This document shows positions 1 through 64,000 of a stretch of DNA of 64,000 nucleotides, piece by piece. The first letter of the stretch is position 1; the number at the start of each line of letters is the position of its first letter. The stretch is taken from the NCBI GenBank assembly GCA_045837725.1, contig JBEWZL010000306.1, forward strand, positions 124,001 through 188,000, read 5' to 3'. Position numbers and translations under genes: made by a program. The DNA comes from Vermamoeba vermiformis (Eukaryota). Below the pieces are notes generated by a model. It was given only the letters and a program-made list of their open reading frames with translations, was not told the origin of the DNA and did no database searches.

Positions 1-138
1 TTACATGGCCGTCAACTTCTTCTTTTTTTCTTTTTTTACGTCAATTCCTTCTTCTTCTATTATTCCTATGTGACATTGAACTATATTACATTATTTAAAA
101 ATTTGCTTTGATTTTTTTTTTGGGTCGATCCAGATCCG

Positions 139-2365
139 CTAACTATCGCTATCACTGCTATCGCTGCTGTCACTACTATCACTACTATCACTACTATCAT
201 CATCATTCATCATTGCAGCAGTATTGATCGCCTGTGTAGTCGTATTCGTCGGTTGTGAACTGAAATCCAGTGGATCGAGCACATCCATCGGATCCGCTGG
301 TTGTGGCTGTGCCCCAACATCTTCCATATGCTGATCATTGCTATTATTGTTATGGGTTGGCTCAGGCGGTGGGATATAATCAAAGCTCATGATATCTCCC
401 GCTGTCAGTTCACTCTCCTTGGTGCCACTGCCGTGCTCGTTGTTGCCGTTAAAATTGTTGTCCACGTGCGCCGTGTCATTGTCGCTCGATCCGTTCGAAT
501 GGCTGTTCTCGAGTTCATCTCCCAAAAGTTTCGCAAAGTCTTCAAGTTCCGCGTCTTCGTTCGTCTTTTTCTTTCCCCGACCGTACGCACTGAGAGTTTT
601 TCCGCCTCGTTTCGGATGTGCCGCCGGTTGTTTCGTCTTGGCGCCGCGTCCTTTGGCGGGTTTGGGCGCAGGAGCTGTTTCTTTCTTTTTGCTCGCCGTG
701 CTGGCCTCGGGCGGTGAGACACTTGAGTGCGAGTTGACCGTGCCTGGTGGTGTCTGCACGGACTGTGGTGTCGTTGGTTCTGCCCCGCCCGGCGGTGTGA
801 TTGGTGGTTCTATAAATAGATCACATTAATCGCCCGTCACTGTCATAAAAAAACCTCTCAAACATCACGTGTCAAAAATTTTTCACACAAGATCCAAACA
901 CCATGACATCTCGATTGATAAGTATAACTGGCTTATATATATTCGTTACTATAATATAAAAATAACTTACTTCCATCTGCGCCATGTGCCCCTGGAACTC
1001 TGAGCTTGATCCGAACCTGTGAAAAAAATACGTGTCAATTACAATGTGAAAGTTAATCGAATGGTTAGGGCGCGATGATTTCCATAAAAGGCAATAGAAT
1101 CAACTCTCGGACGTACTCCACCAGCCTTTTTCGTGCTCGAGTCAGGCGTGACAGGTTGACCCCCTGCATTCGGCGACGACCCCGCGCTGTTAGTATACGG
1201 ATTATTGGGCTGCACGAGTGTGCCCTGTACTGTCCCCGTCGATGCCGCGACAGCACTGTGCTGCACGGACTTGAGTGCCGAGGCTGTGCTGCATTTAATT
1301 TGTTCCAACCGCATCGTGCCCGTCGTACTGTCAAACACGAGAATGCATTCGTTTTTGGCTGAATCATCGTACGTGCCATCAAAATGCTTAGGCTCGCCCT
1401 GGTTACGACGTTAGACAATGTTTCCTAAAAAGGAAATTGTGTTCATGAAAGAAAAAGTTTTGCAAAGTTAGGGTTGGAAAGATCTAGTAAATTCAAACTT
1501 GCCGAAACTAATAGAGATATAGTTATATATCTATAATATAGTATAATAGAAGTGCAATAGTATTATTTGCAAATTATTGTATTGTTCATAAGAGCAGTTA
1601 AGATTCAAGATTACTTAATGTATGGACACGAATTAAAATATTCCCATTCTTTCGTTATTTAATTAATTATTAAATAATAATATGATATATATGATTATTA
1701 AGGCTCAATATTTAATAGAAAAATTATTCCGATTTGATTTTTGAACGGGATCATGATTTTAGCGAATTACCGAAGCTTCCAACGATAAAAAAATTAAGTA
1801 GAGTATAAAGTATATGGAGTATATATATATTTTTCAGTATTAATTGGATTAAGCTTTGCAGTCATCGAAAATTAATAATTTGTGGCAAGATCGAGTGATT
1901 ACGATTTTAGCGGGAAGAATTTTGTCTTGTATTATTGATTATTACTATAATTATATTATTACCTGACTAGTTTGATACTGCAAATTAATATGCCGATCAC
2001 TGTTACGCCGTAGTACTGCTGGTTTTGAAAAATCAACGGATTCAGGAATAAAGCCAACTAAAAAAATCGTTAGTTCGCGTTAATAATAGGCGTAATATTA
2101 TACTTAATATTAATAGAAATATTAGAAAATATTGCTGCGGCAAAAATGAATTTGCGCCTAAAAATTAATTTCAGATTTGATAAAAAAATCAAAAAATTTC
2201 TGCCCGACTAAATAAATAACTATTCTTATTAATAAATCTGCACTACTCACATTGTAGTGAATAATATCCTGATTCTTGCGGGTTCAAAAAACTTTCGCCA
2301 AGCTCGATCTTGTATTCGACTCCATCTTGAATGAGAGCAGTTCCATTGCTTTCATTGCTGCTCAT
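139..2365 (-). CDS. EAF: ELL-associated factor (EAF1/2-like), multi-exon
   Basis: Spliced by eye: MSSNES..YKIELGESF..YYSLQ|FGFIPESVDFSKP..|GEPKHFDGTYDDSAKNECILVFDSTTGTMRLEQI, which matches the EAF N-terminal domain. C-terminus is acidic and Ser-rich (SDSSDS repeats). Confidence 0.85.
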
Positions 2366-2784
2366 GGTATAAATAGGGATATATAAATAATACTAATATT
2401 ACATGTACAACTAATATACGATTAATTTTGGCTGTGTTTCTCTGATCGACAAGCAACAACAAAAAAAAAATTATTCAGCGCGAGTCTTAACCTCACTTCA
2501 ACTCGGAAAACATTCTTAACGAACGTACATACGACTATAGCAATGTCTCTAAGCCGATTGCAAGCCGATCTGAACGGATATACTGCCAGAAATACGACCG
2601 GTCGCGTAATGCTGAGCTAAATTAGATTTCCCTTGCCTATTCTCTTGCCAATAAATTAGTGCCACAGTACTTCCATTGCAGTACGGACGAAGGTTTGAAG
2701 TGGTTGGATGGCCTGTTGCCGTTCATGAAAAGAAAGCGTTGGACTTTTTCTTTATTTTCAACTGATCGACGTACAAATAGCACA

Positions 2785-5236
2785 ATGGAGGCCTCTTTTA
2801 TTATTAATGTTGGCAGTTACGAGAAAGCTCTCTACGGATATGACGCAATGTTCAATCCGAACTACGCGAACCAGCAAAAACTCAAATCCAAAGGACAAAT
2901 GAAAGATGAGGTCGAAGAGTTCAAATTCTTATTGAGACCTATTTATGCTTATATGCCACATACTGGCTGCATTAAAGTCTTGGCTTCAAACGAAAAATAT
3001 CTGGCATCCGCTTCTACTGACGAGATGATCAAGTAAGAAAAATTAAATAATGAAATATTATGCGTTATCACGCCTATAACACGATTTCCAATCACATAAA
3101 TAATATTATCCATATTTATTATGAATTTTTAACGTTTATCGATACGATTTTTGGATACGATCGGGATCTGATCGCGTTTTATTCGTTAGAATTTACGACT
3201 TGACGAAAAGAGTCGAAGTTGGTTCACTGACACAGCACGAAGGTAAATATATGACCAATATTACCATTATTCGATCGATTTTATGTTCGAGAAATATTTT
3301 GGATCGGATTTGCTCGTTAACGAGGAACAAATTAATTGCTTAAAATATTCCTAAATAATACTCACATATTAATACTATATAGGTATGGTTACTGCTATGC
3401 AATTTTGGAAGAACAAATACTTGTTTACCGCGAGCATGGATGGAACTGTCTGTGTTTGGGTAACTAAGGACTGGGACATCGTGCAAATACTGAAACATAA
3501 GTAAGTGATATTAGCATATAAATTTATCCCATAATTTCTCGCGCGGCGAATAATTGGTGGGAGATCTGATCCACACCGCGCAAAAAATTCGAAAATTTGA
3601 CATGATGAAAAATGAATTCCTCGTTCCGAAGATGTAAAGGTGGATAATTCATTATCTGATTACAACAATATATATATATTTGCTCAAAAACGCAATGTAG
3701 CAAATTTATTTTTTTATCGATCGGATTCGCCGATCCAAAATACGGATCTAACTTCAAGTTTTTGCATTGCAATTTGTCTAATGTTATTACTTATGTATAG
3801 GGCACCTATTCTTGCGATGGCTGTTCATCCTTCAGGCAAATTGTGTCTTACTGCCGGAAACGATAAAAAAATGAAATTGTGGGACTTGCAAACAGGCAAC
3901 TGCGCGTCAACTATGCCTTTAGAACACGGTAAATAATATAATATACTATATATACATTGATATATCATGCTTAAGCTAATTTATCGCCATTCAGATCCCG
4001 ATCTTGTGATGTGGTCTCCTGCCGGCGAAACTTTTGCCGTTGTAATTAATCAACAGGTCTTAATATATTCCGCTAAGGTATGGATATTATTATAGACTTA
4101 GTATAATAATATATTCTAATGATTGAACGGTTAGACGGGCAAAGTCATTAACACCATTAAAGAACCGAAGAGAATTAACGCCATCGCTTATTTATCAGTG
4201 AGTATCGCCATAAATGTGCTATATGAGTACTAATCTATATTATTTAGGAAAAAGTTTTGGCTTCTGGTGGTGAAAACAGACAGATCAATGTTTGGCAGAT
4301 TTACGAAGGAACGAATCTGCACGTGTTGACTGGTTTCGAGAACCGTATTAAGAATTTATTTGCTATTGATAAGCCCGAAGAACAGAAACAAAAAGATGCC
4401 AAGTATCCCTATTTGATTTCGACTAGCAGCGATTGCTCGGTCAAGATCTGGGATCTCGACGAATCAACTAAAGAATCAGTCGCTGAGACTTATATTGATG
4501 ATAGTCGTATTACCTGTTTGACCTCCTCATTTGTTGTTGGTAAGTTATGGCTCTGTACTTTACTGAACAAAAACTAGATTCGGACCGATTTTTTTAGATC
4601 GCTTAAAATCTTTTCAATAGACGTTCCGTGGCCTAATATATTATTACTTTCATAGATATGCAAGTTAAAGAGAAGAAAGAAGGCGAAGAAGACTCGTCAG
4701 ATCTAAGCGAAGAAGTAAGCGAAGAAAACAAAGCTAAAAAGAACTCTAAGAAGCGAAAACGCGATCAATACGTCACCGTTGAGCAAGAAGAAGGTGATGA
4801 AGAGCAAGATGATGCCGAAGATGATGAAGATAGTGCTGATCTCGACGACGAGGATGTGGATTCGGAGATGGAGGGTCAAGTTTTTGACGCTAAAGACGTT
4901 CCTGAGCTATTAGAAGATGAACTTAGCGATGGTGATGGCAATGGAGATAATGGAGAGGATAATAACGACGATGAGGACGATGAGGAAGAAGAGATCGAGC
5001 AACCAAAAAAGATCCAGAAAAAAGTCAAGGACTTTGACGTAAAGAAGCAAAATAAGGCTAATAACAAACAAAATAAGCAGAATAACAAGGCTAAGAAGCA
5101 AAACGCCCCCGCAAACAATAATAACCAGAAAAAGAAGGTCGTTCAAAACGCAGATCAAGCGAAACAAAATAACAACAAAAAGCAAGCTCCGACCAATCAA
5201 GGCAAGCCACTCAAAGGAATTTTGAAGAAAAAATAA
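2785..5236 (+). CDS. PAK1IP1: PAK1IP1/Mak11-like WD40 60S ribosome biogenesis factor, multi-exon
   Basis: N-terminal IINVGSYEKALYGY; WD repeats HTGCIKVLASNEKYLASASTDEMIK, AVHPSGKLCLTAGNDKKMKLWDL, NRIK..ISTSSDCSVKIWD; acidic/basic tail. Confidence 0.85.
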
Positions 5237-5510
5237 ATCATTTGCCATCTTTAGTAATCTCGCGCAAAGACCAGACGTTGACCGAAAAGTTGTTGAAACA
5301 AAAAACCGAATTGAATTTAATTTGATCCTGTTGCCTTGCCAAAACAACAACAGCACATCAACCATTCGCTCATAAAATAAGCTTTTTTTGGTACGACGCC
5401 AGGTTTAATCCTTCAAGTGGAAACTCACATCCGTTCCAGATTCAGATCAAACTTCGAAGATGAGCTGCTCACCAAGCAACACTAGCATTGGGAAAAAACG
5501 ATTAATTAAC

Positions 5511-7030
5511 ATGCCAAACAATAAATACGAAAGGCCTAAGAAACGTGCTAAACCTGCAAACGAGATCGGAACAAGGTTTGTATAAACTTAGCTCAAGCTT
5601 GATTTGCTCTTCATAACAACGTATTAGTTCTAATTGTTACTTTAAATAAATTGCTAATTTTTTCTTTATGATCAGACTCCTGACACTGGATTCAATTGCT
5701 GCATCATGGGAGTTAAACATAGCCTACACACCTGCAAAGCAAATTTGTGGTTTTCCAGAGCAAGTCCCACGACTTCAGAAAGTAGTTGAAGTTGCTACAA
5801 TGCTTGTAGTAAAAGAACTTGTTGTAACTTGTGGGAAAAAGCACTATTTTGTCACTCCACTGGGAACAACGTTACAACATGATGTGAGGGACAAAGCAAC
5901 CCTTACCTTAGAAGGACAGCATGGGGAGTATGACTGCTTTCTGTTGAACCTTCAAAACTTGTCCAGCACTAAATTTAATCTGGTCTTCAATCATTATGGT
6001 AGATTTAAAACTCTGCAAATCATTTGCAGATCCAAGAAGGAGAGGTCTTATGAGGATGTAGACAAGCCTCCAAAGTATGATTATAGTATCAATAGATTGA
6101 TCTCCTCTAATTCTATTGTCTTGCAGCTCCTCACTAGTGGTGAAGGAGCAGCGTGGCCACAACTTGCTATTGTTGAGTCCTCCAAGCTTGTTTAGTTGGT
6201 TTGAAAATTATCTACAACAAAACTATCCAGATGGTCAGTTTGCAGTAGGAACTCACCAATTCATTAAAAGAGGTGCAAGAGTTAGATACAATGTGTACTT
6301 AGACTCAATTGAAAATATTGAGCCTACACATCTTGCAACAGCAATACCAGCAGCCACTGAAATTTTGTTTTATCTGGAAAGTGAGGAGCAAGTTGAAGGC
6401 ATTCTCAATATTGGATCAATCAAAGGAGATGGCAAATGGGAATTAAATTTTAACAGGAAAAAGTTTGATGTTAGTGCCAAAGTCGTTAATGAAATGAAGG
6501 CAACAAGCTTCAATCAAGCTGTTCAGGTCAAGCTCAGACAAATTCATATGATTCTTCAAATGCATGGAAAACTAGAAATGTCCATGGGATGCTTCATGGT
6601 GAAGAGAGGTTACCAAAATCGACAAAAGTTAGAAATTGGTTTTGCTGTGTGGAGTGGTGTGCTAATGCAAATAACAAAAACTATGGGCTGTTATTGTGCT
6701 ATATTTGAAGCACAACCAGGCTTGCCACTAATTGATGTAGCAATTAGAACAACTGTAGTACTTCGAGGCACCACTGTCACTGCAATGTCTGTTGGAAACT
6801 CAAGCATTTCTGTGTTTTTTATGGCTCCAATCTCATTTCAATGGCTGTACAATAACTCCTTCACCCACTTTGAAAAAAAATTTGCTGCACTTGGCTTGAA
6901 GCTTAAGTCTCTTGGCCCCACAACAAGAAAGCATCTGGTGCAATTGATGAATATGGAGGTCAACAAGCCTTTTAGAGACAACCTGTTTGACTTGTGCTGT
7001 AGGCTACATACCATTGATTGGAAATTATAA
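5511..7030 (+). CDS. Hypothetical protein, 3 exons, CpG-depleted
   Basis: ATG 5511 with NLS-like PKKRAK. Introns ~5576-5675 and 6075-6126 (gtatga..ctaat..tgcag) join ORFs 5668 and 6116 in frame. Confidence 0.6.
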
Positions 7031-7211
7031 AAGAAATACTTAGCAACTCATTGTCACATGCCTATTCTTTCTTGGCTAAAACCAAAGCCATCCATCTTTG
7101 TCTTCAAGTCCAAATGTCAAGAAATAGTACTTTAATTTTTTAACCAAGAGTTATGGTGAGAAACCAGACAGGCTTCTATTAAGTGCTGGAGTAACTTCTT
7201 GGGACGTCTCG

Positions 7212-9828
7212 TCATCGCAGCTCGGAGACGAAAGAAGTTTGCTGACGTGAGAGGATCTGCTTGTGGTGAGGGAAGGCTGAGCAAATTAATGCTAAGCTTT
7301 GTACATTAGAGCTTGCCATGTCATGTCTGGTCTCCGTGATAGTGTTGCTATTATGAGCTGATGCTAGGTGTAAGTAATGAGGTATAGGTGTCTGTATAAA
7401 CTTACCATGCTCGAGAGTGGCATCGCGAGTCTTGCCAACACGTTGTTTCTTTGTAAAACGATCATGTGGAACGTCAATCGATTCAGAACTTCGCTTCAAA
7501 GGGATTTGCACGCTGTCATCTTTTCGCACGTCACGGCGCATCCTTTCGTGAACGGCGTTAGTGCTATTGGAGAAATAGGTATAGTAAACATACTTATACT
7601 CGACATAAGGATAAGTTGAGGCTTGGATCCGTTGTTCAAGAGCAGTCAGCTCATCGAAGTAAATATCGTTCTCGGGATTACGTAAGAACTCTTCGACATC
7701 GCGAACATCAATCTGTCGCACTGACTTGAAGGCTGGTCCTAATGACGCAAAGTCACTGTCATCCAGCATGTCAATCAAGGGCCACAGCCACGCGTCACTT
7801 CTGACGATCACGGCGATGCAGCACCGACAGGTAGTCTCTACTTGAGATAAGCCAGGGTCTCTCTTGTGCAGCACTTCAGCGACATGCTCTTCGCACTCGG
7901 CTTCGCTCAACTCGTCTCCCGTGAAGATCCAGGCTGTGTACAGATCCTGTGCACATGGTCGCAGAGGGTAGCTTGTCAAGGTAAGGTGCAATGCTTCGGA
8001 TATTACGGCGACATCAACTACGTTAGGAACGAGCCACAGGGTTGATCCAGGTTTCCTAAGCGACCGATTAGAAAAAGAGGATCTTGAGGATTATAGTCAT
8101 TGATACGTACATTATGTTGCTAATTATATTACTATCTAACATATCGAAGGAGTCTAGGGTCTTAGCAACACAAGAAGAAAATTTGGTTGGCACACCAGAT
8201 GTCAATTCCAAGTCGCCAACTTTTTTCACGATGTGCGGCTTGGTAACTTCATTCTCCGAATTTCCAGTGGCCATTAAAAGCATGTAGTCTGCACCACTTG
8301 CAATGCTCTCGATGTACCGGTAGAGTTCGAGCGAGTTCTTGACAACAATGACACGCTCAGCGATATCAGGAGCAGTGGTCATAGTAAACATTGCCCTATT
8401 TCCATTGCTTTTTTGCATCTCGAACTTCTGTTTTTGTAATGAAGTACAAACGCAGTCAAAGTAGGAGGGTAGATCGGATGTGGATCCGTTTGGCACCAAA
8501 ACCAGCACCTTTCGTACTCGCAGCGTTGGACGCGCAGGTCTAAATAACTAGATTAGCACTTTTGTGCATCAGTATATTATCTAATTCGTACTTATCCGCA
8601 GGTGAGGAGCAGTGGATTCGTCGATCTGCGAGTTGTCGGAAGCTGTCTGGTTCCTGCTTTCATCAAGGTTAGCAAGCAAATTTTCTCGTCTTATATAACT
8701 TACGTCTTCCGAGGCGTCGTTGGGGAGCTCTCTTTCGGCAGAACCTTAATATTGAGGGTCCACTCTGAGAAAACTGGATCTTCCTTAGATTCGAGTTCAA
8801 AACCTGGCGAACTCGGAACTCTGCACACTAAGACCAGTTCTTTAATCTTGTACTTGGGCAACTCTAAGCATAGGATCGTGTGGCCTTTATGGACGCACAA
8901 AGTGAATGGGAGCATCCGGTTGGCCTCTAATTGCAAACTCAGATCCGCTTCCTGCCCTGGCATTGAGTTGACCTCCTTTAAGACCTCTTTGCTCGCTAGT
9001 ACCGCCTTTACGGTTTTGACACCGATCAGTTGCGGCACAGCAAGATAATATTTTCTCCGGTTCTGAAGCTCGCCGTTGAAAGGCTTTCCCTTTTCTATAA
9101 CTTTGTCCAGTCTCTTCTTATTGTCCGGGGATCGACTTCCCGAAAGATTGGCAGAGAGGACTTTAACAGTAAAGTTGTCGTGGGTGCTTGAACCGGAACT
9201 GCCCGTGCTCTGACCAGAACTAGGGCATGAATCAAGCTAAATCAAAGGATTAATCATTTTGACCAAGTTAAATAATCTAATTATGACGCATTTTAGTCAA
9301 TTAATACAACGAGGATTAGTTTTAATCCATGTCGATTCCGAATTAATTTCCCGCCGAAAGCTGGCTTTGTCATACTTTCAAATTTTGAATCATTTAGATC
9401 AAGATCTAGAGCCAAAAATAAATGCACGTTCAAATAAAAATACCAAATTAAGGTTTTTACATCGAGTACGTAGTCTATATTAGGCCTACGACTTGAACTT
9501 ACGCTTGATAAATCCGGATTGAACTCCAAAGAGACATTCTGACTGCTTTGGAGGTTGCTATCCATCCTAATAGCTACACGACCGACTCCTAATTACTATC
9601 GTACGTGCAGGTCAGGTAAGGAGGGGTCTGTGCTGGCTTGAAGAGTCAACTGATCCTCCTAAAACATCACAAGACGAAGATTTTGTTTCTGTGTCACAAA
9701 CATCAAAACCTAATTTAGAAAATTTAGTAAAATATCGGGCAAATCATAAACTGAGTATGGGCGTATTAATTAATGAAAGTTAGGTCGAGAAATTACTTAC
9801 GTCACTCTGTTCCACGCCCTGAGCCATT
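7212..9828 (-). CDS. Hypothetical multi-exon protein
   Basis: Collinear minus-strand ORFs (7212-8060, 8068-8540, 8700-9220, 9293-9565) separated by GT-AG introns. No family recognised; 5' exons uncertain. Confidence 0.5.
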
Positions 9829-10432
9829 TGTTTTTCTTTAATCTCTATGTTGAAGGCTTTACAGATTGATTTAGTGTTTAGTGCTTGTTTTGGGATCGTT
9901 TTTGGTTGTCGTTTTGAGTTTGACCAGTGTTTGGGGAGCACATCTGATATTTCGTACTCGAGCTCCTCTTCGTCCTCATCCTAATTATTTTGTTATGCCC
10001 TTCAATAATCGTTATTACAATTTAATCTTAATGCTTTGAATGTCTCCTAAGCATGAAGTATAAATTGTCGATCCAAATGGTAAAATAAACTCTAAAAAAT
10101 TCAGAAAAATACAGAATATTATTCTCTAGCATTATTACTATTTTGGTGATACATACGCTCGATATTCTCACTTCTGGGTTTATTTTGTGCAATGCTAAGT
10201 TTGTTGTAATCGAAATGGATCGTCTTGTCCTTTGTCGAGCAGGCTGGCGACCTTACAATGCCAAATATGTTTACTAGGGTAATCTACATGTGTTAGATTG
10301 CAGCCAAAAATGGCATAACTCGTTGTGTTTTACTAATGCCTGGAAAAATAAACCATGTTCGTGCCAAGAAATTCTAGACTTCGTTCGGCGTGGAAGCTTC
10401 ACAACCTATCGCGTCAACTGTAACACATACAA

Positions 10433-12799
10433 ATGGATTTTCAAGAAGTAACGCTGCAAGATGTATTCAGCAAGCGGTACATGACCGAGGACGCGTGCGT
10501 GTATCACATCTACCTGCCGCGCGATCAATCAGATGTAGCAACGTTAGAAACAAAAAGAAAAGAGTTCATGACGTATTTAAATGCGGAATATATCAAGGAT
10601 TACATTTGGCAAGACGATCCGTTTCAATTACGGATCTACAGCGTCGAACAAAGTAAACCCAGAAGCGAGAATATTGAAGGTATGTATTTATAAGGCCATA
10701 GCAACGCTTAAATTTAATATTCTGCATTTTTCTGATTTTTTTAGAATATTATTTTACTTTTCTTTGCGATCTCTCGAGACTAATTTCTTATTCAAAGACG
10801 ATTACAACCACTTATTTGGCACTACCCGATTCGGAGAAAATATAGAAGATGAATGGTTCATTGTATTCTTGTTATTTCAACTTTCAGCCAAATACCCGAA
10901 TATAATTACAAGGTAAGTCAGATCTGATCCGTTGAACACAATTATTTTTCGTTAATTTTCCTATGAGACATATCTAATATTATAAATTATAGTATTGAAG
11001 ATAATGATGGTCAATTTCTGTTGATTGAAGCAGCGGATCACATTCCTCATTGGATCAAGCCCGAAAACAGCAAGTTCCGCGTGTGGATTAACAAATCGAG
11101 TTTGAATATTATTCCGATACCACGTGATCCGATGGAGATTATGACACTGCCCGTCAAATTGACACCTGTCAGTGCAGTAGATCTGATCCAAAATCAACCG
11201 GTCTCAACGATCGCATCAGATCCGGTCCAAAAAAGCATCAAAGATCGATTAGACGAATACCCAAAAAAGGCAAGAGAATCTTTACACCATTCACGGTGTA
11301 TCGTACCGGAAAGCATTGCAAAAATTCTTCATCGCGATCCACAACTGATCGCACCAGCGGTCAACTCGTTCTTTTACAGAGACTTAGTTGCTATGCGTGC
11401 GTGCAATGTAATGGAGAAATTTAATCCAAAAAAGGAAAAAATGGTCGAATTATCGCTCAAGTTCACGCGGTGTTTGTTCGCGCAGCTGGATCGACAAAAT
11501 TTTCACGCGCCAAAACCGTTTAAAGACATCCTACCTCAAGAAAACGATCCTAAATATAAATTAGCATTATTAGGCATGAAATTGGTAAGTATAAATCTTC
11601 ATAATAATTTGTCACCGTAAAATTAACATTAATTTTCTTCAGACATGCGGTTTTGAAATTCTGTACCAAGACGGCAAGAAGAAATTATCGACATTTAATG
11701 ATGACATTATTAAAGTAAGTATATTATTAATATTATCGTAAGTTAGTGTCAGATCTAATGAAATTTTTGTAGGACTATAGTTTTGAAGACGATCGCGTGT
11801 GGATCCAGTTCAATGAAATGCTGTCAAACGAAGGATTTTACAAACAAGAACGACCCGGCTCAAAATTATTCCGAGAATTGGAGAAAAAGGCCAAATCAGA
11901 GTACATTGAAGCATTGCGTAAGAAAGACGCATCCGTGATCGAGCTCCTGGAATCAAAATCTGCTAAAGCAACTAAGAAAATGGATATTATATTGGCTCTA
12001 CCTTTTAATATGGAAGACCTTAGCGATGCGATGAAACGACCGTCGGATCCAGAAGATTGGTTGAACATTTCGCAACAGGAGGTCGACGACATTATTTCTA
12101 AGAAACAACGCGACTTAGAGAAGGCCAAGAAGTATACAAAGCAAGAGGACGACGGCGAGGATGATATGGACGATGATGAGGCTAATGTAGATGAAAACAA
12201 TTTGTTCGACTTCATCGTCAAGGGCATGAAACAATTCGGTCAGAAAATTTCAAGTTTTGAAGGCGCTGAAATGCCTGGAGAGTAAGTATTGAGTCATAAT
12301 ATTATATTATTAATGAGTATGTGTATTAATATCACTTTCTATTCTTAGTCCCGAAGACGAATTTGATATCGATACCGATGACTTTGCGAAGATGTTTCAT
12401 AAAGCAGTGCAAAGATCCAAGCAAGATATCAATAAAGCCAGTTCATCCGATGAAGACGATGAATTCTACGATGGATTCATGAACGAAGATTCTGAAGAAG
12501 ACGAGGAAGGTGACGGTGAACTGGACGATGAAGACATGAAGCAGTTAATGGCTGCTATGGATCGAGAACTGTCTAAGACGAACATTGGCAAGAGCTTCGA
12601 ACGCGTGCCCAAGGCAGCAAGACGAGCACAACAAGGCGATGATAATGACGAAGATAGCAGTGAAGACGATGAAGGTGAAGTGGATCCGCAACTCAACTTG
12701 GTGAAGAACTTCTTGGAGTCTTATGCAGCACAAGAAGGCACAGCTGGTCCTGTTTCGAACTTACTCAACGAATTGGGTCGTCGAGCACCCAAGAAATAA
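10433..12799 (+). CDS. ECD: Ecdysoneless / hSGT1 homologue, multi-exon
   Basis: FGENIEDEWFIVFLL, DNDGQFLLIEAADHIPHWIKPENSKFRVWI, PQLIAPAVNSFFYRD, LGMKL|TCGFEIL, and C-terminal NLVKNFLESYAAQEGTAGPVSNLL. Confidence 0.92.
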
Positions 12800-12915
12800 C
12801 TCGAAAATAACTTGTAAATAAACTAGTGTTAAATACCTGCAACCCCGCGAGCGTAAGGAGCACTCTTTTTTTCTGTGCACGAATGTGTTGGTTTATTGTT
12901 TGATTGTTATCGTTC

Positions 12916-14007
12916 TTATCCGCGAACAACCTTGGTGCGTCTTCGTTCAGCGCGTTCTCTTCGTCGTTGTTCCTTGGGATCCAATTCACCCTCGTCTTCC
13001 TTGGCAGCAGACTAATGATAATCGATGTTAGTTACGACTTATCAATGCGTGCGTTATCTTACTCTTGCTTGGAGCAAAGGCCAAACGATGGAGGTCCAGA
13101 TCTTGTACGTGCCAAAGACGGGGATCTGAGTGGATGTTAGAACGTATTTTTTACGAATATTATGTAAAACTTACGGCAAGATACACGAGCCAGAACCAGT
13201 TAGAGATGATAGAAGTCAATTGGACAAACCAGTTAATGTACAAAACGTCCCAGTAGTACCTACAAGCAGATCCGTTAGCAAACGCAATAAAAACTTAGTA
13301 CTAAGTTATTATAATCAACATAAGGCCAATCTATTGCCTGTAGCACGAGGCAAAAGGAAGGGAGAACGAGAGAAAGAGAAGAGGCTTGGCCAGGCAAAAA
13401 AAAAAAAAAAGGTATTGCATCGGAAGGGATTCGAACCCTTGCATCCGAAGATATTGGAGCCTTAATCCAACCCCTTAGACCAACTCGGGCACCGATGCGA
13501 TCGTTGATCCGTCGTTCAGCAAACTCAACATCCTGGCCAGATCGGTCACATGCGATGTCTTTGTTTGGCTTCTTTTCTCTTTCTCTCCTTCGTGCTACTT
13601 GCGAATACCGCAAGCTGTATGAAGTACTTACTCCATCAAGCCCTTTTGTCCCAAGTCTTCACCAGGGCTCAGCAATTCGCCAGTGGCCTCGTCAAAAGTA
13701 GGCTTTGCGTGGCCAGAGAGGGACCAGTAGCAAAACACGTTCGCGCCAACGAGAAGGAGGAAGCCAGCGTAGTCCCAAAATCCAAGCTCGCTGAACATAA
13801 TTCGGTAGCCAAGGTGAAGCACGGTCAAGGCCTTGATATTGCGGTGAGCAAATTGAAATTGTTCAAAAAAATTGAATTACCGCGTCAAAAATTCCAAATA
13901 AATGTATATTAAATAGAACATACCGAGAAACCAAGGACCATCATAATTAAAAATTTCAGTGTTTTTTGGTTCTGCTTCAGAAGTTTTTTAGCTGCTGCGT
14001 TCGCCAT
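12916..14007 (-). CDS. TMEM208: TMEM208 / SND2 (SRP-independent ER targeting), 5 exons; intron 2 (13260-13631) hosts a tRNA cassette
   Basis: Spliced: MANAAAKKLLKQNQKTL..|..AKPTFDEATGELLSPGEDLGQKGLME|YYWDVLYINWFVQLTSIISNWFWLVYLA|IPVFGTYKIW..|..RRRERAERRRTKVVRG*. Confidence 0.88.
13340..13598 (-). repeat. Intronic tRNA cassette copy 1, with complementary terminal arms
   Basis: GTAGCACGA..TCGTGCTAC ends plus purine/pyrimidine arms; homologous to 15014-15266. Confidence 0.85.
13416..13498 (-). tRNA. tRNA-Leu(AAG), intronic in TMEM208
   Basis: Acceptor stem GCATCGG/CCGATGC with discriminator A; anticodon arm TTGGA-TTAAGGC-TCCAA; long variable arm; T-loop GTTCGAATC; followed by an oligo-T run. 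Confidence 0.95.
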
Positions 14008-14171
14008 CTGTGCTTATTTGTGCTCTCCTCGTGTCTGATATGAAATATATACTGACAAAATATTACAATAGCAAAGGTCTTCTGTTGACGTCACTCGTTC
14101 GTGATCAAGTGGAAAATGCTTTGACCGTTTTTTTATCGTGTTTTACCACCCAACTACGTGAACCACCACAA
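14008..14171. promoter_or_regulatory. Probable bidirectional promoter between TMEM208 and TRM6
   Basis: 164 bp between divergent start codons; TGACGTCA (CRE-type) palindrome at 14086-14093. Confidence 0.5.
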
Positions 14172-16321
14172 ATGGCAGAAAGTACAGAAGTTAATATTAC
14201 ACCAGTTCAAATACCACCCCAAGAGGATAATAAGTCTGAGATCAAGGTGGATTCGACGGATTGCGTCAAAGAAAATGATTCGGTTATCTTGCTAGAAAAT
14301 GGCCAAAAATACGCCGTCGTGCGCATATCGAAAAAAGCGTAAGTTATTAAGAAATCATCGTGTTCTGAACGAGGCATATTTAATTATGAATTTTTTATTG
14401 ATTTTTTCTCTAGTCAAACGAGGATCGGCAAACAACGCTGTAACCTCGAGCCCTTAATTGGTGCTCCATATGGAACATATTTTGAAGCACGAGCTGGCAA
14501 GCTTTACAAGTTGGATAAAAAACCAGAACTGTCGCTTTCGTTAGCCATTCCAGGTACGCTCTTACTATCATTTTCTATTTGCCCTACAAATTATGTTAAC
14601 GATCATATGAAGACACTATGGCTGAAGACGGTCAAACGAAGAAGAACAATAAAGAACTTGTTGACGATAACAAAGCACAAGGATTATCAGCCGAACAAAT
14701 CACAGAAATGAAGAAGCAAGGTGTCGGCGGCGAATCGATCATTCAAGCGTTAATTCAAAACTCGAGCTCATTCCAAAACAAGACTGAGTTCTCACAACAG
14801 AAATATATCAAGAAGAAGCAAGAGAAGTACGTACCACTTCGTGCCTGACATAAATTACTCACGCGTTGATCGTGCACAGATATCTTCATTACATCGAAGT
14901 CTTGCCGCCAACAACACAGACACTCACTAAAGTTTACTTCACGAAAGCACCCTCTAAGATATGGTAAGCCTCGTAAAAGTGTTAATCGCGATGCTCGTGC
15001 ACGGTATTCGAAAGTAGCACGAAGGAGAGAAAGGGAAAAGAAGACAAACAAAGACACTGCATGCGACCGATCTGGCCAGGATGTTGAGTTTGCTTGACGA
15101 CGGATCAACGATCGCATCGGTGCCCGAGTTGGTCTAAGGGGTTGGATTAAGGCTCCAATATCTTCGGATGCAAGGGTTCGAATCCCTTCCGATGCAATAC
15201 CTTTTTTATTTTTTGACCTTGCCAAGTCTCTTCTCTTTCTCTCGTACTCCCTTTACCTCGTGCTACGATTGACTAATCCCGTTTTTAGTTTCTTGCGCTT
15301 AGATTCCGTGAGTTACCTGCTTTCCATGGCTGAAATCCGATCCAAAAACCAGATTCTCGTTGTAGAGGATGCTATGGGTCTTATTGTTGGCTCAGCGGCT
15401 CAACGATTGAACGGTAAGTCGATCTATATTTCCGCATTGCAATCGCTAAAAGCGGAGAGCTCAGGTCAAGGACGGATCATCAACTGTTTCCTCGGCCAAT
15501 CGCCAAATACTCCTATTGCCAGTATGTTCAATTTGAGCAAAGAACATGCGAGCGTCATCGAGCACATTTCTTTCAAACGCGTACACGAGCTCGCTTTTGG
15601 AGATCAAGCGGCACCCGTCGAGATCAAGGAAGAAGAGCCCGAGGTTAAGATCGAGGACATGCAAGTGGAAAAGAACCCAGAAGAAGAAGAGAATATCGAT
15701 ATTGAAGAGCCACATGAAGTGCAAGGTAAGTTTTATGTGGGAAACGTTTCCCTTTTATGGTAAGATCTTAACCCACGTTTGACAGAAGGTCAAGAAAAGA
15801 ACAACACCGCAACCCGAGAAAGCAAACAAAAGGAGACTGAAGAACATTTGTTCGAAGGAGCTGATTCCCTGATTATTGCTACAACGCGCGTTGACGTAAA
15901 ATCATTGCTTCAAGCCACGTACCCTTTCTTAGTACCAGGCCAACCGTTCAGCATATATTCACCTTATATTGAAGTAAGCTATCATTGCCTCTTATAATCA
16001 ATGCTAATCGATATTATCTAGCCTCTTGCCGTCTGTCACCAATGGCTGAAAGAGTCCGATACCGCGTTGAACGTAACTTTAGGCGAAACATTTTACCGAG
16101 AATACCAGGTACGTCATATAATCTTACTACATGAATTATGCGTTCAAGGACTGGAATAATTAAGTATACAGGTATTGCCGCAACGCACGCATCCTTTAAT
16201 GCGAATTCCCGCGACTGGAGGTTATGTTCTTACGGGCACGAAGATAATTAATAATCCGCCACCAGCTGCGAATACAAACGAAGCCGCATCGGAGCCGAAG
16301 CAAAAGAAACAAAAAGTCTGA
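14172..16321 (+). CDS. TRM6: tRNA m1A58 methyltransferase non-catalytic subunit (Gcd10/TRMT6), multi-exon; intron 14964-15288 hosts a tRNA cassette
   Basis: LIGAPYGTYFE, NNKELVDDNKAQGLSAEQITEMK, IIQALIQNSSSFQNKTEFSQQKYIKKK, KIC|FLRLDS, REYQ|VLPQRTHPLM. Confidence 0.92.
15014..15266 (+). repeat. Intronic tRNA cassette copy 2, with complementary terminal arms
   Basis: GTAGCACGAAGGAGAGAAAGGGAAAAG ... CTTCTCTTTCTCTC..CCTCGTGCTAC. Confidence 0.85.
15114..15196 (+). tRNA. tRNA-Leu(AAG), intronic in TRM6
   Basis: Identical by eye to the 13416-13498 copy; anticodon AAG at 15149-15151; T6 terminator follows. Confidence 0.95.
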
Positions 16322-16562
16322 ACGTAACAATAAAGTCCACATTTTTTTTAATCGAATTGAATTCCATTGACGCTATTTTTGTTTCATTTCAAACCAAAAC
16401 TTTATTTGGTTCGATTTTTATTAAAATACACAGAGGGAAACAAGTTACATTAATAATAACTTTTGTTTTCGTATTTACAAGGGGGATAATGACAAATAAT
16501 AACACAAAAAAAAATACACCGGTTAGTTTTTGTTTTTCGCTATCTACAATCGTTGTGTTGGG

Positions 16563-18123
16563 TTATCTTGCGAGGGATTTAAATCTTCTTGCTTCTTCCG
16601 TAGCATAGTCGCCATGTGCTAAACAAAAGTATAAATATCAGTACCATCGTTCACTTAACATATGACGGCTAGTTAAAGTATACAGCCGTCATGTCAATAA
16701 TGCCTGCAACGATTAAATATTGCAAGCGAATTACATTTCAATTGAATCGGACGTAAATCGTAATGATTTTCGAGTATAATATCGTCCTTATAAAGTAATT
16801 ACGAGTACTAATAAGAAACTTACAGTCGCCCAATCACTAAAATTCGGGAATCGATCCCGCTTTGTTTCTTGCGGCTTATCAGGACCAAGTTGAGCCGTAT
16901 TATTGATAAATGTCTCTGGTGCAAATCTTATCGTCGTCGTATGATTTGTATCAATATCTAAATGATTCGCTTCCTCTTTCTAAAATTAGATCGGTTAGTA
17001 TCTTACGTACGGGACAGAAGCAGAAATAACGCCTATTTACGCGTAATAATGGAGCATGTAACGATGATATCATCGCGCAAAGCTATTTCTCGTATTTAAC
17101 GCGATAAATCATCGAGCTGAATTTCAGATTGAAGAAAGTGACCAAAAAATTTTTATAAATTTACACGAGCCGGCATTATATCATATATGCGTTGTAGGTC
17201 ACGATTATTCGTTAATTTTATAAAGATTTCAAAAAACGGATTTTTTTTTGGCTTACCGGTTCAAGATCGGGCGGTGTCGTGGAACTCGATATTGAAGCTG
17301 AATGATTGTTCGGGGTAGCTGGCTGCGATAGTGACCGTACTGATTTGATATACCTGAACGGTGATACAAAATCTTTGTTGTCGGCAAACTCCCGTTCCTT
17401 CTGTAGAAAGAAGTCGAACAAATCCACTTCGTCCAAGTCTTGATTCCGCAATGCCAAGGAGGTGAAATGCTTCCTGCTCGATGGAGGGGTCGCTGAAGAT
17501 TCTAAACCATCGTCATCCGTCTTTTTGATCGCCGAAAGCTTTAATGAGACAATCTCGGTCCGTTTACGTGCGCTTGAAACTTCAGGAATGGCTACTGGTG
17601 ATGTCATTGATGCTGTATTAATGGGTGGGATCATATTGGGCTTGACGGGACTCGAGCTGAGGGACGTTTTTGTTTGTGCTGCAACTTTCTGCGGCGTTGA
17701 GCTCGATCGTCGCCTGGATGCCGCATCGACCTTGGTGACAGCTGCAGGGACAGCAGTGCCACAATTAGGTACGTGTGCGCCGTTTACGGGGGACCCGCCT
17801 GCGGTATTGGCTGGGACCGCCGCTAAATTGCCATTATTATTCAGACCATTGATTATTTCTTCATTGCTGCCGGGTCCTATGCTGACTCTTAATTTTCTAT
17901 CTGTGTCTTTTTTACGTGGTGAATTTGATGATACGTTGGCACGAGCGCTGCGTGGGCTCGTGGATGGATTATTTTTCCTACTATCAGAGCCGTTTGTTTT
18001 GGCTAAATTCAACGGTGTAATTTGGACTACACTAATTCTCTTTTTCGTGCTGCGGGGCGATTTTGTTGATTCTGAACCATCGAGGGAGGTTTCCAAATCG
18101 TTATCTCTCGATGTTGAGCTCAT
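16563..18123 (-). CDS. Hypothetical Ser/Pro/Thr-rich disordered protein, multi-exon
   Basis: 301-aa ORF rich in SPR/SP motifs, plus downstream exons at ~16823-16980 and ~16563-16618. Confidence 0.55.
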
Positions 18124-18389
18124 ATCTGGCCAAAACTGTTTAATTGCGCTGTATTAGTGCTCCTCCATTCTATTTAACCGATGTTCTATTGACCAAAGAT
18201 CGAAATATGTTCGTTATCCAAACAAAATCAACAACCTAACTGCGGAGATTCAATCTTTTTTGTATGGCGAATAAAATTGATAAAAATTTCACGTGCTGCG
18301 CTGTCTCACGCTTGCTTGTTTAGAGCTCTTTTTCCAATTTATTGTTTGCGTACTACCTCACTTGTATTATTTATTTATTTCCCTAGCTA

Positions 18390-19230
18390 ATGGCTGAAAC
18401 TCCTGCCTCATTATTATTAAAAAAGCAGCTCCGAGGTAAATTACCCGCATAATTACGGAAATATCAGAAAAACGCAATTCTCGCATATTCATTATTAATA
18501 TGGTACCTGCCTTGCAAATTTCTAATCACGCAAATTGACAGATTTGAGCAAGAACCCAGTCGAAGGTATTTCTGCTGGACTTGTTGACGAGTCGAATGTA
18601 TTTGAGTGGCAAGTCTGCATTGTCGGCCCTACTGATACATTATAGTAAGTAAAGCAAATTTATGCTGATATTTTGAATTTTTTTTTCTTTATTACAAGAT
18701 TGACTGAAAAATATTTCCATAGTGAGGGAGGAGTCTTCAACGCAATTCTCAAGTTTCCCGAAGAATATCCTAACATGCCTCCGAAGATGAGATTCACTAC
18801 GAAGCTCTATCATCCAAACAGTAAGTGGCACGAGACGGATGCGATCGGATTCATTTTTTAATTTTTTCTCTTTAGTCTATCAAACTGGTGAGGTCTGTAT
18901 TTCTATATTACACCCTCCTGGTGAGGACAAGTGGGGTTATGAGCGTCCGGAGGAGAGATGGCTTCCTGTACACAGTCCCGAGACTATTTTACTGAGTGTC
19001 ATTTCTATGCTGTCGGATCCAAACGACCAATCACCTGCCAACCTTGAAGCTGCTGTAAGTAACGTATAGATATATTTTTTAAATTTAATGCAATCGAATA
19101 CACTTTAATTTTCGATTGCTTTTTGCTGATGCGATTTTCTTTGATATTACAGAAAGATTGGCGAGAGAACCAAGCACTGTTTAAGAAGAAGGTTCGACAG
19201 TGCGTCCTTCGCTCTCAAGAAGAAATGTAA
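18390..19230 (+). CDS. UBE2G1: Ubiquitin-conjugating enzyme E2 G (Ubc7-type), 5 exons
   Basis: [18 protein letters not shown]|..[29 protein letters not shown], including the Ubc7/Cdc34 acidic insertion. Confidence 0.95.
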
Positions 19231-19461
19231 ATTAAGGTACCTCTTCAGTACACGTTCCGTAAAAACTCTTTGTAAATAGTCTCGATCCGATGGTTTGGTT
19301 GTCGAACACTTTAAAAGTTAACAGAGCGTTGATTCAGCCAATATTAGGTCAAATAAATAATAACGTTCATCGTTATCGTCGATAGACAGTTTTAGGGTCG
19401 ATCTGCCTCTCGAGAGGGCAAGTCGCGCGCATCCAGTACAAATGAGTGACAGAACCACACC

Positions 19462-19666
19462 ATGAATGCATACAACGCAAATCCGTTCAATGGCCCGCAA
19501 GCCCCTCAGCCGCAACAAGCGCAACTTAAGCCTCAAATGCCACCCGGCAATCCACCCAAGCCAACTTCATTCTCATTTGGCAGTACAACTCCCCCGCCTA
19601 CTGCACCCACTTCCGGCTTAACGGGCAGTAGCTCTTCTGCTGGCTTTGGATTTGGTACTTCAACAT
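19462..19666 (+). pseudogene. Orphan FG-repeat nucleoporin-like N-terminal fragment
   Basis: PKPTSFSFGSTTPPPTAPTSGLTGSSSSAGFGFGTST; no continuation found before the convergent gene. Confidence 0.35.
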
Positions 19667-19701
19667 GTATTTTCATGCTTTATTCGCTAAACAATTATCT
19701 C

Positions 19702-21249
19702 TTACAATGCAGTTACAATAAGAGCAGTAATGATAGCTGTCACAGAAAGGATTGTGCGTGACGATCCCGAGACATTGTTGCCAGTCTTTGCGACAGGCAC
19801 AGCAACTGATTTTGGAACGCTGGTTGGTTCTGTGATTGACCCCTGTGGTGCGTCAGAAGGTGTGTTCATTAACGGACAAGTGACCGTGGCATTGCAAGAG
19901 GCCAGCTTTACGCCAAATCTCGAAAAGTCGAATGAAATCTCCAAGCTTTGTCCGCTGAATGACGCTTGAGAGACGACTGGTTGAATTCCGCAGCCAGGGT
20001 TGTGGATCGTGTAAAGCTCTTCCATTACAAAACTTCGCAAATCCGCGCACGACGTGAGTTGTTGATTAACGCAAGTGACGTCAATGGGATCACCGTAGCA
20101 GAAAGGCACTGGAGTAAAGCCGCACATGGCCTCGGATGTGCCAGGACCAGAAAAAATGCAATTCCAAACGAGAATCTCTTGATCAGTTTTGACTAAGTCA
20201 GCACCCCATATTCGGTCTCTGACTTCTTGTTGAATTAGCGCTGCAATTCTCCATTGTTTATCAGCACCTCGTTCAAGTGAAACAACACTTCCAACTCCGC
20301 GCAAATCTGGGGCATTAGCGGTGTTGTCGAAAATGGCGGCCAGCAACACTTTTGTCTCGGAGACCATCACCATATTAATGCCGAGTGCTCCACTAGGTTG
20401 GATAAAACCTTTGCCAGAAGTCTCTAGTGTAACGTTCCAAGTGTTCTCGTTCTTGACGTAGACTCGGATCATGGTGTCATAACCTTCGACTTGCGCGAAA
20501 AACGAATAGCCCATAACAATTGAATCGTTGATCCATAAAAGTCTGATTGGTTGTAACAGATCGCCATCGTTCAGTATTTGAACTCTTTCAAGCTCCGTCC
20601 AAGTGTAGTTATCGTTGCGCTGCATCAGTACAATGAAGTTGACGCTAAGATAAGCCAAATAAGGGCCCGTTACGTGCATTGGAATACCAAGGGGAATAAC
20701 ATTTGTAGCGCTAACTGTTGTCTCGTCAACAACGTCCCAGGTGCCACCGTTGTTGACACGTGTCACAAGGGAAGTGGTGTTCATGGCAACAAAAGTGTTG
20801 TCGGGTAAGAATTGAATCCTATAATAGACTTCAGGATACTTTATCATCGTCCCAATGCTGGATGTAGCCTCGTTGAACGTGAAGAGTTGAAGTTCGGAAT
20901 TTGTGGCACACGCAAACCAAACACCATTTGTAGCGACGAAGCTACAAGCTTGTGAAGTGAACCAACGAGTGTAGAATAGTCCAGAAGATTCACTGCGTTT
21001 CAAGATCCGGAGTTGAACTGAAGTCGACAAGATCGTATAATTGCCAGCCGAAGAAGCTGGTAGATAACCGGCTTGGGGAAAGTTTATGGCTTGAGTTGGA
21101 CCTCCAGGAATTTTGAATATCTTAAATCAAATATTTAATTATTTTGAATTCGCAACACGAGCATTTCTTACCGGCAGATCTGCTGCACAGGCACTAATGA
21201 GGCAACCCAATAATAAGAAAAGTATTGACTTCGTAATAATTCTATTCAT
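19702..21249 (-). CDS. Secreted, probably GPI-anchored, beta-rich (propeller-like) surface protein
   Basis: Signal peptide MNRIITKSILFLLLGCLISACAA; one short intron ~21122-21170; repeated W-containing beta strands; Cys-rich domain, P/T/S stalk and hydrophobic C-terminus. Confidence 0.7.
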
Positions 21250-21723
21250 CACTGGTGCTGTTGTGGTCTTCGCATTACTTCTGATATCGATAAAAATCTT
21301 TTCCTTGCTATAAATAGTCATAAAGTTGTAAAGTGATTCGCAACGAACACAAAGATATCGTTGACTTTGCGGCACTTGTTCTAGATTTGAATACAATTTT
21401 AGAAGGCAAAGGCCCTGTTAGTTATATCCACTGTCCGTCGGTTTACTGATCCGCCCTTGCGAAGTACTCAAAACATCAGTGGAGTAGACTTTGTCGGCGA
21501 TCTCAAATAGTAAATGTATTAATCAATATTACTCGCTAGAGAGGCAATCCTAACGTATTAAGTCTATTCTTGCTCCGATCCGTTCGACGACAGCGCAGTA
21601 GATCTCCGCTTTAAGCGTGACAATAGTGGATTGCATTGACTACGCTCAAGAGAGGCAGAGTTAACCCTCAATCCATTGCATTAACAGAGCTAATGAGTAT
21701 TTATAATTATTTACAATGATGTA

Positions 21724-24700
21724 TTATTTCGCTACTCGGAGACCAAAATTTTGTTTCTTTGCGGGTGGTTTGTGGATCTCGATATTTGCACTCGGATCCA
21801 TTTGATCTAACGACCGTTTTCGAGAATTAACAGCCAAGTTCTGTGGCGGGACGGCTTGGGGCTGTGGTACGGGTACTGCTATTGGCGTGGCTTGAACACC
21901 CAATGACGTTCTCAATGGGATGTTTTGTTGCGGCACGTTGATTGGTGCTTGTGTGGGCACTTGAATGGCAGGCTGCACGGCCATGTAACTGCGCGAGGCA
22001 TTCGTGACATTAGCTGGGACACCTGTCACTGGCTGCACGACGCGTGTCGTTTGATTGGGAACTGACGGCGCGTACGCAACTGTCGGCATGTGTGGCTTGG
22101 CAACGGCAACAGGGACAGGTTGTTGCTGGTGCATTTGATTGATGACAGGTCTGCTGTTGTTATTGATTTGTTGTTGGGGCTGAGCTTGAGCTTGTTGTTG
22201 TTGCTGCGGGTGAGACTGCTGCTGTTGTTGTGCTTGATTTGATTGACTTTGAGGTGGTTGCTTTTGTGGCGTGGCTGTAGCCTCAGTAGTAGGTCTGAAC
22301 AAAGACTCGGCGTAAGTCAACGCACGTTTCTCGATTCGTTTGCAATTGAACTGTTTGAGTATATGATTCTCTTCGTAGTCTTCAAGAATCGTCCATGCAT
22401 CAACGTTGTTCGGTAGTGTCGAAGAGGTGCTTGTTGGCTTCGCAACCACAGCTCCGGTGCTCGGAGCAGCCGTAGTGCCAGGGGCTGAAGTTGGCACTGT
22501 GGTCGGGGCAGCAGTGGACGCGGCCTCTGTTTGTCCTGTCAACAAGAACGGCATGATCTGTTCCATTCGTTGTTGCAAGGTCGGTGGTAACTTGGCCGTT
22601 CTCAACAACTCTTGCAGCTTCTTCTTCAAAGGCGAGTTCAAGTTGTCCATTCTCAAGCCTCTCAAAGCTCTTCGGTTCGATGAGGCCATGTTCGCTGCAG
22701 ATCCGCTGTCTTTCTCGCTCAAGAGACAGAAGAGCGTGAACAAGATCAAGTACCACAACTCAATGCCGTCAACTGCATTGACCTGGAGTGCCGGCACGAG
22801 CAGTAGGTTCGTTAATGTCGTAGCCAGCTCTTCTTGGTAGTTGTAGGGAATCTGAACACCCTTCACAATCATCGCGCCAACAAATCTCAATCGTAACACA
22901 ATCTGTAGCCGCTGTCGCTTCAGTTTGATCGTGTCTTCTTCAGGCGACTACAAGACATTGTTATTAAGAGTCCTATATAAATATCAAAAAATGAGACTTA
23001 CGCTTAATCTCTCGCCAATCTGCTTCAATTGGACTTGCACAGATTTGATGAACGACACGCGAAGTTCATTAGGCACCTCAGTCAAGGACGACAACACAAC
23101 TTGCAAGATCTCCGTGAACAAGTTATAGCTGTCCGTGGCTTGTGAGTACTGCGGGTCAATAGACTTGTCAACCTCGTACCTAAAATGAAATCACGAGTTA
23201 ATAGGAGTATCACTATATGGTGCAAAAGTAACGCAAACTTACGAGAACAAACGGATCGTTTCGGTCAAAGTACTTGTGCCGTTCAAAAGGTCCGTGCTTT
23301 CAAACAACTTTTGCGTGTAGTTGACAATCTCTTTGTGCACTTCAATGCCTAGTATAGCGACGAGACGTTGCAGGATACTTCCGAAGCTGACATCGTAAGC
23401 GAGTCCGTTGGTCAGTTGGTTGAAGATGAGCTTCACGAGCACGGGCTCAGAGTTGAAAGTGTCGCCGTCCCAATTGATCACTTGTCGCTTATTTGATTTC
23501 AAGAGCCACCATAACTCGTCCATGAGCAGTCTAATCTCGAGCCATGCGCGGTTAAGTGACCACGTGTTCGTGTTGCTGAGAACTCTTTGCATCATTTTGA
23601 CGACCTCCGACAAGTCAATCTTTTCCATCACGTGCAGCTTCAAGAACGAAGTCTCGTTTGGCGATAAGATGTGGAAAACAATGCGACAGCCAGTGGGATC
23701 ACGAAGGGTCTTCAACTTCTCGTATAAGTTCGTTGTGTCTTCCAAACAGATCTGCGCAACGAAGGTGTTGTCCAAGGCAAAATTTTCCATTTCTTTCTTG
23801 ACAGCATCGATCACGGTGTCTTTTTCAGCTGAGGTAAGCACGCTCAATGCAGTGTTGTGCACGGGGTGAGTGCTCGAGTACTCCTCATTGAAGATTACTT
23901 CGCTCTTGTACACGTACAGCAACAATCCAAAGGCCAGTTCTAACGATAAGGACGATGCAGACAGTCTCAAAGAACTCAATTCCTAGACGAAGGAGTCATT
24001 AAATATGCTACGATATAACGGGCAAAAGCGACTTACGTGTGCTGAAAACACGCCCAGCTGTGCAAAGGCAGGTTCGTCTAACAGCAACAGTTTGACAATA
24101 TTGACTTGGACAGGTGTCAATTGTGTCGCCCTGGGTGACTGTTCGATTTCTTGAAGGACTGGCAACGCAATGTTCGTGTAGAATTGTTCGAGACCAACGA
24201 AATTGATGAGCACGAGACCGAACCAAAAGCTGACCATGGCGCGGTAAGTCTCGCTCCATTGCTCAGTTTTCAAGAACGAAATCGATTGGTCCTTCAAGCA
24301 CGTGTAAGCATTGGTGTCGCTATCGCCGAAGAGTCCTTGTGCTCGTAACTCCAATACCAATCTTTGGTAGATTGACAACTGTTTTTGTGCCAGTGATTTG
24401 CTGCAATTAAATTAGTAAGGGTTTTCGTATTATATTAGGATAGATATTGTATGTTACCTTGTGAGGGCAGGCCAATCTTTCGTGTATTGAGTAAAAGCTG
24501 CAACGACAACTTTGTAGCTGTTATCAGATCCAGCCAAAGATGACTTAAATTCGGCTAAGACTTCATCAAAGACCTTATTCATCGTTGCACTATCCTCGTT
24601 GCCTTCAACTAATAGTGATAACTTCGCAACCTGATCCACAACTGAGCTGTCGGGTTGGATCTGGATCTGCGAGTCCGAGGCATTTTGCTTCGATACCTAG

Positions 24701-27700
24701 AGTAACGTCATTCAGTCAATATCGCATCTCTATTATATAATGGTAGTGACTGACCTCTGCTAGCTTCCTCTTAAGTTTGTCGTTCAATTTGGCCTTGCTG
24801 ATCCATTGTTTAACGCCGACAAGTGTGCCGTACCGCTTGATAAACGAGCACAAATAATTCGTAACTTTTTCTTCTAAACCAGCACCCAAGTTTTCATCAT
24901 ACTGTAACGTACAGTTAGCACTATAGTATTGAATCGATATAGACGTACCTTATTATGCAACTGTTGCAATAGTTCGTTGGTTCCATCGGTCCAAAAGAAC
25001 AGAAATTCGTATTTTTGTACAAAATATAATACATTCGCATTTCCGTTGTTGAAGTAGCTCTGCAACAATCGCATAATGATGTGACTTATTGATCCTAAGT
25101 CATTTGATATCTCCAAAATATAAAACACTTGCAGGATATAATAATCGCTGCCTTTCCAGTACCGCCTGAACAAAAGAAAAAAATTAAAAAAAATGGCAAA
25201 AAAATTCAAATATTATCTTATTACCATTTATGCTTCTCGAATTGCTCCTTAAAGTGCTCTATAATTCTTTCTCCGAAGTAGCATTGATAATAAAACGGTT
25301 GAGTCTTCAAAAAGTCGACTAACGCATCCATACCCGAACCGTTTGCTTGTAATGGATTATCGCTCGTAAGACTCGTCAAATAGTCTTTGAGCATTTGTTT
25401 TCCGCTATGTACAATTTCTTGGTCATTCTTAATTCAAATATTAGCTTGCGATCCGCTACACGACGGAAAAATATTGTCTTGAATTCTAAATATTATTACC
25501 TTAATACCAAGTGAACTTAATGATGTCCTTCGTTGATTTCTTTCATGCTTGCATTCTCCGAAAATAGGGAATTGCAGTAAAAAGTTTCGGTGCTAAACGG
25601 ATCGCGTTAGTTAGCATTCAACTCTTAAATTGGCTTTAAATAAGGTGTAAAGGATACTTACAAGATGATTATCACTTCTATCAATTAATCCTCGCGAGAT
25701 CAGGCTCCGGACGTAGTTATCATGAGAGAAAACGTTGGCGCGAATTAACTCGCCAAACAATAATACAACTTGTGTCTCGGCTGTAAATAAAATCAATTAG
25801 TAGCCAAATTAATAGGACAATCATGATAATAAAACATACAGTGACCGTTAAAAGTTCCGGCATCCAAGAACGACGAAAGATGATCTTGCAGTGATACATT
25901 TGAGCCCTAAAAATGATTAATATACTATCGCAGTCCGTATCGTAAAGCATCACAAATCAAATCAAAATAATACTTCGAAATTTCAATAATTAAAAAGTGA
26001 TTTGTAACGACTTGCCTCTTGAGCACACAGATCAGCTTTCAATCGTCGAATCAATGAGACGGTTATATATACACGGTACATCTCATTCTTCGACTGGCAG
26101 GTCGTTCCCCACTCGCACAACAAATGCACGTTTTCCTCGCGCTTCTCCTGCGATCCAGATGTGAGTTCCTCATACAACATTAACCCAAATGGTACTTACT
26201 GGTAATGGTAGCTCGGAGAATAGGTGCTTATAAATATACTCGATGTCTTTTGTCCTTGACAAATTCTCCAAAGTCTGTGTAACGGTTCGTAAATACGGAT
26301 CCTTTTTAAATTAGCGAACAAAACTTACCTCTATTAAGTTCGACCTAGATGTTGTCGGCGGATTGATAAATTGTTCGACAGTATTCAATCTTTGACGCAA
26401 TTGCGCGAGGTTTTGGATGCAGATCTCATCCGTGTCTGATAATTGAAACAACTACAAAAAAAATTAGAATTAGTACTACGCATTAATAAAATTCATTTGT
26501 ACTTACCGAAGATCCATTGTTCGATTTTACAATAGCTTTGCTGCTATCACTTTCATTGTTAGAACGTTCCAATGCGCGTTCAATAACAGACAAAATGTCG
26601 GTGCCGGCAGGAATGAGCAGATCCGGCTCAAAAATCAAAGCTGCTCTGAGGATGGTGACTAGATTGCTATGGAACTTCACTTCGATCGCGTAGTTCGTTG
26701 GATCCGGAATAAACGTGCCCGAAACATAGTTGCTCTGGTACAACTGGATCCATCTGTTAGTATTCATCCTACACTATGATAATGATATTATACGTACTTG
26801 GAATAGTCTAGTGTGACAAAAATCTAATAATCTGCTTGCAACTGATTGTTTGGGCAAAATGTCGTCGAGGTACTGCAACAAAACGGACAAAATTAAGCAC
26901 TGGTTATCGACCTTATTTGATTTTTGCAGCTCTTCTAATAGCGCGTTAAATAGCGCGTCCTTGTCGATTAGTCCTTCTTTGTAAGTCCAATGCAAAAGTC
27001 GGATCACGTAGCTCATTTTTTGCTTTCGCTTCTCAGAAGTTAATGCAGCATTATTTGCACCCATACTATCTGGACCAGTCTTCTTGAGTCCTGTTTTGAC
27101 GTAGAACTCGCGCACTTGCTTAATAATATTATTGACCAAAATTGTCGTCCAGTTAGTGGATGAAGTGTCTTTTTGTGTTGACTTTGGTGTGCCTTGCGAT
27201 ATCGAATAGTAGTTGTTCAAATATGAGATCTTAATGTACCACGTCGCTCGCACGAGTGGAATTCGTTGTTCCGCCAGCACCATAATTAGCGATTCTCCTT
27301 TAGGTCTAATTATACAAATAATTAGTACGACAAAGAATTGCAAAATATAAATATAATTATGACGCGTATTAATGTTATTATGTTAACTAATCGATTCACA
27401 TTTGCTCGTGCGTGTTACGACCACAAGAAAAAGTTTTGAAAATTTTTCATCAAATAAGGATAATTCAGCAATAGTGTAATAGGCTATAAAAGCATTATAA
27501 TCCTATTATAATCATATTACGCACCCTTGCGGCACTTTGAGCGCCAAAACGCTCAATCGTTCATCAGGCTTGGCTAATTTATCGAAGAAGGTCTTCTTTG
27601 TGCTATCAGTAGACGCAACTTGCTCCGGAAAAAATAATTTTCGTTTCATGAGCGGTGCGCCAGCCGGTTTGGCCGCATCTTTGTTGTTCGCGCTTGCATT

Positions 27701-28780
27701 TCCCTAAAAAGGAAATGAGAAAATTCGAATAATGACTCACGGCATTTAGCAGCCGATAAGAATAGGAATTGCCAAATATAATACGATGATCTGGCGTCAT
27801 TATTAAAGTAATACTATTATTATGTAAATAATTCATGAACGTTAACGGCGTTGCACTTTGCCGAAAATAAAAAAAAAATAAAATAATGTAATTTTGAGAC
27901 TAGAGTAAGTACCTTTCTAGTATTCTCCTTCTTCCATGTTAAATTGGTCATAGTGTTCCAGATTTTATCGGCAGCTTTTTTGGCGATCTCGCAGTATTCA
28001 GTGCGAGCAGATCCATATTCGTCAGCCTTAATAGGTAAAATTAGTGCCCAAAGTAGTTGAAAAAGAATAAGCCGCTGTCATATGTGTATTTAATCATAAT
28101 ATCGGATTTTCGGAACTGTTTCTTAAAAAGGTATTGTCAGAAGTATGACATTTGTAAGTAAATCCGAGCGAGGATATTAAAATGAAATTGAAATGACCGG
28201 GATCGGTATACATGCCCGATTCATATTATTTAAGATCGTTTGTAAATTTAAAAATTACCGTGATTTGAAGAAAATGATTTTTCAATTTTTAGATTTGGTT
28301 TAGGGAGTTGAATAGCACTTACATCACTCACATATTTGGCTTCTTTGAACCCATGTTCAATAGTTTGTCCAGTAAGCACTTCTTCGGGTGCGTACCGCGT
28401 GCACGGGAAGAAATCCGGCACACCCAAGGATTGATTCAGTGGATCTTTATCGGGACGCTTGAGCTCGTATTTTTCGTAATTCTGTTGAGCATATGAATTT
28501 GGAGGATAATAGGATGAATGTGAATGCATGTCTTGATTGTAATTATTGCTTTCTTCCCATCCACGACCTGGTGGCCGCGTAGGTGGGCGCGATTGATTTG
28601 GATAATTGCGTGGTGGATATGCTGCTTTCGGTTTAGGTGCTTCCGGTTTTCGGCCTATATAATCATTTTAATTAATCGTGAGTTTGTGAAAGCGGATTAA
28701 CCCTTTAAAAATTATTATTGCTATTCAAAATAATAATTATTACCTTTCGGCGGGTCTTTAGGTAGTCTATTCATTGACAT
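21724..28780 (-). CDS. MED12: Mediator subunit 12, many exons
   Basis: LGVPDFFP..EEVLT; LAEQRIPLVRATWYIK (Med12 domain); LLCEWG and LLFGELIRANVFSHDNYVRSLISRG (LCEWAV domain); VDAWTILED; Q-rich tail. Confidence 0.9.
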
Positions 28781-29507
28781 AATATATTACAAATATTGAT
28801 TCTACAATTAATAATATTGGCTATTGGTGAATAAAAATAATACACAAAGTGAAAAAAAACGATCCGAAAACACTACATCCGTCACATTCGATAGAAGTGA
28901 AACAATCACAATAAATAAATATGATCTCTAATAAGAGAAGTGGTTGATTATCGTTAGCGCTGCTAAAAAGTGCTAAAATGCAAGCGTGCAACAACAAAAC
29001 GGAAACTCCGCCATTTTTGTCAGATCAAAGAACACAAACACAATGTCATATAACACGAACCCCTTTAGATGATACAAGTAAGGTAGGTTGCTTTCAAAAG
29101 ATTAAGCTGACGAAAATGGATCCGCGCCAAGATGGCCACTAGCGACCTTTTATTGAATTTTCGAACTAATATTAATTGTGACGTTATTGAGCTTATTAAA
29201 TTTGCCTTTATCTTCGTACTACTGCAAAAAATTCAATTTAGTGATACGACCCGTGCGTTTTCCTTGTTTATTCTTCACTTTCAAAATCAGTGCAAATTAA
29301 ATTTTTAGTAGTAACCACGCCAGGAAGCGTGTCAATACTCGATTTATATTTTTTAAGCGAAAATAGTGAGATCAGGCGTTAGGCACGTAGCTAATAATTG
29401 TATCTCGAAGTTTTCTCAATATCTTGACAGGTAAAGGCACAAATTAATTAAATAATTAAATAATATTATTTAGAGATCATAGGATATCTTCTGATTTTTT
29501 TTGACAG

Positions 29508-30757
29508 ATGGAAACCTCAGACGTCTCTACTGCGGTTGCATTGGTACTCTTTAACCCAAGTACGGTTTATATAATAGTTCTAACGTTAATTTTGTAGGCT
29601 TTTGCCATCAGTAAAGAAACTAGCTTGACTATAGCGAGTTCAGCCATCTCTAAGCTGGCACAATTTGAAATAGAACTTTACGTTTCGTTGCTGGATCACC
29701 GAGGCTCTCCACTTTGGCCTCGAATATTCAGTATGTTAAGTTTATTCATATTACTGTGTATTTTATAATGAATTCTTCCTTTAGTGACGTTCAAGTACTT
29801 TTTCAGTTCGCTAAAAAATCGGCGACGGATCAGCTCGAAAGAACTAGCGACTAAAATGGCCTTTGTGAAGCCTTTCATCCACGAGCTGAATTTACGTGAC
29901 ATAAAGGACAGAGAAGGGTTTATTAGAACGGCACTACTGTTAGGTGCACCCTACGATCCACAACTACTTTGCGGCAAAATTATTCTCGCGAATACCAAAT
30001 TGTCAAAAAAGCGAAAAGAGAAGTTAGTCGATTGGCTTCTCGCCAACAACTTTCTAAATAAGGACATGCAGCCGTTGAGCGTCTCTGACTATGGCTCATA
30101 CATAAAGAAAGGCTATTACGAACACGTGCAAATCTTTATGTCTCGCTTCCCTAATTGGATCAATAGTACGTGCGTTGTAATGAATTAATGATGGCCTTAG
30201 CGACTAATCAATGCGGTAATTTATTTTTCAGCATCCGACGACAGCGGCACAGTATTGAGTAAATGTGTTCCTAAAATGAAAATGTTACTCAGATACATGA
30301 GCGATATTAAGAAACAGTTCGGAGCTAGAAAATTAATTGACTTGTTGGTTCACAGGTACGTTAAGGAGAAAATTTGAGCCCAATTACCCGTTTTAATTAT
30401 TATTTATTCATTTCTAGCATTAATAACTATTCTGCATTCTTGTTCATTGGTGATAGATTCAACTATACTTGCTTCAGTCTTCACGCTCAGTTTATTGGAT
30501 ATGGGATCAGGTGGCCAACCGGTAACAAAACGTTCAAGCCTAAAGGTAGCTTTATAATTAATATATGCTTAGAAATGGTCATTGCAATGATGGAGATTTA
30601 TGCAAGCGACGACCTGGTCGAAAAGCATCTTCATTCGGGTCAGAAATCAATAGACATGTTGCTTTACCACATGTTTCCTCAGCATCGAGAAATACTTTGT
30701 CCGAAAGTAGACGCTAAACGGCATGCATTAAAATTTATATATAAATTAATTAATTAA
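29508..30757 (+). CDS. Hypothetical multi-exon protein
   Basis: ORFs 29784-30188 and 30374-30757 with intervening GT-AG introns; start uncertain. Confidence 0.4.
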
Positions 30758-30807
30758 TATATTATTAAAAAAATAGAAAAAGTTAAGTTATCCTTCTAAC
30801 TATAGAG

Positions 30808-32106
30808 TTGGCCGACAAGGCAGGCAGCGGGAATAGGCTTGGATCTGCGGTTGAGTTTCCCGTTGATCTTCTGCCCTCAGATCTGATTTATGTGATTGCG
30901 TGGCTAACAGAGCCGAATGATTTGCTTAGTTTGTTGACTATCAATAAGAAAATGGCGTCTTTTTTACGTCAATCGAAGAACGAAAAGTTTTGGCAGTGTT
31001 ATCATGACACGCACTTCACACGTGATTTTGGACCTAAGATGATTTCTTTTAAAGCTATGACCGTTCGTCATACAAAGTAGGTCCCACTTACATATTATCT
31101 ATTGATGTCAAATCTAATTATTTGACATAGGAGTTTATACAATTGGCGACGAAATCAGTACCACCAGTTGGAACTGGATCAGACGACTCCAGTTACAATG
31201 GATGAAAATTGGTTACTTTTAACGTCCATTAATGATAAGAGGCACTATATTACATGGAATTGCCACTCGCATCAACAATTCAACGTTGACAAGACCGACG
31301 ATGAGCGACCTGTTGCCCTAATGAAGGATTATGCTGTCGGAGCATTGCCTGCGGTCATCTCGTGGAAAAATCAAGAAGAAAAATATTGCTTGCGACGCGA
31401 TAGCGAATGTTTTGCGTTGAATTCACTAACAGGCACGGATCAAGATTTAATTCCCATTGATCACAGGATTTTAGCACGAGGTATATCATTCTTCTTACAT
31501 CGTTATTACCTTGATTATTTATATTTATGCCATCAATTAGGATCGATCTATGACATCGAAACGGATCAAGTTATTCTTGGGAAGAATCCACCAACGATAA
31601 CGGGGTATTCGGTGTATAACCCGTACTCGAATACTTACCTTATAGCCGGTCAACGAAAAATAGAAGTGTGCGATTTGAACGGAAATGTAGTGCAATCATA
31701 CAAAATGGGTACATCTCGACCACATTGATAGAAATCTTCAAATGGTTATGGCAAACGAACATGAAGTGTGTTTTGTTCAAGGCCCAAGAAATTTTGACTT
31801 GCGTACTGGTCGTATGTTGCCTAGCGTTTGGGAGAGACATAGCGTAAGATCCATTTCAAGATCCGGATTCGTTTACTACTCTCTAACATTTTATGTTGTA
31901 TTGTATAGTTGTTAGATACAATAGCTATATCGCCGCAAAGAATACTGTATCGCGACAGCCAACTGGACATTGTAGTGTCGTGGCACTTAGCTTCGAACAG
32001 TTGGGAGTTTGCTTCACACGTGGAATCCGTGCCGCAATGCTTGAACTCACGTTTTATCGCAGCTAGGCACAAAAATAAGACTATTATATACGATTATTGT
32101 AATTAG
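30808..32106 (+). CDS. F-box protein with beta-rich C-terminus
   Basis: LLPSDLIYVIAWLTEPNDLLSLLTINKKM..FWQ F-box pattern; downstream exons 31131-31850 and ~31909-32106; 5' end unclear. Confidence 0.6.
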
Positions 32107-32228
32107 ATAGCGTTCGCTATTTGCGGTAGAAACTTGTTTTTTGATTTTTGGCCAGATCAACACAACCGGCTTACCTTTTGTAAATTGTTGAGTAAATTTC
32201 GTTGTTGAATATTTTACGAGTGATAATA

Positions 32229-35067
32229 ATGGATAACGTAAGTTACAAGCATAGAGTAACGTTGGGAATTAAATTAGAATTTCAATTATCGATTTTTAGT
32301 TCTCTTTCAACAATAATTATGATTTAATAATTATGAATCTTATAGTAAAATGATACGATTAAATATGAAGCTCAATTAACACTTAATATATTTTTTTAAA
32401 GATATTTTTGGATGTCGCCGTCGACCTCGAGCTAGACGCTGTTAAATTAGAAGAATTAGATATCAAGGATCAAATTAGACAAAATATTGCAGATTTATTT
32501 CCCGAAGCTCCAGGAGTAACAGAAGCAATCGAAAACACGATCCAAGTTGAGCCAGGAAGAACTCTGTTGCACAAGAACATGATGCATTATTTGACTCTCG
32601 CGTGGTACAATCACTTTTCAGTGGTGATATCGCCTGACATGATCTTTTACACGATCTTGTGCGTGTTGGCAGAAACGATCAAAACAGAACCAGAGGCGTA
32701 TCGACATTTGTTCACCGATAGCACTGAGAAGAAAGAGATAATAACAGTTTCAAATAATAATGCGCAGCTAGATCTCAATCAAGTTATTTCTGGTAAGTTC
32801 AAGCAGTGCATCCGAATCCAACCGATTTTTAACTTCTTTTTACGAATAGCTTTATCGAAAAATATTGCTATCGATGCATCGCTATTTACTGCAGAGTTTT
32901 CAACGACCAATAGCGAGTCTCGTCTTGCGATCCAAGCTGCTTTTTGTGACGCCATGTCGCCTTACTATTATTATTCTCGATCACGCTGCGGAATTCCCCG
33001 TATAAAAGTATTGGGAACAAAACAAGACTGGAATACATTGGAAAAGAAGCTTTACAGAATGGCCACCGAAGTTTTTAACAGCGCGATTGGATCGGAGAAA
33101 AAAGAACAGAGATCGCTTGCCAAGTATTTGAACGAAGTTATTGAAATCGTGCAAAAGATTCAAACAGATAACACAAAGGAGTTCTGGAAAGAGATGTATC
33201 AAATCGACAAATGCAGATCCGGTCACACAGCCTTCGTCAGAGGATGGATCAACAAGTTGTACAACAGTGGCCAGGGCAATGATTTCTACAACTATGAACC
33301 ACATATTTCAATCGTATCATACAAGGACATTGATAGTCAAAAAGAATACGAACTGCGTTGTGGTTTGTTGTTCAGTTCGATCGAACAAGACGCATCTGAA
33401 CTTGACCTCAAATATCCTTGGTAAGTAAATTGAGTATATATCACTTAGTATAGTCTAATGATATCATCGTTATTAGGTTGGTCCCTCACTTCGCTCACAT
33501 TGTTCTTGACAAAAGTGTGAAAATGACAGTTGAACAGTACAAGAATTACATCGACAAAGCACTGAACGGAGAGGACTACGCGGTATTCCGAGACTTTTTT
33601 GACGTTCTAAAAGACGATCCTATCTTCCTGGTGTCGGGTGATTTTGAAAACAAAAAACAGCGTCTTGAAATCATTGGCAGACAACTCGACTATTGGACTG
33701 CGCATCCGGATCTGATCACCGAAATTGACTTTTCAGCAACAAAATTTGAGCCTATATTTTCAACGTATCGAGAGTATGATTTTGGTTCAGCCATGGAAGA
33801 GCTTCTGTCAAAAATGAAGCAATGTTTTGACACGTGTCAAATCAGATCTGTCAATCTCGGCAACTCCGATATATTGACTCCATATGAAGAGAAGATAGTT
33901 AAACTTCTCGTTGGAAATGCAAATATAGAAGAATTGACACTGGTCGGTTATGACGAAGTTACCAACAGCCCTGCAATTACCTCACTCTGCCTGCTACTTT
34001 CAGACCCGCAATGCCGATTGAAATCGCTCAAATTAACTGGAAGACCAATCAAAGATCATAGCCTTGCCCTCTCAAAGGCATTACTGTCTATGAAGAGCCC
34101 TTTAGAAAAAATCGAGTTGGCCGGCGTGGTTGACAATGAGCTCGCAGACGCGATTTTTGAACTTGCCACAAACCGCTCTTTAAAACGTCTGTATTGCAAC
34201 TCGAGCGATAATATCGAAGCAAATAAGAAGATTTTATTGGCCATTGCAGCTTCTCGAACTTTAGAAGACACTCAAATATTCAGCATTGGATCGGAAGGGC
34301 CGAAAGACGTTTTCGAAGAATTGGCGAAGAATTTACCTCAGAATACAACCTTGGCGACATTGACGGTCGTTGGACGTGATTATGACCACGAGTTACTGAA
34401 TCGACTATTGAGCATTCCTTCGTTGCGAAAACTCGATCTGGAGCCATCAACCGACTTTGGATTCTTATCAAACACACCTAACATACAATCTTTAAAAGTA
34501 CATGGAAGTAATAGTAGATTAGTGGAAATTTTACAAAGTGACACCTGTCAACTTCAACACTTGGAGTTTTGCACGAACATCGCGTTCCTTGATGAGTTCG
34601 GTGCTGGTTTGCTGAAGAACATGTCTTTGCAAAAACTGGATCTGTCCGTGACCAAAGAGAAGAACGCAATTCCGAACAAATTCGGCGAATTGCTTGCGAC
34701 AGCATTGGCGAACCAACTTCCGCTGCGAGAATTGAAAACCAACGATTATTTGCAGATCGGATCTGATGCGATGGAAAAGATTGTCAAAGCGATAATTCAT
34801 CATCCATATTTGGAAGTGCTTGAAGTTGGATCGTCGGAAGTCGTCTCCGAACAAGGCATGGAGAGCCTCATTGAACTCGTCAAGACCAACACGACTCTCA
34901 AAAAATTCTATATTTTCAACTACTACGCTAGATCGCAGTGCACATGGACTGAAGACCAAAAGAAACGGTTAATCGAGGCACTGGAACAAAGTGACACGTT
35001 GACAGGATTTTACACCACGGGAGTGTGGATCTCTGAATACAAGTTGAAAAACGAGCCTGAATTTTAA
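32229..35067 (+). CDS. DUF4419 + RNI-type leucine-rich repeat fusion protein, copy A1
   Basis: AWYNHFSVVISPDMIFYTIL..EAYRHLF, CGIPRIKVLGTKQDW and FVRGWI are DUF4419-type motifs. Intron 33421-33476 joins them to an LxxLxL-repeat exon (CRLKSLKL, NMSLQKLDL, NTTLKKF). Confidence 0.75.
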
Positions 35068-35311
35068 AATTACGAAAGTTGCGGCCAGCAATCTCCCTGT
35101 ATCTCCAGTAAATCTAACGGTTTTCTAATCAAGAGCTCAGGAGGAATACAAAAAACCTGGTAATTGGTTATGACGGTTGTGGTGAGTCGTTTAATGGTCA
35201 AACAAAGGTAGAAATTTTCTCGTTGAAAAAAAATAAAGTCCATACAATTATTGTACAAGGTGGCTGGTTGCATAAGAATGCTCCGCAGGTAAATGTGCAG
35301 AAATATTCAGT

Positions 35312-36690
35312 CTACTGCCTTAGTCTTTTGTTTGGCTCGGTTGATTCCGACTGAAGCTTTCTTTTCAGCGGCTCAGGTTGGATCACATGCGTAGCTCGTG
35401 TAGATTCTTGGAATGGATGGATTAACGCAGCAACCCAATTGGGATATTGTGCCATGAACCCGTACAAGTCTTCTTTTGGCATCTTGAAAGCGGAGACGTT
35501 AAATAAACTATGCAAGGTGTCGGCGATTTCGTTCCACCAATCGTCGAAATAAGCACGCAATAATACATCACCAATGTTGACATCGTTAACCACAGTGCGT
35601 GCAAGAGCATAAGATTTATCCCGAAGTTCGTTGGATTGCGTTCCTGATGCCCAAGCGAACAGGTGGTGTTTGTAGAGCAAATTTCCGTTGAGTAGAGTTC
35701 CAACAGTTTGGAAACAGACTTGAGCTTCCTCCCAGCATCTTGCCGATGATGCAAGATCAATGGAGTGTGTGATCATAGCCTTGCTATGTAGCAGAGTCCC
35801 TCGCAAGATGCGCACATCGGGAATTTCCTTCGCAGACTGCATCGTATCCAAACAGTTCTCCAGCACCTTCAATCGGTCGGAATAAGGTAGCAGGCGAGAG
35901 AGGAGGTGTTGTGATCGACCGTAGTAAAGCCAATAAAGTGGCTTGTTGAATTTTCGAGCCAGTTCTAACATGGTCTTTCCTAGAATTTTCAACCAAAGTC
36001 TGCGAGGCTCAACATGATAGTCGTGGTCATTGCCTACAAAGCAAACAAAACGAGCGTAGTGTTCAGACCAGAGTTCCAATCCGGCTAACTTTTTATCGTC
36101 AAGATCGGGATCTTGGCTCAGGCGAGAAACAACGCGTGCTAGATGCTCCATCGTAAACAACACCTCGTATTGATGAGGTGGAGTCATTTGGTTAAATTTC
36201 TTTAGCAAGTACTCAACTTGAGCCAGGGACTTAAGTTTCAGTTTTTCGAGATCTTCGGTAATGTCGGGAATAGCATCTCTTGCTACGTCTTCTAGCTCCT
36301 CGGCAACCATTGTACCAAATTGGCCAAATGCGCTGTCAAAATACGCATACCACTCCCGTACGAAATGACGGGCCCATCTATGCCAAGTCTGGCGGATTCG
36401 ATCCTGAATTGAAGAAAATTAATAACTCCGAATAATTGTTTAATTACGTCTTACATGTTCTGCCTTTGGGTCTTCTGTGTTATTATCAAAAAGTGCATTT
36501 TGGATCTCTTCGAAAGTTATCGGTTAGTTACATGTAACTAACCGAGCGAATAATTATTCAAAATAATCGTGCAATATTTTTATCATTACCAAGAATTTCC
36601 TTATGTTCCTGGTTCTCGCGTAGCATATCGCTCGTTTGCGGCTGTTACGAATTGGAGGATCTTCTGCTCTAAAGCTTGAGTGTTCATGCT
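35312..36690 (-). CDS. Orphan helical protein with C-terminal NLS-like motif, paralogue B1
   Basis: 332-aa final exon is similar to 50938-52056; 5' exons approximate. Confidence 0.65.
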
Positions 36691-36962
36691 GTGATTGTAC
36701 ACTAATTGATACAAAAAGAAAAAATAAACATCGGCAGCAATCAGACGAAGAAGGAAAAATTTTTCAATTATGGTTCAAGTTTGCAGATCTGCCAACACAA
36801 AACAGTATCTAAACTGTCGGTAATGCTTGTGTCGGTTGGTTATAATGAACATATTTTGAGCTCCATTCAGCCTATTTACAGTATTGTATTGCAGAAAAAT
36901 GATAATTTTTTATCTGAAATATTAAAAATACAAATATGAACATACGATTCAGTTTTAGAATC

Positions 36963-39357
36963 TTAGAGCACGAATATCACGCTGAGCACTACAACGATGC
37001 CCATGAGAACGAATTGCACTCTTGAAGCACCAGAAGCAATGGGCGTGTTGCCAGGCTGCGAAGGCGTGAGTGCACCATCAACAACATCGAATGCTTGGAT
37101 CTTGTTGCTCGTGGCTTGATCGCCCATCAACGCTCTCTTGCGCTTGTTGCCAGCAGGCAAATTGATTCTGCTCTCAATCTGCACGAAGAACTTGCCTGAT
37201 CTGAGTGCGGCCAATGGTGCTGCTTTGAACGACACACCTGAGTTGATCGAGTCTTGATTGGCCAGTGAGTTGTTCACCAGTGTCGAGAACTGACTCTCAA
37301 GTGCACCGCTGAGCACACCACCGTTCAGCACGAGTTGTGAAATGGGTCGAATGTTCCATGTTTGTGAAGCACACCCGAGCTGACCTGAGCTCGGATTGTA
37401 CACTGGCATGCTGTCGTCCACTGTGTAGCACAGCCACACGTTGAAGATGCTGTTCACGTACGAGTTCTTGTCTTGATCGTTGGCAATGTTCACTGTGCTC
37501 TTCACATAGATCGTGTCGAGGGATGTGAACGCTGTTGTCTCTTGTTGGCCGCTGAAGCTGTCCGTGTTCCAGAACGACAAAGTGGTCGGGAATGTCAAGC
37601 CTGAGCTGTCGTAGCCGTTGTCGATCTTCAAATTGAGCGTGAACTGTGCAGCGACTGTGACAGTGGAGGTGCCTTGAGTGCGTGTGAACTGAATGGTGTA
37701 AGGACCTGAGTAGTCTGTGAACGGTGTGTTCGTCTTGAAGGTCCAGCTCTGTTGTTGTGCTGCTGCTGGCGTGTTCGTTGAGCCCAATGTAACGCTGCTT
37801 GGTTGTGACGAAACAACTGGACTCGACAACCTGACAAATAAATGACACGTGTCAATTTCACAGTTCATGATTTTGATAGTTTGAAACTTACGAAGCATCA
37901 GCAGCAAAAGTGTTGGTGGTCATGGTCATGGCGAGATTTCCATCAGTGGCGATGTTGAGCGAAGTGATCGAAAAGCCAAAAATGTTGCTGTCAGTGCCAG
38001 ATGAGATTGAAGTCGATGACACGGAGAATGACACGAAGAACGGCACTGTGAACTGCGTGGTTGAGAAGCCTTTTGTCTCGTCGAGCTGATCCACTGCCTT
38101 CACTGCTGTCACGTACAACGTACCTGATCAAGAGTCATAAGATTAGAATAACGATAATATCGTTAATATAGCCAGTAAGTCCTTACCGTTGTATTGAATG
38201 GTGTTGCCAACAATAGCGCGAACAATTGAGTCGTCTCCAGTGCTGGTCTTGCAGTTGAGCAGATCTTGAAATGAGAAACCAGGAGTGGTGTAGGTGACTT
38301 TATCGCAGCCAGTAGCATCGACGGTCCATTTAGGCGAGCTATTCCGAATAAATTAAATCACTTACTTTGCGAAATTTAATCGTTCACAAAAGAGTAATTA
38401 CGCTCGATCCAAAAATAGAATTTAAATTTTGTGAACAGGACTTACGTAGTACCGAGGAAGTAGGACAAGTAGTTCTGACTGTTCAATGCACCACTATAAT
38501 CAGCTGCAGGTGCTGCATTCCACAAAGAAGCGAATGAACGACCATTCAACTCGCTCAACACTCTGTTCTCGCAGTTTGTTGCTGCCAAGCCCTTGTAGCC
38601 TTATCAATAGCGAATGTTATTCATATGAACGGTTAATTGCAATAATATGGTTTAGTACCTAAAGTGTGGTTTCCAGCAAAAGGAGCAAAGTCAACGATCC
38701 AAGTGTAACCTTGAAGCAAATACGTGGCAACAATTGTGAAATGGAACTTCTGTTCGGCGTTGTCGTACTCAATAGTAACGTTGGGCTGAGGAGGAGTAAT
38801 TGTTGAAGTTCCTACTGGGTTGAAAATGGCAGCGCAATCGGCATCCGAACTCAATCTGTCTCCAACTGAAATTTTATGTTTAGTAATGGCTTTGATTTAT
38901 CGTAAATTATAGTTTTTACCTTTCAATGAATCGCTAGTATAGTTAGTTTCGACACTAGTGTCCTTAGCAACAGTTTTCATATTGATGTAAACGTCGTAAT
39001 TATCCGGAATCACCATAGAAATGGTCAGATCGACTTGATTGACCGATTGAGGGTCGGTTAATTGAGTCCAATTCAATATTTCATTGGTTTGAGGCGAGAC
39101 ACCAACTGCATAAAACACATCGTAGTTTGCGAGAGGAGTCAAGTCACTCAGATCTGCTTTGAACGACAACGAGTGTGCTGAATGAAAACAAACAAAACAT
39201 TAGTACATCGTAAGTAGGACACTAGTACTTGTATTATATGCATACCAGAGGTTTGTCGGTTGATTGGGGAGACATAACCGTGTTGAATTTGAACTGCATT
39301 GACCACTGTCAGAACAGCCAGCAACAAGTGTGCAAATGAACCAAAAGAACGAGTCAT
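36963..39357 (-). CDS. Secreted/GPI-type surface protein with FRAS1/FREM2 C-terminal (ZP-like) module
   Basis: Signal peptide; FN3-like exon (YAVGVSP..ILNWT); QQSWTFKTNTPFTDYSGPYTIQF; NVWLCYTVDDSMPVYNPSSGQLGC; furin-like NKRKR; hydrophobic C-terminus. Confidence 0.7.
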
Positions 39358-41141
39358 ATGTCCAAGAAGAAGAGGTAGAATAGCGATATGTTTGGTGCAG
39401 TAGAAGAGAAGTAAAGTTCGGCAAGTCGATATGAAGTGTTGCTTTTTTGGATGTAGATCTGTTCGTTGCTTTCTATGGTGAACTTTCGTTCAAGTGGCAG
39501 TTGTTCTTCGCGGTAGTTCTTGAGCGCTGTGTTGTTGCGTCTGTTTGTTGAAAGTAAAGTGACTAACGCAACGGTATTTATGTTTCCGCGTGCAACCACG
39601 GAATATCTGCGGAAGTCACGGCGATATACTCGTTCATGAACGAAATCGCGGAACAATTTGCCAAATTCAATGCGTGAATCAATTGCTTAGAATTCGCACG
39701 CGGAAAATATGTGAAATTATCCTCGTGCCGAGATTAATATACATCGCACGCGTATTAGAGTCATTTTTGCAATGGATCCGCCTCCAGAGTGCTATTAATA
39801 TCGCTAAATTATCGACGACGTGTAAGGTAGTAGTTAACGATATGATTCGTTCGGACCAACCGAAATCTTGAACCAAGTGTCATTTTAATGTCACGCGGAG
39901 ATTTGACGGTTATGCAGATCCGTAAACACAAATTAATGAATAAGCAAAGGCTTATATCGCTTATTGCGAGCAATTTTGGTTTGCCTTACGTGATGCCTCG
40001 AGGCAGTAAGAAGCGCGGCGAAGTCTTTTTCAGCGCTGGCTGAAAATAACTCTCAGCAACGTCAACTTGATTCGTACTACGCTGAAACCTACGACCGACG
40101 TGCCGTTCTTCAAACAGGGACTTGGAAATTAAGTAGGCGCAGTACGTAATGTCGGAGATTTAGTCAGATATACCAATTAAATTGAAAAATTTACGGCTTC
40201 AAATTTCCGAGCCTGATGCTATTTAGAGTACTTAGCGTGATCGTTGTGCTCGATTTAACATTTTGCCTCGGTCTATCACCGCTATCTGTTGGTGGCTACC
40301 AGAGTCAGTTTGTCGTTTAGATAAAACATCACCACACTACTACCATAAGAACCAACGATACAATAGGTTAGCGAGGACAAACCGACATTCGGTAGGTTTT
40401 CTATTCCAGTTTTTCCACGCTCTATTATAAATACGCGTACCTGACATTGACAACAGTACACGATGAAGTTGTTCAACTCATTACCGATCAGCCCACGAGC
40501 ATGGAAGTCCAGTGTTGGCGCCATCTGCAGGTAACCAGTTAATTAATTGCAAAAATATTTTTTAAATTGGTGTACGATAGTATTCAACTTAGTTTTGATT
40601 TTGGTTGTATTTTCAAGCATACAGCAATAGATCGAATATCTATTTTTTTTTTTTGAATTGGCTGAATATTTTGTCAATTTGAATTTACAACTAGTTTTGG
40701 AACTAACTGAAATTATAGAAGATTCCAAATTTAAATTAGCTGGGAAGCAAAATATTCCCACAAAAACCCCAGATTTTGGATTGATCAGCCTCGCTGCCTA
40801 ATATTACTCAAAGCTCTATAGCTAGTAAATATGCACAGACTGGGTAATACAGCTGCTTGTCGTGTTCAGAAGAAGCTACGTGGTCGTGGACATACACTGA
40901 ATATTGAGAATTGAGCGAAGGGCGATTTGAATCACTTTAAAACTTGGTAAGACTCCTACCAATTGAATAACGTTACATCGGTCATACTGTCGATGTGCAA
41001 TTACGGGAGAATCCCAGTGAGATTTAAAAACTTTGAAAATCTGTTGTATGTGGTTGCACTGTCGCAAAAGGATTTAACGCCATGAAAATGACATTTAATT
41101 TATTATAGTTTGCAACGCTCCACTCGATACCACAATACAAA

Positions 41142-42119
41142 ATGTTGAATCGCTTGTTATCATTTGCCGTACTGCTGTTGGTGCTCTCTCACATCTGCTT
41201 CGTTGAGAGCAAATGTGCTGACACCTGTACCTTATCACCTGAAGCTGTCCTTGGTCCTTATTACGTCGATCAAATGCTCGTTCGACAAAATATTACGTAA
41301 GTGATGCAAAGAAATTTCAAGTTTTTATCGTTGCTAACCCGTGGATCCAGCGAGGGCAACGAAGGAGTGCCATTGACTTTGAAGATTACCGTAGTCGATA
41401 CTAACACGTGCCAGCCTATTAAATGGGCAGCAGTCGATATTTGGCACTGCAACTCTCAAGGAGTCTATTCTGGCTTCGCTGCCGAGAACACTGCTGGAGA
41501 GACTTTTTTCCGCGGCATCCAGTTCACTGACGACAATGGCGAAGCAACCATTGACACTATCTACCCCGGTTGGTACAGCGGTCGTGTTACTCACATCCAC
41601 GTCAAGGTCCACATCAACACTACAGTCGACTCTGACGACACTTTGGCTACTGATGGTCACGTGTCCTTTGTCGGTCAATTCTTTTTCAACGACACCATCA
41701 CCAACGAAGTCGGCGAGCTCTATCCGTACAATCAGCACTCATCTGTTGCCAAGACGCCTTTAGAAGATGACAGCATCTTCACTACTTACGACGGTGAAGA
41801 CACGATGCTCAACCTCACTTTGATTGATGCCTCGAAGGGCTACTACGGCGGTGTTCTCGCTCAAATCAAGCTTGGCGTGGACTCGTTGGGCACTACTTCC
41901 GTGTCGCCTGCTGGTAACGCTGGTGGCAATCAACCGCCCGGCACTAACGGTGGTATGCCGCCTAACGGTCCTGGTGGGGCTCCTAGTTATGATTCTACTC
42001 CCACAGTCACTGCTCCTACTACGACCACTACTAACACAACTTCTCAAGTTTCCACCGCAACGATGATGTACTTTGCTGCCTACGTCGGAATTTTTACCGT
42101 TATTGTTGCCATGATGTAA
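41142..42119 (+). CDS. Secreted intradiol ring-cleavage dioxygenase-like protein 1 (GPI-like tail)
   Basis: Signal peptide; GPYY, VDIWHCNSQGVYS, RGIQFTDDNG, TIYPGWYSGRVTHIHVKVH. Confidence 0.88.
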
Positions 42120-42192
42120 AAAATGGCTGGATTTATTTATTTGCATTTTACAGCTTAATAAACGCAACAACTGCAAGTATTAAGCACTAAAA

Positions 42193-43143
42193 ATGAAAGT
42201 ATTATTGGTGTGGCTCTTGCTCAGCGTTTGTTTGGGATTGCAAATCTGCTTCGTGACTGCAGCTTGTCTTCAATCATCGTGCAAATTAGTCCCTGAGTCT
42301 ACTGAGGGACCATTCTATGCCCCATCAATGTTAGTTCGGCAGGATATTACGTAAGTAACCCAGACTGGTAAATTAATTAATACTCAGCCCCAATAATTTT
42401 ATAAAATCAAACAACGCTTTGTTAGACCACTATAATACTTGTGAATTATAAGCAGCATTATTTTCGATTTATTGTCTAGTTACTAACGCCATCTAGATCT
42501 AACGAAATCTAGAAACTAACTTGCTCGTTTATTTAGGGAAGGAAATCAAGGTGTACCGTTAATACTTAATGTCACTGTAATCGATACAAACACGTGTCAG
42601 CCTATCGTCGGAGCAGCAGTCGACATCTGGCATTGCAATTCTCAAGGCGTTTATTCTGCGTTCGCAGTTGAAGGCACAAATGGCGAGACGTTTTTGCGAG
42701 GTATTCAATTTACAGATGATAATGGCATAGCTTCATTTAAGACTATTTATCCTGGCTGGTACTCGGGAAGAGTGACCCACATCCACGTTAAAGTTCACAT
42801 TAATTCGACCCTTAATAATTCTTCTGGCACTATAATTGGTGGTCACGTGTCTCATACTGGGCAACTATATTTCAACGATACCTTAGACAACCAAATTGCA
42901 AAGCTGGCTCCGTACTCGGATCGTGCATCAGCCCTCACTCCACAAAACATGGATTCCATCTTTGTTAATCAAGGAGGCAAAGATACCTTACTTACGCTGC
43001 AATTCATCGACAAGGACACGCAATATAGTGGTGGATTCGTGGCGTCAATCATTCTTGGAGTGGATGCGCAGATCCCGAAAAATAACAGCTCTGGATCCGC
43101 CATTTCTTTTGCATGGCTATTACTCTTGCTTGCGCTATCATAA
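42193..43143 (+). CDS. Secreted intradiol ring-cleavage dioxygenase-like protein 2
   Basis: Same motifs and same first-intron position as copy 1; short hydrophobic C-terminus. Confidence 0.88.
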
Positions 43144-43151
43144 GCGTGGTC

Positions 43152-43499
43152 TTGGCATGAGGGTTTAGCCTGATGATTGCAAACTACGGTGGGTGACGGG
43201 CGCCGTAGTTTGTGCTCGGTATCCCGTACGATTCACACATACGGTATGAACGCCAGAATGGAGCAAAAGGAAGGGAATTGAATTGGCGTAGGGACCCACG
43301 CCACCGTTTTTATGTACCGCCCTTGCCGTCCCCCGCCACCACCATTACCCTTCGAGAGAGTTTTGAACGGAGGATGTTAATTTTTTCTGCTTGTAATTAC
43401 TACCGTTATGCATAATGCCTTGTACAAGGTACGGAGCCTCAGTTTGGGCTTAAAGAAATGCCGCGTAGGGACGCCCGTCCGAGGCTACAAGGATGCCAA
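43152..43499. ncRNA. Putative structured non-coding element of unknown class
   Basis: GC-rich intergenic segment with paired ends (TTGGCAT/ATGCCAA, TAGCCT/AGGCTA), a 10-bp hairpin and a long-range 8-bp complement. Confidence 0.35.
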
Positions 43500-43811
43500 A
43501 AAAATCAGAAAAATATGGTTAGTACATAGTGCACTTAGGATAATAATTTAACGAATGCTAACTTTGGATCTAGGGAACGCAGTTGCGGTTTCGTTTTTCC
43601 CGGCTAATTAACAGCTGTTAATTCGGCAAATTAGCATTAAATTATATAACTTTAATGAATAGCGAGTATGAGAACAGAATGCGTGCAAATTCGAAATAGT
43701 AGATCCTCATACTGTAATCGGAAAATTACACACGGAGTGATTTAATCCTTCATCGAGCCTATTATCCATTCAATTAAATAGTTTACTATATAACAACACA
43801 AATTGACAAAG

Positions 43812-44920
43812 ATGCAACGCATAATACATTTAATCGTGCTGATAGCTCTCTTGTGGACAAATAACGTTCGATCTGCTTGCATGACATCCACTTGCACACT
43901 AATTCCAGAAGCCGTAGAAGGCCCTTACTATGCCGATGATATGCTCGTGCGACAAGACATTACGTAAGTATCAATTATTACGCTATGTGATATTGTCAGA
44001 CAAAACGTCAATGTCAAATTAATTAAAGACTTGGATCTGACCATTTTTCATAATAGGGAAGGCAATACCGGCATCACTATGCTATTAAATGTTACTGTGA
44101 TCGATACAAACACCTGCCAGCCTATCGTCGGAGCAGCAGTCGACATCTGGCATTGCAATTCTCAAGGCGTTTATTCTGCCTACGAATCCGAGGGCACCGA
44201 AGACGAAACTTTCTTGCGCGGTATTCAATTTACTGATAGCAATGGCATTGCTTCATTTAAGACCATTTACCCTGGCTGGTACGTAACATTAAGACCTGAA
44301 CAAGTTTTCGAAAATTTATTTTTAAATTGCCTGTAAATTTAGCTTACTAATTCTTTTTGTATGATAAATAGGTACCAAGGACGAGTTACCCATATTCATA
44401 TTAAAGTCCATATTAACTCTACTATCGACGAAACCAACGGATCCATCACTGGCGGTCATGTTTCTCATACAGGCCAATTATTTTTCAACGAAACATTCAC
44501 CGCTTCTATTGCTCAATTATCTCCGTACAATCAACACTCATCGGTCGCTAGAACAGCTTTGGAATCGGATGGAATCTACAAGCAATCTCACGGCGAGTAC
44601 TCATTGTTGGATCTGCAGTTTTTGGACCCGACATCAAGTTACAGCGGCGGTATTGTCGGATCTATTGTGTTAGGTGTAGACTCGACGGCGGTCAGAAATA
44701 GCACAGACTCGTATGGCAGAATGTACGGACAAGGATGGCCTGCTGGACAAATCAGTAAGTACCCATCAAAATCGGTCGAAATTTCCTAGAACAAAAATTA
44801 ACTTCGTATTTTTTAGCTCTTATGGTGCTGTTCATGATGACTTTGGCAACAGTGGCAGGCTTAACCGCGTACGTTGTGGTATTGAAACGAAGAGCTCAAA
44901 AGCCAGCAATGGTCGAATAA
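43812..44920 (+). CDS. Intradiol dioxygenase-like protein 3, type-I transmembrane
   Basis: Same catalytic motifs. Extra introns at ~44279-44371 and ~44755-44816; last exon encodes LMVLFMMTLATVAGLTAYVVVL-KRRAQK (TM plus basic tail). Confidence 0.85.
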
Positions 44921-44967
44921 TCTTGTCGAGATCAACGCAAACTACTGCGAAATAAAATATTTATTTA

Positions 44968-47703
44968 TCACCATAAGGGCGGAGTAGATTTTTGCTTATA
45001 TTGAGAGGTAGGAACACGTGGCATACGAAATCCGATCAACGTCTCACTTTGTGCTAAAGCTTCGATAAGTCTCTTTTGTTGTTCTTCCGTCCAGTTCGGA
45101 GCCTTGGTAGAATAAGACTCGGAAATATACAACTCTTTGATGGTTTTGTTCGTTTTAACGAGGTCAATTACGTATTCCATGCCTTTTTCGGAGTTTACTT
45201 CCGAGTAGCTAATCACCAATCGTTCTAAAAGCGGATGATGAATGATGGCCTGGATGATTTTTTCCGTTGCTTCATATTCGATATGCAAGTAATATTCGAT
45301 ACGTAAGTCTCGCAATGGAATTCGATTCGCTAATGCTGTCGCCAAAGATTGACCAAATTTTGTTGAAACTTTTTCTCGGGACTCGTCACCAGACGCGTTA
45401 AGCTCCAATTTTTGCAAAGATTTGTTCGTAACTAGTGCTTCACCTAATTCATCAAGGAACGAGGCCCGGCTGGGATAGAAATTAAAGTGTTGAAGTTGAC
45501 AGGTGTCACTTTGCAAAAATTTTGCCAGTTGAATGCCGCTACCTCTCGCTTTCAGATGCTGCAACAACGGTGTGTTTGATAAGAATCCGAAGTCAGTTGA
45601 TGGCTCCAGATCGAGTTTTTGTAACCACGGAATGCTCAATAATCGATTCAGTAACTCGTTGTTGTAATAATCGTTGCGGAATCCAATAACTTTCAATTTC
45701 AACGACTTCAAGTTCGTATTTTGCGGCAAATTCTTTGCCAATTCTTCGAAAATATTTAACGGACACTTGTGTCCAATGCTGAATATTTGAGTATCTTCTA
45801 ATGTTCGAGAAGCTGCAATGGCCAATAAAATCTTCTTATTTGCGTCAACGTTATTTCTACTTTCATCACAATGTAATCGTTTTAAATGTCCTTTTGCTGC
45901 AAGTTCAAAAATTGCGTCCGCGAGCTCGATGTCTTCCACTGTCTGGAGTTCAATCTGCTCCAACGGACGTTCCATACTAAGTAGTGCCTTTGCTAGGGCA
46001 ACGCTGGAGCCTTGACGAGGTGTTCCTGTTATTTTGAGAGATTTCAATCGGCATTGAGGGTGTGAAAGTAATGAGCATAAAGCGTTAATTGCTGGGAAAA
46101 TTTTTTCTTCGTCGTCCGTGTCTTCGTTTATCCACTCATATAATTCGTATCCGTTCAGTGTTAAGTCCTCTAAATGAGCATTTCCGACTAGAAGCTGGAT
46201 GATTCTGTCTTCAAATTCGTGGAATGAATTGACATCAATATTTACGGATCTGATTTGACACGTGTCAAAGAATGTCTTCAACTTTGACAGCAGACTTTCC
46301 ATTTCTGGCCTTAATGCCTTCGAACAATGATAGCCTAAAGCTGCTTCGAATTTCGGGGATGAAAAGTCAATCTCGGTGATCAGATCCGGATGCGCGGTCC
46401 AATAGTCGAGTTGTCTGCCAACGATTTCAAGACGCTGCTTTGGTCGTTCAGCTTTTGAACCTAACAATATTTGATCGTCTTTGAGAACGTCAAAAAAGCT
46501 TGTAAATAGAGTGTGATATTCTCCTGTTACTGCTTTGTCGATGTAATTCTTGTACTGTTCAACTGTCATTTTCACACTTTTGTCAAGAACAATGTGAGCG
46601 AAGTGAGGGACCAACCTAATAATGATAATATTATTAGAATAGAATAAGTGAGGTATACTCGATTTACTTACCAAGGATATTTGAGGTCAAGTTCAGATGC
46701 GTCTTGTTCGATCGAACTGAACAACAAACCACAACGCAGTTCGTATTCTTTTTGAGTATCAATATCCTTGTATGATACGATTGAAATGTGTGGTTCATAG
46801 TTGTAGAAATCATTGCCCTGACCACTGTTGTACAACTTGTTGATCCATCCTTTGACGAAGTTTGTGTGACCGGATCTGCATTTGTCGATTTGATACATCT
46901 CTTTCCAAAACTCCTTGGTATTATCTGTTTGAATCTTTTGCACGATTTCAATAACGTTGTTCAAATATTTAACAACTGGATTGTGTCCTTCGTAATCTTC
47001 GCTTGATTTCATTTCTGAATTGAAAACTTCGGTGGCCATTCGGTAAAGCTTCTTTTCCAATGTGTGCCAGTCTTGTTTTGTTCCCAATACTTTAATACGG
47101 GGAATTCCACACTTAGTGAGAGCGTTATAATAGTAAGGGGACATTGCGTCACAAAAAGCAGCTTGGATCGCAAGACGAGACTCGCTATTGGTCGTTGAAA
47201 ATTCTGCAGTAAATAGCGATGCATCGACGGCTATATTTTTTGATAAAGCTGAGGCAGACACACGTCAGAAAAAAAGGAGAATTTCCGGATGATGTAGTTT
47301 TGAATTTCGCTTACCAGCAACAACTTGATCGAGATCTATCCGCCCATTTATAGGCGTAGTTAATATGAGTTTCTTCTCAGTGCTATCAGTGAATAAATGT
47401 CGATACGCCTCTGGTTCTGTTTTGATCTTTTCTGCCAAAACGCACAAGATCGTGTAAAAGATCATGTCAGGTGATATCACCACTGAAAAGTGATTGTACC
47501 ACGCGAGAGTCAAATAATGCATCATGTTCTTGTGCAACAGAGTTCTTCCTGGCTCAAAACGGATCGTGTTTTCAATTGCTTCTGTTACTCCTGGAGCTTC
47601 GGGAAATAAATCTGCAATATTTTGACTAATTTGACTCTTGATATCTATAGAATCAAGCTTCACGGGCTCCAAGTCGAGATTGACCGCGACATCCAAAAAT
47701 ACC
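44968..47703 (-). CDS. DUF4419 + LRR fusion protein, copy A2 (inverted paralogue of 32229-35067)
   Basis: Same intron positions; near-identical N-terminal exons; diverged LRR exon; first exon not located. Confidence 0.75.
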
Positions 47704-47974
47704 TAAAAAAAATTCGGGTTAGGAATTAACTTCATTGAACTGAAAAACGTAAATGTGGTTCTAATACCACATTAAAAATGAAAATAAATAGAATAAACGA
47801 TATTTGACACGTTCTAGTTTTTTTCTGCATCCGTGTTTCCATGTAGCTGGCTTTAACTTACATTCTCCATCGGTAATATATTTTATAATAACTGTATAAA
47901 TTAGTGACGAACCAAAGGCGTTGTGGTGTCCTCTGGAACGTGGTGTGAAAGAAACTGATTTTATTTTAGATGAA

Positions 47975-50416
47975 ATGTCAACAGCACAAGCAAACGATGT
48001 TAGTGCTATTATCAACTCACTCGCCAAAGAGAATATTAAGGTGAAGCAAGAATGGGCATCAGAATGCGCGGCACATCTGCGGAACATCAAGTCCACGAAA
48101 TTGATCGAGGATGCGTTTCAGCAATTTTTATATTCAGACCTTAATATAGTTGGCGAAGGATGTCTGCCGGACAATGTGGTTAAAATGCACGATAAAGTGT
48201 TACAAGGAAAATACGTGGTCCAGATCGGTGAGTTAAAAATACAAAAATTCGAAGAATAATTCCAGCCGATTAATTGTCATTATTTTCGCTTTCTAATAAT
48301 TACTAAATATTTTTTGTAATATTTTAAGCTTATTAAAAAAATTCCTCAATTTAAAATTTGGCGGGATCTAACTGTACCTTTGCCAGACGAAATCGTTAAC
48401 ATCGGCGAGCCAATGGATACGCGATATAAAGACAATGCTTCGCGGGTGCTAAAATTTTCATTGACCGATGGCAAGCAACGACTATTCGGTCTCGAATACA
48501 AACCAATCAAACAGCTCAAAGTCGACCACGTTGGCGTTAAGGTAATAAATACTCATAATATTATTATACTAAAATATTTCTTTAGATCGTTATTTGGGAT
48601 GTGTTAGTACGACGCGGAATGTTATTACTACAAGTAAGCCAGATCCGATTAATTTTTTATCGCTTTACTAACGACTAATTATAATAGGACAGTAATGTAC
48701 GGCTATTAGGCGGTTCAGTGAAACGATTAATCACTGAAGCAGCACAAGCTCGACAAAATGCTATTCGAAGGTCAGTCTGAAACCTACCCCTCCGAACCCG
48801 CATTAATTTTTTGTTCTATTTTTAGTCTCATTCCCGCTGAGTGGATGAGAATAGGTGAAGGCGGTGAAGAAGATGTGCGTGACTTGGAAAAAGAATTGGA
48901 AGAAAAACGATTGGCTGAAGAAGCGTTGGAAGAAGGCGCGTCACAGGCCTCAATAACGGACATTAATACCAACACGAATAATATTACCATAAATGGTAAT
49001 AATAACAACGGACGAGTTATTAGCAGTCCAATGACGAGTCCGATGACGTCACCAGTGAACACGATGAGAAAATCCAATCAATTTAGCACCAACAGCAGTC
49101 CGATATTTCCAACCGACTCATTCAACGATAATAATAACAACAATAGTAATAATAGATTTAATAATAATAATAATAACTTGTCGTTTTCGCCGCCGTTAGG
49201 ACGACAATCAATAGGCTCAAATTTATCCGTGTCACCGTTGAGCGCAGGTGGCCCACAAATGTCACCTGGAAATTTCAATCAGAGTCCTCGAACGAGTGCG
49301 GAATTACAGCGGAGAATGAGCGGAAGTTCTCACGGCAGTTTGTACGGCGAAATTGATCACGGCGCGGGAAGTGCGCCGTTCATGGACGAACCGATGGACA
49401 GTTTAGACGAAGAGACGATTAACGCTATTGATCAAATGGAACAACAAGCCATGTTAAAGTCACCACAGGCACCAGTTAATAATAACACGGTGAAAGGCGT
49501 TGTTATTAAAGAAGAAACTTTTGAGACTTTGAACGATGAAGAGATGGCTAAAGAAGGCACCAGAACTCTCGTGGACATTAAGACTGAAGATCCAGAAGAC
49601 GTCGATCAAATGCCAACGCAGCCTATGAAAGGTATATAATATCATGACCCTTTATATTAACGATGATACTAAGCTGTATATGTCCAAACAGGTCATATCG
49701 CGCAAGATGCGGACATGCATGATTTTGACGACTACGATGCTGACGACGGATTTGATCTTTTAGGTGGTCTAGGTACTATATCTTCCTATTATAGCATTAC
49801 TATCACGTGCTAATTGCAACTTCCAGACCAATCTGATGTGACGATGGTTCATGATCCGTGTTTCACTTACATCGCTGAAATACAAGAACAAGGCAAGACT
49901 TTAGACAAGCTTATTAGGGTTAAGGTAATAATACTCGAGCGTCTATGATATGATACGTTAATATTAATATGATGGTATGATAGGTCGCGGTCATGGAGTT
50001 GGTCAAAAATTCGTTTCAAACGAAAGAAAAATATTTTTTGAAAGTGAAAATAGACGATGGTACAGGCACTATGATATGTTCATTACAAAGCGACGTAAGT
50101 ATATTTTGCCTTATTATTGCTGCAATACGTTTAACTAAAACAACTTTTTTTTCAGATCATCGAAACTGTGTTAGGCTTATCCAACACGGAATTTGAAAGA
50201 TTGAAGATTTATAGCCCTAATGAAGTTAAAGATATCGCTAAGAAGCTCGAAGTATGGCTGTATAGTCTTGAAGGACTCATGGAAATTATGTATTATGATT
50301 TGAACGAGGATCCGATGATTGTGTCGTTGTTGGACATTGACACGGCAATGATCAAACGATTTTATGAGAATAATTTTGTAAATAGTCAGAATCCTAGAGA
50401 CGAAACTAAAAAATAA
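47975..50416 (+). CDS. RMI1: RecQ-mediated genome instability protein 1, multi-exon
   Basis: QQFLYSDL..CLP..LQGKYVVQI|DEIVNIGEP, RVLKFSLTDG..GLEYKPI, VRRGMLLL (N-terminal OB); C-terminal OB VKIDDGTG..LYSLEGLMEI. Confidence 0.85.
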
Positions 50417-50573
50417 ATGGCAAGTTGATCATCGACAAAGAAAAACACGTCGGATGCGAGGTTTCGTTTGCAGCCAAAACCAAACGACGGAATGTCTTGG
50501 AAAACTGATGTGGGGTGGGGGGGGATTTTGACGAAAACATTCAAAATACATACAAATTATTTTACCTACAACA

Positions 50574-52056
50574 ATGAACAAAGATTTTCTTGCAAGCCAA
50601 GCGAAATGGCATAAAGAAATGGCTTCCGATCTGTTGAATGATTCCGATGCAAATGATTTGTTTTCTGGTAAGGCTTCACCAATAAATGCAAATATATACT
50701 ATTTCGATGAAGTTACTGCTACCATCCTCGTGATTAATTGGACTGCCTCATTGCTTAACATTTTTTCGACAAAATTAAATATTTTTTTTAGCGTTAGCCC
50801 AAGGGAAAGCAAATTGTTGTGCTCCAATTACGTACGTATGTAATATTGTGTTCCAAATAACATTGGATTATCACCTTTATTTTAGTTGAGCCAAAAAGAC
50901 TCTTTGGGAGAAGCTCGATGTTTGGGACGATCTCTGTTTGCAGGCACGCGAAAAACAATTCTACGGCAATTACGAAGACAAAGACATTGAAAAGATGAAA
51001 AAACTGCTCAGCTTTGTTTCGGGAGGTGAGGAGCAATCTCTTCCTGTAGATTTGGACGAGCTCAAGAAAGCTGCGGAGATGCAGTCAGAGTATGCAACCA
51101 TTCAACTGAATAAGTTCGAACGCGTTCATTGCGATGCATTGTTTTTTGTTATGGAACATCTCTACAGAGTCGTTATTTGGGAATCTGATCGCATTACGCT
51201 GAACGAGAGCGAACTAACTCTTTGGAGTGAACGCTATGCTCAGTTCTGCTGCCGTGTAGGACGAGCAGATACTCATTTAGATCTGCGCCTCTACGCTCTA
51301 CGAGAAGCTGGAACCTCGATGCTCAAGTTGGCCAACAGATTCCCTGACAAGCCACTTTTTTGGATTTGGTACGCTCGATCTCAACACCTGTTATGTCGCG
51401 TTGTAGAAAACAGAGATGCTCGCTTGCAAATTGCAGTCAATTGCTTGAACAACTTGACGGCTGCAAAGGACCTTCCGGATGTGCGGATCATGCGAGCAGT
51501 TATGCTACGGCACAAAGCTGTCCTTTTAGCGCACACAACTGACCAATTAGCACAAAGAATACGCCCCCCTCCTTCAGCTGAATCACTTGAAGTATGGAAG
51601 AGTGCTGAACAACTTTTCAAAGAGACAAAGGGCGAGTTATTGAACGCAGATCTGCACTACAAAATCAATTTGTATCATTGGGCCTCGGCTCCAGGAACGC
51701 CAAAAGATTATTTTAACAATGCGCTCGATACAGCGGTTACTTTGGTCCATGACATTCCCTTCTTTGACGCGACAACGATTTACCCCTTGTGGGACGAATG
51801 GTGGAGAGAATTGAACTCCGACTTTTTTAATATATTCAAGACTGCAGCGTATCGATTGAAAACTGCCCAAGAACTGTACGAATTGTTGGAAAAGCTTCCT
51901 GAAATTGCTTTGATTGTTAAACCACGTGACCAAGGCGAGGCGGTATCGAAGAGAAAACACGATGATTCAATGATGGAAGAGGCATGCGAAAAAGAACAAT
52001 TGCACAAAAAGGCAAAGCTTGCTGACGCTGCAACAACCGAAATTTCTTCAATTTAA
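50574..52056 (+). CDS. Orphan helical protein with C-terminal NLS-like motif, paralogue B2
   Basis: LFFVMEHLYRVV, LWSERYAQF, KPLFWIWYARSQHLL and DVRIMR align with B1. Confidence 0.7.
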
Positions 52057-52149
52057 TGCCCTGGCGGATATCTGTTACAATCGAAATGTAAATAGTTTTT
52101 TTTCCAATTATTATTATACAGTAAATTTATGACTTTCAACCAAGCTGTA

Positions 52150-53702
52150 TTAACCAGGATAAATATATCTTTGATATGACTTTATCAATCCTTGTAGTAT
52201 TGTACCTTGATCGTCATAATAATTAACCAGGCCATTATCTTCTACTGAATAAATTCTGTTCAAGTACGGCACGAAGACTGTGCAATCTGAACGCCCGTCT
52301 TCTAAATACAGAATGTCGTAGACATGCTCAGTCAATTTTGATTTAGGCACGTCTAATAGCTTCGATAATGAGTTCATATCTGGCTTTGATTCTTCTTCGT
52401 ATCCATCAGGTTCGATGCTATAGAAATCGTTCATCGTAATTTTTGGCGGATGCATGTCCGTTGTAAAAGGTCGGATCTCGTTTAGTGATGGTAATAGCAA
52501 TCCATGGCTCGGAGAACACTGAATAATAACGATTAATATAGTAATACTTAATATAGGGGTTGTATCAATAGGCCATCCAACAATTCGATTAATGAGATCC
52601 GACCGGAGCATGGTCCGAATGAATTTTTTTGTTATATTTACCATATAATACTCGCGCATATCATTTGGCATGAAATAATTACGGCTCTTCTCCCATCTGG
52701 CGATTTTCTCTTTCACCTTTTTGACATCCGGTTCTGGACGGTGTCCTAGCATTAGCTTAGTGACTATTCTCCTAATCTTGGAACAAGTCTTGTAATTTCT
52801 TTGAAATTCGCTGAACCAATCGACGTTATCGTCGCTAATCTGAAGTTGCGGAATTGGTTTTTGAGATTCGAATCTGAAGCATTTGTTCCTTATTTCGTGC
52901 GGCAATCTCCATTCTCTTTCTCGGAAAAATTTCTTCCATTGTGATTGAGCTGCATGTACGAGGTTGCTCGTTGATTTGGAGACTCTTGTCCAGATTGTGA
53001 TCTGAGGAAACTCGCTGAATGAGATAATCACAGCAATAATATCGCTATTGAGGTGCATTTTATGTTGATCGGTAGCCTTAGGCCACTTCAAAGCCTTCTT
53101 ACGCGGCAATAATATCGTTTTAAATGAGTCAAAATTGTATTTAGCTTTATCCGCGAAAAGCACATCCGCTTCCTCGCTCGATTCGTCTTCGCTCTCGCTC
53201 GAACTAGATTCACTACTGCTGCTCGATGATTTTGGTTCGTTTGACTCAGGAGTTTGGTTATTCTGTGTGGTCGGAATTGATTCGTTTGGTTCATCTGACT
53301 CGATTTCGTGGATATCATTGTCTGGAAATAAAAAACTCTTGGCATACGATACGATGCGACTAATTATGCCATTATTTTGCTCGGGCTTGATTGTCTAAAT
53401 AATTGGAGTAAAGTTATTAAATTTTAGAAAAAGATTCTTATTTTGAGTAAACTTTACCTTTTCTTTTTCGTCCTTGCTCACCTCTGCCTTAATATCGCGT
53501 TTGATTTCTGATTTTATTTTAATTTTTTGCTCTTTTTTAACGTCGCTGGTTGCTGGTTCACTTTTGATCTCTTTTTTGATCTCGGTTTTTACCTCTTGCT
53601 TTACGTTTTTTCCTTCTTTGCTCGCTTCGTTGCCCTTTCTGCCACTCCGTCGTCGTCATTGTAATCAGAAACACGGGCTCGCTTTCGTGCTCGTGTCTCC
53701 AT
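52150..53702 (-). CDS. F-box-like + SMI1/KNR4(SUKH)-like protein, tandem copy 1
   Basis: METRARKR start, IKxE repeats, LNSDIIAVIISF..WTRVSK..W (F-box-like), IARWEKSRNYFMPNDMREYY (SUKH-like). Confidence 0.65.
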
Positions 53703-53861
53703 TTTTTGTTTATTAACAAATAAATCGGGCGTTTTAGTAGTGCACAAACCGAGCTTACTTTACTCCATAGTCTCACCGTGTAAAAAATTTATTATACATT
53801 TAACTGAATCTCTACAAGTGGATACATCAGGAGATCCTACTTTTCTTTTTCTCGTTTTTGC

Positions 53862-55338
53862 TTACTTTGATAACCTTTTTTTCATGTTCCGCAGTCTCTC
53901 GAGTATGGTCTCTCCATTGATTAATTCTCCTCCATCTTCGAATATCATATTCACGTAGGACACATAAAACTCGAATGTGTAGCGATTGATCGCTGCTAAA
54001 AATAGAATTCCTGCGATATCTGCTTTCAACTGTGATTTAGGAATGTCAACTAGCTTCGAAATTGAATCCAGATCCGGTTTTCCATCAACATCATATTCAT
54101 CTGGATAATTTTCATTAGGATATTTGTCGTCGTCTCCATTACTTTCGATACGATAAAGCCTTGATAAAGACATTTGTGGCCCGCAAACATTTTCAATGTG
54201 TGTAACTATTGGAAGTGCCAGATTGTGCACCCAACAGCCCTAAAAAAGCAATAATCGTCAGATTTTCCTAATATAGAAATACTCGGTAATATTTATTTTC
54301 TTACCTTGCAATACTCGCGGTAATCATTTGGCACGTAGAAATCGTTTTCCTCTTCCCATTTACGCAGACTTTCTTCCGTCATGCGCGCATCCCTGTTGTC
54401 TCCTTTCTTAGGCTCGCCATTAGAATAGTGATTGCATAAATCCGTCAGTAATTTCTTCATTTCTGAGCTCATGATGTAATTTCGCTGGAACTCCTTGAAC
54501 CAATCAACTATTTTGTCCGCGATCTTGAGTTGGGGAATTGGTTCCTTGGCGTCTCCACCTTCCGTTCTATACTTAAAATTATGATTTCTAATCTCGTGTG
54601 GCAATCTCCAATATCGTTCTCTGAACAATGTTTGCCATAAAGCTTGAGATCCATGAACGATATTGCTCGTTGATTTTGAGACTCGTGTCCAGATCATGAT
54701 CTGAGGTACATCACTGAGCGCCAGTATTCTCTCTATTATTTTATTATCGATTTTCATTTGAGGCTGATCTTTCGCATCATTCCAACGCAAGCCATCGCCC
54801 GACAAAACAATCGTTTTGAACTCGCTAAAGTTATACTTTGCACCGCTCTTCTTTTTCGACTGATCATTTGCTCTCTCATCCTCATTATAGACTTCACTTT
54901 CATCGCTAATATCGATTGCCTCTTTGCTTTCAGACGATCCAGATTCATTAATATCTTCGTCAAGATTTTCAATTGATTCATCTGCTTGATCGGTAGTCTC
55001 CTCCGTTATTCCTGGCTCTTTTTTAATTTTTACTTTTGTTTCGAGCTTTATTTTCTATGACAGGAGGGTAAGAAACTTGAGAAACCCGATCAAAACAAAA
55101 AATATTTTACCTGTTCTTTTTTCTCTTTCTTAAGCTCGATCTTGACTTCACGCTTTATTTCCGATTTTATTTTGATTTTTTGCTCTTCTTTCACATTTTT
55201 AGGCTCTTGCTTGATCTCTTTCTTGATCTCCTGCTTTACGTTCTTTTCCTTTTTAATTCTCTTGGCCGATCTTTCTGCAACTCCATCGTCATAGTTATAG
55301 TCACCAACACGGGCTCGCTTTCGTGCTCGTGTCTCCAT
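53862..55338 (-). CDS. F-box-like + SUKH-like protein, tandem copy 2
   Basis: Same architecture; LRKWEEENDFYVPNDYREYC. Confidence 0.65.
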
Positions 55339-55499
55339 TTTTAAATAATAAAATGTTCGCTCACCAAATTTTTAATCGCGTCCCTCATTTAGCATCAGTA
55401 TGAGCTTTCATGACAATATCTTAGTGGTTTAATATTAATACAAAAAAAAGAACAAGATTTGCTTTGGATCAAGCTTGTTCATTCGCCATAATTTCGTCT

Positions 55500-57006
55500 T
55501 TACTTTGGATTTTTTAGCTCCGCTTTTCTTTCCACTAACTTTTCCAATAAACTTCCTTCTTCGCTGAAATAGACGAACTCATCATCAAGATTAGTCATGT
55601 ACATGAGATTCAAGTACGGGACATAGACAATATCGCCTTGACGTCCGACAGGTGATATGTAAAGAATGCCCGATATATCGTCCTTGATCTTTTCTCTTGG
55701 AATGTCTAATAGCTTTGATAGCGCATTCTTGTCAGGCTTTCCAACCTCGTCGTTCTTATCTTGTTTTCTGCGGTACAAACTGAACATGGACATTTCTGGC
55801 GTGCACACGTGCAATTCTTCGAGGTCCTCAAGTACCATATTTGGAAAAGGACTGGCCTAAATAAGTAACAAAATCAGTGTTGATGTTGGGACGAATTTCC
55901 GGACGTGATCCAGATCCGGATCTGTAGCTCGGGTTGAAAGAATGTGACTTACTTTGAAATACTCTCGAACGTCATTGGAGAAATAATAATCGTTTTGTTC
56001 TTCCCACTCACTGAGTGCCTCTTCATCAATTCGCGCTTCCTCGTCAGCTTCCTCGCCTTGCTTAGCAAGTATCTTCGTGATCTCGTTAATTTCTTTTTTG
56101 ATACGCACACTGGTAACATAATTGCGCTTAAACTCTTGAAACCAGTCCACTTGGTCTTTACCATATTTAAGTTGTGGTATTCGTCTTTCGCTTGACGCAA
56201 ATTTGAAATTCTTGTTCCTAATCTCGTGCGGCAGTCTCCAATTTTGTCTTCTGAACAAGGTTTGCCATAAGGATTGAGTTCCATAGACCAGATTGCTCGT
56301 TGATTTTGAGACTCGTGCCCAGATCATGATCTCGGGTACTTCGCTGACCAACATGATCTTCTGGATGATTTTGTTCGTTAATCGCATTTGTTTTTGATCC
56401 GCTGCATTGGGCCAACGTAAGGCAGTAGTCGATCTAAGGATCGTCTTAAAGTCGTCAAAATTATAGCCAGCCTTGCACTCTCCAATACGTAACGTCTCGT
56501 CGTTACTGTCACCGGCGTCTTCTTCGTCTTCATCACTATCCTCGTCTTCCTCCATTTCTTCGCTCTCTTCTAGTTCTTCCTCGCTCTGTTCGGATTCGTG
56601 ATCAAGTGGGTCGGAAAATTCGTCGCTCAGCTCTTCATCCTCGACTTGATCGGTTGCTTCTTCTGTTACGCCTGGATCTTTCTTGATCTCAATTTTTGGT
56701 TCGAGCTTAATCTTTGGTAACGTTTAGAAAAAGTTGCTCGAAAGATCTGATCGACACGGGTTTCATTACCTTTTCTTTTTTCTCTTTTTTCAGCTCGATC
56801 TTCACTTCTGATTTAATTTCTGATTTTATGGCGATTTTTGATTCTTGTTTAATGGTAGTTGTTGGTTCCTGCTTGATCTTAGGTTCCTTTTTAATTTCTT
56901 GCTTTATCTCCTTCTCCTGCTTAATGCGTTTCGAGGCCCTTTCGGCAACTTCATCATTGTATTCGTAATCAGTAACACGAACTCGCTTTCGTGTACGTTT
57001 CTCCAT
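55500..57006 (-). CDS. F-box-like + SUKH-like protein, tandem copy 3
   Basis: Same architecture; LSEWEEQNDYYFSNDVREYF. Confidence 0.65.
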
Positions 57007-57117
57007 TGTTAGGCAGAATTAAAGAAAAACGATCGTGCAGAAAATTTTTGTCCAACAAGGCCCTGATATCATTATTTAACAGTTTGACGAATATTACCAC
57101 AAATCAGAAGTTTAAGA

Positions 57118-59434
57118 ATGGAAATAGACGCCTCCGTTCTGGATCAGCAAAAAGACTATGTTGGCCCGAGTTTGACTTTGACAGCCGAAAGCGAATTTAA
57201 TCAAGTCGATAGAAAATCAAAACAGAAGGTATATATTACGCCTAATATAATCCCATATTAATTGCTTGCCTTCAGAATTAATTCTTAATTTTGAAATTTA
57301 ATTCTTTTAATTTGCAAGGTCGCTTGTGTCGCTTCAATTACCGGCATGCCCTTCGAAAATTTATCTAGAAATTCTAGAGCTCCTATTGACCTCGTCGCCG
57401 TCATTGATAGGTAAACAAAGACAAATCCGAAACTCGTTCTTATTTTTTTGCTTACTCTTTGGCCTAGGAGTGCTAGTATGAAGCCTCGTATGCAATTCGT
57501 CTCATCAACGATATCCTTTATGATCACTCAATTAAAACAAAACGACAACCTGGGCATTGTGATGTACGATAGCGACGTAGAAGTTCTCTTGCCCTTGACA
57601 AAGATGGATCCCGAAGGAAAGGTACATAAATACGTTATAAAGTTTGTAATATCAATGATGAACGAAATTATTAACATCGGCTCCTAGGATCAAGCGCGGA
57701 TTGCAACCAAAAATTTGGTTACAAAAGGCCAAACTAATCTCTCCGGCGGATTATTGCAAGCCTTAAATATGCTTCGTGTAAATAAGTCGTAAGTGCCGGA
57801 ATCAATGCTAGATTATCTTACAGGCCAGATTTCGGCATCAGTGCTTAAGATCAACCCTAATCAGTACTATTTTCCAGAGGAAACGATGTATCTGCCGTAC
57901 TACTATTTACAGATGGTCTCGCTAATATGGGCATTACTAAAACGTAAGTACCAAGCAATCGTTAGATCACGTGCGTGGGCCTGCATCCAACCATTCAGTT
58001 AACCATTCCCACGTATTCTAACGTTCTATTTTAGGCCTGGAATTATTAAAGCCGTCGATGGCATAGTGAAGCAGATAGATACAGTTTGCAGCGTGTTCAC
58101 CTTTGGCTACGGATCCGATCCCGATCCGGAGTTTCTGAAGGCAATTTCAGATCAGGCCAACGGCATGTTCTACTTTATGAAGTCTCCTGAGTCCATTCCC
58201 GAATCATTTGCGGACTGCCTCGGTGGCTTATTATCAGTCGTAGCTCAAAACATCTGTTTGACGATCGAGGCGGGTAAACATAGCACGATCGGCGAAGTGA
58301 CGACCATTTACAGAACAGTGGTGGAACAACAAGGCAAAATAGTCAAAGTATATATTGGCGACTTGTATTCTGAAGAGGTAAGAATCGCTTTTCTTTTCCG
58401 ACAAAACTTTTTCGCGCAATGGTTTCTCAATACTTTAAATAGCAATTGGCATTTGCCTTATTGAGCTACTATTGCACTACTGCAGAATAATATTTAACTT
58501 CATTTTACGTAGCGCAAAGACATTCTTTGTACGGTGGAGCTGGAGGCGCTGACCGAAGCCAAAGAAAAAGACTCTGTGCTCGAGATCCAATGCAATTACC
58601 GCAATGTTATCAACGCGCAGTCTGAATTCCTCAAAACTACTGCTGTTATTGATCGACCAGATAACGTAGTTGCTAGTGCGCCTATTAACACTTACGTGGA
58701 TAAACAACGCAACAGAATAATTGCCGCAAAGGCAATGGAGCAGGTACGGAGATACATACGCCTAAATATAACGCACCTTTCATAGAACGAAAATTACTAG
58801 TTAATGGCAGCGAATATTTTATTCGGAATTTTACTTAATTGGATAATTTAATCTCGAACTAACTTTGGGAACAGGCCCTAGAGGAAGGCAAGAAAGAGGA
58901 CTACAATAAGGCGCAACAACTGTTAGAACACGCTAAACAAGTCATTGTTCAGTCGTCTTCGCGTAACGATGCCTATTGTCAACTGTAAGTACGAAGAATC
59001 TCTTTGGGATCTGCTAAAAATAACTTTCGTACTAATGTCTGCGATCCACTTTCTTACGTACCCTTAAAGATCCTATAAGCATACAATCGTCTACTCATTT
59101 AGCTCGGCGTTCTCGTTTGTTATGTACATTTATTGATCCGTTACGTTTTTACTGTAGGCTCGTGCGGCAATTGGAAGACAGCAAGAGTGAGGTCAAAACT
59201 AAGGAACAGTTCCAAAACAACGGCAAGCAGTACTTGTCCTCCACGGTCACCTCGCACTATCAACAACGTGCCAACATCGCTACTGAGGGTTATTACGCGA
59301 GCAAGTCCAAGTCAGTCGTCAAAGAAGGCTACAAACAGATGGTCAGCGCACCGAGCGTGTACCACGAGAAGAAAGACTCGGGATCCAACAACTCCAACAA
59401 CAATAATAACGGCGACAATAACAACAATAACTGA
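57118..59434 (+). CDS. von Willebrand factor A domain protein (Vwaint-like C-terminus), multi-exon
   Basis: RAPIDLVAVIDR|SASM (MIDAS DxSxS), GQTNLSGGL, LLFTDGLAN, VFTFGYG, FADCLGGLLSVVAQN, SHYQQRA. Confidence 0.85.
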
Positions 59435-59802
59435 AGCCTAATATATTGTATTGGTTTCTTTCAGAACTGTAAATCTTGTAAATAACAATTTGTTTGTTCC
59501 GCTGCCTTTCTCTTAATTGGAGTATCGTATCTTTAGGATCTTTATCATGACTCCACTGTGTTCGTAGTTCTATGGCAGTGCTGCAACCACAGTCCGTCCT
59601 GATTGATTCACCAGTTTCGAAAAGATTTGTGCGCGGATGTGACGCACACAGCCGACGGAAAAATACGTATCTATCGCAAGCTATTCGCTATTTATTACAT
59701 TATATTGTACATGGTGGTCAAGGTGACCTTAAATATTAGACATATTGACAGAATCTAACGTTGGTAGCGTCGCATCTGGACCGCAATTTTGGAGCGTCGA
59801 AT

Positions 59803-60714
59803 TTACATCAACTTGCACTTTAACTTGCCTCTCTTGGCCTTCTTCTTGCCGTCCTTGGCAGTAGTGGAGTTACCAGGCAATGTCTTGCGCACTTCACGAA
59901 CCAAAGAGAAGAAAGCCTCTTCAATGTTCTGAAATGATAAGCGGATTAGATTTCGCTCGGGTCACATAAAATGGTAGGAAATTGCTTACAATGCGGCGCA
60001 AAGCAGAGGTTTCGAAGAAGGGAGCCTTGTATCTTCGAGCAAGCTCCTCACCTTCGGCAGTAGTAACTTGTCTCTCTTGATCGAGATCGCACTTGTTTCC
60101 GACGAGCACGACAGGAACCCAATCTCTGTCCTTGACTCTCAAAATTTGAGGATAGAAGGCATTTTGAATTTCGTCGAAGGAGCTACGGCTGTTGATGGCA
60201 TAGCAGCACATGAAGCCTTGACCAGTGCGCATCTGGGGTAAACTCGTAAATATCGGAAACATGTTAGAAAGATGGTTAAATTTACTTACATATTGGTCAC
60301 GCATAGCGGAGTAGTCCTCTAATTAGGAAAAGAAGCAAGTTAGTACCAGAAAAGGGTCAGATGTGTCAAGTTGCAAATAATTTGACGCCGGTAGAATTGA
60401 AAAATAAATCAAATTAACGCAGGAGAAATAATTACCTTGGCCCGCAGTGTCTAAAATATCGAGCAAGCAAGCTTCATCGTCAATGTTGACTTGTTTACGG
60501 TATCTGGAATTACCAGTTAGTCCAACCGTGTTAGAACGAAGGTTTCGTGGCGTCAAATATATGATTACATTGCAAGGCAATTATTTATGTGCACTTACGA
60601 GTCTTCAATGGTGGGATCGTAGGAGTCAACGAAGTGGTTTGAAATAAGCTGGATTGTGCAGGCGGATTTACCGACACCTCCACCACCAACGATAACGAGC
60701 TTGTATTCAGTCAT
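59803..60714 (-). CDS. RAS: Ras-subfamily small GTPase, 5 exons
   Basis: [50 protein letters not shown]-terminal CAAX CKLM. Confidence 0.95.
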
Positions 60715-61592
60715 GATTAATGTTGTATCTGTCGAGCTTGTTGCTGCTTGTCTTGTTGACAGAATAACGTTCGGAACTCGGTTTTATGTTCCCTCGCAGT
60801 AAATAAACGCGCTCTGATTGGCTCAAATAAAAATAAATCCAAGTGTCAAATGTCATCTTTCGCCTGTACCAGAATAACTTCGGAATATGATCCAAGTAAC
60901 GCCAATGACCATAAGGAACCGATTTATAGATCGGCAACGTATGGTAGAGCACCAACAGTAACGATCTGCGCGTCTAATCCGGATCTCGAAAGTAAGTCCT
61001 CGTTCCATTCTCCCGCGGGATCCTATTATGCCCTGAGACTCCTCAAGAACCCCACCAATTGACAGCCATCTTTTTTGTAAAGCTTCGTCGCTGACGTCGT
61101 TGGATGCGCGTGCGCATGAATTGTTCCATGAGCGTCGTGTTTTCTCTGCGTAGAAATAAAGAGGTACTCCCTAACTGTACCTCAACGCGAAAACAATACG
61201 TCCGTAGTCCAGATGGATGGTATCTAGTTGTTATCGGATGAAACGGATCTCCATTCACCCCCACTCTATGTCATGGCTATGCTTAGATTAGCTACGCTAT
61301 TGTCTAATCCACCATACCAATTAATATCGCACATCCAATTGAACAGATGTCGATGTTGGATGAGCTCAACCAGAAGTACCATGACGTATAGTATTGAGCT
61401 TAGATCCAACCTTGTTATTTGTTTTTGCAGTGCCAATTGAGCTGTGTTCTTCTTCAGATGTTGCTGTCGGCAGATCAATCCAAGCTGAAAACGTACCAAA
61501 ATTTGCTATATTTAGTCGCCTCCCAAACAGGCGGAGAATTTTTCCGTGGCTGTGGATCTTTCTCTCCACAAGAGTTTATGTATGATACAACG

Positions 61593-62680
61593 TCAGTATG
61601 GGTACGAACCATCCATATTATCGGTATTGTGCTCCGTGTCATCTTTCGCGTTGCTATAAGACATCGAGTGATGGATGTCTAAATTAGTGTTGGATGGATC
61701 TGCATCTGGGTAAGACCAATGAGGTGGGTACTGATACTCGTTCGGGTAATTATGGTTGTGCTCCTCTTGGTAGTCCATAGTGTCACCATCGTCCAGAACT
61801 TCTGTTAGCGTCGTGTAATCCTGTTGATCTGGATTTAACACTTGGTTGAAGCCTTCGTCACCTTGTTGCGGAGCCTCGCGTTCTTCATTATTATATACAT
61901 CGCGAGGTACCGCTATTCTAATATTATTATTATTCGCTTTGTTGTTATTATTATCTAGCTGATCAGAATTCGCATTGGATTCCAGTTCGTAACTCGCGAG
62001 ATATATTATTAATTTTTCTTCTAGGTTGCCCCAGCCCTTTTTTCGGGTATCTCCTTTAAGGTAGAGACTCAGAGTACCAGCGCTAACAAAGAGAAGGTTA
62101 GATCAAGCGCATCTCTTTTCGGTTAAATGGGCTCACCTGAAATTGATTGCCTTCGCCACGTCCTCTTGTTTTATCTTATTTCTGTGTATAAACTCGAGGA
62201 TCTGGTCTCGGAGAGATGCATCCTTCGTTTGTGAACCAGACTCGCTCTTTGGATCTTCCGTCGCAAAATCGGAGTTATAGAATCCTCCTAAATCGACCTC
62301 GAACTAATAATACCATATTATTAACAGATCAAAGATCAAATAATTTCTCCGCTCTACCTGGAGACAGTTCGAGCATTGGATCGTAGCATAACGGTCCGAC
62401 ATAGTATCCCAGATCTTGCTTCGTTCGAGAGGTGTGTATGCACCGCCTATGCATTTGCTGTACGAAAAGTGAGTCTATTATGGAATATAATTATTTTAAA
62501 TTGTTATCTCGTCTCCCAGGAAAACTGGCAGAAGAATTTTCCTTATTTGATGGTATCAAATTTAGAGCATCATAAAGAGATGCGAATGAACTTACAGACA
62601 ATATGAACGGTGACAAGTAACGCAAGTCAACATTTTCTCTCCCTTTTTCATCGCGGATGTAAGCAAGCCGCATTGGCATT
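61593..62680 (-). CDS. Putative lambda-repressor-like HTH DNA-binding protein, multi-exon
   Basis: LRDQILEFIHRNKIKQEDVAKAINF|SAGTLSLYLKG..WGNLEEKLIIYL followed by N-rich/acidic region; both ends uncertain. Confidence 0.45.
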
Positions 62681-64000
62681 TATGCGAGGGACATCCCCTA
62701 GCATCTGAATTAGTATAGTTATCCAAAACGTGAAATTGCAACACTTGAAAGTTAATTAAAATAGCCCCGTAACCTAAAAAAACTTTTTACGATCATTGCT
62801 AAAGGCAAATGTTGCCGGAGATTTCCAACGGCGAGCGCTTAATTGCCGACACTGACACCCATTGATATACTTACCACCTGGGACTCTTAGAGTTAATAGG
62901 GGGTTTGCTATCGTTTGGCAGGCAGTCATAGTGGTAGGACTTCGGGCAAAATCCGCATCGAAGAATTCCTATATCGCTCGCTTCAATTGCTTGGCGACAA
63001 CAAAAGCATTGCTGCACGTGCTATATTATTATGTAGAGTATTAGTAACAGGCTTGTATAATTGGCCAGCTGCGTAACATCTCGTGAATTTACAAATTTGA
63101 TCGACAGATGCCAAAATTAAATTACGACGATTAATATTACCTTAGTCGAAACTAAACCTCTTGATAAGGTACTCATATGTCACTTATTTATGTACGAGAT
63201 CTAATCTGGGTTAGCGATGAATTAGTGCAAAAGAATTGAGAAGGGGGCGCATCCATGATTTAATTCAATTGCAAAAAACGGTCAATTATTAATATCTTAA
63301 TTATGACCGAATTTTATGATCTATTTCGGAGTTATATTTCGATCAGTTCTTTGATTTACTACGCAATCAGATCATTAAAGCCGGTATACACTTACCAAAA
63401 AAAGATCCACTTCCAGTGTTCGTTAAAAAAACGTGCTCTTCTATTAAACTTCTATATTACATATGTGCTCATCAGCTCGACGGAAGTTCAATGATATTTT
63501 TAGTTCTTTGCGTGATTTGTTTGTCGTTTGGTTATTCCGCTCTTGCTCGGATCCAAATATAGTTAACTGCACGTGCAACTACCCGGCATAGTTCCGGTGC
63601 ATCACGTGGTCGAGATGCACCTATGCATTGATGGGACCGCGGTATGATAAGGTACAAGCCTGAAAAAGTTTTCGTTAAATTTGATTAGGCGATTCGAAAT
63701 TAAATCGACAATTGGATTGATAATAATTGATCAAATTACTGCGAATATGACTGTTAGTAGTTGTGACTAAGCATACCTCGCAATTACTCCTGTAAAGGAC
63801 GATTTGGTTACCAAAAACGGATCCGGGAAGAAGTTTACGCGAGGTTGTATCACGCAGTTCCAAAAGGAGGAAATTCAAACGCCTATGAAGATATTATTTA
63901 GAAGTAGTGGTACAATATACATAAAGGATTAAACATCAGAAAAAGGTGTACACGAGGAAAGGACTGATCAGATCGCGCGCCCAAAAAAAGCATTGCTGAT

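Follow-up and report, generated by a model that had tools for sequence, protein, structure and literature searches.

The 64-kb window (the whole stretch of DNA analyzed here, 64,000 nucleotides) contains two identical tRNA-Leu(AAG) genes, each nested in an intron of one of two neighboring host genes, TMEM208 and TRM6, which are oppositely oriented and divergently transcribed. Each tRNA gene lies on the same strand as its host and is enclosed by complementary arms, and the two copies of this arm-bounded unit are inverted with respect to each other. We favor, at a probability of roughly 0.5, a local inverted duplication, proceeding without a transposase, of a tRNA gene flanked by a foldback; the arms are probably what makes the insert tolerable.

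Two tRNA-Leu(AAG) genes within spliced introns

Taken one by one, the exons of TMEM208 match the Pfam family TMEM208_SND2 (PF05620; 2.1e-11, 5e-05, and 4.4e-06), and those of TRM6 match Gcd10p (PF04189; 8.6e-23 and 1.2e-07). Intron 2 of TMEM208/SND2 (positions 13260 to 13631, minus strand) is 372 nt in length and holds copy 1 of the unit, and intron 4 of TRM6/Gcd10 (14964 to 15288, plus strand) is 325 nt in length and holds copy 2. Both are phase 2 introns with GT..AG ends, each placed by a spliced joint and by flanking exons that match PF05620 and PF04189, respectively. Both introns are genuinely spliced out. They are missing from the contigs of run X5, which is presumably RNA-derived and whose contigs lack nine introns, and the X5 depth is 0 across most of each. 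For TMEM208 intron 2, a spliced X5 contig joins 13256 to 13629, skipping 372 nt (cut +3), and the same joint is present in raw RNA reads, three in run X21 and four in run X23. For TRM6 intron 4, an X5 contig joins 14962 to 15288, skipping 325 nt with GT..AG ends (cut +1), and 11 X23 reads continue from 14963 into the diverged next exon. X21 and X23 are raw RNA runs that carry the same species label and are 90–95% alike to the window; few of their reads fall on the unit, and, at this level of likeness, their low depth over the unit and zero depth over the arms have no bearing on intron retention, tRNA expression, or the presence of the unit.

The tRNA-bearing introns are 4–7 times longer than the seven other introns of the same two genes (49–92 nt). 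Subtraction of the homologous unit (265 nt in TRM6 and 271 nt in TMEM208) leaves introns of 60 and 101 nt, respectively, within or near the range of their neighbors, and the unit therefore looks inserted into ordinary introns. The splice sites and putative branch motifs of both introns fall outside the unit homology, in line with an earlier note on this DNA, which had called them copy-specific. In TRM6, the likely branch motif CTAAT (15273 to 15277, plus strand), which is assigned by consensus, lies 6 nt past the end of the unit. Pol II transcribes through each unit, and ordinary GT–AG splicing removes the entire intron.

ARAGORN finds exactly two tRNAs in the window, at 13416 to 13498 (minus strand, copy 1) and at 15114 to 15196 (plus strand, copy 2), and each scores 55.6 bits against Rfam RF00005, compared with a gathering score of 29. 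The two tRNA bodies are identical (83/83), whereas the flanks within the unit differ by 13 substitutions in 175 positions and by three indels; the probability of 0/83 changes is 0.0017, so both tRNA genes are under constraint. A T-run starts 5 nt after the tRNA in both copies, as a Pol III terminator-like T15 in copy 1 (13396 to 13410, minus strand) and as T6AT6 in copy 2 (15202 to 15214, plus strand). The T-arm stretch GGTTCGAATCC of each tRNA fits the B-box consensus. Together, the B-box-like T arm and the downstream T-run make independent Pol III transcription of each tRNA most likely on anatomical grounds. Each locus is a canonical tRNA gene wholly inside a spliced Pol II intron, and the two would represent working paralogs nested in sense in their hosts. 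Between 13200 and 15350, the Rfam matches with E ≤ 1 comprise the tRNAs, weak antisense matches (Plastid-ycf2), and one snoR121 match (E = 0.98), and none falls in the leader upstream of the tRNA. With the tRNA intact and the T-run directly after it, both a tRNA-derived SINE and a dicistronic tRNA–snoRNA gene are excluded.

Anatomy and duplication of the unit

Copy 1 of the unit spans 271 nt (13340 to 13610, minus strand) and copy 2 spans 265 nt (15002 to 15266, plus strand), as delimited by alignment with each other and by inverted repeats. Both are composed, in order, of a left extension (12 nt in copy 1), a 9-bp repeat, a purine arm, a leader of ~70 nt, the tRNA, the T-run, a pyrimidine arm, and a second 9-bp repeat, with 253–259 bp from one terminal inverted repeat (TIR) to the other. 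The copies are mutually inverted, with a 213-nt core that is 96% complementary. Read on the minus strand, the terminal 9-mers of copy 1 are GTAGCACGA on the left (13590 to 13598) and TCGTGCTAC on the right (13340 to 13348); those of copy 2, read on the plus strand, are GTAGCACGA at 15014 to 15022 and TCGTGCTAC at 15258 to 15266. GTAGCACGA occurs four times in the 64 kb, exactly at the four unit ends, against an expectation of 0.35, and four occurrences were reached in none of 100 shuffles. The purine and pyrimidine arms of copy 1 lie at 13569 to 13589 and 13364 to 13384 (minus strand), and the corresponding helix strands of copy 2 lie at 15025 to 15041 and 15227 to 15243 (plus strand). Across about 31–42 nt, the arms align with each other as an imperfect inverted repeat.

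The flanks of the two copies differ by about 7%. On the right, the homology between the copies ends precisely with the 9-mer, and on the left it runs 12–15 nt past the 9-mer (CGGTATTCGMAA). The earlier note had placed its ends a few bases outside the arms, which needs correction. Neither copy has a target-site duplication, the flanking sequences (..CGAAA / GATTG.. and ..CGCAA / AGGCA..) showing no direct repeat. The remaining anatomy described in that note, of two inverted unit copies in sense to their host introns, each holding the same tRNA-Leu(AAG) followed by oligo-T and having a perfect 9-bp inverted repeat at its ends, is borne out by the alignment, strands, spliced joints, tRNA searches, and motif counts given above.

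In the favored local duplication, a segment of ~265–271 bp, consisting of the tRNA with 112 nt upstream and 70–76 nt downstream, would have been copied in inverted orientation between the two introns, over a distance of 1.4 kb, by template switching or break repair, for instance, rather than by cut-and-paste transposition. The segment is predicted to have already had its perfect 9-bp helix and its 13-bp purine/pyrimidine helix when it was copied. The presence of only two copies, 1.4 kb apart and inverted, argues for such an event, as do the lack of a target-site duplication and the asymmetric ends of the homology, which extends 12–15 nt past the repeat on the left and ends flush with it on the right. 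Against it, the right end of the homology is the tip of the perfect 9-bp TIR, which is transposon-like and odd for a random breakpoint, and both inserts are intronic and in sense, for which orientation alone gives an expectation of ~1 in 4.

A third copy of the unit is found neither in the 64-kb window nor among the contigs of DNA run X1, which were compared at a likeness of at least 88% and which cover 0.55 of the sampled words of the stretch. The X1 contigs that run from unique exon through the arm and leader have depths of 219–306 and thus do not exceed the contigs that lie on unique sequence beyond the units (413–567), and the tRNA bins reach a summed depth of 1087–4522. Two of the 43 X1 contigs match the stretch only partly, with breaks beside the tRNA at 15105 and 15214. 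The contig that breaks at 15105 contains the short motifs GGCCAGG and GACGAC, as in the leader, and could thus derive from a more diverged relative of the unit. The other contig matches through the T-run to 15214 and continues with sequence like the last 16 nt of the unit; in this 30-nt consensus, the pyrimidine arm is missing and the right 9-mer is altered. Elsewhere in the window, another local inverted duplication is observed (10080 to 10227 versus 10610 to 10757, 85% column identity), indicating that such events do occur in this DNA. The best relative of a DUF4419 ORF is 68% identical at the protein level.

Pairing of the arms and intron removal

The complementarity of the arms is far beyond chance. 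The end-to-end duplex energies of the two units are -34.4 and -33.7 kcal/mol, and none of 4903 other 253-nt segments of the window is as stable (mean -10.5, SD 4.0, minimum -27.5). A shuffle of one arm gives no usable control, since the pyrimidine arm pairs with purine-rich strands in general, and these window-wide segments take its place. The arms pair with each other in both MFE and ensemble folds. In the predicted fold of the TRM6 intron, both helices, of 9 and 13 bp, have pairing probabilities of about 1.0 (0.89–1.0 for 15014–15022 with 15258–15266), and in that of the TMEM208 intron the 13-bp helix has a probability of about 1.0 and the 9-bp helix of only about 0.2. The 13-bp helix of copy 2 is formed by 15025–15037 and 15231–15243, with three more base pairs at 15039–15041; in the MFE fold of copy 1, 13576–13587 pairs with 13368–13379. 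The complementarity claimed for the arms in the earlier note thus stands, as does the A>G change said to preserve pairing: G15034–U15234 in copy 2 takes the place of A13578–U13377 in copy 1.

In the pre-mRNA, the foldback is predicted to close the 253–259-nt insert as a side branch, so that the remaining path measures 72 or 113 nt, close to the 49–92 nt of the neighboring introns; the same effective lengths had been put forward before, and the arithmetic is correct. In the local duplication that we favor, the role of the arms would be permissive, rather than demonstrably selected, which would explain how a large insert is tolerated in a short-intron genome.

A stronger role, in which selection now maintains the arms as a zipper-type intron stem, is compatible with any origin of the unit and appears doubtful. 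The lengths of the host introns (325 and 372 nt, compared with 49–92 nt in seven others), the high predicted helix probabilities (at 13 bp for either intron, at 9 bp for TRM6), the retention of pairing at the sole arm difference as G–U, and the lack of both introns in the spliced X5 contigs are all consistent with such a stem. Helix positions differ between the copies at 1 of 50, compared with 12 of 125 other non-tRNA positions, and are thus, if anything, better kept, but the difference is not significant (Fisher p = 0.11) and no selection on the arms is evident. Folding of each intron as a whole gives z-scores of only -0.94 and -1.68, and the outer helix is weakly predicted in TMEM208. In addition, if the X1 contig that is broken at 15214 is an allele, the arms would appear dispensable, tentatively so, given a consensus of 30 nt. 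The looping out of the Pol III gene that had been suggested is therefore physically possible in terms of its predicted helices, but the conservation of the arms does not significantly favor it. The earlier note had named a lack of other copies, and arms no better conserved than neutral intron sequence, as signs of a simple local duplication, and by these signs the data lean toward that reading.

In yeast, zipper stems are well established as an aid to splicing (PMC12350175), and the Saccharomyces cerevisiae introns of RPS17B and RPL7B provide examples (PMC2536676, PMC12311795). According to PMC12350175, the stem should end at least 20 nt before the branch point and the linkers should total 42–85 nt. 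The predicted stems begin 50 nt into the TRM6 intron and 33 nt into the TMEM208 intron, in agreement, in silico, with the zipper-stem definition. With branch sites assigned by consensus, the TRM6 outer helix, which ends at 15266, is 6 nt ahead of the putative branch motif at 15273–15277 and falls inside the 20-nt exclusion, whereas the inner helix, which ends at 15243, complies; in TMEM208, the spacing is observed with either candidate motif. The linkers total about 50 nt (outer helix) or about 90 nt (inner helix) in TRM6, and about 59 or 87 nt, depending on the branch motif chosen, in TMEM208. Unlike in the yeast zipper stems, an entire Pol III gene makes up the loop, the host is no budding yeast, and the stems are predicted only. 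If the arms are needed for splicing, the unit would represent a natural case in which a nested Pol III gene supplies the means for its own removal by splicing, and a clean two-copy system for studying how short-intron spliceosomes handle long inserts.

Mobility and related systems

An origin of the unit as a small mobile element of the foldback or MITE-like type with a tRNA cargo, which transposed from intron to intron and perhaps elsewhere too, is judged unlikely. The unit resembles MITEs and foldback DNA transposons in its small size (253–259 bp), TIRs, and intronic location, and the restriction of the perfect 9-bp TIR to the four unit ends in 64 kb, the alignable arms, the exact right boundary, and an end-to-end pairing matched by 0 of 4903 control segments would all suit such an origin. 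It differs from MITEs in the lack of a target-site duplication at either copy, in the 12–15 nt of common sequence beyond the left repeat, which make the homology ends asymmetric, in its two copies in 64 kb, and in having a tRNA gene as cargo. Furthermore, none of the 43 X1 contigs, at a likeness of at least 88%, breaks at a unit end, and the features of the unit are not known to match any transposon superfamily. In collections that are unlikely to include this eukaryote, the 20-nt arm has one match among metagenome contigs (L001), which we attribute to chance, as this unrelated, GC-rich, eukaryote-like contig has neither a tRNA nor a right arm; the 20-nt arm and the tRNA 5' part have no match among genome contigs, and a 30-nt leader pattern and the tRNA 5' part have none among viral contigs. 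The TIR-bounded mobile cassette that the earlier note had offered thus fails on most testable points (target-site duplication, symmetry of the homology ends, and a third copy in the window), and the interpretation in that note as a whole is partly supported.

The combination of both ideas, an "intron-safe" mobile cassette in which a foldback element carries a Pol III gene and its arms hide its length from the spliceosome, is very unlikely; if true, tRNA genes could multiply via the short introns of a compact genome and leave their hosts unharmed.

X1 also contains a second version of the left part of the TRM6 intron, about 10% different (24 differences and one gap in 234 nt), which has the arm and leader and is equal in depth (299.9 versus 305.6). 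Compared with the ~7% difference between the flanks of the two copies, this suggests that the insertion of copy 2 may predate what the copy-to-copy divergence would indicate, and it would fit a reading, highly improbable nonetheless, in which the tRNAs entered both introns independently long ago and gene conversion homogenizes the inverted copies, the unit ends being tract ends. Tract ends are not expected at the tip of a perfect TIR, independent insertion of the same tRNA and the same foldback would still require a copying mechanism, and the differences are spread evenly across both flanks, without tract-like blocks.

Introners (PMC9860276, PMC12130899, PMC11282704) are similarly repeated elements tied to introns of unrelated genes, but they create the intron and form nearly all of it, whereas normal-sized introns remain here without the unit; an introner origin is excluded, as the unit contains neither the splice sites nor the branch motifs and 60 and 101 nt of copy-specific intron are left. 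Intronic snoRNAs and nuclear intronic look-alikes of mitochondrial tRNAs (PMC10324135, PMC7722341) also place a structured small RNA in an intron, where it may influence splicing of the host by way of RNA structure or pairing. Those cases concern mammalian snoRNAs or mitochondrial tRNA homologues, in contrast to the cytosolic-type tRNA gene with separate flanking arms described here.

In their nesting, the two genes resemble the Pol III tRNA genes of Caenorhabditis elegans, of which 44–47% are intronic, 56% of these in host orientation; complementary flanking arms are not mentioned in the accessible part of that report (PMC4999229). The system described here differs in that the tRNA gene is part of a foldback cassette, is duplicated in two adjacent divergent genes, and resides in a genome whose other introns are <100 nt. 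If local duplication is all that occurred, the pair would represent, for a compact eukaryotic genome, ordinary growth of a tRNA family and an ordinary case of gene nesting. Between the inverted copies lie the promoter that both hosts share and their 5' exons, and the pair is thus a potential substrate for a damaging inversion.

Unit anatomy and host introns

The window is eukaryotic DNA with a G+C content of ~40% and short GT-AG introns, and ARAGORN identifies just two tRNA genes across its 64 kb, both tRNA-Leu(AAG): copy 1 at 13416-13498 on the minus strand and copy 2 at 15114-15196 on the plus strand, each scoring 55.6 bits in Rfam against a gathering score of 29. Pairwise alignment places these genes in longer, mutually inverted units, 13340-13610 (minus strand, 271 nt) and 15002-15266 (plus strand, 265 nt), which share a 213-nt core with 96% complementarity. 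In the tRNA direction, the unit comprises CGGTATTCGMAA, the left 9-mer GTAGCACGA, a purine arm of 21 nt, a leader of ~70 nt, the 83-nt tRNA, ATACC followed by T15 in copy 1 or T6AT6 in copy 2, ~15 nt, a pyrimidine arm of 17 nt, a pyrimidine-rich stretch of 14-19 nt, and the right 9-mer TCGTGCTAC. Four occurrences of the terminal 9-mer are present in the window, one at each unit end and none elsewhere (0.35 expected by chance; four reached in 0 of 100 shuffles). The paired tRNA-Leu(AAG) unit with its arms is not a chance feature.

The host of copy 1, on the minus strand, is TMEM208, as translated single exons match Pfam TMEM208_SND2 (2.1e-11, 5e-05, and 4.4e-06); that of copy 2, on the plus strand, is TRM6, with single exons matching Gcd10p, the TRM6 family (8.6e-23 and 1.2e-07). 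With start codons at 14007 and 14172, the two genes point apart across 164 nt, a very compact bidirectional promoter region. Splicing was assessed by comparing 12900-15700 with sequence from four public runs, both reads and contigs. Contigs of X5, which we can only guess to be an RNA run, have a likeness to the window of at least 95% (two of the eight at ≥99%, six at 95-99%); they lack nine introns and thus behave as cDNA. Their GT..AG joints, 13256>13629 (minus strand, skipping 372 nt) and 14962>15288 (plus strand, skipping 325 nt), place the units in TMEM208 intron 2 (13260-13631) and TRM6 intron 4 (14964-15288), each sense to its host. The first joint is also present in raw RNA reads (three of run X21 and four of run X23), and, bearing on the second, 11 X23 reads go past 14963 into a diverged next exon. 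Gene prediction, Rfam, alignment, and splice joints together confirm the duplicated, inverted unit in two host introns described in the earlier note.

The seven remaining introns of the two genes measure 49-92 nt, and the host introns minus the unit would be 60 and 101 nt. The splice sites and likely branch motifs of both host introns fall outside the homologous unit. Judged by consensus, the likely branch motif is CTAAT at 15273-15277 in TRM6; in TMEM208, the candidates are GCTAAC and TACTAAG, close to the 3′ end of the intron. Because the splice sites lie outside it, the unit differs from Introners as defined in the accessible part of the literature.

Predicted arm pairing and sequence constraint

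For the segment that runs from left to right terminal 9-mer (253-259 nt), the computed energy of the duplex joining its two ends (first 30 and last 49 nt) is -34.4 kcal/mol in copy 2 and -33.7 in copy 1. None of 4903 other 253-nt window segments, taken from both strands, is as stable (mean -10.5, sd 4.0, minimum -27.5). In predicted whole-intron folds of both hosts, the arms pair with each other. The TRM6 intron (plus strand) forms a 9-bp helix, 15014-15022 with 15258-15266, and a 13-bp helix, 15025-15037 with 15231-15243, both with probability near 1.0. In the predicted TMEM208 fold, the purine/pyrimidine helix likewise has a probability near 1.0, and the 9-bp helix reaches only ~0.2 because a local hairpin competes. 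Whole-intron folding z-scores are unremarkable (-0.94 and -1.68). The proposal that the A>G change in the arm keeps G-U pairing holds in the fold, with G15034-U15234 in copy 2 corresponding to A13578-U13377 in copy 1.

The tRNA bodies are identical (0/83 differences), whereas the non-tRNA parts differ by 13 substitutions in ~175 aligned positions and 3 indels. The chance of an unchanged tRNA at the flank rate is 0.0017; both genes are therefore constrained and, judged by this comparison, most likely functional. Differing positions number 1/50 in helix-forming sequence and 12/125 in other non-tRNA sequence (Fisher p = 0.11), a pattern that leans toward arm conservation and falls short of demonstrating it. 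That the arms are under selection as a zipper stem, a reading compatible with either origin discussed below, is considered unlikely. Yeast zipper stems are defined by four rules, among them at least 6 bp, linkers totalling 42-85 nt, and a 20-nt branch-point distance (PMC12350175). By predicted pairing, the TMEM208 arms can conform to this definition. The outer TRM6 helix stops 6 nt before the likely branch motif, closer than the 20-nt rule allows; the inner one keeps that distance but has ~90 nt of linker.

Origin of the two copies

The most likely account, with a probability of roughly one-half, is a local inverted duplication: a foldback-flanked tRNA-Leu(AAG) gene would have been copied without a transposase from one intron into an intron of the neighboring gene. 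Selection would then keep both tRNA copies, and it is probably the arms that let a short-intron splicing system tolerate the large insert. Evidence that such events occur in this region comes from another local inverted duplication within the window (10080-10227 versus 10610-10757, column identity 85%). Its arms measure ~150 nt each and are separated by ~380 nt. The right one takes in the last part of a gene's first exon and the beginning of the intron that follows; the left one, which lies upstream of the same gene's start codon, is an inverted copy that has decayed and contains stop codons.

It is unlikely that the unit is instead a two-copy mobile foldback element. No target-site duplication is found at the flanks of either copy, and the homology, which the earlier note had ending just outside the arms on both sides, ends exactly at the right 9-mer and runs 12-15 nt past the left one. 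On both the absent target-site duplication and the asymmetric ends, the unit differs from MITEs, which weakens the case for the suggested MITE-like cassette. Sensitive blastn with the non-tRNA parts finds no third copy in the 64-kb window. In the DNA run X1, contigs passing from unique exon through arm and leader have depths of 219-306, at or below those of unique-sequence contigs outside the units (413-567). The tRNA itself seems multi-copy from summed depths of 1087-4522 over tRNA-holding bins, which are not copy numbers. Among 43 X1 contigs of at least 88% likeness, only two lie partly on the stretch, and these break next to the tRNA, at 15105 (different upstream sequence, sharing short motifs with the leader) and 15214 (different downstream sequence), and none breaks at a unit end; X1 covers 0.55 of the stretch's sampled words, some contigs were filtered out, and copies more diverged than the 88% threshold would be missed.

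A 20-nt arm query matched one metagenome contig, L001 (1755-1774, minus strand), with 23-24 nt in common with the left arm (AAAGTAGCACGAAGGAGAGAAAG). L001 lacks the tRNA and is otherwise unrelated, GC-rich, and eukaryote-like with microsatellites, and the match was rejected as a chance purine-rich word. Prokaryotic and viral collections gave no matches, as expected for a eukaryotic query. Intronic tRNA genes are common in C. elegans, where they make up 44-47% of the total and 56% of them share the host's orientation (PMC4999229). Searches of the open-access literature at abstract level gave no description of a tRNA gene within complementary arms in spliceosomal introns.

Sequence variation and the wider locus

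A second X1 contig over 14898-15132 carries 24 differences and one gap relative to the window; a ~10% diverged TRM6 locus therefore also has the intronic arm and leader. This version, which could come from another haplotype or from a strain present alongside, equals the exact one in depth (299.9 and 305.6) and has the same start. Likeness to the window is only 90-95% in the RNA runs that bear the same species label; together with the equal depths, this points to haplotypes that have diverged strongly or to a mixture of strains. In the contig breaking at 15214, the match covers the tRNA and T6AT6, followed by sequence similar to the final 16 nt of the unit; the pyrimidine arm is absent and the right 9-mer changed, as read from a 30-nt consensus only. 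This contig may represent a third copy or an allele without the arm; if an allele, it would tentatively indicate that the arms are dispensable.

The inverted units bracket the shared promoter and 5′ exons of TMEM208 and TRM6, and both host introns (13260-13631 and 14964-15288) are phase 2. Recombination between the units would invert 13611-15001, yielding in-frame TMEM208/TRM6 chimeras; no joint of this kind was observed among reads and contigs too short to cross the 265-nt repeats. Across the whole window, just two of the 16 open frames of at least 250 aa match a Pfam family at E≤1e-5, namely Dioxygenase_C (41301-42116) and DUF4419 (32387-33421), the closest database relative of the latter frame being 68% identical. 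The remaining 14 match none, and protein collections seem to represent the organism poorly.
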